DNA of 64,000 nucleotides, from positions 186,001 to 250,000 of the forward strand of contig JAQOWU010000008.1 of NCBI GenBank assembly GCA_030867685.1. Reading direction: 5' to 3'. Shown here in pieces: positions 1-64,000 of this stretch. Position numbers and translations under genes: made by a program. The notes below the pieces were generated by a model that saw only the letters and a program-made list of their open reading frames with translations, made no database searches and had not been told where the DNA came from. This DNA is from Wickerhamiella versatilis. Lineage: Eukaryota. Position 1 is the first letter of the stretch, and each line of letters begins with the position of its first letter.

Positions 1-207
1 ACACACCGATTGCTATGTGAGCCGATAGCTCGTTCTGAAAACGTTGTCACTAGCTGAAAATATTAGTTTGAAATATTGAGAGACAATCATATCAACAGTT
101 TGACATCTCTACTAGACTGCTGGTGAACGACACATGCAGTTATTCTCACTTATATCATTTGGCTCTATCTTACGGCTAAGTGGAGTGTATATCAAAGGTC
201 TATTTAA

Positions 208-1398
208 TTAAGCAAAAAGCATCATTAAAAACATCAATATGGATGGAAGCTGCGCCGATGACATTGCGGCATTAGCCACAGGTACCCCTTGCGACGACGT
301 TCCTTGGTTTGGTGTACTTGGAATGGGGGTATTTTGCCCACTGATAGTGTTGTTAGTGGAACCATTTACAAATGATTGATTTCCTGTAGTATTAGATGGT
401 GCATCAAGCCATTTTGCCGTGGAACCGTCTACTTTCACTGCCAGGCGGAGAACACGCATAGTCGCCGTAATGTAAACCCATTTTCGCCCTTCACTATCCT
501 TTCCGAATGCCAGATTGGAGGTGGCTGAGGAGCTCTCGATAAGAATTTTCCCCAGCAACTCACCCTTGGGGTTGTAAATGTGAATACCTTCCGCACTGCT
601 ACTCCACAGATTGCCGAATTCATCAACCTTGATGCCATCTGGAATGCCTGGTGTGACAGCCTTAAAAAGTTTTCCATTTTTCAAATTACCGTCGCTGATC
701 TCATACGCATAGATCTGTGGGACATGGCCTCCGTCGGTGTTTTGCGGAGTATCTGTCACGTAGAGTATACTTTCATCTGGGGACAATGCCAGACCATTGG
801 GCTGAAGAATCTCGGGGGTGTTGAGGCGAACAAGTTCTTTTGTAGTGGGATTGAAGCGGAAAAACCACTTTCCTTCGAGTTCTTGCTTGCCTCCATATCC
901 CTGCCTCAGATCAGTTAACCCGAATGCCGAATCCGCAAACCAAATATCGCCATTACTTGACACCACCACATCATCTGGACCATTCAGGCGCTTACCCTCA
1001 AAACTATCAACAAGTGTGACCCATGTGCCATTTAGCTCCCGCCGCAAAATCGACCTTTCTCCCTGTCCAGCTGCTACTAGTCTTCCCTCGCGATCTACAG
1101 AATTTCCATTTTCAAAGTTTGATGGTGACGATATAACATTTATCCCATCTTTCTCGGTCCAATTTACTGCCCGGTTACGCATAACCTCACTGAAGACAAG
1201 TGTACCATCTTTCAGGACTACTGGTCCCTCAGCCCACACAGACTCATTAGCTATGACCTTAGCTGGAATCGAGGTATCGACGAGATCCGAAAATATGCTG
1301 CTGTTTGAGACATACGTTACACCCTCATTTTTCCCGTGAACACAGAAGGCCGAGACTGTAAATAGGTACGAGCAGAAAGCAAGCGGACTTACCCACAT
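208..1398 (-). CDS. SMP-30/gluconolactonase/LRE family protein, bacterial-type core with signal peptide and GPI-like tail
   Basis: 396-aa ORF; WAEGP, NGN..DREGRL, QPNGLALSPD, GIPDGIKVD..GNLW motifs; hydrophobic N-terminus, S/T/N-rich stalk and hydrophobic C-terminus. Confidence 0.85.
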   Translation of the reverse strand: MWVSPLAFCSYLFTVSAFCVHGKNEGVTYVSNSSIFSDLVDTSIPAKVIANESVWAEGPVVLKDGTLVFSEVMRNRAVNWTEKDGINVISSPSNFENGNSVDREGRLVAAGQGERSILRRELNGTWVTLVDSFEGKRLNGPDDVVVSSNGDIWFADSAFGLTDLRQGYGGKQELEGKWFFRFNPTTKELVRLNTPEILQPNGLALSPDESILYVTDTPQNTDGGHVPQIYAYEISDGNLKNGKLFKAVTPGIPDGIKVDEFGNLWSSSAEGIHIYNPKGELLGKILIESSSATSNLAFGKDSEGRKWVYITATMRVLRLAVKVDGSTAKWLDAPSNTTGNQSFVNGSTNNTISGQNTPIPSTPNQGTSSQGVPVANAAMSSAQLPSILMFLMMLFA

Positions 1399-1737
1399 TT
1401 ACCAGTAATATTCAAAACGGCCGAAAATCTTATATTTATATATATTTTTGTATAATACATAACTAACATATTACAAGGTTGCTATGAGAATGAAAGTGGC
1501 TTAGCAAGCGTTAACGTTCTGGGCGTATATGTAATCGGCAATATGCAACGATCTACATTGCTAATTACCATCGGTTTTACCTCGAGTTTTCCCATTTAAT
1601 TTCTCAGAACTATGAGATCGGAGCTATAATGGCATCGAAAAATATTTCTGCAGACATTTTTTTGCTATTATTATTCAGATAATCTTTCACGGGATCTCAT
1701 CATCTCATCATCTCATCATTATTACCGACACTATCCG

Positions 1738-2679
1738 ATGAAGCGCGTGGCCGGCTTACAGTTGGGTACTGAGAATTCAGGTACATTTGCAACTTTAGAT
1801 AAGATATTGAGTTACGAAAATGAGATCGCTTCCGAGAAGCTGGATCTGGTTGTTCTTCCTGAAGCACTACTTGGTGGCTATCCAAAAGGTGAATCCTTTG
1901 GTGCCCGGCTAGGCTATCGTCTGCCAGAGGGACGCGAATCGTTTGCTAACTACTATGCTAATGCTGTATCTGTTCCCGGCCCGGAAATCGAAGCACTATG
2001 TGGAATGTCGACCCGTACGGGGGCTAGCCTCGTGGCAGGTGTGATCGAGCGTGATGGTCATACGCTTTACTGCACTGCAGTAATAATCAACCCTAACGAA
2101 GGCCTAGTGGCAAAGCATCGAAAGCTGCTACCCACAGGGGTCGAAAGGTTAGTATGGGGAAGCGGTGACGGTTCCACCATGCCAGTTGTTGACTCGCAAG
2201 CAGGACGGGTCGGGGCCGTAATATGCTGGGAAAACTACATGCCTCTTCTGCGAACAGCAATGTATTCGCAAGGCATTGAAATTTACTGTGCCCCAACGGT
2301 TGACGACCGGGACGTGTGGCAGTCCAGCATGCAGCACATCGCATACGAAGGCCGGTGTTTCGTTGTCAGCTGCTGCCAGATTTTGAAATCCCCTGCAGAA
2401 CTTGGTATCACTGCGTATGGCAGGGATGATAATGAACGGCTTATTGGTGGAGGCAGTGTCGTGTATGGGCCACTAGGCGAGAGACTCGCAGGACCCCTAC
2501 GGGATGGTGAGGGCCTGGTAATCGCAGATATCGATCTACAAAATATTCCTCGCGCGCGCTATGACCTGGATGTTGTGGGACATTATTCTCGACCCGACAT
2601 CTTCCAGCTCTCGGTGAATACCACGCCAAGAAGTACAACTACATTTCACAACGAACACGATAGTATCCCTAATCACTAG
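1738..2679 (+). CDS. Nitrilase (carbon-nitrogen hydrolase branch 1, Nit1-like)
   Basis: Catalytic triad motifs [27 protein letters not shown]-terminal [12 protein letters not shown]. Confidence 0.92.
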
Positions 2680-2788
2680 CCCATATATTTCAGACTAAGT
2701 ATGTATTATTTGACTATGAGCATAATTTTCGACAATATTATACACTTTTTGATCTAATCTCCCCTAAATTACACTGATCTAATCAGGA

Positions 2789-4063
2789 TCACTCAGAGGA
2801 ATCAAATCTTAGATCCCAATTGATCTGGGGTCCAAGCACGGGTAACAGCTCTGCCACATGCTCAACGTCTTTATCGCCACGTCCACTAAGATTTATTATG
2901 ACGTCTGAATCTTTCGGAAGATCAGCCGCCCGCTCTGCACCTTTAATTATAGCATGAGAGCTCTCGATTGCAGGAATTATGCCTTCAGTTTCGCTTAGCA
3001 GCCGAAACCCGCGAAGAGCATCAGCATCCGTGCAGGGAACGAAATCCACTCTCCCACTATCTTTCCAGGACGCAAGCTCGGGTCCGATTCCAGGGTAGTT
3101 CAGGCCTGAGGATATGGAACGGGTCGCTTGGATCGACCCATCTGGGGACTTTAGCACGTACGTTTGCATACCGTGCATAACACCCACTTTGCCTACGGAT
3201 AATGTTGCTGCATGGTGTGTACCGTCGAGGCCCTCGCCACCGGCCTCGACACCCAAAAGCTTGACGGAAGGATGAGGAATGAACTCGCTCGCGATCCCAC
3301 TAAAGTTCGAGCCACCACCAACACAGGCAACTACCAGATCAGGCAGGGCCTTACCAGTGAGCTCGCTGAACTGCTGTCGAGCTTCCTGGCCAACTATGGA
3401 CTGGAAGGTCCGTACCATAAGTGGATACGGATGGGGTCCAGCTGCACTGCCCAGGACGTAGAACGTATCTTTTAGATTCACCATCCAGTCTTCAAGAGCA
3501 ACGTCGATCGCATCTGATAACGATTTATTGCCCCTCTCCACCGGTACGACTTCAGTGCCCAATAAACGCATTCGAAACACATTTAATGCCTGTTTTCGGC
3601 AATCATCAGCACCCATATATACTACACACGATAACCCGAACTTGGCACATGCTGTTGCGGTAGCCACACCATGTTGGCCTGCTCCGGTCTCGGCAATAAC
3701 CCGCTTCTTACCCATCCTCTTGGCAAGTAATGCTTGGGCCAGTGCGTTGTTGATTTTATGAGACCCCATATGGTTCAAATCTTCACGCTTTAGCCAAATA
3801 CGGGCACCACCCATTTTCTCGGTCAATCTATCCGCCACATGCAGAGACGAAGGTCGTCCCATGTAAGGGTAATAAGAACGGTACTCTTCGTGGAAACTTG
3901 GGTCGTTCATCGCATCATAGAAGGCATTTTCCAGCTCCTCAAGACAAGGCACTAGGGGCTCCGGGACATGACGGCCTCCGTACACGCCAAAAAGACCAGA
4001 GTGTCTGGGGAACTCAGTCATTATCTCCATTTTTGTATTAATAATATTGCAATCTTCCTGCAT
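2789..4063 (-). CDS. Stand-alone tryptophan synthase beta-chain-like PLP enzyme (fungal Trp5 beta-domain type, no alpha domain)
   Basis: LKREDLNHMGSHKINN (PLP Lys), AETGAGQHG, CVGGGSN, NLSGRGDKD; Trp5-like C-terminus LPVLGPQINWDLRF; in-frame stop upstream and only about 470 bp to the next gene. Confidence 0.9.
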   Translation of the reverse strand: MQEDCNIINTKMEIMTEFPRHSGLFGVYGGRHVPEPLVPCLEELENAFYDAMNDPSFHEEYRSYYPYMGRPSSLHVADRLTEKMGGARIWLKREDLNHMGSHKINNALAQALLAKRMGKKRVIAETGAGQHGVATATACAKFGLSCVVYMGADDCRKQALNVFRMRLLGTEVVPVERGNKSLSDAIDVALEDWMVNLKDTFYVLGSAAGPHPYPLMVRTFQSIVGQEARQQFSELTGKALPDLVVACVGGGSNFSGIASEFIPHPSVKLLGVEAGGEGLDGTHHAATLSVGKVGVMHGMQTYVLKSPDGSIQATRSISSGLNYPGIGPELASWKDSGRVDFVPCTDADALRGFRLLSETEGIIPAIESSHAIIKGAERAADLPKDSDVIINLSGRGDKDVEHVAELLPVLGPQINWDLRFDSSE

Positions 4064-4533
4064 ATTAGCTAGATATCATAGACTTCGCCTGTTAAGAATG
4101 CGTCCAGCAAATCTAGCGAACCTCCGACGAAACAGGAGACCCATGCAACAGCCGCTATCAAAGCATTGTTAGCTTTTACTACCAAATGACCTGTGCTGAA
4201 CTTCACCCCTGATTCTGCACTTTCTATACTCGTTACAATTTGTACTGGTAGTACTCTCGCCCCGTCTTAGCTATCACGCTTTATCTGGGTGTCAATATCC
4301 TTCTCTGGGTAGGCATATGCTACTCCAGGCTCATAATGGGCCGTAGCAGCTAATAATTACACATCAATAATGATGTGATATCCTGCTCTGTAGCGTCAAT
4401 AGCACCACGCAGATCATAAATCCCTAAACAGGTAACTGTTTCATCACCTCATATGCACCATGGTGACATTGACACGTGACACACCATTTAAGGTATATTA
4501 ATAATAATAGGCCATCTGTGCAGTGTGATTGCT

Positions 4534-5388
4534 ATGGCTGTCGAGAACATACCGACTTACTCGCTCGTCGACGGTAATAAGTTGCCGGTAGTGGGATTTG
4601 GAACTTATAGCCTCTATGGAGATTCTGCCGTGGAAGGCATTCTAAGTGCAATCAAGAATGGCTACCGACTTCTCGACTCAGCATTCAACTATGACAACGA
4701 GGGTGCAGTGGGTGCTGCGATTCGAAAAAGTGGTGTGCCCCGTGATAAGATACAGATAACCTCAAAGTTACCTGGTCGCTACCACAAGTACGAGCTGGCT
4801 ATTCATGCGATTGAGGAGTCGGTCTATAGAACGGGACTCGACTATATCGACCTCTACATCATTCACTGGCCCAATCCGAAAGAGGATCTTTACGTAGAGG
4901 CCTGGAAGGCCCTAATTGAGGCTAAGCGTAGAGGTCTTGTTCGTTCCATCGGAGTCAGTAACTTTCTTCCCGAGCACATTGACCGACTGGTGAAGGAAAC
5001 CGGGGTAACTCCAGCTGTGAACCAAATCGAGATATCACCCTACTTCCCCCAGAAAGAACAGCGTGAGTTTGATGCGAAGCATGGAATTGTGACTGAATCT
5101 TGGAGCCCGCTTGGGCCATCGGGTCGTCAAGCCGAGCTAAGACAGGAGAAGAAAATTGTCGACATTGCTAAGGCAAAGGGCAAGAGTCCAGTGCAGGTTA
5201 TCCTGCGCTGGCACTATCAAATAGGTGCGCTTGCTATTCCCAAGTCTGCCGACCCAACTCGGCAGAAGGATAACATCGATATTTTCGACTTCAGCCTGAC
5301 CAACGAAGAGGTGGCAGCCATCGATTCGTTGGCTCGCCCTGATGGTAGGTCTAATGGATTGGATCCTCATGAACACCAGGAGTTTTAG
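4534..5388 (+). CDS. Aldo-keto reductase, 2,5-diketo-gluconate reductase-like, bacterial-type
   Basis: GFGTY, GYRLLDSAFNYDNE, SKLPGRYH, DLYIIHWP, IGVSNF, IPKS motifs; DPxxxxEF C-terminus typical of bacterial members; first ATG at 4534 (the track starts at GTG 4525). Confidence 0.9.
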   Translation: MAVENIPTYSLVDGNKLPVVGFGTYSLYGDSAVEGILSAIKNGYRLLDSAFNYDNEGAVGAAIRKSGVPRDKIQITSKLPGRYHKYELAIHAIEESVYRTGLDYIDLYIIHWPNPKEDLYVEAWKALIEAKRRGLVRSIGVSNFLPEHIDRLVKETGVTPAVNQIEISPYFPQKEQREFDAKHGIVTESWSPLGPSGRQAELRQEKKIVDIAKAKGKSPVQVILRWHYQIGALAIPKSADPTRQKDNIDIFDFSLTNEEVAAIDSLARPDGRSNGLDPHEHQEF

Positions 5389-5500
5389 ATGAAATTAAAT
5401 AGAAATAGCTAGTTCTAGTAAAAAAGGCTATCAATACCAGCATATCTCGAACCCAGCCTCGGCCAGTGATCATCAGTCGGTCACCTCGACCACCAGAGGA

Positions 5501-7177
5501 TTATAGTGCGGCAAACATCATTGAAGATATTATCCAGAAACTCCCAATGGAAACTGCCGGTGCTTTATTTGAGGAGGACCCTGACGATGACAAGGATGTT
5601 TGCTGACCAGACGCGGTAGATGACGATACTCTTTTGTCGGAAAGGGAATGCTGGCTAGCTTTTATGGTATTATTTCCCAAAGTGGACCCGTTAATTGCCA
5701 GCGCCTCAATTTTGAAGTATTGATAAGGTGTCTCCGCCATATACGTATCCTCGAACCCGGTTTTGTTAATATTATCGAGTTTTATTAGTGATTCTGAAGC
5801 ATTACCACCATAAATGCTGTAGGAACAAACCTCAGTAGCTCCATTCCATGAGAAAGCCATAACAGTCGAGCCGTTTGTCCTGTAACCCTTCGAAACTAGG
5901 GCAGGAAGCTCCACGGGCGAACCAGCCCACTTACTCTTAAATGCCCGGTACGAGTTGTCAGAGAAAAATGCTTCGAATACCATAGTACCATTTCTGTGGT
6001 ATTCAGTAATGGCAGGAACCGAGCCCCATCCCACAAAGTAGTTACCATTCGGCAATATTTGCACCGAACCCTGTGAGCCTGAAGGATCATAATCATCAGG
6101 AGGAAGCAGTTCCTGAACGAGGGAAACACGTCCAATCGAAGAATTAGGTGATGCATGATAGTGTTCAAGTTTTAATAGCATTCCCCGCGATGTGTCCTGA
6201 AATGTTTGAATAGATGAAAACTCACTAGCCTCATTATCAAACACCGTGATGTATCTGGTATTATTTTGGGACGACATTCCCACAGATTCAGCAGAAACGA
6301 ACCTCGCGTGATGCTGGAACGCGAACTTCGCATCTTCATCAATATCCCAGTGGCTTGCCGCGACACCACTTGAGATTGTCCAAATAACACTCCCATCTGT
6401 TCCGTTGATGTAAAATATTGACCACAGATGCCTTGAGGATACCAGAAAATTTCCCTGGTCGTCTTTCTGAATAGAGTTCATATGCATATAGTCGAAGGGG
6501 GCATTGTCGAAGAAGCCTTCGCTATCTATTTCAGTCAACACCATGGAATCAGATAGAGGAAAATGGTCAAGGGAATTCCATTGGAAAAGGATCTCATCGC
6601 TAGTCATGTCGATCTCGATAATGACGTTCTGGTAGACCCAGCCCTCGCCCGTAACCTCTGTGACATTGCTAGAAAAGTCATAGGGTACAGGCTGATAAGT
6701 TGTAAATACAGCAGTACTGTTCCCGGTCATTTGAAATTCGTGAAAGTCATGAAGATAAGGCGATGTGAATCCCAACGTCTTCTCAACCTGATAATTATCG
6801 TCCATGATGGCATATCGTCCCATGCCAATGCCACTATTGATAGCATTTCCCATAAAAAACGACACCTTTGAGTCATTTGAATAATCGAATGGCTTGAAAT
6901 TCATGACCATGCTTGCGACATTCCCATAGCCGCTCCACACCAGAGTTCCATCTGGTTCAAATATATGTGGTCCTAGAGAGGGACCTATGGTATTAGTACC
7001 CCAAGGTGAAATAAATATATTGCCATCCCAAGTGTTCTGTTTCTCGTACTTTGTCACATTCATAACTGTTGGATTTAGGTCCGGACGGGAAAGATAAGGC
7101 GCTGACTTAGGCGCATCAGCGAAACAGCTATTGACCAAAAAAACTATGGTCAATCGCAGAATTTCGTGAAAATGCAT
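5501..7177 (-). CDS. Arylsulfotransferase (ASST) family protein, secreted, with GPI-like tail
   Basis: SRPDL, DFHEF, DYMHMNSI, FAFQHHAR, SQGSVQILPNGN, SYRAFK motifs; signal peptide from ATG 7177; Ser-rich stalk and hydrophobic tail. Confidence 0.85.
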   Translation of the reverse strand: MHFHEILRLTIVFLVNSCFADAPKSAPYLSRPDLNPTVMNVTKYEKQNTWDGNIFISPWGTNTIGPSLGPHIFEPDGTLVWSGYGNVASMVMNFKPFDYSNDSKVSFFMGNAINSGIGMGRYAIMDDNYQVEKTLGFTSPYLHDFHEFQMTGNSTAVFTTYQPVPYDFSSNVTEVTGEGWVYQNVIIEIDMTSDEILFQWNSLDHFPLSDSMVLTEIDSEGFFDNAPFDYMHMNSIQKDDQGNFLVSSRHLWSIFYINGTDGSVIWTISSGVAASHWDIDEDAKFAFQHHARFVSAESVGMSSQNNTRYITVFDNEASEFSSIQTFQDTSRGMLLKLEHYHASPNSSIGRVSLVQELLPPDDYDPSGSQGSVQILPNGNYFVGWGSVPAITEYHRNGTMVFEAFFSDNSYRAFKSKWAGSPVELPALVSKGYRTNGSTVMAFSWNGATEVCSYSIYGGNASESLIKLDNINKTGFEDTYMAETPYQYFKIEALAINGSTLGNNTIKASQHSLSDKRVSSSTASGQQTSLSSSGSSSNKAPAVSIGSFWIISSMMFAAL

Positions 7178-8378
7178 GTTTGAAAGAAAAGCAATCGGTT
7201 GCAAAAATTAATGCAATTTTTTTGTTATCTGAAACAACGCTAAAATATTACTACCCAAGTGCCCATCCGAGTTAGCTATGAGACATCAAAAACCAGCAGC
7301 AACTCAGATCATGCTAAAAATTCCTGTAACCGATCTATCTTACATAGTTTCACATGTATTCCATATATTTGAGCCCTATCTTACTTGTAGGTATTAAGTA
7401 GATCAGGTGATTTTCGAAGCTAGCTATCTGGTCGTTAGTGGTTATATCGCTCAAATTAATTCAAACTATCTATAGATTTAAAAATGGTAATGGCTAGACA
7501 TATGAAAGTTTGTTTTTATCCGGGTAAGTTCATATAGAACTTACGAGCAATAATTTAGGATCATAAACTTACCATCACAATAAGTTTCGTTGTATTGGAA
7601 GGCTTCAATTAGGTACTGTTATAAAGGGCACTTTGCTATAAATTACGACCTTGTTCAACTTTTGCCGGCTGCAAAATTCACGATTGATGATCAACTCACA
7701 TTGGCAACCCGAGATCGGTATCGAGAGTGTGGAATCTGTCGTTCTTTCGAAAAAAAATAAATTTATTGATAATGATAAACCCTATATGAGCTGCTCACCA
7801 ATAGATTTAAGGTGGAGGATCCCTCCAGCACGAGCACCTCCCCCCAAACACATAAATCTGTCGCTTCTATTCGCGACGAATCAATCAGTGATGGGTTGTA
7901 TATTTCACGTGCCAAGTAACACCTGAGTGCATTGAGCTTCACCACGCTCCATCCGGAATAAATTCTCCGGAAACCAAAGTTTCAGGGAAAGGGTTCTGCG
8001 AGCTCTTCGCTTTCTAGTTTTATCAATATAAGCTATCATGCAGTTAGTAGTAATGCTGGTCCCAAGGCCTGTCACACAGGCAAGTCGATATAGGTCAGAT
8101 CGACTTTTGGTGAATAGCTCTATTGAGGAAAAAGGGTAGATTGGTGGCTATTAAGCTTTATCTGTGGACTGGAGTCTAGTGTCAGCGGCTCTGTTGATAA
8201 GGAGGTGATAAAATCATGGAATGAGTCCCTTGATTTAAAATTCGCCCATATCAGGTGAAAATAGGTAAGTTGGACTGCAGGGTTAGTCGAAGTTGTGCTG
8301 CGCAAATAGGAACATGGTCAGTTCGCAACTATGTATGCTGTTTACAGAACCAAGTACATTGCATATGATATGCTGCAT

Positions 8379-9257
8379 TCAACTAATTGATTTCTCAAAG
8401 AATAGGTCGGGATACGGGTCCTCGTTGAACCGGTCGATTTGCTGCCAGCCAGCCTTACGGTACGCAGCGACAGCCTCGGGTAAAGCACTATTTGTATCAA
8501 GCCTAAGCAACGTGATACCCAACGTAACAGCAATCTCCTCCACTCGCTGCATCAGCATCCGGAAGATCCCGAGTCCCCGGGCTTCGGGCGCAACCCAAAC
8601 TCGTTTAACCTCTGCATATCCCTTGTCAGTCCCTTTAAGGCCCGCGCAGCCCACAGGCAAGCCATCGGAGATTGCCAAAAGGAAGGTACCACGCGGTGCT
8701 CTCATATCGTCCTTATCGGGATCACACGATAAGTTGACATCGAACCCACCCTGAAATCTCCGTGATAACTCGTGATAATAGGCTTCCATGCATTCCTGGG
8801 CGGCCACGCTCGTGGGATCCACTTCCTTGATGATAACCCGCTCACGACCGAATGCAGCAGCAATTATATCCATTGCAGCCAGCAACTTTTCAGGATTTGA
8901 ATGGCGCTCAATTATCTGCCTGGCACGGTCATCTGAGAGCTCCTCATAGGCTGCATATTCCTGCTGTCCCAGCTCAGTAAGACTAACGAGGCGACGCCGA
9001 CTATCCTCTTTAGAGGGCTCAATCACTATCAAGCCATCTTTTTCCAACCCTCTGAGTAGCCTGCTCATCAGCCCAGAGTCAAGCTTGAGGTATACACGAA
9101 TGTCGCTTACTTCAGTGATTCCTCTGCCAACGGCGTTGAGTACCCGGGCAGGGCCCAGCGGGCGACCTCTTCCGAGGAAAGAGGCATCCAATACACCTAC
9201 CTCTGAAGTGAAGGCTCGCTGAAAGCGGCGGATGCGGTCAATGGCGTTCACAGACAT
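8379..9257 (-). CDS. Bifunctional MarR-type winged-helix regulator / GNAT N-acetyltransferase (bacterial-type)
   Basis: N-terminal MarR wHTH (LKLDSGLMSRLLRGLEKDGLI, DSRRRLVSLTELG); C-terminal GNAT (EVKRVWVAPEARGLG, LRLDTN, YRKAGW, FFEK). Confidence 0.92.
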   Translation of the reverse strand: MSVNAIDRIRRFQRAFTSEVGVLDASFLGRGRPLGPARVLNAVGRGITEVSDIRVYLKLDSGLMSRLLRGLEKDGLIVIEPSKEDSRRRLVSLTELGQQEYAAYEELSDDRARQIIERHSNPEKLLAAMDIIAAAFGRERVIIKEVDPTSVAAQECMEAYYHELSRRFQGGFDVNLSCDPDKDDMRAPRGTFLLAISDGLPVGCAGLKGTDKGYAEVKRVWVAPEARGLGIFRMLMQRVEEIAVTLGITLLRLDTNSALPEAVAAYRKAGWQQIDRFNEDPYPDLFFEKSIS

Positions 9258-9273
9258 TTTTTTTCTGCTTGGG

Positions 9274-9301
9274 AATTTACTTGACTAATGTCAGGTAAAT
9301 T
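9274..9301. promoter_or_regulatory. Operator-like inverted repeat upstream of the MarR-GNAT gene
   Basis: AATTTACTTGAC-taat-GTCAGGTAAATT; 12-bp arms with 11/12 complementary, 17-44 bp upstream of the ATG at 9257. Confidence 0.6.
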
Positions 9302-10300
9302 GGCAAACTACCTTAAAGTTTCGTTCTAAACCGAAAAAAAAACAAAATCAAGATAAATAAGATACATTCAAGGTAGCAAAATATTAAAGTATAATAGAAA
9401 GGGAATGAGGTACTCTTTGCGTGTACAATTGTTCTCAGCCACCTAAGAAAGATTCGGCGGCTTTCTGATAATGAGGTTCGTGATGTCACGTGCCATTGGG
9501 CAAGACACAGTATTTAGCATAGGCTCTGCCGCTTTCTAGCCTCAACGTCGAGAGTGGCACCAATATCCACACAGGCTGAAGCTATCCCAACCGAAGTAGC
9601 AGCGTATATACCCATCTAAGGCTTTACGCCCATAGTTCATGCGCAGGTAGTACTCATATATGTTTATTCTATAATTGATAACCTCTTGTCAATTATGAAA
9701 GAAAGCAACATTGGTACTGTAGTGTATTGGTCCAGAACCTCTGCGCGGTTTACAATGAGAAATTAGTTTGCAATAAATCACATAGTCTCTAGTGCCAATT
9801 CTTCCTAGATTAGAACTCAATGCTCACGTTGGTAAATAGATATTTTGATGGTACTAGGGATAGATAGTGGCTTCAAAGATATGAGCTGCACACACGGTAT
9901 TTAGTCAATCGCTCATAACTAGAACAACTCACCGTATGTAACTCTATATAGACTTTGTGAAAATCCAGCATATTCGTGATGGTTACACGGTTGGTTGCTA
10001 AGTAATGAGCAGGCATTAGATACTTTAAAGGTAAATGGGACCAGGTCATAGATAGCAACGGAGAATACTTTCAACCTTGGTCCGCAAGATTATCAGTTGT
10101 GATATAACATATGGTCCCTCAGATATAGTCCCTTAGGTAGTCCATTGACTACAAGCCGTATAAACTAATCCAGATTTACGATTGCCGGTGTTAATATCTA
10201 CGGAAATTTGTTCCTGACAGGGTAATATCTTTACGTTATCAACCCGACCCCCGGTCGAATATGAAAATAAGCCCGGGCTAAGGTTTAGTAAATCGATAAT

Positions 10301-11107
10301 ATGCATTTTGGTACAGCATCATTAATTAAGGTCTGGCTTTTAGCTTTTTGCAGGCCGATATTTGCATATAATTGCAATACGACAGCAATACTGGAGCAGA
10401 ATGGTGTATTTCCGGATGTCATAGATCCATTCCCACAGACTGCTCAGATATATGTCAAGTTCCAGAACGCAAGTGTGTGTTTTGGAGATGCAGTGTCGAA
10501 TTCTGATGTTGAAACACGCCCCGAAGTTCAGATTGTCTTCTCAAAGTCTCCCAAAGGTAAATCTTACGTTCTGGCCATGGACGACCCAGATGCTCCCCGT
10601 GAGTTCAGTCAAATATGTCATATGGTTTACGCAGACATCAAACCAGATGTGGAGGCAAATTACATTTATACCGTCGATTATAATGCCTCCAGGGCGCTTG
10701 CACCGTATGTTGCACCTTCACCTGTTGGGCTGGGATATCATCGGTACACAATTGTTGTCTTGGAGCAGGGCGAGAAACCTGTCCAAAATCTTCCGAATCA
10801 TACCATCGTAGGATGTCCTCAATACGAGAACAGACCCAACTGGGGCACCGGTAATATCGGATCTGGATTGAAGGAGTATGCGCGGAAAAATGATTTGACG
10901 CCTGTGGCCATTAACTATTTTCTCGCAGGAAATGTTAATTCATCAACATCAGTAAAATCCTCAAACTGTACCTGTAAACTTCCTACACATTCGTCGCCAT
11001 CCTCCACCCATGGGAGCCCAGTTAGCAATAGTGCCGCCCAAGTGATCCCGACAATCGCGCCTATCATGAGTATTACATTTGCTATTACTTTAGTATGTGC
11101 AGTCTAG
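10301..11107 (+). CDS. PEBP (phosphatidylethanolamine-binding, Tfs1-like) protein with signal peptide and GPI-like tail
   Basis: PDVID, MDDPDAP, FSQICH, G.HRY, RPNWG.G, P.AINYF motifs; hydrophobic termini. Confidence 0.85.
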   Translation: MHFGTASLIKVWLLAFCRPIFAYNCNTTAILEQNGVFPDVIDPFPQTAQIYVKFQNASVCFGDAVSNSDVETRPEVQIVFSKSPKGKSYVLAMDDPDAPREFSQICHMVYADIKPDVEANYIYTVDYNASRALAPYVAPSPVGLGYHRYTIVVLEQGEKPVQNLPNHTIVGCPQYENRPNWGTGNIGSGLKEYARKNDLTPVAINYFLAGNVNSSTSVKSSNCTCKLPTHSSPSSTHGSPVSNSAAQVIPTIAPIMSITFAITLVCAV

Positions 11108-11147
11108 CTATAATTTGAGCCAAATAGGACACAATTATTGTGTCAAA

Positions 11148-12926
11148 CTATATAAATTGAAGTGAGTAAGTACTCCCTATTTCTTTTAGAGCATATCCAT
11201 TTGTATAAATGGTTCTCTTCTTCGTTGATCCATCGGGGAAAAAGCACGCCGCTTCCAGATTTTCAGACTCTGTTTTTTCCAAAACTGAAATTACTCCGTC
11301 CTTCTCGAAATATTTATTTCCTAGGCGCAATGCAGAGCCTATGTCAGCATCATACACGACCCATTCCATCTCGTGATTAATGCTAGAAATGTGAATTCCA
11401 TCCGAAAAAAATTCAAGATTTTCTTCAGACATTTCTGGTAAATGAATGTATCCCCCAATATATGGTGCCTCGAGAATAATTTTCACATCGTCATCATTTA
11501 ACTCCTCATCGAGGTCGATTATGAAACCTGCAGAACTGCAACATAACAGAAACCGACTCTTATATCCGGGAATAGTGCAAAAATCGCGGATCTTCATGGA
11601 AACGTTGAAGTCACATATGTATTTCATCTTATCATGATGGTAATTATAGATCTCAGCACTTGACCCACCATAACAGTCACAAGTTTGGTATAAGATCCAA
11701 GATTCAGAGAGCGGGAAAAATCCATCATTATCACATGATAGTTCATCACCCATATCTCTTGGCTCTAGTACTCCTCGTGTCTGACTGAAATCATATTTCG
11801 AAACCTGTCCTTCTGAGATAACACCAAATCTATCCACATCATTGTCATTATTCGTGGGGTAGAATTTTAATTTACCATATGTCATGTCATCAAAATGAGC
11901 AAGGATCTCAAAGCCATTTAAACAGTATTTCAGAACGTAGAAGGTGCCATATTCGTTATCGCTACAGACGCGCACGGAAATGTAATCGGGGTGGTTTAAA
12001 TTTGGGCTTGCAGGTACTAGTCCAATCTCGAGTATCTCTCCTGATGCAATATATGTGAATCTCGGTTGTTTCAGTCCTTGAAGCGCAGCCAAGGGATACA
12101 TATTGAGCACATTATACCGGCTTACAATCAGTACTGGGGAGTCCAACAGTACAGTGTAAGCAACAATCATGCTTTTTGACCAACCATGGGTATCACCCTG
12201 ATATACAGATACATCATCCCGCATACTCTCTTTCGTATCAAAATAATCTCCTTTCCATTTCCGAATACTTGACTCCATATCGAAAACTTGAGAACTCATA
12301 CTTGTATATATCCATCGGAATATGGCGGGATAATTACAGCGAATACCGAAACACTCTCTAAATGTATTCAGAACAACCGGGGCATTCTCGATGTCCGCCA
12401 GAGTCACTCCCTCACCCACCAAATACGTATTTCTTCTCAGATGATCTTCCAAGTACCGAAAAGTATTTTCTATCGTTAAAGTGACCTCCATGAGTGATTT
12501 CGCACATCCCAGAGTCCGCCGTACAAATGGCTGAGCCTCTGTTTCGACCGAGCGCAGTATTCTGCTCGTCCACATAAGAATTTCATAATGATATGCAGGA
12601 TTATCACCGAGAAGTGCTCTTGTATTATGCGCCAGGCCAATCAAGTATCTGTTCACGACAATCGTTTGGTTTAGTTTCGTATTTACAGCGTCGTCGTACA
12701 ATGCAGGCAACAAACGTTCGATTGGTTCAAAAAGACGTTCATAAGTTTTAGATTCTTCACTGCCAATATTTTGAAAGCTTGCATCAAGGCCCAGTGCTTT
12801 ACTAGATAGATCACCGCCACATATATCTTCAACATAAATGATTTTCACATTCAGCCCTAAAAAATCAACAATGGCCTCGGTGCTGCTTTTTGATCTATGC
12901 CTATATGTGAATAAAGTGACGGCCAT
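11148..12926 (-). CDS. GST-fold (eEF1B-gamma N-terminal-like) domain fused to an unknown acidic beta-rich C-terminal domain
   Basis: YLEDHLRRNTYLVGEGVTLADI and YPAIFRW match the GST C-terminal domain of EF1B-gamma; the remaining ~370 aa are unrecognised. Confidence 0.65.
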   Translation of the reverse strand: MAVTLFTYRHRSKSSTEAIVDFLGLNVKIIYVEDICGGDLSSKALGLDASFQNIGSEESKTYERLFEPIERLLPALYDDAVNTKLNQTIVVNRYLIGLAHNTRALLGDNPAYHYEILMWTSRILRSVETEAQPFVRRTLGCAKSLMEVTLTIENTFRYLEDHLRRNTYLVGEGVTLADIENAPVVLNTFRECFGIRCNYPAIFRWIYTSMSSQVFDMESSIRKWKGDYFDTKESMRDDVSVYQGDTHGWSKSMIVAYTVLLDSPVLIVSRYNVLNMYPLAALQGLKQPRFTYIASGEILEIGLVPASPNLNHPDYISVRVCSDNEYGTFYVLKYCLNGFEILAHFDDMTYGKLKFYPTNNDNDVDRFGVISEGQVSKYDFSQTRGVLEPRDMGDELSCDNDGFFPLSESWILYQTCDCYGGSSAEIYNYHHDKMKYICDFNVSMKIRDFCTIPGYKSRFLLCCSSAGFIIDLDEELNDDDVKIILEAPYIGGYIHLPEMSEENLEFFSDGIHISSINHEMEWVVYDADIGSALRLGNKYFEKDGVISVLEKTESENLEAACFFPDGSTKKRTIYTNGYALKEIGSTYSLQFI

Positions 12927-13048
12927 ATATCACAACAGAAATAAAGTCGTGATATGAGTCACGAGGAGGTGGATAGTGGGGTAAAGACTCATATTACCTA
13001 ATCGGCATGAAATCTGATTCCCGTCCATGAGATAAGTTAAACCCTGCT

Positions 13049-13597
13049 ATGGTCAAATTGCCTTGCATCATCTCTACAGAAAACTTGAAACTACGCCAGG
13101 TTAATGAATCAGATGCTGATGCTATCCACTTGGAGATTATGAGATCCTATGCCACGCTGGCTCCCTGGGTTGAGTGGTTAAACGCAGAGCCGACAATTGA
13201 AGACAGTATAACTTTCCTTCAGCATGCTCATTGCGACTTCGAATGCGGGAAATCAGCCACTATGGGAATATGGGTTAAAGATACCACCCAGTTGGCCGGG
13301 ATCATAACTGCAAGGGAAGTCAAATGGACCATTCCCTCAGCAGAAATTGGCTACTGGGGATCTATTGCCACTGCCGGTAAGGGATACATTAGTGAAGCCC
13401 TGCGTGCACTTTCTGCTTATTTCATGGAAGATCTGAGTTTTGAACGATTGTGGCTTGCCTGCGATGCTAATAACAACGCGAGCATACGTGTGGCTGAGCA
13501 TTCTGGGTTTGAATTCGAGGCACGACTGCGAAATGCGCGTCGCACATCACAAGGCGACCTTACTGATTCTCTTATCTATGCGCGGTTGCATACGTGA
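13049..13597 (+). CDS. RimJ/RimL-family GNAT N-acetyltransferase (bacterial-type)
   Basis: TENLKLR, L.PW..W, AEIGYW, GKGYISEAL, N.ASIRVAE..GF..E motifs. Confidence 0.88.
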   Translation: MVKLPCIISTENLKLRQVNESDADAIHLEIMRSYATLAPWVEWLNAEPTIEDSITFLQHAHCDFECGKSATMGIWVKDTTQLAGIITAREVKWTIPSAEIGYWGSIATAGKGYISEALRALSAYFMEDLSFERLWLACDANNNASIRVAEHSGFEFEARLRNARRTSQGDLTDSLIYARLHT

Positions 13598-13836
13598 TAG
13601 TCAACTTACCTTTCTGCTTGGGGGTCTTACTTGAGAGTTGTATAAAGCTGTGTTACAGTAGATGTACTGTTCTAAGCTAGCGCTTAACATCACAGAGAGG
13701 CACTATATTTTAGCGGTCATATTTGGTCAGGATAGGTAGGTCATAAATGGCTTGATACTCATAAACTAAGCTGCATAGCTAGCTAATAATTTGAACTTCA
13801 CTGTTTCAGTTTAGATACTGGATAATTAGAAACGTC

Positions 13837-15303
13837 CTAAAGTTTTGGACGGTCGAGAGACACATTGAAAGGGGCTGCAGTCTTTTCACGCACCTCCTCA
13901 ATGGATGATCCTGGCTGAACCTCGACCAATGTCAGTCCACTTACTGGATTAACGTGGAAAACTGCCAGGTCAGTGATTATAACCCGCGCCACATTCGCAC
14001 CAGTGAGCGGCAGCTCCGTATTCTCCACAATTTTTGGCTTGCCATCCTTGGAGGTATGTGTTGTGCAAACTATCACTCGCGTATCATGCGGGTTAGCTAC
14101 CAGGTCCATGGCTCCACCCATTCCCTTGATGTTCCCAGGAAGACCCCAGTTTGCCAGGTCCCCGTACTGCGAAACTTCCATAGCGCCTAAAACAGTGACA
14201 TCGAGCTTTCCTCCGCGAATCAGCCCGAAGGACTCGTCGCTGCCGAACAAAGACGCCCCGGGAAGAAGTGTCACGGTTTCTTTTCCGGCGTTTACGAGAT
14301 CAGGATCGACCTGGTCCTCACTTGGCGGGTACGGACCAACGCCCAGAATCCCATTCTCACTCTGGAACGTCACCTGAACTCCCTCGGGCAGATAGCTTGG
14401 GGCCAAAGTAGGAAGACCAACCCCGAGATTCACGTAGGAACCATCATGAAATTCCTTGGCGACCCTCTTTCCAATCTTCTCACGCTGCGCGGAGACACTG
14501 CCTCCTGAACTATTGCTCAGCTTGACCACTTCAAGTTGCTTGGGAGCTGTGGATTGCACAATAGCGTGGACATTGATTCCTGGCACATGCACTTCGTTAG
14601 GGGCGATTTCTCCTGGTTCCACGATCTCATCAGCCTCGACAATAACAAACTTGGCAGCCTTGGCCATTATCATGTTAAAGTTCATCGTTGACCCCCGGAA
14701 TTGTAAATTGCCAAGCTTGTCGGCTCGCCAGCACTTGACAAGAGCGACATCTCCGTGCAGAGGATACTCAAGAATGTACTTACGACCATCTATGACCCTC
14801 GTCTCTTTGGGCTTAGAATACTCGATGACCTCACCGTGCTCGTTGTACTTTATGGGCATTTTTCCCTCCTCAATCCAGGTGTTCACACCGGTCCCAGTAA
14901 AGAAGCCACCGACTCCCGCTCCCGCAGCGCGGATCCGTTCAGCAATCGTACCTTGAGGGGTGAGCTCCACATCGACTTTTCCTGAGAGCCAGCCCTTCAA
15001 CAACGTCTTTGATCTACCGAGATAAGACATGACCAGCTTCGACAACTGGCCCGTATTTACCAGCTTATCCAGACCAATATCATTGATCCCCGCATTGTTC
15101 GATACACAGGTCAACTTATTTATATGGGGGCGTTTTGCAATCTCTGTGAATAGGGTCTCAGGAATGCCACAAAGTCCAAACCCGCCACAGAGAACTGTCT
15201 GGCCCGACTTGAGATGCTTATCCACGAGTGGACCAATCTCAGAAACCTTTGAATGTACTAGCCTTCGGCCTAAACGAGGTAAACAACTGTATGAATGCAT
15301 CAT
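13837..15303 (-). CDS. Mitochondrial succinyl-CoA:3-oxoacid (possibly 3-oxoadipate) CoA-transferase, fused A+B subunits
   Basis: [35 protein letters not shown] (catalytic Glu), GMGGAMDLV; Arg-rich N-terminal presequence; first ATG 15303. Confidence 0.92.
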
Positions 15304-15568
15304 TGCCACTAGTTGCTTGCACCGATGTGACAACGCCAAGATTCGGAAATGATAGGTTAGGGTTTGGGTATACCAACCTGCTACCTTTCTTTCTTTTTCT
15401 TGGAGCAGGGGCTTACGAAACGCCTAGTTTAAATGTGGGATATGGGCCAGCCTAATTATTGCCAGCCTGAATCGATCGCCGGGATTCCTTCCTCCCCAAA
15501 ATATGGCGATTCCCGCTCACCGATACTAATTGCGGGCTTAATCCAGATTACTAACATCGATCATCTCG

Positions 15569-16246
15569 ATGGCTATCATCAATCCCGCGCGCCTGGCTCG
15601 TCTACAGCAGTGGCCGCTCGTGAAGCCTAATTGGCATTGGCTAAGTGCGACTGTACTGAATGTGTGCAACTACTCTGAGGAAGTGCCCATAATATATCAG
15701 CATGCCCTGAAGACGGAGCCAGAGTCGTCGCATGAGGTGATAACCGCTAAATTTCGAGAAAGCTTATTGAAAAGTGCCTGCTTGATCGGCGTTCCTCGGG
15801 TGATTAATGGTCTTACTGAGTTGAAAAATGTGACACCAGAGCACCTTCGGGCGAAAACCGTTCTTCGCGACACCCACAAGGACTCCTTTGGTTCGGTGGG
15901 GACTGAGCTATTTCACCAGGTATATGGCAAAATAACTGACCGAGTCCATGGCAATATGTACGCGGCATACCCTGATCTAGACTGGTTCGTCACGAATCAT
16001 GAATACGGTCCTTTGCTCAGTTACATGGGCGTGCTCACCCCACGGGAGACCTGCCTAGGTGTGGTGGCGAGTCTAGTGCCTCAGGATGTCAATCCCCAGC
16101 TGAAAGGCCACCTCCGTGGTGCATGGAACAATGGTGCGTCGGTGGAAGAAGTCAATAGCGTGCGTGATTTGTCGTTTGAAATCTCAAAATGGTGCGGCGT
16201 GACGTGGAGGCATGAAATTTCCCACCTAGTACTGAAGAAAAAGTAA
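15569..16246 (+). CDS. AhpD/carboxymuconolactone-decarboxylase-like protein (fungal Pxp2-like)
   Basis: RESLLKS..LIGVPRVINGL, YGPLLS, PQLKGHLRGA.NNGA motifs; divergent from the CoA-transferase gene. Confidence 0.75.
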   Translation: MAIINPARLARLQQWPLVKPNWHWLSATVLNVCNYSEEVPIIYQHALKTEPESSHEVITAKFRESLLKSACLIGVPRVINGLTELKNVTPEHLRAKTVLRDTHKDSFGSVGTELFHQVYGKITDRVHGNMYAAYPDLDWFVTNHEYGPLLSYMGVLTPRETCLGVVASLVPQDVNPQLKGHLRGAWNNGASVEEVNSVRDLSFEISKWCGVTWRHEISHLVLKKK

Positions 16247-17347
16247 AATTGTTGAAATTGGCGTGATACGTGCAGATTGTGCTATGATACAATTAAGTGC
16301 GGCTCCTCGAGAGGCAGGGCATCGACGCAGTATGAAAAATATTATTTCTCTAAAGTGTTGTTCAAGAGAAGCAGAAATCGCTTTGACTTTCCTGAAATGG
16401 TTACATGTCGTTACTAAAGGAAAAGGGCTAGTAACATTTTTCAGAGATAACCAGTGCGGAGGTTCTGTTTCATCGCTGCCAGATCGGAGCTCGAAGCCTT
16501 AAAAACATGCCTATCCAGAAAACGGTGTGTCCTGGACAGACGTTCTTAACCCAAGATTATTTGCGTATGCTCTTGTCTAGACGCCATAATATCCATAAAT
16601 ATGTTTTTTCTGCATCATTATGCTAAAAAAAAATAATTCAATACCATAATGTCTCAGATCTGTACCCCTTCTATCTCATGTAATAATTACATCACTACAT
16701 AAGTTACATAAGCAGTGACATAATTTTCCAGTTCACAGAGTAAACCCGAGTTCGTGCTCGGGACAGTGTGGGGTACGGAGTTGGTCACTAAACGTTTTTT
16801 AGATAATTAGGAATAGTACAACTCCACGTAGAGGTTTTGACTGAGCAGTTTCTCTCATACCAAGGTTAGCGGTGTCGATCATAGTCGCCGGTTGCACCTG
16901 GGCCAATGGAGATCGTGCATATACCGTCCGCTGGTCACAGGTGCACTGACTACTGCATTGTCATCACGTGACTTAATCTTGGTGGGCATATGCACGAGTC
17001 CATCCTAGACCTTCTTAGATTTCGCCGGGTATTCTATATTCATTACTGTATTTCTTACCCCAAGCTCTTATTATAGCCTGTCCCTATGGACTCCGTCATC
17101 TTAACTTACTATAACTTTTTAAAAAGGCGATTTCTAGCGGGAAAAGACCGGAGCTTGTGCACCGAGATTTTTCCCTAACTCTAGAATAATATACCTTATC
17201 TACAGAACGGATTAGTTTTCTTCGAGCAGTGCTATTTTCATCCGTTGTTCTAGTACCCTAACCCACGGTCATGTTAACGGCATTAATACTGAATTTGTCA
17301 TTCAAGCATTCGCACAGCAATTTTAGCTGGTCGTTGAACTGCTTGCA

Positions 17348-18949
17348 ATGCGAAGAAAGCTACGTATCACCCAAGCATGTGATTCGTGTAGAAAACGAAA
17401 GATACGCTGTGACAATACGAAGCCTGTATGCAGTAACTGCAAGCGTCTTGACCAAGAGTGTTCGTTTCCACGCTCGATCGGCAAGGCCCTGAGGCAAACG
17501 TATATCGAAGAACGAATTATATGGCTCCTGATGTGTGCAATGTCTGTTTCAGAAACGATAGGCGGTCTGACACAGTTCTCTGAGCCTATTACCGACCTAT
17601 CAGGGACCCAACAGCAGACCTGCACGACTTATTACAAGATCTTCGACTATCTGTGCAGCTTTGTCACATCATTCCCTTCTGAAATACTGAATGCACCAGA
17701 AATGTTGACTGAATGGCCTTTCAGGTACAACAGAGCGGCGGAAGCATACATGAGACAGGTGTACCTCATGCCTGATGAGAAGTGCAAGCTGACCCCAGAC
17801 CAAGAGGCAAGCATTCTCCAAAAATGGCTTGTCGTATCCCCACAATTCCCCACAAGGGATTTATTGGCTGCTCTTGTTGACAATAATGAACTACTTGACC
17901 GTTCTCTACCATACGAAGTGTGGAATGTGTATATTGCAAGTATCACACTTATTTTGATTAACTCTAATTTGGAGGCGAATAGTAAATTGTTTATCGTATC
18001 TTTCTGTCAGGCACACAAGGCAGCATTGTCACTCAGGCATATAGACCCGAAGCCCGTACATTTTCGTGCGCTCGTCTTTATGATCTCAGCCACATCCATA
18101 TGTGGCTTCTTCACGCAATCGAAGCACCTGATGGTACTTGCTAGGGAAATTGGCTTACGGCTTGGATTACATCGTAAAGAGCAATACATGAAGATGGATC
18201 CGACGATGGCCCGGCATCTTATTATTTCATGGTGGAGCCTCTATGCATATGAAGCAAATTTAGCAATGCTTGCGGGTGATGATCTAGCGAGCTTGGATGG
18301 TGTCACAACACCAATGCCGGAAGTCACTTCGCCGAATATGGAGGTTCTGTCACAAATGGTCAAAGTTTCAAAACTCTATCGACCAATATATAAATTATTT
18401 GTTGCATCATACGAAGATGCAACGATAGATCGAACTGCAGAAGTTAGAGCTCTTGATGAGAAGCTTGATGCGTGGCAAAATGACTTACCTGAGTTTCTTA
18501 GTGATCTGTCGCCACAAAAGGAACCAAAAGCAAAGTTTGCCGCAGGTATGCATATGATGCAGTGTACGATGAGGTGTATTTTATGGTCAAAGCTTGCGCT
18601 GGTTGACAGAAATGCCCATGCTTCGCGGATATGCGAGCAAGTGGCCCGGCGCCTAATTGTGATCTGTGAAAATAGAAACGAGGATTTTGGAAAGCGATAC
18701 GCCATTAAGTCACTTCATATCGATTTTGCATACGGTATCCTCTTTCTGAATGGAGTCCTATTTCCGCATAGACGATGGATTTACCTTGATATACAGCTGA
18801 TGGAGCGCACACTCGATGATTTATCATCGTACGCATTTCCACTGATGGCCGAGGAGATTAAAAAGTCCTCAATTCTCCATCTAGAGATTCTAAAGCATGT
18901 TCTCAACGACACCAAATCATTGCCAATGGCACAGAACCCTTACAACTAA
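17348..18949 (+). CDS. Zn(II)2Cys6 fungal transcription factor
   Basis: ACDSCRKRKIRCDNTKPVCSNCKRLDQEC intact cluster; middle homology region LGLHR..WWSLY. Confidence 0.9.
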   Translation: MRRKLRITQACDSCRKRKIRCDNTKPVCSNCKRLDQECSFPRSIGKALRQTYIEERIIWLLMCAMSVSETIGGLTQFSEPITDLSGTQQQTCTTYYKIFDYLCSFVTSFPSEILNAPEMLTEWPFRYNRAAEAYMRQVYLMPDEKCKLTPDQEASILQKWLVVSPQFPTRDLLAALVDNNELLDRSLPYEVWNVYIASITLILINSNLEANSKLFIVSFCQAHKAALSLRHIDPKPVHFRALVFMISATSICGFFTQSKHLMVLAREIGLRLGLHRKEQYMKMDPTMARHLIISWWSLYAYEANLAMLAGDDLASLDGVTTPMPEVTSPNMEVLSQMVKVSKLYRPIYKLFVASYEDATIDRTAEVRALDEKLDAWQNDLPEFLSDLSPQKEPKAKFAAGMHMMQCTMRCILWSKLALVDRNAHASRICEQVARRLIVICENRNEDFGKRYAIKSLHIDFAYGILFLNGVLFPHRRWIYLDIQLMERTLDDLSSYAFPLMAEEIKKSSILHLEILKHVLNDTKSLPMAQNPYN

Positions 18950-21504
18950 TAATGACGGTGTTCACGTATAGACAAGTGTATAATATATTATACAGTACTG
19001 CCACTGACTATTTCAGACTTCTGGGGTATGATTAATACTGTACTGATCTTAATTAATGCATGTAAGAACATGAAGGGAAGCCTATACTTCCCTGATTTGA
19101 CGATTATCTGGCAATCCCCACAAAAATCAAGCGGGAGCAACCCTAGCTATTCATATGACTAATAATACTCTATTTTGTCGCTTTTGTATTAGCTGCTTGG
19201 ACAGGTGCTGCCCTATAAAAGGTTTAAACAAGCAGCTTGATCTCTCCTCCTCAGTTTACTGATCTCGCAGTAATATATGCTGGGGTTTAGGGGTAGCGCG
19301 GTTTGATAACTCTATGATATATTACATATTACATCATCCAAGGTGGAGGGGATGAAGTAAAAAGATAAGTGATAAAAGAAGCGAGCTCTATTATTGAGCC
19401 AATGTGTCCATCTTTTTCTCTGCAGGATCCAGGCAAGATGTTTGATTTTGCTCTTAAAAAATTGAAATCATCTATGAATATCCCAAGCCAGAGATTGAAT
19501 AAGTTGAAATCAGTGGGGAAGAAAGTGCAGCTGCTACCACTTTAAGGGCCTTTCAGCAACATCTGAGGATCTTGGTAGTTCGTAAAGTAATATTGATTGA
19601 CTATTCGCGAAGTAGTGGAGATTCTCTACTGTTTCTGACTGTAAATACGTGACGATCTACCATTCATTAAATTCTACGATTATTTGCGTCAGCTTTGATT
19701 TCTACAGATGCTTCTAAATGCCTCAGTATTAGTTCGAAGTTATTCAAGTGCTCCAAAGGTTGTGAACTCCACGTGATTTCTTGTCGCAGACTCCAGCGAA
19801 ATTGCTTGGACAAAAGCCAGCGGTATTGCTTTCTTGTCTCCGGTAAAAATGGTTTCTCACCTCACCCAATTCAGAGGATAATTCTCTTTCCTGCACGTTT
19901 ATACTCGAAAACCAGGGGAATTCTCGTAACAATATTCTCTAACAATGGTTCTCAAATGGTCCAAAATCAACTGTATATGAATGGCTGTTTCACTGGAGTA
20001 GGAATACTTTCGATAGTGGACGCGAAATCCATTAGAGAATTGCTATATTCATATTTTATCTGTCGCAAACTCCCATGGGTGTCAATTGTCTAAATATTCT
20101 GACTAGATAGAGAGATAGAGAGGTGCCATTACAGGGCTAAGGTTTATGATGCCCAGTCTTACAAGTAATTCAAAATGCATCTAGAGAGCACGCGGATTAA
20201 CATAGACGTCACTATCAAGTTTCTACCCTATCTAATCGAAAAATTAGATCTCTAAAGTTGAGAAATAGAAAGCACCTTGACTTCTGTTAGGATCGAAGGC
20301 CCTGATGTATCTCACAACCTACCTAGCCTACAATATTAACCTATTGTTGAAAATCTACGCCATAAAATGTCACCTTATAACCACGTCAAGCACTTCATTG
20401 TGGCCGACCAACCATATCTATTTACTTTTCAGTATTAAGATTCAGCATAAGTTTACTAATCCTTTTAATCTAGACTTCAAGATGGATATCATTTACAAGA
20501 GGCGAAGAGCATAGGCCATTAGCTCAGGCTCCCATCCCATTGAAATAACCCCGACTAAGAAGGTACTTGCTTGCACAATATTCTCCCACTTGACCTGCTC
20601 AAGCTAGATTTATTAGCTGCTAAGAGATTGTGTAGCACTCTACGTGCGAGAAGATGTATTGTTGCTCGCATGGATCTGTCAATTCAAGTTAAGGCTATAC
20701 TGTATCTCTCAAAATAAGATATTGCTTTAACAAGCAACCATTGTCAATTATAGACATTGCTTATAGAACCGGATCTATAGCTGATTCAGCTCATTTCGTC
20801 TGGAGTCAGTGCAAGTAGTGACTACTGGATGACCCAGCTATAGACTGTTTCCAACCCATCACAGACAGCACTAATTTTCAGAAATTGAGATTCAAATAAG
20901 ATTAAAGGAACTAATAATTCCATAAGTAGGTTGCTTATCAGACATATGGCATAATGCTAATCTAAGCTTGAAATATCTCACTGAGAAAAGAAAGTCATGG
21001 ATGTGCACAGACAATGCAAAATAATACTAGCAAACGAGGCTTAGACTACAAAGCGGATTACTTCATCCTCGAGAAGATCTCCGAATTCGGGTACGGTTTT
21101 ACAGCGATCTTCAGGTAGTGCAACCAGTCTTAGTGGACTGAATTTTCAGCCAAATGTATTCTGTACTGTATTCTTAAGCATTATTTCGAATATAAATGCT
21201 AGATGAACATGAGGCGTTCAATTAACTTGATGAAAACTCGTATCCGAGCCTAAATGTTTCATAATTGCTGGCTGTTGGGTAAGCGATTGTCGCCAATGAA
21301 AATAGCAAGGCTAAAAACGCCTTCCATGTTGGTTAATATTGACGATATTATTAGTCCCTAGTAATTTACAGGGTTCACCAGGTGAAACGCCACGTTACAA
21401 GCCACAACTTATAATGCCTGCCCCACCTTGTTAATGATAACGTAACGTGGTCACATACTAAGCTGACGCCCGCGATCCCTGAAACCTAACGTCCAGAGCA
21501 AAAT

Positions 21505-22887
21505 ATGAGCGATAAATCATTGGGTCGTATCTTGGCTGACCATGTTGTATCGATTAGTTACGAAAAACTGCCCGAGAAAGTAGTGGAAACAATTAAACGG
21601 TTCACCCTTGATACCTTGGGGGTTATCGTTGCCGCAGCAGGTGCGCCGGGAATGGCGGGGATGCAAGCAGCATTGACAGAATGGGAAACCGACGGACGTG
21701 CCACGTTGCTGCTCAGTGGCAAACGGGTCAGCCCAGTAACTGCAGTATTGGGCAACAGCTCAGCAGCGCATAGTCTTGACTTTGATGACTGCCACGACCC
21801 CTCGAGAGTTCACGCTTTTTGCGTTCTGGTCCCAGCAGTTTTGGCTGCAGCTGAAGCCAAAGGTAATACTAGCGGGAAGGATGCAATCACTGCGCTCACT
21901 GTGGGGGCCGAAGTATTCTGCCGGCTGGGCTCGACATGCTATAATTGCATGGATCTCGGATGGCACCCCACTACAACACTTGGAAACATAGCTGCAGCTG
22001 CGGCTGTTTCAAAACTATGGGGGCTCAATTCAGAGACAACAATGAATGCGATGGCACTGGCCTTTGTGCAGATGGGCGGTAGTACCCAGTTCATGGCAGA
22101 CAAAGTGCTGGCCAAGCGAGCTGGTCCCGGATTCGCAGCTCGTTCAGGAGTGCAAGCAGCACAGCTTGCCAAGCATGACATCACCGGACCGTACCGCTTC
22201 CTCGAGGGAGACTCCGGCCTGTTTAAGCTCTACCAGAAGGGTGAGGTGAAACCAGAAATATTGCTTGACGACTGGCAAAAGACGTGGAGACTTCTTGAGC
22301 TTAGTATGAAACCATGGCCATGTTGTCGGTGTACCCATACCATTATCCAATTGGCACTGCAGCTGCGTGAGCGCGGTATAAAGCCTGAGGACATCGAAGG
22401 TGGGACCATTTCGCTTGGCAAAGTAAATCAGAAGATAGTGGGCGCAAATTTCGATCAAACTCATCCAAACCCGACTGTTCATGCCCAGTTCAATGCATGT
22501 TATACTTTTGCCATTGCACTGGCCGATGGCACCGTGACTATTGAAAGCTTCACTCCGAAGCTCGTGCAGCGGGAGAGTGTCGCATGGGCCGAGCGACTGC
22601 GCTGCATTACCGACAAAGACATTCCTGATACTGCCATGCAACCTGCAAAGATTAGTCTGACCCTGAAAAATGGTGAGAAGGTGGATATTGCTAGCGACAC
22701 GATGAAAGGATCACCTGAGAACCCTATGAGCCGTGAGGAAGTTCTAGACAAATTCAGACGCAACTTGGCTGCTGGATGGAACACCAAACCTTCAGCCAGT
22801 GGTCCTCTGGAGCATGCGTTGCTTGACTTGGATCACCAGGAAAGTATCGATCATGTTATAAAGCTTATTCTAGACTGTCGTACTTGA
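21505..22887 (+). CDS. MmgE/PrpD family protein (bacterial-type)
   Basis: DTLGV, AHSLDFDDCH, GWHPT, KPWPCC..TH, KGSPENPMS.EEV..KF motifs. Confidence 0.9.
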   Translation: MSDKSLGRILADHVVSISYEKLPEKVVETIKRFTLDTLGVIVAAAGAPGMAGMQAALTEWETDGRATLLLSGKRVSPVTAVLGNSSAAHSLDFDDCHDPSRVHAFCVLVPAVLAAAEAKGNTSGKDAITALTVGAEVFCRLGSTCYNCMDLGWHPTTTLGNIAAAAAVSKLWGLNSETTMNAMALAFVQMGGSTQFMADKVLAKRAGPGFAARSGVQAAQLAKHDITGPYRFLEGDSGLFKLYQKGEVKPEILLDDWQKTWRLLELSMKPWPCCRCTHTIIQLALQLRERGIKPEDIEGGTISLGKVNQKIVGANFDQTHPNPTVHAQFNACYTFAIALADGTVTIESFTPKLVQRESVAWAERLRCITDKDIPDTAMQPAKISLTLKNGEKVDIASDTMKGSPENPMSREEVLDKFRRNLAAGWNTKPSASGPLEHALLDLDHQESIDHVIKLILDCRT

Positions 22888-23294
22888 ATTCCGCGTGATT
22901 AAGCTTAGAATACATCATTAGTCGGCAGGGCACTGTAAACCACTAAAAACTTACACAGTGAAATGGATATTTAATAGCTGGAAAGAGTCTCCTTATAGCC
23001 CGGTTCCAAAATTACAAGCAAATTAGAGATACACTGCTTGAATCAGTATAATACTTCCCATTTTCGACTCCGTATAGGCAAATTTTATTTCTGCGGAGCA
23101 AGCTGATTTTCGCCGATTTTCGCCATTGTTTAGTAAACTGTTTCAGCCTCTTATCTAAGAAAGCGTTAGTGGAACTAAGCTATTAATAACTTTCTCCACC
23201 CAGAATTCCGTATAAGTATTATTATTCGAGCAAGTTGCCCGTTCTATTCCGAAGCTTCGCGAAGCCATCTCATAATCCATTTATATTCCGGAAA

Positions 23295-24128
23295 ATGACA
23301 GGCACAACTCGAGGATTTGTGGTAGATACGCATGCGCACGTATTCACAAACCAGCTGCCAACTGTGGCTAATACCCGTTACGTGGTAAGCTACAGCGCAA
23401 CAAATAACATGTACGTTGAGATGCTTCATAATGAGGGCGCCCACTATGGTGTACTGGTTCAACCAAGCTTCCTGGGAAATGACAATAGCTTTCTTCTAGG
23501 TGCTATCGCCGAGCATCCAACGAGGTTCAAGGGCATAGCAATGATTGCACCATCGACACCCCTCGAAAATTTACGCAAGCTCTCAGCTGAAGGTATCGCA
23601 GGAGTGCGTCTAAATCTTGTGGGAAAGCCTGATCCGGATTTCTCCAATCCAGAGCTTCAGCACCTACTTAAGAATATAAAAGAACTGGATTGGCAAGTCG
23701 AAATACATGCGGAAAGCTCTCGTCTCCCAATCATTCTTCCAGGGCTGTTAGATGCTGGCGTCAAGATTGTTGTCGATCATTTTGGCAAGGTAAGTGAGCC
23801 AAAGGGGGTGGACTGTGATGGGTTCAAGTATCTTTTGAGCACCGCTAAAACTGGAAGGGTCTGGGTTAAAATTTCTGCGTGGTACCGCTTGTCAAAGTCG
23901 CATATTGTTGCGCTGAAGTTAGCCAAGGAGGCAACTAAAGAGTTGTTGCTTCACTTTGGTCCTCAGCGACTGCTCTATGGAAGTGATTGGCCACACACCC
24001 AGCATGAAAATTATCCTTCTGTGGATACATGCCGCGTTATATTTGATGAACTTGTCCCGAACGCTAGTGACCGAGAAATAATCCTGTCATCCACACCTAT
24101 ACAACTCTTCGGATTCCAATCTTCATAA
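23295..24128 (+). CDS. Amidohydrolase_2 family protein, LigI/PDC-lactonase-like (bacterial-type)
   Basis: DTHAHVF, VLVQPSFLGNDNS, GVRLN, VVDHFG, WVKISA.YR, GSDWPHT; first ATG 23295. Confidence 0.88.
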   Translation: MTGTTRGFVVDTHAHVFTNQLPTVANTRYVVSYSATNNMYVEMLHNEGAHYGVLVQPSFLGNDNSFLLGAIAEHPTRFKGIAMIAPSTPLENLRKLSAEGIAGVRLNLVGKPDPDFSNPELQHLLKNIKELDWQVEIHAESSRLPIILPGLLDAGVKIVVDHFGKVSEPKGVDCDGFKYLLSTAKTGRVWVKISAWYRLSKSHIVALKLAKEATKELLLHFGPQRLLYGSDWPHTQHENYPSVDTCRVIFDELVPNASDREIILSSTPIQLFGFQSS

Positions 24129-24276
24129 CCATTTTGAGAATTACCTCCCTTAGGAATTATATGCTTACATTTATTCTCGTAGACTAAGCCAAATTTGATC
24201 ACGCTTTTTCAAGGATTGCTGTGCACGCATATCGAGTTTTCACCTCAAAAGATTCTTGATTATAGAATTAATTAAC

Positions 24277-25692
24277 TTAAACATTGGCCCAGATTTTATT
24301 CTTTGAATGAATTTGGCGGCAGATTATCATTGTTACCAAGGCAAGTATGTAAAGACAACCGGCATAAAGCTTGACAAATGTCCATCCCTGCATCTCAGCA
24401 AGCATTCCACTGAAAGGGGCACCTAATATTGTCCCACCTCCTGCAAACAGCTGAGTTACACTCATGCGAATACCAAGTCTTGTGGGGTCCTCAGTTAGTT
24501 TGGCAGTTACTATTGACGGCATCGAGATAGCTGGAGCTGAGACGCACCCAAAAAGCAAGCCAATGGCGACCAATCCACCCCATTGATATGATGAATGAGC
24601 CGCAAACCAGGACCATGCTACTATAAGTGATAGTATGGTTGATACCACTGAAACATTGAGTGGCCCGTATTTTGCAGCTAGTATTCCAGGAACACTCCGT
24701 CCAACAACAGCACCAGCATTTACTATCGCTGTCATATAATAGAAAACTTCATAATTCAAATGTTTATGGTCTTGTCTTTGCTGCATCTGTTCTGCTGGGT
24801 CATTGGGAATTAGACTGACGCAATAAGCTTGATATTGAAACATAAAGCTATACAGAGCTGCCATGGTGGCTAAAATACCAATTCCATATGCCATGAATGC
24901 CGGTTCAGTAAATGCTTCCCAGCCCAAGATGTTGGTCCTAGTTGTCGGGGGTAGTCGTCGTCGAGTTAACATGAATGAACACAGAGATAAAAAAAGACAA
25001 ATAAATCCGATAATTCGTGCAGCCCACCGAAAATCCAAGGCATTCATAAAAGTCCGCGCAAGAATCGAAAATACCACGCCACCTACGGCTGATCCAGTTG
25101 TGCCCAAGCAAATGGCAATGGGTCGCTTTGTCGAGAACATTGGGGCAACTAAAGTCATAGAAGAAAGAAATACGCATGAGGATGTGAGACCAGTGATAAG
25201 GCCTTGAACAACCATAAATTCGGAATACGTTTTACACAAGGACAGCATCTCACCGCAGAGACACATCATAAAGGAGCCCACAAAGGACATCTCACGCTGA
25301 TACCCTAGGTCGCATAAAAATCCAAAGAAAAAATTAGAAAACATCACTAAACATGCTGCTAAGGATCCTATCCAGGCTACTCTGCTTGAAGACTCATTAG
25401 CGAGCACGCCCCCTGGTGCTCGAAGCTGTTGTTCGTAAACACCAAACATGTTAACAACACCCCATGAGCACATATTGGACATAAACATCGCCAGTGACTG
25501 TCTCCAAGCTACCCAACCACCATCTGGAGGTTCACCGGGTTCGAACTTTTCCCGCTTAGGCAAAAAAAGGCCCTTGAAAACCCCATCGTCAATGTGATCC
25601 TTATAGCGAGGCTTTTCTTGAAGTCCAGTGGGACTAATGTTGCTTTCAGAATAATCAGCGCTATCACTCAGTGAACTTTGTTTTTCTTGCAT
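24277..25692 (-). CDS. MFS monocarboxylate-porter (Mch-like) transporter
   Basis: PPDGGWVAW, WG..N.FGVY, AWIGS motifs; about 12 hydrophobic segments; first ATG 25692. Confidence 0.88.
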   Translation of the reverse strand: MQEKQSSLSDSADYSESNISPTGLQEKPRYKDHIDDGVFKGLFLPKREKFEPGEPPDGGWVAWRQSLAMFMSNMCSWGVVNMFGVYEQQLRAPGGVLANESSSRVAWIGSLAACLVMFSNFFFGFLCDLGYQREMSFVGSFMMCLCGEMLSLCKTYSEFMVVQGLITGLTSSCVFLSSMTLVAPMFSTKRPIAICLGTTGSAVGGVVFSILARTFMNALDFRWAARIIGFICLFLSLCSFMLTRRRLPPTTRTNILGWEAFTEPAFMAYGIGILATMAALYSFMFQYQAYCVSLIPNDPAEQMQQRQDHKHLNYEVFYYMTAIVNAGAVVGRSVPGILAAKYGPLNVSVVSTILSLIVAWSWFAAHSSYQWGGLVAIGLLFGCVSAPAISMPSIVTAKLTEDPTRLGIRMSVTQLFAGGGTILGAPFSGMLAEMQGWTFVKLYAGCLYILALVTMIICRQIHSKNKIWANV

Positions 25693-26439
25693 AGTTGCAT
25701 TTGGAATCCGTATCTCTCGCACTATCTTAATACGACCGACCCTTAACCTTGACTTTTACAAAGTCAGCTAGTGCATTGAGTGCAGCCAGTGCATCAATTC
25801 GTATTTAAAACTCTTAAATGAGCTATTCATTTGCCTTTTATCTTAATCATCCTATCAAATCGTCCATAGCGTTGAAGAGGAGCCATTACATATATTCTCC
25901 ACATCATCCAACGTAAGATTACCCCGGAACTATTGTCATCATGTAGGTACTTCGGAGATATATATGTTCAGTTGAGCTTAAGAAACTTAGCATTTTTGAA
26001 TATATAATGGCTAGTTAAATTCAAATACCTGGTCTTGTGATAGCTATATGAAAAGTGTTAGCAATAATGGCGAAAGCATGATAGATCTGCTCCCTTACTC
26101 AGATTATCTGCAAGTTATCTGGTGAGGAAAGAAGGTACAAAACAGTAGCTTGCAGGTTCCAAACCTTTCCATATGTGAAATACCTGGAAGGAGATTTGGA
26201 TAAACAACTTCTTTAATGTATATGATATAGGCCTGTAGTCGATCAATACAGCTAATGAATGGTTTTCAAATCAAGAGCTAGTAATATAACAATAATGCTA
26301 TTTTTGTCACAAAATTCACCTTTACTTTGTCTTCCCATAAACGCAATTCTAGTCTTTGAGCGAATGAATCTTCCTGGAGAGGGGGCGTTTGGATAATGAT
26401 GATGACTCACTCTCACCTGAACTCGACCCCGCTCGACTG

Positions 26440-27325
26440 ATGTGTATACTCCTTGTGAGTACTAACCACCCACAATAGTAAGTACAAAGTGGCTTATTCT
26501 AGCTAGAAGGAGTTACTGACCAATATGAAAAGCTCATTAGTGCTTCTCGACAACAGAGATGAAGTGCTCTCGCGGCCCACCGCACCCGCACACTGGTGGC
26601 AAGACAGTGATGTCTTTGCTCCACAAGATTTGCAACGAAGTGAGAAGGGCACCTGGATCGGCATTACAAGAAGTGGTCGATTTTCTGTGCTTGTAAACTT
26701 ATATGAGGATACCTCTTATCCGAAACTGGCAAAGATATCACGGGGAGCACTTCCTAGACAGTTCTTAGAATCTCAGCTTTCTCCATGTGAATGGGTCCTA
26801 CATATGAAGTCGCAGTGTGCCAAGGAACTCGCTCTATGCGGCGGTTTCACTCTAGTTGTAGGCACTGTAGACCCAGATACTCTTAAGGTTGAACTGGATA
26901 TTCTGTCAAATATTGAGGATAACAAAGCAATATTTCCAGATTTGACTGCTACGTTTACACTATCTAATGGGTGTGATAATGACCGTTCATGGACCAAACG
27001 AGATGACCTTTACTCCCTCTATCAACCGCTGCTAAAAGTATCTGATCATGACAAATTTAATGATTTGGCGTTGAATGTCTTACAAACATTGAAATCGCCT
27101 TCACCCACAGTCCGTGGTGAGCTGAGAAGACACATTTTCATACCTGCATTCAATACAGAGGCGGGTGCTTATGGTACTAAAACACAGACTATTATCACGG
27201 TAGATAGATCAGGACTTGTCACATATAATGAATATGATGTGTTGTCCAGCCGTTTATCAGTTGAGCAATTCTCGCTAAGCCGGTATGATAATACAAACAG
27301 CAGCAATCAGGCGTCAGCAATTTGA
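26440..27325 (+). CDS. TANGO2/NRDE family protein (two exons: 26440-26477 and 26533-27325)
   Basis: Splicing restores the canonical MCI... N-terminus (MCILLVSTNHPQYSLVLLDNRDE); GTWIGI, SRG.LP, YGT.TQT motifs. Confidence 0.88.
26478..26532 (+). other. Spliceosomal intron (55 nt)
   Basis: GTAAGT donor, TACTGAC branch point at 26514-26520, AAG acceptor; removal joins the exons in frame. Confidence 0.85.
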
Positions 27326-28286
27326 AAGAAAACCTTGTAGTTTACAGCATTATAACAGCGCGATTGATTTATGTTGGGTGCAACATTTTAGCAATCGTTG
27401 ATTCTAAGCCTTAGCGCTAAAAACATTATGCCTGATAACGACTAGTGAAGCAGGCTCTGTATGATATCTCAAACTAGTAGCAATATCATCGACTAATAAG
27501 GTCTAGGTGAGATTGGTCACAATTTTGGAATATTCCTTATAACTATGAAATACTGGTCTCCAAAGCTTCCACGATGATATACAAATATGAAGACAAAGAA
27601 ACCAAAAACATGGATGCTAAGCAACAACTTTCAAAATCATTCCTAGTCACTGACATTTTGGACGGATAGCATGACACGAAGAAATCATTGCTTGTGTAAT
27701 CCGTACTCGCACTGGTCGCACTGTTGTTCAACTTCCTGTTATCCTTCTATTTGCATAGCAATTGGGATATTTTCAGCTCTCCTGGATAATAGAATTAAAT
27801 ATTTACATGGATTTTAAATGCGTTTCATTATCTTCCAGGCGATTGAAGTTGGACTGTTCTCACAGGGGTTTGATCCTAGGACCATCGGACGGGTAATGTA
27901 TCCAATAATTACAATAAAGCCCAAATTGCAATGTAAACCTACTGCAGGAAGTCTTCTCAGGTCTAAAACATACCACTAACCAGCTCCGTGTATCAAAGTA
28001 TCTTAATCATCCAAGCACGTGGGCATATACATCATGAGAAAAGTATATCAAAGATGCATAACAAGAAAGTGTATTGCACATGTTATCTGCAAAACCAATT
28101 GGGTCGCTTCAAAATTTGTCATTATACTTACTACCCATCTTCTGCTTGAACCAGCATAAATTCACCTTATCACAATAAAATCAAATAATCATATTACGTT
28201 AGCCATCTTTAAATATAACCGTTTCGGTGGTGGAAAAATCAGACGAGTGAAAAGTAGTACACTGGTAATAATCGCCTCTGTATGTT

Positions 28287-29399
28287 ATGAGTTTTATTGA
28301 GACGTCTTTCGAACTTGACCGTCGGCGTAAATACTTTCGACATGGACAAGGAGTCACAGGACACTTTCGACTGCGGAGCACGAAAGACATATCTGTAAAT
28401 CGGATTGAGGCTAGTTTGCTGTGTGAAGAATTCGCAGGAATCTCGCTTGGATTCACGTCTGAACCATACCAAACTTACAAGAACTATTCTAAAGCCCAAA
28501 ACATAATACACTACTCATCCAAGAAACAGCAGCTTTTTCCAAGCCCACAGCTTTTAAACATTACGAACAATAAGCAGAAGCAAAGGGATTTTAAAATCAC
28601 CAGTGGAACCCATTGCTTCAATTTTTCATTCAAGATACCGAGGAAATACAATCTCACCAGCGCCAATTGGGATGGAGGAAACTATACTGTATCATGGAAA
28701 ATCGAGGCTAAAATTGTCTCTAATGAGTTTGGTAGTAGAGGTCTTATTTCTTTTATGCCACTAGCAGTCGTCACGCCAACTAGCTTGATTTCTCAAGGTC
28801 ACTCTCAGCAGTCTGCGGAGCATGCAATTCTGAAATTGCGCTCGAAAGATATAGGGGTGAGGACTCAAAGTCTTTTCAAAAGAGACTCAGGGCAACGTAA
28901 AATACCAATGAAAGTTGAGTTGACAACGCCATCTTTGGGACTCCAGCAGTCTCCTTTAACAATGGGGGCTCAAGTATTAATTACTTATCCCGATACCGAG
29001 GTGCTTCGTTTGAAATCATTCTCTATATATTTGAAAGAGAAGACAAAGTATACTCTCAATGGTGACAGCATTAGTTCCATTCAAAGTATGGACTATCGCA
29101 TACTGGTCTCAAATCCAGATATTGCCCTCAAGGGTGGAGTCAATAGACTTGATGATATATTGAGTGAGACTAAAATTTCTTTTAGACTGGCAGGATCTGC
29201 TCAAACGGAGTTGATACAACGCACATACGCTCTGAAGTTTGAGATAACAATTTGCGATTCAGGTGCCCGAGACATTATGGGTACGATCCGCTTAAAATTT
29301 CCTGTCACTGTTCAAAGCCCTCTAACATCTTATGCTATTTCAAAACTTCCTGAAAATGAAGAGCAATTACCACGCTATACAGTGGACACTTCGGGATAG
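28287..29399 (+). CDS. Divergent arrestin-fold protein
   Basis: G..V.G at the N-terminus, G.H.FNFSFKIP, beta-rich, C-terminal LPRY (PY-like motif). Confidence 0.65.
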   Translation: MSFIETSFELDRRRKYFRHGQGVTGHFRLRSTKDISVNRIEASLLCEEFAGISLGFTSEPYQTYKNYSKAQNIIHYSSKKQQLFPSPQLLNITNNKQKQRDFKITSGTHCFNFSFKIPRKYNLTSANWDGGNYTVSWKIEAKIVSNEFGSRGLISFMPLAVVTPTSLISQGHSQQSAEHAILKLRSKDIGVRTQSLFKRDSGQRKIPMKVELTTPSLGLQQSPLTMGAQVLITYPDTEVLRLKSFSIYLKEKTKYTLNGDSISSIQSMDYRILVSNPDIALKGGVNRLDDILSETKISFRLAGSAQTELIQRTYALKFEITICDSGARDIMGTIRLKFPVTVQSPLTSYAISKLPENEEQLPRYTVDTSG

Positions 29400-29554
29400 T
29401 AAAACGGGGTAAGCAGGCAAGGCCGAACTAGGTTTTTGATTCGCAAAAAAGCATACCGGACTACTATTCATAGATTTTTTGACGATGGTAGTGTTGAATT
29501 TCGTTAAATAAATTCTATACAGCTATAGGCAACAGAAATAATACTAAATACCAA

Positions 29555-31408
29555 TCAAGAATCAGGTAAGACTGGGTCTTCCATTCCAATAGCAAGATCT
29601 TCATCAAATAAAATATCCCATATGTTCTCTTCATTCAACTCATTCTGAAGCTCCGAGAATGTAGGTTCTTGCAAGAAGCCTAGGTCGGAACTTGGGCAGA
29701 TTCCGCCTATATCGGAGATAGATTCCAGGGGCTCGCTCTTGTCTGGATTGAAATGGGTCCATAATTTCTCAGCAATCAATATCAATGACTTTGAAAAAGT
29801 CTGATTGTTATATGTAGGTAATTCTGACATAGTCCTTGCAGCAGTGCGAATGTAGCCAATCACTTCCTCTATTTCACCCACATTCGAGTACAATGATCCC
29901 GTTAGCAGAGTCTTTACTAAAAATACTGAAGCATGAAGCAATCTCGTGATCCACTGAATCGGTGAATAAGCCAGCTCTACAGGAATATCACTAGAAGATT
30001 CATGGGTAATAATAGACTTGGCCGCCTCAACAGCAATACTTGAGAATTTATATCGTTCTCGCCACATAAAAAGTTTCTTTGTATCTTGAGCATTCCACGA
30101 ACTGAAAGCCAAGGAAAATATGTATAGCTGCACATGCGAAAATTCGAAATAGGTTGTGCGCGCAGCCCATGAATTACCTCTTAAGCTTTCAGCATACTCC
30201 TCCCTCCACTTTTCTACCAATGGATGGATTAAGTTAAGAGCAGTAATGCATTGACCACTGGCAACAAGATGACGAGCTTCAGTACGAGATCGATATAAGT
30301 AGTTGTTAGCAAGCTGCAATAGCTTAACCAAGCCAAGTCTAGCTCTATCGAAAATTGGCAGTTGTTCCACTATTTCTCTTGGAAACTCTTCTTCACTACT
30401 GGCCATAAGATCTAGCATAGGCATTCGCCCCAACCGGATCGCTAAGAGATAGTCACAAAAATGCAAGGCAATATTTACTCTTGCATTGCAATGTGAAAGC
30501 CCAACGTAGTGTGCTAAACGCACAGCTTGTCCCATCAGTGGCCAACAGATACGCGTATGCTTTTTAAAAATTTCTCCAGGAAACTGCTCATTGTAGAGCA
30601 ATGCCCCAGGTGCATGTTCACAAAGAATGGTGACAGCAAAAATCACACTGCTAGCCTGGTCGTCAGAACAATCCCACAAGAGATTTGTCAATGTATATTG
30701 TGTATACTGCCAAAGCTTTCTATGAACCGACTGAAATGATTGATCTTTACGACAAGTAGCACCTATAGTACATATCACAGTCAGCAAAGCTGGCTCTGAT
30801 GCAAGTCTGGTAATATCCTCGTACTCCCAAGGTGCCTCAGTGACATAAAAAGGGGCGATTTTTACGAAGAAAAATTCCACCATGCAAGTAACATCTTCAG
30901 GAGTTAATACTTTGTCCATAACAATGGCAGAATTTTCTACAGCCGTTCTTCGGACTGGCTTCAACCTTTGAGAATTCGTATGTTGTTGTGAATCAAGGAT
31001 ATCTTGCAGGCGGGGATCGTCGTCCTTCGACAGTGTAGGACGAGCGAGAGGTTTCTGCGATGAAGCAGTTTTAAGGATATCAATGGCATCACTAGCGCTA
31101 TATACTTCATTCTCAAAAACGTCACTTTCTGGTAGTACCTTTTTCGCTTTTCGCACTCGAGAAGTTGATTGATTTGTTTTCCTCATTCCATTGCCATACT
31201 TTCGCATTCTACCTGCCATAACATTAGAGAATCCACCTCTCCTGTCAGCCCTTGGCAATTCACACTTAAGATGTTCTTTTCGGCAGCGTTTGCGACAGTT
31301 CAAACAAGCATTCCGCGGCTTCTTACCATTGTTTTGGTTATCGTTCGACACCACAAATTGGCCTTCTGGATACCTCATAGTCTCATCAACTTTTACATTT
31401 TGGTTCAT
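29555..31408 (-). CDS. Aro80-like Zn2Cys6 transcription factor with an internally deleted zinc cluster
   Basis: RNACLNCRKRCRKEHLKC..RRGG retains only four Cys; fungal TF middle region follows; first ATG 31408. Confidence 0.7.
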   Translation of the reverse strand: MNQNVKVDETMRYPEGQFVVSNDNQNNGKKPRNACLNCRKRCRKEHLKCELPRADRRGGFSNVMAGRMRKYGNGMRKTNQSTSRVRKAKKVLPESDVFENEVYSASDAIDILKTASSQKPLARPTLSKDDDPRLQDILDSQQHTNSQRLKPVRRTAVENSAIVMDKVLTPEDVTCMVEFFFVKIAPFYVTEAPWEYEDITRLASEPALLTVICTIGATCRKDQSFQSVHRKLWQYTQYTLTNLLWDCSDDQASSVIFAVTILCEHAPGALLYNEQFPGEIFKKHTRICWPLMGQAVRLAHYVGLSHCNARVNIALHFCDYLLAIRLGRMPMLDLMASSEEEFPREIVEQLPIFDRARLGLVKLLQLANNYLYRSRTEARHLVASGQCITALNLIHPLVEKWREEYAESLRGNSWAARTTYFEFSHVQLYIFSLAFSSWNAQDTKKLFMWRERYKFSSIAVEAAKSIITHESSSDIPVELAYSPIQWITRLLHASVFLVKTLLTGSLYSNVGEIEEVIGYIRTAARTMSELPTYNNQTFSKSLILIAEKLWTHFNPDKSEPLESISDIGGICPSSDLGFLQEPTFSELQNELNEENIWDILFDEDLAIGMEDPVLPDS

Positions 31409-33121
31409 CAATCACGACTGGCGAATCGTACTATTAGTAATAAATATATCCTATCTCAGGTTGTGAAGTGGGCTATCTATGAGTAAACGAAGAAAACAGG
31501 ATTATCTCCAGCAAGAGCCTAGATCTTACAGTATATGAGATGATACCCAAAGTACTATGATGAGCAGCTGGTTTGATTGCTAATAGACCTCATTGTGTGC
31601 TACATTTTTATCCCACAATCGTCAGATACCATCACCAGTTCTTAATAGAAACTCATCATTCCAGGTATGCAGGTAATGATAATTTGCGCTTTCTTGAGTT
31701 TAAAATGAATATAACTCGGATCAGCTATTAGTTCAAAATATTCACAGTACGAATTTGCTTGTCCAAAAAAATCGACATGGAGTGTCTTCAAAATTTAGAC
31801 GGTTAAGACAAGGATCATATATAATTTGCAGTTATGCTTCTCGCATCTGTGGACTATCTCTCCACATTTGACATTAGAACCCAATCATCAAGCCTAGGCT
31901 GCTATCAGCAAGGGTTGACTTTTGATAGTAACATATTGAAATAAAGAAAAGAGCCTTCTGGATTGACTTATGGGCAAAACGCTACACAGCAATTATTGTC
32001 GAGTTTACAAGCGCAGAAGTTTCTGGATGAGAACTAAAATAAGGTACGTTAAAGAAATTTAGCTAAGAATATTCTATACTAACCATGGTTCCAGCTTTGA
32101 CGAAGTGTATTATTTTTCTCAAATCATCTCCTAATATATGACTTACATATGTATATATTCTTTCGTTGATCGAAAGACTGCGACATGAATATTGCTCCTT
32201 GAAATCAGGGATAACAAGTATGGGATTGATTCTTGTTCACATAACCATTGGAGGATTACCATACTAATTTTTTCTCATCTTTACTAGTCTTTCGCTCCCG
32301 ATAACCACAGCAAAAATTGTCAGCTGGACTCAATGTTTTCCTAGATCGAGTAGCTTTCTGATGCATTTAGCTTTTGAGTCAGTATAATAAATACGAGCAA
32401 GATAGAGGGGGAATCTTCACAGTTTGAGTTATGGTGGATATCTCTAATAAATGAGACATCTAAAGTAGATATTCCATAGTGGGATAATAGTATTTTATAT
32501 TTTATGTGGATATATTTCGTCTATTTTGTTTTCTTTCTGCGCGATATAAATGCCATCAGTGGGATTACCCCCAAGTTCTTCCAGCATAGTAGCATTATGA
32601 CAGATTGGAAAAAACATATATTTTTGAAGCATTTGGAATACTTCTTAATACTTTTTCAAATATATATTCGAATCAGAAGAATGAGTTGCAACTATACATA
32701 GTGTGTCCTTCGTGCATGAACCGATCATGCCAGATCTCCCATCAATTTATTGATAAATATATCGATGATTGCAATGGAGAGATAACAGCAAAGTACGATC
32801 GTTTCCCGATGGTCAACATCATATTATGTGAAAAGATTTGAATTTCACTGGGCTAGGAACACGAAAATGTGCCGATATTGAAATTTGAAGATCGGCACAT
32901 AAAAGACAATTTAATTGCCGTTAAATACATTTAATACAATAGAAAATAATAAGTCCCCCAAAGTTTTTCTACATAAACTTATATGCCCATCTAATTGGAA
33001 AAAAAAATAGCAGCGCTTATCTCGTCCCGTCGCCCTATCTCATGTTACTAAGAAGAGATTACGATTGTTGCTGTCGTAGGTATAAAAGGAGACTACTACT
33101 CTAGTTACTACTATCAAAATA

Positions 33122-33259
33122 ATGGCCATATCATTGTACTCAATTTTCATTTATTTAACTGCAGTAGCAGCTTTCCCCAGTGGCTTAAACAACAGTAGCC
33201 TACCTCAAAATGGTTCATTTCAAGTCCCACCGCCGCCAAAGCTAGTTTTGAAAATCTGA
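33122..33259 (+). CDS. Putative small secreted peptide (45 aa)
   Basis: MAISLYSIFIYLTAVAA-FPSGLNNSSLPQNGSFQVPPPPKLVLKI; signal-like N-terminus, two N-glycosylation sequons, TATAAAA at 33081, A-rich start context. Confidence 0.5.
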   Translation: MAISLYSIFIYLTAVAAFPSGLNNSSLPQNGSFQVPPPPKLVLKI

Positions 33260-33645
33260 TTCGGGTCGTTACCTGGGATAAATTAGCGCCGGTGCTTTTC
33301 TTTTCCAATATAGTTAGTTAGATCTTTATTTCTTTTAAATTATGTCGTGCATTTTTCGCTAGGGTACCTTCCCACTTAGAAGCACCTGCAGTGAATATGA
33401 AATTATGAATGGCTGATAGATGATGCTACTAATATTTTTTTATATTCAAATATTCCAAAACATGAGGTGGGCAAATACATTGTATGTACATAAGTAATAC
33501 TGGGATTTATATAAATCCTGCGATACGCATCCCTGGTACGTCACCCATTTGTATCTGAACCATTACATTGACTCTTTTACGGATGTAGACAAGTGAAAAT
33601 TACTATCGGGATGTATGCATATTTCGTATATCGGCTCAGAAACGA

Positions 33646-34542
33646 CTACCCTTGTCCTGGGTCGACATCTTCATTTATTTTTTGCCCTGGTTTCGTATGG
33701 AGTCCTTCTACAGGTATCTTTTCTTTTCCTAACATCATTCCTGGGTGCACAAGAAAAGGTATACATCCCAGAAGGATCATAAGTCCATCCAATGCAAGAA
33801 AATACCTCTCTGTATTCATCAAGTGGCCATCCCAGCCTTCTCCAAGTTCAACTAAACGATACACAGACCGAATCCAGATGAACATTACAGAAATGGCTAT
33901 AGCTGGAATAAAGAATTTGAATAATGGCCGCTCTCTAACAGAGCGAAATCGAGGAGCATATTGGGACTTATCCTGCTCATGATTTACACACCACACAAGA
34001 TGAAGAAGCAATATCACAAACACCGTTAAAGATATAACTTGTACGAATATACCTGCAAACATTATCCATCCACCTCTTACCACTAAATTCACGGGAGTTC
34101 GCTGTAAGCTTGCCGCGATACCACCACCAGCAGCTTGAATGATTAGCGAAACTACATCACTCGTTATAAATATTGCACTGTAATCCATCGGCCGTAGGCG
34201 ACTGTATCGGACCCCATGTACTTGTATGTATTTTGCCAAGAGATAATATAATCCGGCGGTCATAAATACAGGTCCTATAATGAGACATACAAGCTGCATT
34301 TCGTACATTTTCTCATTAGTGATGTCAGAGTTACACTTTACACGAGCAATATATCCTAGTAGTTCAAGTACCATCGTAAGCGCCCAAGTCACGCCAAACC
34401 ACCATTGACGGTACCATAAAGCCATAAATACGTGGTATACCAGCAAGATAGCGAACAATACAAGGCCTACTAGGTTGGCCGCTAAGTTCGGTACATACCC
34501 AAACACTGAATATGCCGCTTCCTCCGGGGTATAATGAACCAT
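33646..34542 (-). CDS. RTA1/Rsb1-family lipid-translocating exporter
   Basis: FGYVPNLAAN, LELLGYIAR, DVVSLIIQAAGGG, IRSVYRLVEL.EGW.G.L, HPG. Confidence 0.92.
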   Translation of the reverse strand: MVHYTPEEAAYSVFGYVPNLAANLVGLVLFAILLVYHVFMALWYRQWWFGVTWALTMVLELLGYIARVKCNSDITNEKMYEMQLVCLIIGPVFMTAGLYYLLAKYIQVHGVRYSRLRPMDYSAIFITSDVVSLIIQAAGGGIAASLQRTPVNLVVRGGWIMFAGIFVQVISLTVFVILLLHLVWCVNHEQDKSQYAPRFRSVRERPLFKFFIPAIAISVMFIWIRSVYRLVELGEGWDGHLMNTERYFLALDGLMILLGCIPFLVHPGMMLGKEKIPVEGLHTKPGQKINEDVDPGQG

Positions 34543-35869
34543 ATTCGAAAAAGTAATTGACGGTCCAATATTGCTCTAGCTTCCTATCAACGGAGAAGAA
34601 AATCCAATAACCTTACTAAGCGCTGGATCTGAAAAAACCGATGTTGACCAACTTCCAAAAAGGGAGCCAGCTCCGACATAATTGGATAGCAGCAGTATAA
34701 ATATGGAATGACCACGACATACAAAATTTTACTATGTATTTTTGTTTAGATATATAAGAATGTTAAATTTGTCAAATTTGAAGAGTTAATTCAATTAATA
34801 AAATCAGGAACAAGGATTAAAAGCCAGAGCTTGTCTGAATCAAGATGGGCATCCAATATTATGGTACATGGAAGACATATTAGACGATTATTTAAGAGTT
34901 TTTCTTTTTTCTTTAATTCATTTTGTGAAATTAATTACATGTTTAATATACTGATTAATGCTTGAGGTCACAGTAATTTTTATTTGAGATAGCTACATCA
35001 AATATAGAGACTAAAATTTGTCGCAATTTTGAAAAAACACTTTAAACGCAAATGAATAGAGAACTACCAACATAGTAAGACATTCTAGTAAAGGTACCCA
35101 CCCACTTCATGCCAAATATATCAGTAGAAATAATGAAAACAGCCTTCATCTAAGTCTGGAAGCATGTGAGATATTTTAAAGCTAGACACGGCTGTAAACT
35201 TAAATAACGTCATATTTAACAGGTTATATAGAAGAACATTCAATAATCTTGCCCAGGACTGGAAGTCTCATTCAGATATAGGTCACTTTACATTATCAAA
35301 ACACTAAATTCCCAGGTATTCCTTGAAGAAAAAAGACACAGTGGATTGCCACAAAATCGAAAGAAGATGCCTGTCTTTCGAGTGATAATGCAAGACATTC
35401 CACAATATTTCTAGCTTTTTTTTTGATTCTCGTATCCCGTAGAAGCACGTTAAATGTTTCAATATTTTTTATGAGCGAATTTATGTCTTCCCACCAACCG
35501 GTTAATTGTACTTTTCTCTTTCCCTGATTCACTCTTTCTTATCAACACAATTATCAAATTATCGCTAGCCGAGCAATGAATAAGCGTACATCAATTGCCG
35601 AATACTTGAATACCGCACACAACATCCAAATTAATTGCCTTGCCTTTAGGCAATAAGAACAGTACGCATATCTGCCAAGTTTCATAAAAAAAAAGTATAT
35701 GGGTCTTTTTTTTTGCTGGTAACTATTTATGATACCCCACAGGGAGGACTACGTTTCATTTTCTACTCCGTCTTAGAGCCATTACCCTGAATATTAATAC
35801 GCTTATATAATGCATGAGCTATCTCCGAGTTTATAGACGCAACATTGTGCGTGTATTCTTCACAGAACC

Positions 35870-37513
35870 ATGGGAAAAAGCAGTTTAGACCTGGAAGAAG
35901 AAGCAAAGGTGGTGGAAGAAGGCTCTGTTATTTCTACAACAATAGGAAATGAAAATTTGGATAAGAATGGACTGGCTCATAGATTGTCCACAAGACATAT
36001 TGTTATGATAACTTTGGGCAACAGCATTGGCATGAGTCTGTGGCTCGGAACAGCAAATCAAATGACTACGGGCGGTCCTGTTGGAACATGGCTTTCCTGG
36101 TTCCTCCTAGTCACTGTAGCCATTTGCCTAAGTAATGCAGTTGGTGAGCTAAGTGTTCTCTATCCGGTTCCTGCTCCATTCACACAATGGGCTCACAAGT
36201 TCATAGACAAACCCTGGGCTATTACGGTGGGATTTGATTATTGGATGGTATTTGTACTCAATTTTGCCAATGAAATTACTGCTGCTAATACCGTAGTACA
36301 CTACTGGACCAATCAGGATGGGATGGGTGGGGGGCACGCCGATGTAGTTCCAACCGCGGGTTGGTTAACAATATTCTTTGTGATAATGGTTGCCACAAAT
36401 CTCTTTGGAGTAGCTGTGTTTGGAGAGATCGAAACTTGGGAGGCGACTTTAAAATTTATTTGGATTTTTGTCGTAATCATCGCCTGCATAGTTGTGTCGT
36501 GTAAGCTTGGCATCGGATTTCATTTCTGGCGAGTAGACCCTTTTGCTCATGGTTTTAAAGGATTTCTGAAAGCTTTAGCAATCGCAGGCTGGTCTGTAGG
36601 TGGAATCGAGTTTACAGCTGTCGTCGCACCGGAAGCAAAAAATCCCTTCCGGAGTGTACCTAAAGCAGTAAATTCCATATGGCTTCGAATGACCCTCTTC
36701 TACATTATAGGAGTCATGATGGTAACAATCACAGTTTCTCCGGGTGATCCACGTCTTTCTGGAGGTGGGGTGTCTGCGTCACCTTTCACTATAGCCTTCA
36801 AGGATGGAGGTGTACCAGGACTTGCGCATGCGATGAATGGAATAATTCTTGTAAGTGTTGTGTCGGCTGGGTGTGCTTATCTCTTTGGTGGAGCACGGCA
36901 GCTCCATGGGCTAGCAACCATGGGTTACTTCCCGAAGATATTTGCCCAAACAGATAGGTGGGGCAGACCATGGGTAGCACTAATTACCACTGCAATTATA
37001 GGTGGTGGTCTTAGCTATTTGAATGTTTCGGATGAAGCGTCATCAGTCTTTGGCTGGTTCATTGACTTGAGTACTTTGGGATATAACTTCTTGTGGGCAA
37101 CAATATTCATCTGCAACATTAGGATGCGATATGTCTGGAAGTTTCAAGGGCGCAGTCTTAATGAACTACCATGGAAATCGTACATAGCAGCATATGGCTC
37201 TTACTATGGATTGATATGGATGATACTTATCATTGTTGATGTTTTTTATCTTGCTGTATGGCCCCTGGGTGAACCATCATCGGCCAAAACTTTTTTTGCG
37301 AATTTTCTCTCAATGATAATAATCATTGTTCTTTACACTGGCTTGAAATTGTGGTATCGTGATCCTTTCTATACAAAAGCTGAAAACGTAGATTTGGATG
37401 GCAGCATGCTTCGCGTCTATACAGAAGAAGAAATGAAAAGGCAAGAATTTTCGAAGGAAAGTCTGAAGCTCAAAAATCTCCCTAAAACAATAGATAAACT
37501 CATATTTGAGTGA
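35870..37513 (+). CDS. Amino-acid permease (APC/YAT family)
   Basis: L..RHIVMI.LG.SIG..L, GEL..LYP, FGEIE, EAKNP..SVPKA, SPF.IA, GRPW motifs; 12 hydrophobic segments. Confidence 0.92.
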   Translation: MGKSSLDLEEEAKVVEEGSVISTTIGNENLDKNGLAHRLSTRHIVMITLGNSIGMSLWLGTANQMTTGGPVGTWLSWFLLVTVAICLSNAVGELSVLYPVPAPFTQWAHKFIDKPWAITVGFDYWMVFVLNFANEITAANTVVHYWTNQDGMGGGHADVVPTAGWLTIFFVIMVATNLFGVAVFGEIETWEATLKFIWIFVVIIACIVVSCKLGIGFHFWRVDPFAHGFKGFLKALAIAGWSVGGIEFTAVVAPEAKNPFRSVPKAVNSIWLRMTLFYIIGVMMVTITVSPGDPRLSGGGVSASPFTIAFKDGGVPGLAHAMNGIILVSVVSAGCAYLFGGARQLHGLATMGYFPKIFAQTDRWGRPWVALITTAIIGGGLSYLNVSDEASSVFGWFIDLSTLGYNFLWATIFICNIRMRYVWKFQGRSLNELPWKSYIAAYGSYYGLIWMILIIVDVFYLAVWPLGEPSSAKTFFANFLSMIIIIVLYTGLKLWYRDPFYTKAENVDLDGSMLRVYTEEEMKRQEFSKESLKLKNLPKTIDKLIFE

Positions 37514-38182
37514 CATGTAATTCGGACATTTCTAGACATCAAGAAAATTTACCTTGTTTTGAATGAAGAGAAATAATGATACATTTAATATTACCGACAA
37601 ATATTATCAACAAATCTGGCGTTCTCTGGCCAGATTCTTATGTTTTTAAAACCCCAGTATCTCTTAGTGATGTTCCGTGGGATTGTGAAATTTAAGAAAA
37701 AACCCACTCATCTTCAAGTATCTACCTCATGCAGCAAAGAGCAAATTGAGGTCTGGCAATTGACTAGATAAACTAAGCATACTTAGCTAACATCTGTTTC
37801 CGTGCATCTGGTACCGAGTGGCTGAATTCTGTGGGAGATTCAACTATCAGCGAGAGATTCAAGATGGGGTAAGATGAAAGATACATTCATTTTATTGATC
37901 AACAGATAGTAATATGTAGTCATATAAATCTCAACTGTCTAGTCGTCACAAAACTTGGGGGACCGACTAGCGAAGCTCCACTCTTTTCAGATGAGTATAT
38001 TGTTAGCGTGAATACCATATTAGGACATTCCTGAAAGTTATATTGTTTTTTCTAAAGTTTAATCGCGGTATATTTCCCTCGTATCGCATTGCCTCTGTAT
38101 ATTGAATTTGAACAGCTGCTTATCGATTTTTTGAGGATATCTCAATCAAATGCCGAACCAATAATGTAAGCAATATGATAAA

Positions 38183-39304
38183 ATGGTATCTCCCAGCACG
38201 CATTTTGAGTTCTATAATAACACTGCTATAATGGCAACTGCTGCAACTACTCAAACAACACCAATCAATGGGCTAAATACCTTAATCACAGGTTCTGTGA
38301 TTAAGGAAAAGCCTTATGAGATATCAGTCCCAGAATGGAAATACCAGCCCACTTCGGTTAAGTTTGATGCGGATAGGCATCTCTCGATTGAGCAGCCAGC
38401 TTGGAGGAAAACATTGGCAGACTTCGGTTATGACAACTCTGAGGGTGTTACCAAGATTGGAGCCACCGCTCCGTTTCAGTTATTCACTGAAGAGGCTGTA
38501 TATCTACTGCGTAATGACCTTCTTTCGGAACCTGTTCAAAAGAATCATGTGTTTAGTTGGGACCGCGCACCGTATATTGTCCGCGGTTTTGCACCAGATG
38601 TGTCTAAATTTGTTTACGACGCCTGGACACATCCTCGGGTTTTAGAAGCACTTTCAAATGCAGCTGGAATAGATCTTGTTCCTTGCTTTAATTATGAAAT
38701 TGCTTCTACAAATATTCAATTGGGTTCGAAAGGTCGACTCGGTGTCCGAGACCTAAGTGCTGAGCCGTCCAAGCCGTTACCTTCATCGGAGCAAGTGGAA
38801 AGAAGTATCTACGATGAAAAGCCTGTCGATGACTGGCATTTTGATTGTACTCCTATTGTTGCTGTTCTTATGCTGTCTTGTACAGATGGCATGATTGGCG
38901 GGGAGACAGCCGTTCAGTCTAAAGACGGTACTCGCCATGTAGTGCCGGGCCCTGGGATGGGCAAAGTTGTCATCATGCAAGGTTCTAAGCTCTACCATGC
39001 AGCTCTCAGAGCAAAAAATTGCAATGAGCGTATCGCAATGGTGACTGGCTTAAGACCTCGTGATCCTACAGCTCGCGACACAACGTCTCTTTGCAATGTG
39101 TGGTGGACCTCTGATCGTCAAATAATTGGTCGTCAATGGCTTTCTTACAGGCTTAAGAATCTTGAAGACTGCCTTCGTTCTCAAAGAAGTGCAATTGAAT
39201 CCAGTGAGACGTATGACCGTGAAGAGCTCAAAAAATGGGTTCAAAGGCAAGACGCCTATTTAAATTATACAATAGATCAGTTATTTTTGGATGTCACAAA
39301 CTAG
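38183..39304 (+). CDS. Fungal Fe(II)/2-oxoglutarate dioxygenase-like protein
   Basis: DWHFD (HxD), GGET, HAAL (distal His), ERIAMVT (2OG-binding Arg); the start may be ATG 38231. Confidence 0.7.
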   Translation: MVSPSTHFEFYNNTAIMATAATTQTTPINGLNTLITGSVIKEKPYEISVPEWKYQPTSVKFDADRHLSIEQPAWRKTLADFGYDNSEGVTKIGATAPFQLFTEEAVYLLRNDLLSEPVQKNHVFSWDRAPYIVRGFAPDVSKFVYDAWTHPRVLEALSNAAGIDLVPCFNYEIASTNIQLGSKGRLGVRDLSAEPSKPLPSSEQVERSIYDEKPVDDWHFDCTPIVAVLMLSCTDGMIGGETAVQSKDGTRHVVPGPGMGKVVIMQGSKLYHAALRAKNCNERIAMVTGLRPRDPTARDTTSLCNVWWTSDRQIIGRQWLSYRLKNLEDCLRSQRSAIESSETYDREELKKWVQRQDAYLNYTIDQLFLDVTN

Positions 39305-39668
39305 AATTGTTTTCGTCATTATCTTCATATAATCAAGAAATTTTAACTTACTTGGAGGCTCAAGCTGTATTTAGAGGTCTAAGAATGTAAAATATAGCAA
39401 TTTAAGTCCGGTGGACTTCTTATTCGTGGAGATACAATTTTATACAGCCCTCTGATCCTTAACGTTGCCATTCTAAAGTGTCACTAGGTAAACTCCTAGT
39501 TACGGAATTATTATAACTGCTAGTACATATTTTTTTCATGAACGAAACAAGCTGACTTATTCACCCGTGCATGATATGAACCTTCTAGGCGATAAGCGTC
39601 GATAGCCGAGCTTGATTATATATATCAAATCGTGCTTTTCTACGCGATAAGTCAGCATTCGTTGGATA

Positions 39669-40709
39669 ATGGACCATCTTGTGCAGTTATTTGTGATTTT
39701 CGTAGCGTTTCTGATTTATTTAGCCTTGAGATCTTTGACCGAAAGAAAAGGCACTTCAAGCTTGCGCATGTTGGACGGGGATGGGTCTTTAAGACCGGCG
39801 TCAAAAGAGATTCCGTCGCCAGAAAAGTTCAGACCCTTTAAGCCCAATTACCATATGACCATGGGAATAGGCAAAACAAATATTCTTGATTGGATCGTGA
39901 TTGAAGATACTTATAAAAATGTGGTTAGTGAGCATGAGTTTCTTATGAAAACAGTACCTCAAGAGACTTGTCTCGTAGATTCTCGAGCTACACAAGCCGT
40001 GAAAGAAGTTTACGAAACAATATTAGATTACATGATTTGCCGTTATCCCGCATACTTCCACAAAAAGGGTGACAAAATTGTCAATGGGATTCTTGCTAAA
40101 GAGATCCCTTGTTACGCAGGAAATTTACCACCTCATAGGCTTTTGGAATTGATTGGAGCAAACGTTGAGGAGGATGTACACCTGTTAGAGTTTGACCCTC
40201 AAAGTCAGGAATATAACCTGCGTGCATCAACTGGCTTTGGTGCTAATGGCTTTTATTGGCGAAAGAAATTTGGTAATATCATAACCAAAATTCACGAGCC
40301 AGTACCTCAGTATGAGGAGAAGCTGAAATTCAGTATGAATCGCTATTTTAGCAAGATACAGTCTGGCCAGTGGGTTCGCCGGTTCACATGGGGTATTCAA
40401 CTTGGTTCAGACTTATTCAAGCCTGAAGGGAACCACAATGCAAAAAGCGAAGGCAAGACTTTGCGAGCCTCAGAATTGGACTTCAATAATGTATTTATGA
40501 GACTTGAAAAGCAAATATTAACACGACTTCCTCGTACAAAGTTTATATTGTTCACAGTGAAAACTTATCTCTATCCCCTATGTGATATTAAAAGAGAGGG
40601 CCTTGGTCACTCTATGGTTCGGGGATTTGATGCTTGGCCTGATCAGATGAAGCAGTATAAGTCGTATCCCTTGTGGTCGGCTGCTGTCCGAGAATATATG
40701 GAGGTCTAA
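39669..40709 (+). CDS. DUF3445 / heme-dependent oxidative N-demethylase alpha-like protein
   Basis: RPFK..YHMTMGI, RYP.YF, VEED, IHEPVPQY..KL..SMNRYF, R.TW.IQ, RLEKQ.L.RLP motifs; N-terminal membrane anchor. Confidence 0.85.
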   Translation: MDHLVQLFVIFVAFLIYLALRSLTERKGTSSLRMLDGDGSLRPASKEIPSPEKFRPFKPNYHMTMGIGKTNILDWIVIEDTYKNVVSEHEFLMKTVPQETCLVDSRATQAVKEVYETILDYMICRYPAYFHKKGDKIVNGILAKEIPCYAGNLPPHRLLELIGANVEEDVHLLEFDPQSQEYNLRASTGFGANGFYWRKKFGNIITKIHEPVPQYEEKLKFSMNRYFSKIQSGQWVRRFTWGIQLGSDLFKPEGNHNAKSEGKTLRASELDFNNVFMRLEKQILTRLPRTKFILFTVKTYLYPLCDIKREGLGHSMVRGFDAWPDQMKQYKSYPLWSAAVREYMEV

Positions 40710-40896
40710 CTATATCAATAACAACAATCACTTATATTCAGCACCCCGTGTAAAACATCATTCTAATATGTCTCGAAATTCAATCAAGGAAATTCAATTA
40801 GTTCTTAAATATTAGAAGCAAAATGGTATATATGTATAGTATATTTTAACAAAGATAGTAAAATTTACTTGTCCTGACTACTACTTAGAATTAATT

Positions 40897-42006
40897 TTAT
40901 TCCTTACGCAGCCATGGAATTATTGCTGGGCCCCAAACAGGATGACCTTTATAATTAGCATACAGGTCTGGCCATGCTTCAAGTGCATCCGCCATAAGTG
41001 GTCCTAACCCCTCTACTTTCAATTGTTTCAATGGGTACCAGTAAGTATGTTGTGACAAAACTAGAAAACCACTTTTAGGAAGCTTTGTAGGTACTTGGCG
41101 TTCAAGTCGCATCCAAGTACCATTTTCAAAGTCAATATCATCCTCCTTCACACTAACCACTTCATTACCAGGTCCATGAACTCTCGGTTTTTTGGGATGA
41201 TAAACTTGATCACAAGAGCCAAGATGTATTCCCCAGGTTAACCTCTGAACAAAATTCCCAGGTTCAAGTCGTTTAAAGTATCTATTCATAGAAGTTTTGA
41301 GCTTTTCCTTGTATCCTGGAACAGGGCCATGAACATCTGTGAGCTTCTTATCTAGCTTACTCCTCCAGCTATAGCCATCAGATGTAAGACCACCAATTCC
41401 TCTCACAACATACTCATCTGAAATTGGATCGTGCTCTAGTAATTGAAAGTCCTCTTCGGTATTTTCTAGAAGTATGCGAAGTAGCTCCTCCGCAGTTTTT
41501 TTGCTCTCAAATGCGTGTTTCGGAAGCTCCATTCCATTTATAGTGTTGATAATTGATTTTTTTGATTGGGAAGGAGTGAAGTATTCTGGATATCGTCTCT
41601 GAAGTACACCAAGAACAACATCGTATAACTCTCTTATGGCCAATTCAGACCCAGGAGACTTACTAACCTTACAAGTTTCATCGGGATGCTCCATCAAAAT
41701 ATTTCTATGAATATTTGTGACCCACTCGTAAGTATCCTCGATTAGGAGCCAATCCTCAACTGGCACCTTTTTTATATTCATTGTCATATGGAAAACGGGC
41801 TTTATTGGCCGGTATTGCTGTGGAGGTGTATTGAACCATCTAAAGTTTTCTGATACTGGTGAAACTTCGAGGTAGAATCGATTGTTTGTCTTCTTTGCAT
41901 GTTGCAAAGCGGCCATAAGACTTAGGAGGCAAAGACATAGTATTAGTGCCTCCCATAAAATAGTATTTTCTTCTGCAAACTTCAAAATGGAAGATGCATC
42001 TGTCAT
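40897..42006 (-). CDS. DUF3445 / heme-dependent oxidative N-demethylase alpha-like protein (paralog)
   Basis: YRPIK..FHMTM, RYP.YF, TEED, VHGPVPGY..KL..SMNRYF, RLERQ...KLP; N-terminal hydrophobic segment. Confidence 0.85.
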   Translation of the reverse strand: MTDASSILKFAEENTILWEALILCLCLLSLMAALQHAKKTNNRFYLEVSPVSENFRWFNTPPQQYRPIKPVFHMTMNIKKVPVEDWLLIEDTYEWVTNIHRNILMEHPDETCKVSKSPGSELAIRELYDVVLGVLQRRYPEYFTPSQSKKSIINTINGMELPKHAFESKKTAEELLRILLENTEEDFQLLEHDPISDEYVVRGIGGLTSDGYSWRSKLDKKLTDVHGPVPGYKEKLKTSMNRYFKRLEPGNFVQRLTWGIHLGSCDQVYHPKKPRVHGPGNEVVSVKEDDIDFENGTWMRLERQVPTKLPKSGFLVLSQHTYWYPLKQLKVEGLGPLMADALEAWPDLYANYKGHPVWGPAIIPWLRKE

Positions 42007-43078
42007 TGTTCCCGTAATACAAACGGATGATTTATCGTTATTATATATCTGCTACGAACAGCGGTTATCGATGATTAGATAGCAGATACAGGAGGCTCAT
42101 AAATCCCAATAGAAATAATGATCACTCGATCACTTAGGAAATCATTCTTTGCTATTTTGCGTTTATTTTCTCCGCTTTTTTGGATATAAATGCTTAAAGC
42201 AAATTCTAATGCTAATAATTGTAGTGCTATTTTTTATGTAATGTCGGTTATCGGATACTTTTCATAAAGTAAGCATATGTTGTGAGGGGGCTACTTACAG
42301 TTAAGTAATATTACGGAGGTTTCTATTGGCCATTCTTAAGATCCTGAGATAGAGAGAGCATCGACATCTTGACGAGAAGGGAAATCCTGCTCTTCGCCAT
42401 TGTCTAAGATAGACAGATACCACCTTCTTTCAAGTAACCATTCAATTTTTTTTATGTTTTTGCAAAATCTTTACTGGATTTTAATCGTCTAGACTTCTTT
42501 ATCTATCCAAAAAAAATCAACACCTTGGTCAATTCAACATCACCAACAAGGTGCGTGTGAGAGTCAATATCCCTGGAAAAATAGATACCCCACTAGCATC
42601 AAATATCTGTGTATGGTGGAATATTTAAAGCACTTTATATAAGCATTGGTGCCAACAGCAATGAAATGCCTATCTTTTACAGCAAAAGCCTCTGCCCGTG
42701 ACTTTAATGTATATATCAGCATTAATCACGATCATCTCTAGGAAACATTCTTTCTTTCACAAATTATCCAAAGCAGTTAGTTGCTATTGACTTTTATGGT
42801 GTGAACGAATGACACAATATTATCCAACGGAGTCCGGCACTGATATACTTGATGAGTTACCATGATAGATCATAATGGCCAGCATTTCTGCACCCCCAAC
42901 CTGTCGTTTTCTCTTCTTAATTTAATGAACAATACTTATAACATTTTAAATCGAGTCGTTTACCCTAGAACATATTAGCACGAATATACCTAGGATTTCG
43001 AAGTGCAAGACCACTTAGTCATAGCGAAAGGTGCTAGACGATTCAAGTTTGTACAACCCACTTACCGCTTTCACGGAA

Positions 43079-43387
43079 ATGAACGTTATTATAGACCTCT
43101 GTGTCGTTCCAATGGGTGTTGGAGTATCCGTATCCTCGTATGTTGCCGCTTGTGAACGCATCATAGAGGAAGCTGGTTTAGAGCACACGCTTCACGCCTA
43201 TGGAACCAATATCGAGGGTGACTGGGATAAAGTTTTCGCTGCTGTAAAGCGATGTCATGAGGTTGTGCATAGTATGGGAGCACCACGTATCAATACAACC
43301 ATTAAGGTGGGTACCCGTACCGATCGAGCCCAGACGATGCAGGATAAAGTCACCAGTGTGGAGCAGAAGCTCTCCTCACAAAATTAA
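43079..43387 (+). CDS. MTH1187/YkoF (Ecm15-like) thiamine-binding protein, bacterial-type
   Basis: DLCVVPMG..VSVS.YVA, HAYGTNIEGDWD, HSMGAPRI, GTRTD; first ATG 43079. Confidence 0.9.
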   Translation: MNVIIDLCVVPMGVGVSVSSYVAACERIIEEAGLEHTLHAYGTNIEGDWDKVFAAVKRCHEVVHSMGAPRINTTIKVGTRTDRAQTMQDKVTSVEQKLSSQN

Positions 43388-43658
43388 GCAATTCAGTTCA
43401 TTTTTAGATGTCAATTCTATTTCTGAATGATCCTCAGTTCTTTAGTTACCGTAAATATACTTGCATTATTGATTGGCCCCTATTCAAAAAATGCGAATGT
43501 CAAACCTAGGGAGTATTTTTTATAAGTGAGATATAAGTTACTTGTATGAAATGGATTGCTAACCAAAAGCAGTCACTAGCAAGCTTCGAAAAAGTTCCGC
43601 GATCCCGATCACTCAATACATAACGGATTCTAGCACGTCAGAATGATTGGTCATCATC

Positions 43659-44564
43659 ATGCCGCAACAAGTGCCTGATTTTACGCTACAAAATGGGGTC
43701 AAAGTCCCCGCAATCGGTTTCGGAACAGGAACCAAATGGAAGAAAACAGGTGATGATCTAGATTGGAATGTTATAGATGCGATTGGAAGTGCTTATAAAA
43801 GTGGATTCCATCATTTTGATTCTGCGGAGGTCTATAATACTGAGAACGAATTAGGGGAGGCTATAAGTGATCTAGATCGGGGAAGCTTGTTTATAACTAC
43901 TAAATTGAGACCCCGATTAGGGACTGATATCAAGCCACATTTTTTGAGTTCACTAGAGCGACTCGGTGTTGACTACGTGGACCTCTATCTACTCCATGCC
44001 CCTTTTTTTGGGGTCGACGTAGTGAGTCAGTGGAAGGAACTTGAAAATTTATATGACGCAGGCCTTGTGAAATCGATTGGTGTCTCTAACCACCGAGTTT
44101 CTGACTTGCAAGCAATCCTAGAAGTTGCACGCATAAAGCCTGCAGTAAATGAAATTGAGTACCACCCGTATCTTCAAAACCAATCTCCTCACATAGTCGA
44201 ATTCTGTGAAAAGAATGGAATTCTTGTAACAGCTTACTCGCCGTTAACACCAATTACGAAGGCGAAAGGTAAAGGACCATTAGATCCGCTACTAGAGCGA
44301 CTTGCAGTAAAATATGAGAAAGAACAGGGACAAATTTTACTTCGCTGGATTTATGAGAATAATATTTTGCCTATTACCACCTCTTCAAAGATTGATAGAG
44401 ACTTGCAGGCGTTGGATATCTTTGGATTTGAGCTGGAACCTCCTGACCATGATGACATCACGGAGACAGGTTCTAAATTCCACTATCGCCAGGCTGACTG
44501 GGGTGTTGATTGGGGTGATGATGAAGATCCACTGAATACTCGTGGATGCTGTGGTATATCATAG
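43659..44564 (+). CDS. Yeast aldo-keto reductase (YDL124W / conjugated polyketone reductase-like)
   Basis: IGFGTGTKW, D.AEVY, DLYLLHAPF, IGVSN, EYHPYLQNQ, PITTSSK; ends in CCGIS. Confidence 0.9.
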   Translation: MPQQVPDFTLQNGVKVPAIGFGTGTKWKKTGDDLDWNVIDAIGSAYKSGFHHFDSAEVYNTENELGEAISDLDRGSLFITTKLRPRLGTDIKPHFLSSLERLGVDYVDLYLLHAPFFGVDVVSQWKELENLYDAGLVKSIGVSNHRVSDLQAILEVARIKPAVNEIEYHPYLQNQSPHIVEFCEKNGILVTAYSPLTPITKAKGKGPLDPLLERLAVKYEKEQGQILLRWIYENNILPITTSSKIDRDLQALDIFGFELEPPDHDDITETGSKFHYRQADWGVDWGDDEDPLNTRGCCGIS

Positions 44565-44747
44565 GGAAAAACATTCTTTTATCATTTGAGAACAGTATGC
44601 GACGGCGTCTTGGCGAGTGTAAAAATTTAGCTTTTAAATTACTTTAAATTGCAATATTTATGGTTTTTTTTGAGGCCCAAATGTTTCATTTATTCTTTTG
44701 GGAGAAAATACAAAAATGTATAAAGGCCAGTTGAGCCAAAGTGAGCA

Positions 44748-46222
44748 TTATGAAGGATCTCCCGTTAGGCCAACATTTACAAGTAGATACACCACAACCA
44801 CAGTAAGAAAAGCACATATACCAACGCCTAGTCCAATCATAAGCCAATTATTGGCATAACTGTAAGGCTTCGTAGTTTCTTGGGGTCCATCAATTTTGTC
44901 ATACTGCTCGACGTGTACGCACATGACCTTATCTTTTGAGGTGAGGTATACCAAGGGGCACGATAGAACTGGTAGTGTGATCGTAAGAATAACTTGGGAC
45001 CAATTTAGGGCTTTGCTAAGCCCGTTATCACCCATAGTAGCTGCCACAATTACACAAGGAATTAAAGCCAAACCTCTAGTGATAATGCGCCTTATCCATG
45101 GCTTAACTTTCCAATTCATGTAACCCTCATAAACAATTTGACCAGCTATTGTACAAATCACGCCGGCACTTTGACCACTGCATAATAATGCAACCATGAA
45201 AACAATCGCAGCTCCTTTAGAAAGAAAGTTTTTGAGAAGGTCGTACAAATTAAATAAGTCAGCATTTGCTGCTTCTGGCTTGCCATACATCGTGCCTGCT
45301 GCGATAATAAGTATAGCAGAGTTGACAAATAGCGCAACTGTAAACAATGCGGAAGCTAGATCTGCGATAGCATAAGGCATGGAATGATCGATCGAAAGGC
45401 GGCTGGGTCGATATTGTGCATGAATACCAGACTCTTGGGGGCCTTAGGATAGCCATCATGTTCATCCTGAGCTCTAATACGAGATATTACCCCAGAACTT
45501 CCAAGATAAAGGCTATGTGGCATGACAGTGGCACCCAGTATTCCGGCAGATAGAACAATTCCATCTCCATCAATAACTGATGAAGAAGGAACATATCCAA
45601 GAAATATATTACCTGGATTTACGCTGGGTATACGAGCGAGGAGTACACAAAATAAAACTATGAGAGAAAAAATCAAACCCATTGTCAGAAGTTCAAGTAT
45701 ACGGACCGCTTTCATTCCTCCCTCAGGTTTGTACGCGAGCATAACCAGAAGTACATCAGTAATAGTAATAAATACACCTCCTATAATGGGGATATGGAAC
45801 AGAACCTTTAGTGCTATAGCCGTGCCTATTACTTCAGCGATGTCTGTACACATGATTGCACTCTCAGCAAAAATATATATGACATAGCACATCCATTTCG
45901 GTAAATGTTCACGACAATTGTGGGCATAGTCCTTGCCTGTAGCGCTTCCAAGGCGTAATGAGATTAGCTGCAGATACAACGCTAGTAAAGTAGATAACAG
46001 GATGACAAAGAGAAGCTTATAACGTTTTTCAGCGCCTCCACTTACAGCTGTAGTGTAATTTCCTGGATCCATGTAGGCAATTGATACCATGAGCCCAGGT
46101 CCTAAGAACTTCACGAATTTCATGAATACATGAAGGACCGTGTTAGCAGAGTAGCCTCGACATCTGTCGCGTGCTACTTGACCGTTAAATGCCGCAATGG
46201 AGGCACTTTTGGAGGAGTCCAA
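44748..46222 (-). pseudogene. NRAMP (Smf1/Smf2-like) metal transporter, frameshifted
   Basis: GPGLMVSIAYMDPGN, GATVMPHSLYLGS and GQSAGVICTIAGQIV motifs split across two frames; the shift maps to a C5 run (G5 on + strand, 45437-45441). Confidence 0.75.
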
Positions 46223-46946
46223 CTCGAAAGAATTCTTGAAATAACCTCGGTCTACTCTCTTCTCTTCGAATACCTGTGAACTCCTTTTATTTGCGCTATC
46301 GGCACTCTCTATAGTAATACTCGATGTAGGATGACATTCGCCTCAGTCTCCCCGACTTTAGCAGGTTTCTGGTGCCGTTTGTACGCCATAAAACATCCTT
46401 TGAAATCTTGAAAAGTACATCTATGTGGCTGTTCAGTGTGCTGGTATTGTGTCGCTATAGATGCTTCATCCAAAGCACCTGTCATGACATTAAACTCTAT
46501 GTAGCCACTCTGACTTGATCCACCTAGAGGAAATGAAACTTAACTTAATTAAAATTTCTGACTCTGTGAAATTAATAATGCTTTTTTTTCACCTGAGACT
46601 GGTTGGACAAAATTATTGTCGAAATCAAAGCATAGCAATAGACCTTGGATTCCCTTCCTAGCAAAGAAGCAGCAGCCATACATAACTCAATAGACATGCA
46701 TTTTGAAAAACTTGCATTTTATTGACTCAATCCACTTAAAAAATGAACAATCGCACACCATAGAACTTTAACCAGATATTTTTTTATTGACCAGTGATCG
46801 TACTTAATTGAAAGAATATAAAGCTCAAATATAAAATCTCTCTATAGCATATCTGACGGCAAATCATAGAATTTCAAGTACTCGTTAGATATAAGTAACT
46901 ACAAAGAACTCTCGTATCAATGTAACTGCGTGACAAAAAAATTACC

Positions 46947-47837
46947 TTATGGGGCTGTGTAACCCCCATCAACCTGAATATCTGCACCGGTAGTATAAGA
47001 GGCAGCATCAGATGCCAAATATAAGTAGGCACCTGCTATTTCTTTGGGAAGTCCAATTCGCCCTATAGGTGTTAGGTTGCACCATTCTATTTTAAGGTCC
47101 TCTGGTGCATATTCGACCATATCAGTGAGGACATATCCTGGACTAACTGAATTTACTCGAGCAAATCCTGCCCATTCAACGGCCAAATTTTTCATCAAAT
47201 GACGAACAGCCGCTTTCGATACATTGTAGGCACCATGTCTCTGCGGGACATTCACTATGTAGGAAGACATGGACGCAGTGAAAATTAAAGACCCTCTTCC
47301 TCGCTCCTTAAAGTGCTTACCAACAGCGATAGCGCAATTATATACACCATTCACATTGACATCGAATATTTTCTGCCTGTCTTCTTTGGCTTGGTCAATC
47401 AATGGTGATTCTATATTGACGCCTGCATTGGCAACAAATATGTCGATCTTTCCAAAATCTTGAATTTGTTTAGCAATTGCGTTTTCAACAGCTTTCTCGT
47501 CAGTGACCTGAACCTTGTAAGCTCTTGCTGTCACACCATATTTCTCTATCAGGTGCTTGACTTTATCTTCTGGATTATGACTGTTATACCATACAGCAAT
47601 ATCAGCTCCTGCATGTGCGAATGCCTCGGCAATAGCATATCCAATACCACCAGATGACCCGCTGATCGAAGCTACTTTCCCCTTAAGACTAAACAAGTCT
47701 AGTACACCAACGTCATCATCCAACGTGTAGTCTGGTGACTTGCTGGGGTATTTAATGCCCGCATAGTTCTTACGACGGTGTGAAATCTCGACGTAGTCAT
47801 TACTACTGTTACTACAGTCGCTGGTATCTGAGACCAT
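46947..47837 (-). CDS. NADP-dependent short-chain reductase (Sou1 sorbose reductase / mannitol dehydrogenase / carbonyl reductase S1-like)
   Basis: VLDLFSLKGK, SGSSGGIG, WYNS, ANAG, TASMS..IVNVPQ, YNVSK, DGGYT. Confidence 0.9.
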   Translation of the reverse strand: MVSDTSDCSNSSNDYVEISHRRKNYAGIKYPSKSPDYTLDDDVGVLDLFSLKGKVASISGSSGGIGYAIAEAFAHAGADIAVWYNSHNPEDKVKHLIEKYGVTARAYKVQVTDEKAVENAIAKQIQDFGKIDIFVANAGVNIESPLIDQAKEDRQKIFDVNVNGVYNCAIAVGKHFKERGRGSLIFTASMSSYIVNVPQRHGAYNVSKAAVRHLMKNLAVEWAGFARVNSVSPGYVLTDMVEYAPEDLKIEWCNLTPIGRIGLPKEIAGAYLYLASDAASYTTGADIQVDGGYTAP

Positions 47838-48234
47838 CTTGGTGATAGCAGACTGATCTAGAGGGTTGCTCTAATTGCGGTATTTCTAAGCAATAGCACA
47901 GTTTGTAAATTGTGGAAGACATGATCTCTCCCTCACCTGTCTAAGTCTAAAGTTGGTGCGAATACAGACTATTTTAGTGTTTTCACATTTACACAGGGCG
48001 GCTGCCAAGGATATATAATTGGAATATCTCTAATCATGGCCTAAGGAATGTATCCCTAGCCCCTTTATGAATTGGATATTGAACACACATATATATCTCG
48101 GTTTTGCTCACTTACACTTCACTTAAGCTCAAGAAAAAAGCACAATGGCTGCCGCTTAATGCTTCCTTAGTGGAGTCCAAGATAGTATTTTAATAAGATA
48201 TTTGCTGAGTTGTATAAAAGCTATAGTCCGTATT

Positions 48235-48849
48235 CTAAGACTCAAGTACGACTGTTGGGTCTATATTGGGATTTACCTCCTCAGTGTCTTTCTCATTTCC
48301 ATCTTCAAACCGGCGCCAAGAATAGGCATTGACGGGCTGACTGCGGTTTACCCACAATGAGTAGTGTAAGTGGTCAGACCTTGGGTCACCTGTGTTAGGA
48401 TGTATTAGGACGGTTAACCCAAGACTGTTGAGCTGTAGCCAGGGAACTACAATTGGAAACAGGTCTGTAGTGAAGCCAAAATAGAACGATGGCGATACGT
48501 GAGGACCACGAGGTTCTGTATTCCAATCACCGAGCTCAACCGGAAAGCGCTCTATTACCCAGTGTCTTATGCGAGCCGCCTTTTTGTAATTGTCCTCATC
48601 AAAATAGATGTGCGCATGGTAGCTCTTGATAGCGGTATATGGGCGCGGATGATCAGGCAGGATTTCCTTATCTGGGCGTACAGGAAATGGCTGCTTCGTC
48701 TCCTGTGAGGCTGTATTGTTTCCCCACGGACTTTCGCTCGGCCCCTCAATAGGTGCCAGTACACCATCAACTGCTCGAACATGCGACGGCGTGATGATCG
48801 AGATATGAGAGTAAGGTTCTTTGTCCTCAGGTTTTTCACATCGTGACAT
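48235..48849 (-). CDS. DOPA 4,5-dioxygenase family protein (bacterial-type)
   Basis: SYHAHIYF, GPH, VPWLQLN..GL.VLIHPNT, DH...LW motifs; first ATG 48849. Confidence 0.85.
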   Translation of the reverse strand: MSRCEKPEDKEPYSHISIITPSHVRAVDGVLAPIEGPSESPWGNNTASQETKQPFPVRPDKEILPDHPRPYTAIKSYHAHIYFDEDNYKKAARIRHWVIERFPVELGDWNTEPRGPHVSPSFYFGFTTDLFPIVVPWLQLNSLGLTVLIHPNTGDPRSDHLHYSLWVNRSQPVNAYSWRRFEDGNEKDTEEVNPNIDPTVVLES

Positions 48850-49204
48850 TCTTCTAGCGAATTGCACGCAGAAATTTGCGTGATTTATCTTGATGTACTT
48901 ACAGCCTTGTACGTTTACGTGCTTAGTGAATACATCACGCCACAGGACAGTCACTAGGGGCTAGGGTCAGCTTGTACTACTGGCTAGCGCTAGCGAACCT
49001 ATGTTGTATGTAAAGGTCATACTCAAAACCTTTTTATATTCCTGTAGTGATAAATCAGCTAGTGTTTGCATAATTAAGTCTTATATTTATAGACATACTA
49101 TTTCTGATATTTTTCTCTTCTATTCGAGCCACGCAAGATGCCGAAAATATCAGATAAAACAAGTCAAAACATTTACTCAGGGTTATTTGTTATGAGCTTG
49201 TCGG

Positions 49205-50983
49205 TTAAACAACGATGCGGTCCTCCAAGGACTCCTTACGGTGACTAGCTGCACCCTCGCCTTCAGAAATCTGAGATGTCTCCTCCGATGTAATATTCTT
49301 CTCATGCACCTCCTCACCCAATTTTGGATATACAATGGCAAGCTTGGACCTCGCACGAATTGTTGGTCCATACAAGAAAAGAATATAGACAATAGACGTC
49401 AATATCAGTCCAACAAGCGAAAGAAGAAGGCCCGCGTATTGCTCACCCATGTTTATGAACATATAGGAAGCGAATAGTGGCGAGACAGCGCCAAGAGTAT
49501 TACGCATGAAACTCTGTGCCGCAGTAGCCGAGCCAGCGGAGTCACCATAGCAGTCAGCCGTATATGAATAACATGATTCGAAAATGAAGAAAATGCCAAA
49601 CCCAATGCACCCCAATCCAATACATGGTCCAATCCAATGCACCTTTTTATACAGAGTAAAACTGTAAATAAATAGACCAATAGGCAGGAAAATGCCGCCA
49701 AACAAGCAGCCGTAAAGACGCCCCTCAGGCGGCACATTACCTTGACCCATTTTCCTAACGAGCTGGTTATATTTGTTGATTTGGAACCCATTCACAAACA
49801 GTGCAAGCGTGCACCCAACAGCCAGGCCAATGTAAGGCAATCCTTGCAAACCTTCACTCCATCCGTGACCAACATAAGTGGTCTTAGGATCTGAAGGACC
49901 ATAGGTAATTGGGATGACGGAAAGGAACAGGAAAGTCAGGAACCAAGTGAAACTAATCCAGAATCCGAAGAAAAACACTACCGGCTCGGTTACCAGCATC
50001 TTAGCTGCCTTGACAGTAGATGAATGAAGCATTTCTTTCACGGTAGGAGCCTCAAGATCTTCACGTGCAACCCAACGATCATCTCCAGTGTCCTTACGGA
50101 GAGTCTTGGCTCTCTTCTGCAAGGTAACACCGCCGCGAGTCTCTGTCAATGTGAAGAGTACCAAAATGAGTAGAGGGACATTTGCCAAGCCCTGGATACC
50201 CTCAGTCCAGCGCCACCGGAGATGCGGGTTCTGGTCCACAAATCCCGCATAAATAGGTGCAGAAACCGTTCCGAAAATAGCGATCCACGACCACGTTGCC
50301 ATAGGCCACGCACGCTCATGAGGTACATATAGATCATCAAAAGTACCACCAACAAGAATGGTACCCACGCAACCAAAGAATCCAAGGAATGTGCGCATCA
50401 CAAGAAGAGTTGCGATATTCTTACCCAATGCAAGGCCTATAAAGCAGAGACAGAACCCCAAATAGCCACCGGTGTAGACGACACGGCGACCAGCAAGCTC
50501 ACAAAAGGGCGCCAAAAAGAGAGGTGCGATAGCGCAGGTCTGGTTAAAAGCAAACAGACCAAGATTGTACTTCTCTTTAGAAGCACCTGGCGTAGAGCCA
50601 CATCCATTCTTCAGTTTGCTATCCTCCGCTGTGCACGTACTAGCCTGCAGAGAACTGTAAACGGTTGTCGCCAGACCAATGAAAAGCGTGAGCAGGCAAA
50701 GCTCGGTAGAGATAAGTATCTTGCGAGCTTTATTCCAGTTGTACGGATTCTCGTGATCCCCGGGTCGGAAATCAAGAACCATGAACTCTTTACCATCCTG
50801 CGGCACCATGTGGGTGTACGTTAATGGCACATCTGCGTCGACCCTGGTAAGTGGACGCTCGCGAGCAATAGGACTATCGTCTTCTTCAGCGAGCTCTTGT
50901 AAGTACTTGCCACCACAGATCCGGCCCAACTTGTTCTCAAGATGGTTCCAGTCTAGGTCCGCAGTCGCATCAGCCTTCGGCAT
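49205..50983 (-). CDS. FFZ1: DHA1-family MFS transporter, Ffz1-like fructose facilitator
   Basis: ENPYNW, LLTLFIGLATT.YSS, APLFLAPFCEL.GRR, GTILVGGTFDD, PEGRL motifs as I recall them from Ffz proteins; 12 hydrophobic segments. Confidence 0.75.
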   Translation of the reverse strand: MPKADATADLDWNHLENKLGRICGGKYLQELAEEDDSPIARERPLTRVDADVPLTYTHMVPQDGKEFMVLDFRPGDHENPYNWNKARKILISTELCLLTLFIGLATTVYSSLQASTCTAEDSKLKNGCGSTPGASKEKYNLGLFAFNQTCAIAPLFLAPFCELAGRRVVYTGGYLGFCLCFIGLALGKNIATLLVMRTFLGFFGCVGTILVGGTFDDLYVPHERAWPMATWSWIAIFGTVSAPIYAGFVDQNPHLRWRWTEGIQGLANVPLLILVLFTLTETRGGVTLQKRAKTLRKDTGDDRWVAREDLEAPTVKEMLHSSTVKAAKMLVTEPVVFFFGFWISFTWFLTFLFLSVIPITYGPSDPKTTYVGHGWSEGLQGLPYIGLAVGCTLALFVNGFQINKYNQLVRKMGQGNVPPEGRLYGCLFGGIFLPIGLFIYSFTLYKKVHWIGPCIGLGCIGFGIFFIFESCYSYTADCYGDSAGSATAAQSFMRNTLGAVSPLFASYMFINMGEQYAGLLLSLVGLILTSIVYILFLYGPTIRARSKLAIVYPKLGEEVHEKNITSEETSQISEGEGAASHRKESLEDRIVV

Positions 50984-52601
50984 AGTGAATTATACAGAGT
51001 CAATTTTTTATCCTGATAGAGTAGTCCTGGGAGTTTTAATATGCCATCTCCGGATTATTTCCCTACAGCTGGGCAGCCGAGCATGCCCTAACCTGTTCGT
51101 ACCGAAGCGAAACCTGGGTGCAAGGAGCTGCTACCCGATCGTTCTTTAAATTTGGACAGGGTCAAACTATAGAAAATTATATTCTTTACGTTGGTCAAGC
51201 CGCTGCATACCCGTCAACCTTTTCCCAGTGTCTTGGTAGATCTCCCCTTAACCACTAAGAAAAAAACACGAGGGAATCCCTTACCCAGAGGGATTTATTC
51301 CCTTCTAACCGATGATCTTATTTTGTCGTATGGCGGATTCGACGATGCACAAGACCCTTGCATACGGATTTTTTTACTAATGCAAAGCACGAGGAACTCC
51401 ACAAATATTCCCCGCGTTCTTTTGCAGTGAGCTAGACATCCTAAGAATACCTGAGTTTACAAGTTTACCAACTAGGAAAACGTCACTTCTGTGACTAATA
51501 GCGTATCAAAAAATGTGGGCTTAAGCTGTGCGTATTGCCAAGGGGGGGGGCGAAGTCCATCCTGGTGACGTATGCACCGTTCATGATGCAGCAGAATTTT
51601 ATATTATCGCGTAAAGCGTTGAATCTATTCTAAGTTTGCTTACAAGAGCTCAATAGTGTGTGTTAGAAGCTTTCTGTTTCTCATAAACGTAATTTGCATA
51701 GACCCAGCTAGCTACGTAATCCGGAAATTCGAAGTGACAATTCCCCAATAGTGTTTTATCTGTACGCTTGTAACGAAAGATTGCAGTTGGGAGATCTAAC
51801 GGTTGGATGGTGAGAGTTCGCAACCGTGTGTGCTGTAGACTGACCCATCACAGGCTCGTAATGAATATATTCTTCGCATCTTTGTTAAACAGTACTACAT
51901 CAAAGAATAAACGTTTTATTATCATGCCATGATTGGCCTAGTGCAACAGTATTTCCATTAATATTCAAGTAACTTCCAAATTTGACGCATAGCACCAATC
52001 GATCGCAAACAATAGCATCTTCATAAAATCATTCTTCTCCCTTCGAAATTCGTTCTTGCATTCTAGTTTACATAAAAATCCGGCGATATATCTCCCAAAT
52101 AGGTATGCCGGTATAATACCGAAAGCATTACTTCTTTTCCTTGCTATTAGGATAATGTAATGCAAATGACGTCACAACAAGGTCCACTAATAACAAGGAT
52201 TAGTCTTGACGATGATTCTCGCAGTACCGTGTCACCTGAAGATTTTAGTATCTGCGGCCTCGAAATTTTCCGCTGCCTCTCTTCATAAGTGTACGCTTTA
52301 ATAGCACTACATCGCTCATTTCAAATACAATGTTTCACACAGTAAGTCAATCCACATATCACGATTACTAACCCGACATACGAGGACTTCGTCGTAAAGC
52401 GAGTTGAACAAAGCGATAAAAAAAAACTAAAACCTGCTCTCACTGCGCTTTTCAGTTTTCTATATTATAGAACCAGTGGCTTATAAGCATACTAAAGATC
52501 AAGAAATCGAAGTATCGAACGAGCCTGTCGGACTGTCAAAATTAAGACCGACCCTAGAACCTACCCCATTCCTGTAAATATAACATATGGGTTTGGGTGA
52601 T

Positions 52602-52632
52602 GATCCCCACTTTTTCAAATTATGCGGGGATC
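52602..52632. promoter_or_regulatory. Inverted pair of Mig1/CreA-type glucose-repression sites
   Basis: GATCCCCAC-tttttcaaattat-GCGGGGATC: two SYGGGG boxes sharing an AT-rich flank, about 200 bp upstream of the GH31 ATG. Confidence 0.5.
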
Positions 52633-52830
52633 TCTTGAAATGAAGTTATTCAGGTATATAGTACCATTTATTCCTGCTTAAGAGTCACCGCTATACGGTG
52701 AAGTCTTTTTAAGTTTGCGAAAACTATGTTATAGCAGCCAAATAATGCATAGTCCCAAACCCTGTTGGGACCCGGGAAAATCTTGCTGGCAGGGAAGTAT
52801 ATAAAGGCGCCAGAATATCAAATCTTTAGC

Positions 52831-55683
52831 ATGAGATTTTCGTTTAGTCTCTTCCAAGTCTTTATTGCGGCTGCTACAGCTGCAAACTCTACTAATGGGA
52901 CCGAAGGTAGTGGCAGCGCTGCGCTGCCTGATTGGGCCGATGCAGGCGTTGCACAGCTACCCAACTTATTTGATCACAATGCTACAGATGCAAATCAAGT
53001 AGCGCCTGGTTATGATCTCTTGAATATATCGGGAACAAATACTGGCTTAACGGGTATCCTCAAATTGAGAGGAAAGCCGGAAAATATTTACGGGTACGAT
53101 TACGACTTTTTGAATTTAACTGTCCAGTACCAGGCGGATAAGAGGCTCAATGTGAGGATCGCTCCTGTTAATATGACCGACGTATTTTTGGTGCCAGAAT
53201 CGGTGGTTCCCCTGCCTAAAGTGGAGTCAGTCGAGGTGTCCAGCGAATTTCTATTCAAATATCAAAAGGAACAGTTTGGATTTTCTGTGATACGCAAGTC
53301 AACTGGTGAAGAATTATTTTCCACAATTGGCAACCCCCTTGTGTTCGAAAACCAGTTCATCCAGTTAAACACCACGTTGCCCAAGAATCATCGTCTTAGC
53401 GGGCTTGGTGAGGCAATACATGGGTCGAGACTTGCTCCTGGTACAAACAGAACAATATATGATGCTGATCAAGCTAACGAAATAGATGTGAATGAATACG
53501 GCAATCATCCAGTTTACTATGACCAGCGTTATGTGCATAATACCTCTAGCACAACACATGCGGTTTGGTGGCGCACTTCGGCTATTCAAGAAGTGCTTGT
53601 TCGTGACACCAGCCTTACATGGAGGGTACTGTCTGGGATTGTAGATCTCTATTTCTTCGCTGGTCCGACGCCATATGACGCAATCGAGCAGTATGTATCT
53701 CAAGTTGGTCTGCCCGCTTTCCAGCAGTACTGGACCCTCGGCTACCATCAAACGCGCTGGGGTTATGATACTTTAGCTGAGCTTGAAGAGGTGGTTGAAA
53801 ATTTCAAGGCGTTCGATCTTCCTCTTGAAGCCATTTGGAATGATATTGATCCCATGGATCAGAAGAGAGATTTCACTGTTGACCCATACAGGTATCCAGC
53901 TTCTGAATTCAAAAAATTCATTGAAAAGCTTCATAAACAAGGGCAACACTATGTTCCTCTGTTTGACGCTGCGGTATATGTGCCTAATCCAACCAATCAC
54001 TCTGAATCGAACTATTCGACTTATATTAATGGCAAGAATGCTGATATTTTCTTGAAGAATCCAGATGGTTCAGATTACATTGGAGCTGTGTGGCCAGGAT
54101 ACACCGTATTCCCAGATTTCTTCGCAAATGGTAGCGAGGCATACTGGACCAAGGAAATCGCCGATTTTCACAAAACTATTCCTTTTGACGGGATTTGGTT
54201 CGATATGAATGAGGCATCGTCATTCTGCGTTGGTTCATGTGGCTCGGGTGAAGGCAAACTGGAGCAGAACCCAGTGACATCTGCAGATGTCTCATATGAT
54301 CCCTTGTATGTATACCCAAGAGGGTTCAATATTACCAATGCAACTGAATGGGAAGCTGCATTGAGAAATAGCTCTGCTGGAAGCACTGACACTAATTTGA
54401 CCACCGCGCCGATCCCTCTCAACAATGATCAGAACACGTTAGCACCTAACGGTGGTCGCAACATCAATTATCCCCCATATGTGGTCAATAACAAAGCTCA
54501 AGTGGGGCATGATTTAGCAAAACATGCAATTTCTCCTAATGCTACGCATGCCAATGGTGTGGTGGAGTACGATTCACATAATATCTACGGGTTAATGACA
54601 TCATTTGCTACCTATAAAGGTATGCTAAGAGCACAGCCAGGAAAGAGGCCATTTATCATTACTCGTAGCACGTCGATGGGAAGCGGCAGTAAAGTCGCGC
54701 ATTGGGGAGGAGATAACCATGCTGATTGGGCTTGGGCTTATTTCAGCATTCCTCAGGCATTTGCAATGGGTAGTTTCGGTATTCCTTATTTCGGTGTTGA
54801 TACTTGTGGCTTTAATGGAAATACTAATTTCGAGCTTTGTAGCAGGTGGATGCAGCTATCATCCTTCTTCCCGTTCTACCGTAACCATAATGTGCTTGCT
54901 GGAATTCCACAGGAGCCATATAGATGGGAGGCTACGCTTACGGCTAGTAAAACTTCAATGAACATCCGTTACTTGCTTCTGCCTTATTATTATACCCTGC
55001 TTCATGAGGCACATGCAACTGGTCGTCCGTTCCTGCGTCAGCTCCAATGGGAGTTCCCCGATGATGAGTTCTATGCAGACGTTGACAATCAATTCCTGGT
55101 AGGTTCTTCGCTCCTGGTTACTCCTGTGCTAGAACCCAATGTTTCCACTGTGAAGGGTGTGTTCCCAGCATCGGGATCCACTGAAATATGGTATGACTGG
55201 TACACACACGAGCGCCAGAACTTCACCGATTCACATGCAAACTATACCCTTAATGCTCCTCTTGGTCATATTCCTCTCCATGTGCGTGGAGGTTCTGTAT
55301 TACCTGTTCAAGAGCCCGCTTATTCCGTAGAGGAGTCGCGTAAGAATCCATTCGGTGTCATAGCAGCTTTGGACAAGAAGGGCCATGCTTCTGGAGAACT
55401 GTACTTGGATGATGGTGAGTCACTAGATGTCAAAGAGTCACTCTTTGTCGACTTTGTTGTTGAGAACAACACCGTAACTGCGTCTCCCCGTGGTAATTAT
55501 GACGTTAAAGAACCTCTGGCCAATGTCACAATCATGGGTGTTGAGAAAGCACCTAAGTCCGCTGCGTACTTCAATAAAACCGTGCCTTTCAGCTATGAAA
55601 ACAATACTGTGTTTATTACAGGTCTCCAAAACTATACCACATCGGGTGCATGGGCATCGGAGTGGACTATTAGCTGGAATTGA
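52831..55683 (+). CDS. Secreted GH31 alpha-glucosidase/glucoamylase (Gam1/Gca1-like)
   Basis: IWFDMNE (nucleophile), HWGGDN (acid/base), PFYRNHN, YLDDGES; signal peptide from ATG 52831; TATATAAA at 52798. Confidence 0.93.
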   Translation: MRFSFSLFQVFIAAATAANSTNGTEGSGSAALPDWADAGVAQLPNLFDHNATDANQVAPGYDLLNISGTNTGLTGILKLRGKPENIYGYDYDFLNLTVQYQADKRLNVRIAPVNMTDVFLVPESVVPLPKVESVEVSSEFLFKYQKEQFGFSVIRKSTGEELFSTIGNPLVFENQFIQLNTTLPKNHRLSGLGEAIHGSRLAPGTNRTIYDADQANEIDVNEYGNHPVYYDQRYVHNTSSTTHAVWWRTSAIQEVLVRDTSLTWRVLSGIVDLYFFAGPTPYDAIEQYVSQVGLPAFQQYWTLGYHQTRWGYDTLAELEEVVENFKAFDLPLEAIWNDIDPMDQKRDFTVDPYRYPASEFKKFIEKLHKQGQHYVPLFDAAVYVPNPTNHSESNYSTYINGKNADIFLKNPDGSDYIGAVWPGYTVFPDFFANGSEAYWTKEIADFHKTIPFDGIWFDMNEASSFCVGSCGSGEGKLEQNPVTSADVSYDPLYVYPRGFNITNATEWEAALRNSSAGSTDTNLTTAPIPLNNDQNTLAPNGGRNINYPPYVVNNKAQVGHDLAKHAISPNATHANGVVEYDSHNIYGLMTSFATYKGMLRAQPGKRPFIITRSTSMGSGSKVAHWGGDNHADWAWAYFSIPQAFAMGSFGIPYFGVDTCGFNGNTNFELCSRWMQLSSFFPFYRNHNVLAGIPQEPYRWEATLTASKTSMNIRYLLLPYYYTLLHEAHATGRPFLRQLQWEFPDDEFYADVDNQFLVGSSLLVTPVLEPNVSTVKGVFPASGSTEIWYDWYTHERQNFTDSHANYTLNAPLGHIPLHVRGGSVLPVQEPAYSVEESRKNPFGVIAALDKKGHASGELYLDDGESLDVKESLFVDFVVENNTVTASPRGNYDVKEPLANVTIMGVEKAPKSAAYFNKTVPFSYENNTVFITGLQNYTTSGAWASEWTISWN

Positions 55684-55952
55684 TTCAAAATTACTGAAGC
55701 AGCTTCAGCTTTTTCCATTCACGAATGAAATTAACGTCGTTCACGCTGTATTTTTCTCACCGCATCCATCACGCTATTAATGAAAAAAGTGTAGTCGTAT
55801 AAGTACCTATGTAACTATAGATATAGCGGTAAAAAAAAGCGTTTGGATTACTTTGATTTCTCTGTGATTTTTTTGAATATTTTCACTTATTCAATATAGT
55901 ATGGCATATCTTTATAAATTTTATAGGCTCAACAAATGCTCTCTGGAAGTTT

Positions 55953-57644
55953 TCATGTCATCTCCACTGGCTGGGAAACCTGAGCAACTTCGGGTGATAG
56001 CTTCTCCTTGTTCTCTGGCTCCAACGTGAGCTCAAATGACTTGAGTCCATTAATGAGTTCCGTCTCGCACAAATCCATGTATTGAGGGATACCACCCAGA
56101 TATGAGAGTACTTGTCGCTTCTTCCCAGGTATATTGGCTCCCATATACCACGAATTAGCTTTAGGGAACAAAGACCCAACCAGCAAACTGTCGACATGTT
56201 GAGAGAACTCTTCTTCGGCTGATGTCTTCGCATCAGCCTTTACTACTTTGTCATGGCGAAGTTTGTCTATCAGCCTCCCTACCCAGTCAACCTGCACCTC
56301 AAATAGTGAGGGCCCGTTCACAAAGGCTACCGGTGACTGTGGTCCGCCAATATAGAACATATTCGGGAAACCACTTACACAAACCCCAAGCTCTGACTTG
56401 AGACCATCACTCCAATAATCGCGCAAAAGACGGTTTTGGGCTCCCCGAATATCTATCTGTGTTAGACCTCCAGTCACTGCATCAAATCCGGTAGCGAATA
56501 TGAGAAGATCAACATCCAGGAAAGTTCCATCTGATAAAATTACTCCATCCGGAGCGATTTCACTTATAGGATTAGCTTTCACGTCAACGACACTAACATT
56601 ATCTTGGGACAGAACCTCATAATAATCCTGTTCCAGTGAGAGTCTTTTTGTTCCAATGGGATATTGAGGGTTCTCAGGAGCAAGCAGTGCAGCCTTTTGC
56701 GGATCAGGAATACGAGGCAAGGTCTTTTTTCGCCAAAACTTATAGGCTTCTTTGTTCGCATTTTCGTTGAATAAATAATCCCTATAGTTTCCAAGCCAGA
56801 AGTTCAACCCACCCTGTTCATAAAGTTCTTCATAAAACGCTTCTCTCTCTTCAGGTGATACCGCAAGAGTCTCCTTATCAACGAAGTCCACAAGCATCCC
56901 AGAGAACGTGTTGAGACGGTCTTTCATACAATCTTGTAAAGAGCGCTTCTTCCTGTATTGAGATAAGAAGCCTTCTTGATTCTCATCATTGAGCTTCTTC
57001 AGTCTCATGGGCAACGCCATAATTGGAGTTCTCTGCAGAACATAGAGGCTTTTCGCCACTTTCCCCGCTTCCTGAATGGCCTGCACCCCAGTGGATCCTG
57101 TACCCACTACCGCAACCTTACGTCCCTCAAGAGGAATTTGGGGATCCCATCTAGACGTATGCTGCCATCTACCCTTAAACGTATCCAGGCCCTTTAAGGG
57201 AGGAACAAAGAGCTTTGATGCGAAACCTAGACATGGAATGAAATACTTTGCAGTGTAATGTGCTCCATTAGTAGCATCAAGATTCCAAGTATGTTGTGTG
57301 TCATCCCATACGGCTGACTTGATAAACGTATTGAAATCCGTATCCTTACTAAAATTCATCACCTCGTCTGCATATTTGAAATATCGCTGGATCTCAGGCC
57401 AAGCAGGAAATTCTTCAGACCACTTCCATTCCTTCAAAAGCCGTTCGTCATTAAAACCATAAATAGGTGCAGCACTATCTACCCGAGCACCAGGGTAGCA
57501 ATTCCAGTACCACACTCCAGCAAGTACAGGACCACTTTCTACCAGCCTGGCTTTATACCCTCTTTTTCGCATGTCCTCCAGCATCATACATCCTGCAAAT
57601 CCACCGCCAACGATCACTGCATCATAATAACCACCTTCTGGCAT
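55953..57644 (-). CDS. Baeyer-Villiger monooxygenase (cyclohexanone monooxygenase-like)
   Basis: GGGFAG, GVWYWNCYPGARVD, FKGRWQHTSRW fingerprint, GTGSTG, ATGFD, SWYMGANIPGK. Confidence 0.92.
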   Translation of the reverse strand: MPEGGYYDAVIVGGGFAGCMMLEDMRKRGYKARLVESGPVLAGVWYWNCYPGARVDSAAPIYGFNDERLLKEWKWSEEFPAWPEIQRYFKYADEVMNFSKDTDFNTFIKSAVWDDTQHTWNLDATNGAHYTAKYFIPCLGFASKLFVPPLKGLDTFKGRWQHTSRWDPQIPLEGRKVAVVGTGSTGVQAIQEAGKVAKSLYVLQRTPIMALPMRLKKLNDENQEGFLSQYRKKRSLQDCMKDRLNTFSGMLVDFVDKETLAVSPEEREAFYEELYEQGGLNFWLGNYRDYLFNENANKEAYKFWRKKTLPRIPDPQKAALLAPENPQYPIGTKRLSLEQDYYEVLSQDNVSVVDVKANPISEIAPDGVILSDGTFLDVDLLIFATGFDAVTGGLTQIDIRGAQNRLLRDYWSDGLKSELGVCVSGFPNMFYIGGPQSPVAFVNGPSLFEVQVDWVGRLIDKLRHDKVVKADAKTSAEEEFSQHVDSLLVGSLFPKANSWYMGANIPGKKRQVLSYLGGIPQYMDLCETELINGLKSFELTLEPENKEKLSPEVAQVSQPVEMT

Positions 57645-58076
57645 ATTTGTAAGTTACTTGTGTACAATTCAAGTTATGTGGATTTACCTCTTTATATAGC
57701 GTTTCACCCCAGTAGATGTATCTCGGCTTAGCTTAGCATGTCTCCCCCACTCTATCCCCACTCCTTACTAACTATTTTGAAAATGATAGATAAGTAATCC
57801 GTATTATGGAGAAATAACACGACTGAGACCGGTTGTAAACTATATTTTCTAACTATGCTATTGCCTCAACGTAAGTATACAATTTTTTTTGTAAGATAAT
57901 TGGCAAAAAATACGATGTAAATATGCGTGCAATAGTTAGGTCCAGATCTATTCGATGAATACATGCTCTGATTTAAATGCTTTACTTAATATGTCCTTCG
58001 TATTTTTCTCCACTAGAAAGAGGTTCATTCAGTGTGATAAAATGCATTTATGATAGACTACTCGCTATTTTCCGGA

Positions 58077-59282
58077 TCAATAATAATACTGTGGCTGAAA
58101 GTTTTGCATCCCACTCTGCTGAAATTGATAAGGAATTCCTACAGGTTGGTACTGCTGGGCCATCTGCTGTTGAAGATTTGCTTGTTCATATAGCTGTTGC
58201 TGTTGTTGTTGCTGCTGTAGCTGTTGCTGCAATAGGAGCTGCTGTTGAAGCTCTTGTTGTTCGGCAGCAAGCTGCTGCTGCTGCTGCTGATAAAAATAAG
58301 CCTGTGCTTGCTGGTCTAAGGGATACTGTACAGTGAGCCCGTTTGTCATCTGAGGCTGTAAACCAGTGGGTTGCTGAGGAATTTTATACTCTGTATTGTC
58401 CTGAGCCCACCAATTTCCCGTGGGTGTGGGTTGGATTGGAGCAGTGGTTGAAAAGGGGTTATAAGTCTGGACTGCTGGTTGCCTGTTTGGTCTGGGTGGC
58501 AGACTCGGGCGCTCGCTTGTACCAAATATTGAAGGTGCGTCATCAGAAAGATGTGGTATTGATACATGACGTTTTAAGTACTCATTCAGAGCAGAGTTGG
58601 CATAAAATTGCTTTAGTTGTTTGTATTGTGATGTAATTCGAGCATCCAGAGACACATTTGCTTTGCTAGTGGCCATTCTACTCGCAATAAGCGTAACCGA
58701 ACGCAGGACCCCATAGGACATTGCTATAAGAGGAATCAAAGAACACAAACGGCACTCACTGCCAGCATTAGACTGTAAAGAGTCAAACACGGCAGATTCC
58801 AATTTAATTAGATCGGCCTGTATGCTCATCAGTCCCTCTACTATGTCTGTCTTAGCACGATCACTGAACTTTGGCAACGAACCGCTCTTCTCCAACTCAA
58901 ATTTCCCGTTAAATCCACCATGATCCCTATGAAATTCAATAACAGAAATAATCAATCCTGAGTATTGGCGAATCAGCTGGCCATAACCTTTCCAATGTGA
59001 GAAGTCATCTTGAATCTGTCTAAGCCACCTTAACTGGTGTTCTGCAGCCTTGAGCACCGAAGGATGGCCTTCTTGTATAACTCTCAAGACTGTAAACAGC
59101 ACTTTATAAGCTTGTACCTCCCCATGAATCCTTGCCAACTTGACTTCCCGCCAAAACTCTCTTCCGCTCTCCTTGTCCCATGTGTAGTCAATACAAACAT
59201 CCAAAAATCTGCCTTGTGGTGCTCTCTCTTCTTGTGAGCATGCCTTTTGTACAGCGTCTGGGAGGATCACTCTACGGCTCAT
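58077..59282 (-). CDS. Sla2-like ANTH-domain protein, truncated, with Gln-rich tail
   Basis: KACS.EE.AP, CIDYTWD, IQEGHPS, GYGQLI, FNG.FE, ECRL.SLIPLI..SYG; followed by NPF, QPTG-type repeats and polyQ; first ATG 59282. Confidence 0.8.
   Translation of the reverse strand: MSRRVILPDAVQKACSQEERAPQGRFLDVCIDYTWDKESGREFWREVKLARIHGEVQAYKVLFTVLRVIQEGHPSVLKAAEHQLRWLRQIQDDFSHWKGYGQLIRQYSGLIISVIEFHRDHGGFNGKFELEKSGSLPKFSDRAKTDIVEGLMSIQADLIKLESAVFDSLQSNAGSECRLCSLIPLIAMSYGVLRSVTLIASRMATSKANVSLDARITSQYKQLKQFYANSALNEYLKRHVSIPHLSDDAPSIFGTSERPSLPPRPNRQPAVQTYNPFSTTAPIQPTPTGNWWAQDNTEYKIPQQPTGLQPQMTNGLTVQYPLDQQAQAYFYQQQQQQLAAEQQELQQQLLLQQQLQQQQQQQQLYEQANLQQQMAQQYQPVGIPYQFQQSGMQNFQPQYYY
58194..58290 (-). repeat. 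Imperfect CAG/CAA trinucleotide (polyglutamine) repeat
   Basis: Runs of gctgctgctg and tgttgttgt on the + strand encode the Q tracts. Confidence 0.85.
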
Positions 59283-59865
59283 AACTTCGGTTGAAAGATT
59301 GAAACGAAGTTTCAACGATGAAAGTGTGGGTTAGGTTTGTAATGACCAGTTGCAGTCCGACTTAAGTTCATGTTGACAGAGATCGCATATATTCATACTG
59401 TAAAATCATCCATATTTATAATGTTATTGCTTAAGGTCATACAGAACTCACAAAAGCTTGTAGAGTAGGAAAATTCGCTTTTTTAACGGACAAGTCTCAT
59501 CTCTAACATGTCGGAGTTGTTACGAGAGACCGCAGATCATACGATCGTGGTTTCTATGCCTTTCGCTATCTCTCTAACATATACCATGCGGTGTTCACTT
59601 TGCTAACTGTCTAGCATAGAAAGTAGTTAAACTACGGAATTAATACAATCCTTTTGTTCGTAATCATGTTTCGAAATCACGTATCATGCAAAAAACTAAC
59701 ACTCTTAAATACGCGAATATCTTGCTACTTTTCATATCATTTATACATAAGTCTATCGCAACTTGCTTCAGAGCATTATTTTCTTTATTTGGCCCGACAA
59801 CAGTCCGCAAATGGTAGCTAGTATACTGATTCAACCGGAAATTGTCGTGGTAAATTTATCAAAAA

Positions 59866-61674
59866 TTAATCCTTACTCCAGAATTTCAATGAAGACGGCA
59901 CCCTCAACTCAGGTATAGTTGTCTTCTCATCAACCCAATTAGTCCATCGTTCTGCCTTTGACGAGCGGTTATTGACTAAGGAGTCTAAGTTTCGATCAAG
60001 ACTGGTAGGTTCGTGGATCTTATTGCCCTTCTTGTCAATGTGTACCACTCTCTCCCTCTTCCAGCCATCAGTATCCGTGTATTCTTCGGTTTCTACTGTG
60101 TAACCAAATATCCAAGGCGTAAGTTTGAAAACAACCAACCAATATACCAAACCAGCTCCGTATAGACATAGTCCCACACACGCATGAATCCAGTAGGGCA
60201 TTGTTTTGTATTGGTTTTCGCTAGCCTTCTCAGGTGGGACAAATGGGGCCACAATCAGATATAGATTTCCTAATACAAAAAAGAAGGCGACAGGCCACGT
60301 GGCTTTAATATACGGGTGCCATTCAGGGAATAACGCGGGAAGAACTTTGGTCCATCTGCCTAATTTCAATGTCCGCTCACGCTTACGGAAATTGACCCAT
60401 ATGATACCCAATCCAACGAAGCCATTCACCACAGATAATGGGTAAGTGATGAGGTTGGCCACAAAATTGTAGCTATCTGAGCGGGCATCTGCTCCAGCAG
60501 CTGCAGGCGCGAACAACAGGATGATGGAGAAACAATAATGCTCAAATAGCCCTGCTAAAGGAGTCCCCAAAGGACGGCTTGATCCCAGTATCCGGCTAAA
60601 TGGCATAACTGCCTGGCGTCCTAGTTGTTGAACGAGATGTGAAACACCATATATGACTACTATAACATTTCCCAGTGCACTGAGAGCGACAAATACGGAA
60701 AGTGCTTTGCGCCCGCGCTCACCCCAAACAATTCCGAAAAAGTCTGCAGCCAATATGTTTCCAGAGCTAATAATGCTAGGCTGTCCCTCAGGGGCTTCCC
60801 AAGGTACAACACCAAGGTAACTGATATTAGCCAGCATGTAAAGAATGGCCACAAGAACCAACCCTATAGGTGCAGCGATTTTCAGAACGCGCTGTGGATT
60901 TCTAGCTTCACCTAATGCGTAGTTGGCATTAGAGTATCCAATAAAGCTCCATATTACATTTAGCAACGAGCTAACCACACCGTATCCAGTTGCATTTAGA
61001 CCCTTGTCAAAGCTATTATGAAAGTTGTGGGTCTGCTTGATACCACCTCCACCACCCCAGCCTACCCAACCAATAATAATGATCATAATCAGCACAACAA
61101 CCTTGAATAAACCTAAAATGTTCGACAAATACAAAGCGGGGCGAGGAAAGAATGCTTGAATGAGAAACGCAAATGTCAGACACGCGAATCCAACGAGCGG
61201 TTGTACCCACTGCTGTTGCCATTCTGTGCGTTCAACGCTGAAATAGTCTGCAGCAGCTAGAATGTATTGCCCAAATGCGATAGAATTCGATGCTGCCCAT
61301 CCAAGCAAAAACACATATATACAATATGTGCTTGAAACCAGATACTTGGGCTTAGGAAATGCTTTAGCGATATAAACACTCTCACCACCATTCTCTGGAA
61401 GCATGCTACCAAATTCCAGATAGCACATTAGGCCTGAGATAGAGATGAGAGTTCCAATCGCCCAAAGAATCAATGCGAGACCAGGGCTACCTGATTGCGA
61501 GAATATAGAACTAGGTGTGCTGAAAATCCCTGTACCTATTAACCTGTTAACAATAAGGAAGATGGCACTTATCACGCCCACATTTCGCTTGTGTTCGTGC
61601 ACACTACCGCGGAAACTGGAACTTGATGAGCCAAGCGACGCCATCGCATCACTTTTCTGCTCATCCCCACCCAT
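59866..61674 (-). CDS. MUP1: High-affinity methionine permease-like (LAT family)
   Basis: NRLIGTGIFSTPSSI, EFG..LP.NGGE, IWSFIGYSNANYALGE, SALGNV, TPLAGLFEH. Confidence 0.8.
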   Translation of the reverse strand: MGGDEQKSDAMASLGSSSSSFRGSVHEHKRNVGVISAIFLIVNRLIGTGIFSTPSSIFSQSGSPGLALILWAIGTLISISGLMCYLEFGSMLPENGGESVYIAKAFPKPKYLVSSTYCIYVFLLGWAASNSIAFGQYILAAADYFSVERTEWQQQWVQPLVGFACLTFAFLIQAFFPRPALYLSNILGLFKVVVLIMIIIIGWVGWGGGGGIKQTHNFHNSFDKGLNATGYGVVSSLLNVIWSFIGYSNANYALGEARNPQRVLKIAAPIGLVLVAILYMLANISYLGVVPWEAPEGQPSIISSGNILAADFFGIVWGERGRKALSVFVALSALGNVIVVIYGVSHLVQQLGRQAVMPFSRILGSSRPLGTPLAGLFEHYCFSIILLFAPAAAGADARSDSYNFVANLITYPLSVVNGFVGLGIIWVNFRKRERTLKLGRWTKVLPALFPEWHPYIKATWPVAFFFVLGNLYLIVAPFVPPEKASENQYKTMPYWIHACVGLCLYGAGLVYWLVVFKLTPWIFGYTVETEEYTDTDGWKRERVVHIDKKGNKIHEPTSLDRNLDSLVNNRSSKAERWTNWVDEKTTIPELRVPSSLKFWSKD

Positions 61675-62295
61675 ATTCCAGAATTTTATCGACCAGCTTT
61701 CTCAATATCAAAAGTTATTATTTCAATCCTCAATTAAGCAACTTAGACGTTATAACTCTCTTTTTCTTTTTCAAGGTTAGGGCAAGTCAACGAATTGCAA
61801 CGAATGACGCGATTGTCAAAACACCGTTTTTCTCCAATTAAAGTATATTCAGTCCATAGCTATCCCCTATAGCTTTTTTCTTAACAGAAAATGTTATTAG
61901 CTTCACTGTCTCCTACCATACAGAGACGTATGTGAAGATCTCTTTCATCATGTTGCGTCAAGTCACGTTTTATGACATAATAACTGATGCATAGTCTATT
62001 AGAGCACTACCGTAAACTATTCAACTAGACTCTCTCTGAGATCTTTTCGCGGGTTGGGTATGAGCTGTACAAGTTTCTTTATTAAAATGACCTACACTTT
62101 GTTAGAGATATCATCTATATCAATGTTACCAGTCGCCAGCTGAGTAGTTTGAGCATATCTTGTTGGTACTAATTATACATTGTAAACATTTACTGCAACT
62201 CCTAGTCCTCATTACGGCTTCTGATACCATATGAATCGTATTATCTTATCATGAAGGATACGAATACGCAAATCAACAATATATTCAAATTCAAT

Positions 62296-63408
62296 TCAAT
62301 TCAATCGTCTTTCCACTTCTTCATATCTTGGTAAATGACTATTACTATTGTCAGTACTTTGCTGCTCCCCACTTAACATTCCCCAGACATGTACAGGAAT
62401 AGACTGCTCGACTGAACCTGACCTTCTACGAGTCTCGTCAGAGAAAACCAATTTCAGCAGAAGGTTATAGTAGTGAGTGAGCCGTTTAGTTCTGAAGGAT
62501 TCTACCAAGCCAGATATTGTTGCTGAACTAAAATCCTCAGTTAGATCGCAAACTCCTGCTTCAAACCTTCTTTCATCTGTCACATGATTAATTAAATGCC
62601 TTTTTGTCACTATAGTCCCTCCACCCCCATCAACAGGAGTGATTTTCATATGTTCATTCAAATATAATGCGCATTCTTTTAGAAAAAGACCTTCTGAGTT
62701 GGGCACTTCCAAACGAATGCGAAGATCGAGTGGTTGCGGATATTGTAATATTCCTCTTCCATTGATCATTGATATAACAATTACTTTCAAAGCATGCCGT
62801 TTTAGCTCGGACCTCATTAGACGGTTAGCTATTCCCGAAATGCCTGGGAGACGCAGGTAGAGGGTATGTTCGCATACACGGGAATCAGGCTTCTCAAGCA
62901 ATGGCAAACAATGTCTTGGTATCACCATAATTTTTAGAGTAAGGTCACGAACCTGGTCTCCAAATATATCTTTTCGCCTTAAGCTAGCTTTCACATACCA
63001 CATTATTCGCGCAAATCCCGCGTTATCACCCATTTGTATCGAACCCGGAAGATTAGAGTCAAGAGGGATTTTGAATTTGAAATTGAAGTCATGCAGTCCT
63101 TTACTCATTTTGTAGTACTTCTTCCCCAGTTGCTCTGGCCTGTCCATGGATTCTATTTGAAGACCCGGAAAAACATCCTTGGTTCTCCTCAGGTGAGAAT
63201 ACTGTTCGACAATGCTCCTAGCATCTCCCACAATAGAACCTACTACTGCTCGGGCCATTCCTACCTCATCACAGCACAAAGAAACATTAAGGTTCCTAAC
63301 ATCAAAGTCTTCAGGTAAATCGAGGCTTACAACACCGCGCACAACATCACCCGTAGTGTAAACAACTTTATCACCATCAAGGCTGATAGCTGCCGCAATG
63401 TTCTTCAT
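62296..63408 (-). CDS. Divergent arrestin-fold protein
   Basis: VYTTGDVVRG.V, G.H.FNFKFKIP...LPGS, I.WYVKA.L.R, C-terminal LPRY. Confidence 0.72.
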   Translation of the reverse strand: MKNIAAAISLDGDKVVYTTGDVVRGVVSLDLPEDFDVRNLNVSLCCDEVGMARAVVGSIVGDARSIVEQYSHLRRTKDVFPGLQIESMDRPEQLGKKYYKMSKGLHDFNFKFKIPLDSNLPGSIQMGDNAGFARIMWYVKASLRRKDIFGDQVRDLTLKIMVIPRHCLPLLEKPDSRVCEHTLYLRLPGISGIANRLMRSELKRHALKVIVISMINGRGILQYPQPLDLRIRLEVPNSEGLFLKECALYLNEHMKITPVDGGGGTIVTKRHLINHVTDERRFEAGVCDLTEDFSSATISGLVESFRTKRLTHYYNLLLKLVFSDETRRRSGSVEQSIPVHVWGMLSGEQQSTDNSNSHLPRYEEVERRLN

Positions 63409-64000
63409 TCAATAATGAACTTTACATGAAAAGACAAGACCTCGTGTATAACTCCGACAAGTCAGTCAGTGATTATATAACACATATGTGCCTACAAAAG
63501 AATTTGTAGATCAACTCTACTCTGGTCGAACTCCTCCTTGAAAATATCTCTATTTCTATCGTACCTCGAGAAGGGTCTCTTGTATATAATCAATCGTTAC
63601 CAAAAGTTTTTGTGTCGACACAGATAGACCCTGAGGTGAGCAGTGATTATTCACAAGAGCCCATAGTACTGAGCGTCACGTAACACCAAAGGATGAATAT
63701 ATCTCATCTGCTTAAAGGGAAAGCTTTATTTCTAAATTGTGTGTTGGCCAATACCAGATCACCAGTGTTCTTAATAAGCTCTTGCATAACTTCTGATCAA
63801 CCTAATATAGGAGTAACTGGTGGGAGGCTCCATCGGTCTTATTAAGTTGCCGGCAGATCAGTGCAAAGGTCTAATACCGAAGAGGGGTACTTACCAAGTA
63901 GATTTGTCGATAAGACCTCTCCATGGATTCCAAGACCTCAGTTCATCGGGATTTTTCTTATAAGTAGATCACAACGTTAGATGCGCTATCCGCCACACAT

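Follow-up and report, generated by a model that had tools for sequence, protein, structure and literature searches.

Why would Wickerhamiella versatilis carry a gene for only the beta part (TrpB) of tryptophan synthase, and could a protein that has lost the Arg141-Asp305 pair still be an enzyme? Tryptophan synthase is a textbook example of an allosteric, substrate-channelling enzyme, and much engineering effort aims at TrpB activity without TrpA. We analysed a beta-only ORF (protein P0121, which we call the TrpB copy) within a stretch of 64,000 nucleotides, which we call the window. We propose that the TrpB copy is an accessory enzyme that carries out beta-replacement independently of alpha and probably serves to salvage indole. 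Judging from its sequence, we would put the chances of this account at about even.

The ORF lies where the sequence-only reading had placed it, is of the TrpB type, and contains the motifs described there (Table 1). The protein scored 543.8 bits against the trpB model TIGR00263 (the cut-off is 392.45), which places it in this family, and its only Pfam domain is PALP (PF00291, 145.3 bits); the alpha domain, PF00290, is absent. The TrpB2 model TIGR01415 (175.3 bits against a cut-off of 518.85), the cysK model (28.7 against 350.95), and the cysKM model (30 against 344.15) do not include it. Its top sequence match in the PDB is LBCA-TrpB (525.8 bits). We numbered residues by a BLASTP alignment of P0121 to E. 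coli K-12 TrpB, in which K103 corresponds to K87, E125 to E109, K157 to R141, N322 to D305, and M99 to position 83. The characteristic motifs read HMGSHKINN, ADDCRKQ, SISSGLNYPGIGPE, and NLSGRGDKD; the first three read HTGSHKINN, AEDCRRQ, and SISAGLDYPGVGPE in the two nearest TRP5 proteins. Homology to the beta part of TRP5 begins around residue 23-25, and the 24 residues at the N-terminus are new. The start codon could be M1, M12, or M15 (M12 is F in the other, frameshifted lineage).

Table 1. Features of the TrpB copy and its surroundings, in window positions. Relatives are the 237 aligned sequences described in the text.
Feature	Position	Strand	Remark
NIT4/PinA-like nitrilase, bacterial type, convergent neighbour	1738..2679	+	109 bp between stops
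Beta-only TrpB1-type ORF (P0121)	2789..4063	-	Intact, 424 codons / 424 aa
Codon AAC of N322 (D305N), loop 285-310, salt-bridge partner	3098..3100	-	D in 236/236
Codon 310 (TCG, Ser); bases 3134 and 3136 missing in related lineage	3134..3136	-	-2 frameshift
Codon of A258 (F241A), directly after GGGSN phosphate loop	3290..3292	-	F in 237/237 relatives
COMM helix-6 stretch: S183 (K167 equivalent), V188 (E172), E191 (R175)	3491..3517	-	From the alignment
Codons 167-168 (TTA TTG); 1-base deletion in another allele	3560..3565	-	Gives 194-aa product
Codon AAA of K157 (R141K), COMM domain, salt-bridge partner	3593..3595	-	R in 237/237
Codon of K103 (PLP Schiff-base Lys87)	3755..3757	-	Retained; K in 237/237 relatives
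Codon of M99 (position 83, HTG to HMG)	3767..3769	-	G in E. coli; A or V in TrpB2
Intergenic region, ORF to divergent aldo-keto reductase gene	4064..4533	.	Without alpha-domain coding capacity

The best 120 relatives of P0121 are all alpha-beta fusions (PF00290 and PF00291), and it is 73-74% identical to the nearest two (P0001 and P0002). In a maximum-likelihood tree of 52 rows, which was built by a quick search and in which the branch of P0121 is long, it lies inside the clade of fungal TRP5 beta domains (45 rows, SH-aLRT 100), as the sister of P0001 and P0002 (SH-aLRT 90) within a 6-row clade that has a support of 97. Its terminal branch is 0.79, as against 0.084-0.096 for the sister TRP5s, or about 8-9 times longer. 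By its similarity and its place in the tree, the TrpB copy is a duplicated beta-only offshoot of fungal TRP5, which is the origin that had been suggested for it. P0002 and P0255 are 697 amino acids each, with 9 differences between them, and may be the canonical TRP5 of the same genome.

We looked for other beta-only relatives with a 320-amino-acid piece, taking candidates of 176-560 amino acids. The 382-amino-acid matches that seemed to have PALP only were rejected, because they represent Pezizomycotina TRP5 genes whose calls were truncated and begin inside the protein, at MDCL.... Those that we fetched had the canonical motifs in 16 of 16 cases. A scan of metagenomes with the P0121 protein gave 79 loci, all at 59% identity or less (bacterial TrpB) and none from W. 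versatilis. A literature search, which covered titles and left most subscription journals outside, returned nothing on point for a fungal beta-only paralog of TRP5.

There is also no room for an alpha domain, as had been claimed: the divergent aldo-keto reductase gene lies only about 460 bp from the ATG. When we compared the full TRP5 protein P0002 to the 64-kb window with tblastn, only the beta part matched (residues 298-697, 73.5% identity), and residues 1-305 gave nothing better than E = 0.67. The intergenic region has a GC content of 0.432 and almost no RNA, and a motif scan upstream of the ORF found neither a GCN4-type site (TGASTCA) nor a TATAWA box. The sequence-only reading had considered that an upstream exon might supply the alpha domain, or that the gene might not be expressed. 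RNA reads over the ORF (run X24) have no splice joints, no loose ends at the 5' end, and no upstream exon, and the window holds no alpha remnant; the sole loose ends are at an indel at 3134/3136. The reads do cover the TrpB copy: the depth was 44-69 reads across 2938-4005, 3.6 in 4006-4272, and 0.9-3.6 in the flanking intergenic bins. The TrpB copy is thus transcribed as a discrete unit. This RNA derives from a strain with a broken allele of the gene (the -2 allele described below).

Is the protein still equipped for catalysis? For conservation, we used a MAFFT alignment of 120 fungal fusions and 117 other TrpB1-type sequences (237 relatives). At Lys87, the GGGSN phosphate loop, Ser377, the carboxylate loop (110-115), and Glu350, P0121 has the consensus of these relatives. 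Glu109, for which a role in indole activation has been described (PMC12727527), is kept as E125, and the indole-pocket residues L166, Y186, and Y/F306 are kept as well. The alignment to E. coli TrpB and to the 237 relatives therefore confirms that the PLP lysine, the equivalent of E109, and NLSGRG are retained. Across 42 PLP, catalytic, and pocket positions, P0121 departs from the fungal majority only at 83, 141, 165, 167, and 305, and at four variable ones.

The changes at 83, 141, and 305 are not ordinary variation in Trp5. Position 141 is R in 237/237 relatives, position 305 is D in 236/236, and position 83 is T in 235/237. Five columns that are invariant in the 237 relatives are changed in P0121 (R141K, D305N, T165S, F241A, and V309I), whereas the other sequences in this set of 238 violate a median of 0 and a maximum of 4. 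With K157 and N322, P0121 lacks the Arg141-Asp305 pair, which forms a salt bridge in the closed (R) state; D305A and R141A are reported to alter substrate specificity (PMC9512447). The chance that both members of one named pair would be changed by random scatter is about (14/158)(13/157) = 0.007, given 14 changed columns among the 158 that are at least 95% conserved.

Many of the other changes lie in elements that couple the beta subunit to alpha or close its active site. In COMM helix 6, the equivalent of K167 is R in fungi and S183 in P0121, and the changed stretch is flanked by S181 (T165) and M194 (S178). The loop 285-310 also has Q288K, Q293S, H/Y298R, A302S, and V309I, and the alpha-beta interface pair at 279/280 has gone from A-K to M-Q. 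Among 213 columns that are conserved in the 120 fusions, 21 are changed, including R141K, D305N, the K167 equivalent, R175E, and F241A. These changes affect 11 of 29 conserved columns in helix 6 (161-181) and loop 285-310 and 10 of 184 elsewhere (Fisher p = 6e-6, although the regions were picked post hoc). We left out five apparent changes in conserved columns at positions 6-24 of P0121, where MAFFT had spread the new N-terminus over the alpha domain. As described in PMC8187860, R175 contacts alpha loop 6, K167 contacts Y279, and R175, Q288, and K167 are alpha-contact or tunnel residues. By this correspondence, the conserved alpha-contact residues are gone from P0121 (K167 equivalent to S, R175 to E, Q288 to K, and the 279/280 pair changed).

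Some of the new states also occur in TrpB2. In the five TrpB2 sequences that we examined, S165 and E175 are present in 5/5, position 241 is A, A, A, T, and V, and R305 is present in 5/5. Columns that differ in at least 4 of these 5 sequences make up 11 of the 14 that are changed in P0121, versus 70 of the 144 that are unchanged (p = 0.029). Because the changes are concentrated in alpha-coupling and site-closing elements and overlap with TrpB2, they are explained no less well by a loss of coupling to alpha than by new chemistry. The description of the gene as a neofunctionalised beta-replacement enzyme is thus borne out as to duplication but not as to neofunctionalisation.

Has the gene been under selection? 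We compared P0121 to the state that is shared by P0001 and P0002. It differs at 26 of the 50 least-conserved columns (52%) and at 6 of 110 invariant columns (5.5%; one of these is an alignment artefact). Substitutions have avoided conserved columns about tenfold, a sign of purifying selection in the past. Five contigs carry the exact intact protein, and a contig of run X15 has no indel within the ORF (all 11 of its gap letters are elsewhere). By the standard of a disrupted frame, the window allele is not a pseudogene, but two other alleles are. In one of them, bases 3134 and 3136 are missing (from 47/47 and 46/47 RNA reads of run X24); its product, P0242, has 334 amino acids and is on 5 contigs, and deleting these two bases from the window sequence reproduces its length and tail. 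In the other, a -1 allele, the product P0239 has 194 amino acids and is on 1 contig; taking out one base at ORF index 500 yields a product of this length and with this tail, apart from 2 differences after the shift. The intact and frameshifted lineages differ at 7 of 423 residues, 3 of which are within the first 12. Since two frameshift alleles occur in related strains, the function of the gene, if any, is dispensable. Relaxed selection, which the sequence-only reading had set against its own proposal, is therefore present in part: the branch of 0.79 and the two frameshift alleles point to it, yet conserved columns were avoided.

The convergent neighbour raised the question of a shared pathway. 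The nitrilase matches Arabidopsis NIT4 in the PDB at 313.8 bits, versus 168.7 for the next match; it has matches from Pseudomonadota at 63-67% identity, and it is transcribed. In the protein atlas it matched only clusters of "carbon-nitrogen hydrolase". A search for a conserved pairing of such a nitrilase with a PALP enzyme in bacteria found a CysK- or TrpB-type ORF within 5 kb at 0 of 80 loci, and the controls worked. The nitrilase is intact where the TrpB copy is frameshifted, and it appears to be frameshifted (run X15) where the TrpB copy has no indel, so the two genes were lost independently. Functional coupling of the TrpB copy to a beta-cyanoalanine-like nitrilase is unsupported.

We propose the following explanation. 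A lineage-specific partial duplication of TRP5 kept only the beta domain and gained a new 5' end. The core of the PLP chemistry (the Schiff-base lysine, the 109-115 loop including Glu109, the GGGSN loop, E350, and S377) was left untouched. The enzyme most likely still forms the aminoacrylate, from L-serine or an activated form of it, and makes tryptophan by the addition of indole. It would do so without an alpha partner, on indole from outside. With alpha lost, COMM helix 6, the K167 equivalent, R175, Q288, and the 279/280 pair would no longer be held in place, and neither would the R141-D305 latch. The freed positions may have drifted or adapted, partly to the states of TrpB2 (S165, E175, and A241, with a non-Arg 141 and a non-acidic 305). 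As Lys141 and Asn305 can at best form a hydrogen bond, we predict that the closed state is weaker and that the leaving-group pocket is less negative. The gene would be conditionally useful, under purifying selection for most of its history, with null alleles now segregating.

Several observations count against this explanation: the long branch, the five violations of invariant columns, the two null alleles, and RNA that comes from a strain with a broken allele. Canonical Trp5 can itself use indole, which leaves the need for a second salvage enzyme in question. Also, a weakened latch is expected to lower stand-alone activity rather than raise it, to go by what PMC9512447 and PMC11917138 report.

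The main rival account is that the duplicate has no present function: a partial copy of TRP5 landed in an accessory region with few genes and has been decaying since alpha was lost. Relaxed constraint would then lie behind R141K, D305N, and the other changes at invariant columns, and the window allele would be a pseudogene that is not yet broken and is transcribed by default. We consider this unlikely. In its favour, related strains carry two independent frameshift alleles, one of which is still transcribed at the level of the neighbouring genes; the branch is far longer than those of the sister TRP5s; and no other sequence among the 238 violates as many invariant columns. Neighbouring genes decay as well (in the X15 contig, the nitrilase has gained one base, +1, at 2017, and at 44748-46123 two ORFs stand where an Nramp gene has been split), and the "end" domains of chromosomes are reported to be under relaxed purifying selection in one Wickerhamiella species (PMC13376923). 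What decay does not readily explain is a frame that stayed open for 424 codons despite about 26% amino-acid divergence, with every catalytic and PLP residue intact. Nor does it account for the tenfold avoidance of conserved columns, for changes that are clustered instead of scattered, or for an exact intact protein on 5 contigs and an X15 contig without an indel in the ORF. Also, 4 of the 5 real violations of invariant columns are conservative (R to K, T to S, D to N, and V to I).

If the protein does have a function, it might have acquired a different substrate pair, with O-phosphoserine or O-acetylserine in place of serine, or with a nucleophile other than indole; cyanide is the boldest choice. 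We think this improbable: P0121 still has Glu109 and, in the indole pocket, L166, Y186, and Y/F306. Loss of the negative charge at 305 would make the use of an activated serine possible. The model for this is TrpB2, in which D305 has become Arg in all five sequences and which is described as dependent on O-phospho-L-serine (Busch 2014, as cited in PMC11917138), but the P82 and W115 of the TrpB2 core are absent from P0121. The effects of D305A and R141A on specificity (PMC9512447) also fit a change of substrate. In the cyanide version, the product, beta-cyanoalanine, would feed the adjacent nitrilase. This neighbour is closest in the PDB to NIT4, which is specific for beta-cyanoalanine, and it is transcribed at a similar depth as the TrpB copy; among the 120 relatives listed for it there is one, from Pantoea, that its source names plant-induced beta-cyano-L-alanine nitrilase; and fungal NIT4 homologues are reported to hydrolyse beta-cyanoalanine (PMC7503981). 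Against a shared pathway, there is the lack of any CysK- or TrpB-type ORF near the 80 bacterial nitrilase loci, and the independent loss of the two genes. A literature search on cyanide or cyanoalanine chemistry of tryptophan synthase, limited to titles and with most subscription journals outside it, gave no title. We would give little credence to the fullest version, in which a TRP5 beta domain that had lost alpha was not simply relaxed but re-tuned, by Lys141/Asn305 and TrpB2-like states in helix 6, into an alpha-independent enzyme for a changed substrate pair (with serine in activated form, or with cyanide or another small nucleophile) and forms, with the nitrilase, a chimeric fungal-bacterial module for obtaining nitrogen from cyanide or nitriles in plant-based fermentations. 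It is very improbable that the TrpB copy is a non-catalytic or regulatory partner that pairs with Trp5, by the beta-beta interface or by docking to alpha, and modulates the release of indole. Plant TSB-like proteins offer a precedent, as they have D to E at the D305 equivalent and R or K at the R141 equivalent and activate TSA allosterically (PMC12727527), but they are defined by the loss of the catalytic Glu (E to A), and P0121 keeps E109 and the whole core. Furthermore, the residues that decayed in P0121 are the ones that contact alpha, and in fungi the alpha domain already comes joined to a beta domain in one protein (120/120 among the best 120 relatives).

The TrpB copy amounts to a natural experiment, here in a eukaryote, in which a beta domain freed from its fused alpha shows which "invariant" positions yield. 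These are the R141-D305 latch, the K167 equivalent, R175, Q288, F241, and 279/280, and they have yielded partly to the same states as in the ancient TrpB2 family. If the intact allele is active, then a TrpB that stands alone can do without the latch or replace it, and the protein could be a new scaffold for biocatalysis. The intact and frameshifted alleles are ready-made controls for whether the gene matters to the handling of indole or nitriles when foods are fermented by mixed communities. Should there be nothing but decay, then the gene is one more duplicate on its way out of an accessory chromosome region, which is ordinary.

How does the TrpB copy compare to known systems? Cyanide detoxification in plants, by a CysK-type beta-cyanoalanine synthase and NIT4, resembles this locus in that a fold-type II PLP enzyme for beta-substitution stands beside a NIT4-like nitrilase. 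However, the PLP enzyme here is derived from TrpB, the pairing was seen at 0/80 bacterial loci, and the genes decay independently. With the beta domain of fungal TRP5, the TrpB copy shares the catalytic and PLP residues and a C-terminal tail of the fungal GWDLRF type; unlike it, P0121 has no alpha domain or linker, a new N-terminus of 24 residues, a branch that is 8-9 times longer, and null alleles.

LBCA-TrpB and plTrpB from Pelodictyon luteolum are also of the TrpB1 type and act without TrpA, and their stand-alone activity is attributed to six residues (PMC11917138). P0121 has 1 of these 6, the same one as ordinary TRP5. LBCA-TrpB keeps R141 and D305 in our alignment; this conservation of the latch in a bacterial TrpB1 that is capable of standing alone counts against our preferred explanation. 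The TSB-like proteins of plants are natural paralogs of TrpB1 that arose by duplication and are altered at the R141-D305 latch, with the D305 equivalent substituted and R or K at position 222 (Florean et al. 2025, PMC12727527). In these proteins, as described there, the catalytic Glu has become Ala, Asp has become Glu (a longer acid that locks the active state), and binding to alpha is kept. In contrast, P0121 keeps Glu109, has lost the acid (D to N), and has decayed alpha-contact residues, so it does not have the pair of changes (E to A, and D305 to Glu) that marks a TSB-like protein.

TrpB2 enzymes are alpha-independent or only loosely coupled to alpha, and are reported to be indole-salvage enzymes. 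Like them, the TrpB copy would work as a beta subunit without an obligatory alpha; it shares the states S165, E175, and A241, and it also lacks Arg141, Asp305, and a basic residue at 167. Unlike the five TrpB2 sequences, which have P82, W115, and R305 at the core, P0121 has H82 and H115, which are the TrpB1 states, and N305; its residue at 141 is Lys and not Gln. The TrpB copy thus resembles TrpB2 in part, but it arose independently and recently, from a eukaryotic TrpB1.

The TrpB copy has 424 codons without interruption (from the ORF listing and the translation). Its product reaches 543.8 bits with the trpB equivalog TIGR00263 (cut-off 392.45), 175.3 bits with the TrpB2 model, which is below the cut-off of 518.85, and only about 29-30 bits with the cysteine synthase models. 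Pfam finds one PALP domain and nothing further. Among solved structures, the top sequence match is LBCA-TrpB, a reconstructed bacterial ancestor (525.8 bits), and the Salmonella and E. coli TrpBs can be aligned to residues 24-411. The numbering is that of E. coli K-12 TrpB, to which the copy was aligned by BLASTP and pairwise: K103 of the copy is equivalent to K87, E125 to E109, K157 to R141, S183 to K167, A258 to F241, and N322 to D305. K167 forms a salt bridge with alphaD56. The sequence-only reading had reported a stand-alone fungal TrpB with both partners of the R141-D305 salt bridge substituted, and this is confirmed, as K157 and N322 occupy these positions; every motif that it named is found as stated.

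The copy is a partial duplicate of a yeast TRP5 and not a bacterial transfer, because its best matches are all fusions and because it falls inside the fungal clade in a tree. In a collection of 5.8 billion proteins, all of the best 120 matches are alpha-beta fusions (PF00290 plus PF00291). The top two (P0001 and P0002) are 73-74% identical to the copy, and the best named matches are from Wickerhamiella sorbophila and Sugiyamaella lignohabitans (66% each). In a maximum-likelihood tree from a quick search on 400 columns (52 rows: the copy, matches 1-31, another 13 named fungi, and an outgroup of 7 bacteria), the copy lies in a six-row group within the fungal clade (SH-aLRT 97) and is sister to P0001 and P0002 (90). 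So the proposed duplication from a fungal Trp5 is borne out. The terminal branch of the copy is 0.79, versus 0.096 and 0.084 for these sisters, so the protein has evolved 8-9 times faster than its parent. A further search that was limited to shorter proteins found no beta-only relatives; candidates of 382 amino acids were rejected as truncated gene calls that carry canonical motifs.

Within the limits of RNA run X24 (labelled with the same species), an upstream exon that supplies an alpha domain is excluded, as no RNA joints were reported in window 1-8000 and loose ends were confined to an indel inside the copy. If full-length TRP5 (P0002) is compared to the whole window by tblastn, then residues 298-697 alone match (73.5% identity, window 3997-2801), and the alpha part has no match better than E = 0.67. 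The ATG is about 460 bp from a divergent aldo-keto reductase gene. The copy is transcribed in the X24 strain, which carries a -2 allele: the summed depth is 44-69, versus 3.6 and 0.9 in two upstream intergenic bins. Because of these low values, and a depth of about 0 over the next-but-one gene, we attribute the signal to RNA and not to DNA contamination.

The start codon of the copy could be M1, M12, or M15. Residues 1-24 are without a counterpart in TRP5, Phe replaces M12 in the other lineage, and read ends accumulate at 4007-4017. X24 under-covers 5' ends, as reads of the reductase also begin 9-18 nt within its ORF. The reductase has the highest expression in the first 8 kb (depth 130-240), and its first ATG (4534) lies upstream of the positions where read starts cluster (4543 and 4552); either its 5' end is under-covered or its start is located elsewhere. 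Over the arylsulfotransferase-like (ASST) gene, which encodes a signal-like N-terminus, X24 gives essentially no reads (depth below 1 in bins 5608-7209).

We aligned the copy with 237 sequences, of which 120 are fungal fusions and 117 are others of TrpB1 type, and removed artefactual N-terminal rows. (Five N-terminal "changes" were discarded because MAFFT had strewn residues 1-24 across the alpha domain.) The copy differs at 21 of the 213 columns that are at least 95% conserved among fungi and at 14 of 158 that are this conserved over all 237 sequences. At columns invariant in 237/237 there are five changes (R141K, T165S, F241A, D305N, and V309I, with an artefact excluded), while other sequences have at most 4 such violations (median 0). 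The substitutions at R141 and D305 are thus not common in ordinary Trp5. The chemistry core is untouched: H82, H86, K87, E109-H115, L166, Y186, G189, C230, G232-N236, G303, L304, E350, S377, G378, R379, and K382 are all kept. The changes are clustered, with 11/29 conserved columns altered in COMM helix 6 (161-181) and loop 285-310 versus 10/184 elsewhere (Fisher p = 6e-6, which is flattering because these regions were picked after the list of changes was seen). The 279/280 interface pair (of the "Res6" set) is A-K in the nearest TRP5s and M-Q in the copy. Helix 6 and this loop hold residues with roles given in excerpts of published work: the R141-D305 pair stabilises the closed R state (PMC9512447), and R175 with alpha-T183, Q288 with alpha-N104, and K167 with Y279 are beta-alpha or tunnel-gate contacts (PMC8187860).

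We propose that the copy is a putative accessory TrpB-type enzyme, still built for indole and serine and independent of alpha. Loss of alpha would have released the alpha-coupling surface and the closure latch, and the enzyme may be of use under some conditions only, with some strains losing it. We give this proposal about an even chance. Its main rival is pure decay, which is possible but which we doubt. Relative to the state common to P0001 and P0002, the copy differs at 26/50 of the least conserved columns, at 26/88, 7/56, and 10/53 in the next three classes, and at 6/110 invariant columns (one being an alignment artefact). Substitutions strongly avoid conserved columns, and the frame is open after about 26% divergence, which indicates purifying selection through most of the copy's history. 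There are also two independent null alleles. By exact look-up, the 90% cluster includes the intact 424-aa form and a 334-aa form, each on 5 contigs, as well as a 194-aa form on 1 contig. It also has a C-terminal piece of 116 aa and unrelated members of 46-47 aa. Removing bases 3134 and 3136 from the window gives the exact length and tail of the 334-aa form, and this change is present in 47/47 and 46/47 X24 reads; the 194-aa form is obtained if one base is deleted near codon 167. Most reads of the X24 lineage (1955/2108) match the window at 95-99% identity. Between the intact and the broken lineage, 7/423 residues differ, 3 of them in the first 12.

The interpretation in the sequence-only reading is partly supported: it was right about a beta-only duplicate of TRP5. 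A changed substrate pair seems improbable, as Glu109 and the indole pocket are retained. One version involves cyanide. The convergent neighbor is a nitrilase that is transcribed (X24 reads start at 1726). Its top PDB match is the beta-cyanoalanine-specific NIT4 of Arabidopsis (313.8 bits versus 168.7 for the runner-up). Apart from its own cluster and one match at 73% identity on an 848-kb JGI contig, its best relatives share 63-67% identity with it; of those with a name, nearly all are Pseudomonadota (Achromobacter, Burkholderia, and Pantoea), and they include one called "plant-induced nitrilase, hydrolyses beta-cyano-L-alanine". This NIT4/PinA-like gene was probably acquired by the yeast from bacteria, and its identity and relatives suggested that the two genes could form a pair of cyanoalanine synthase and nitrilase. 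Besides the retained residues, two observations argue against such a pair: no CysK- or TrpB-type ORF lies within 5 kb of the nitrilase in 80 bacterial loci (both controls worked), and the two yeast genes are broken independently. In the contig from run X15 ("organism B"), with 110 substitutions over 3959 nt, the copy is free of indels, and an additional C follows 2017. This +1 change would frameshift the nitrilase, although it is in one contig alone and could be an assembly error. A regulatory role for the copy is very improbable.

Overall, the window resembles an accessory chromosome region with many bacterial-type genes, in agreement with an excerpted description of chromosome "end" domains in Wickerhamiella/Starmerella (PMC13376923). 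Judging from the best TRP5 matches and the tree, the yeast probably belongs to this clade. One ORF has a bacterial-looking architecture for a yeast (MarR plus GNAT). Two adjoining convergent genes resemble the alpha subunit of haem-dependent oxidative N-demethylase, which is unusual for yeast, and further catabolic genes of bacterial type are in the vicinity (CoA transferase, PrpD/MmgE, amidohydrolase 2, and DOPA dioxygenase). The two overlapping ORFs of the Nramp-type metal transporter suggest a frameshift. Separately, two TrpB1-type ORFs, which score 504 and 467 bits to the copy, share a single locus on a bacterial metagenome contig (L003) from the control for the PALP screen.

Features of the window and their coordinates
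Feature	Position	Strand
Nitrilase	1738-2679	+
TrpB copy	2789-4063	-
Aldo-keto reductase	4525-5388	+
Arylsulfotransferase-like (ASST)	5501-7204	-
MarR-type winged helix + GNAT acetyltransferase	8379-9257	-
HODM_asu-like pair	39669-42006	
Nramp-type metal transporter	44748-46123	-
Nramp ORF, profile positions 2-191	45356-46123	
Nramp ORF, profile positions 201-353	44748-45380	

We compared the copy to five TrpB2 genes, which reach 631-668 bits with TIGR01415 and come from the genomes behind bacterial loci L107, L110, L122, L125, and L153 (Chloroflexia, Chloroflexota, and Ktedonobacterales MAGs by title). All five have Q at 141, R at 305, and G at 167, where the copy has K, N, and S; E175 and S165 are shared, and position 241 is A, A, A, T, or V (A in the copy). 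At least four of the five leave the TrpB1 consensus at 11/14 changed columns versus 70/144 unchanged ones (one-sided p = 0.029). This overlap is modest but real, and indicates that alpha coupling, and not the chemistry, holds these positions. The copy lacks P82 and W115, which are core states of TrpB2. The stand-alone activity of LBCA-TrpB and plTrpB is attributed to six residues (PMC11917138, excerpt), of which the copy has one, the same one as ordinary TRP5. The plant TSB-like pseudoenzyme is likewise a natural paralog that is altered at the latch, with D replaced by E and a partner that is R or K, but its catalytic Glu, which the copy keeps, is gone, and it retains alpha binding (PMC12727527, excerpt). 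Our literature search found nothing on a fungal beta-only TRP5 paralog. TrpB2, plant TSB-like, and plTrpB are already known, and the copy would be a new variant beside these.
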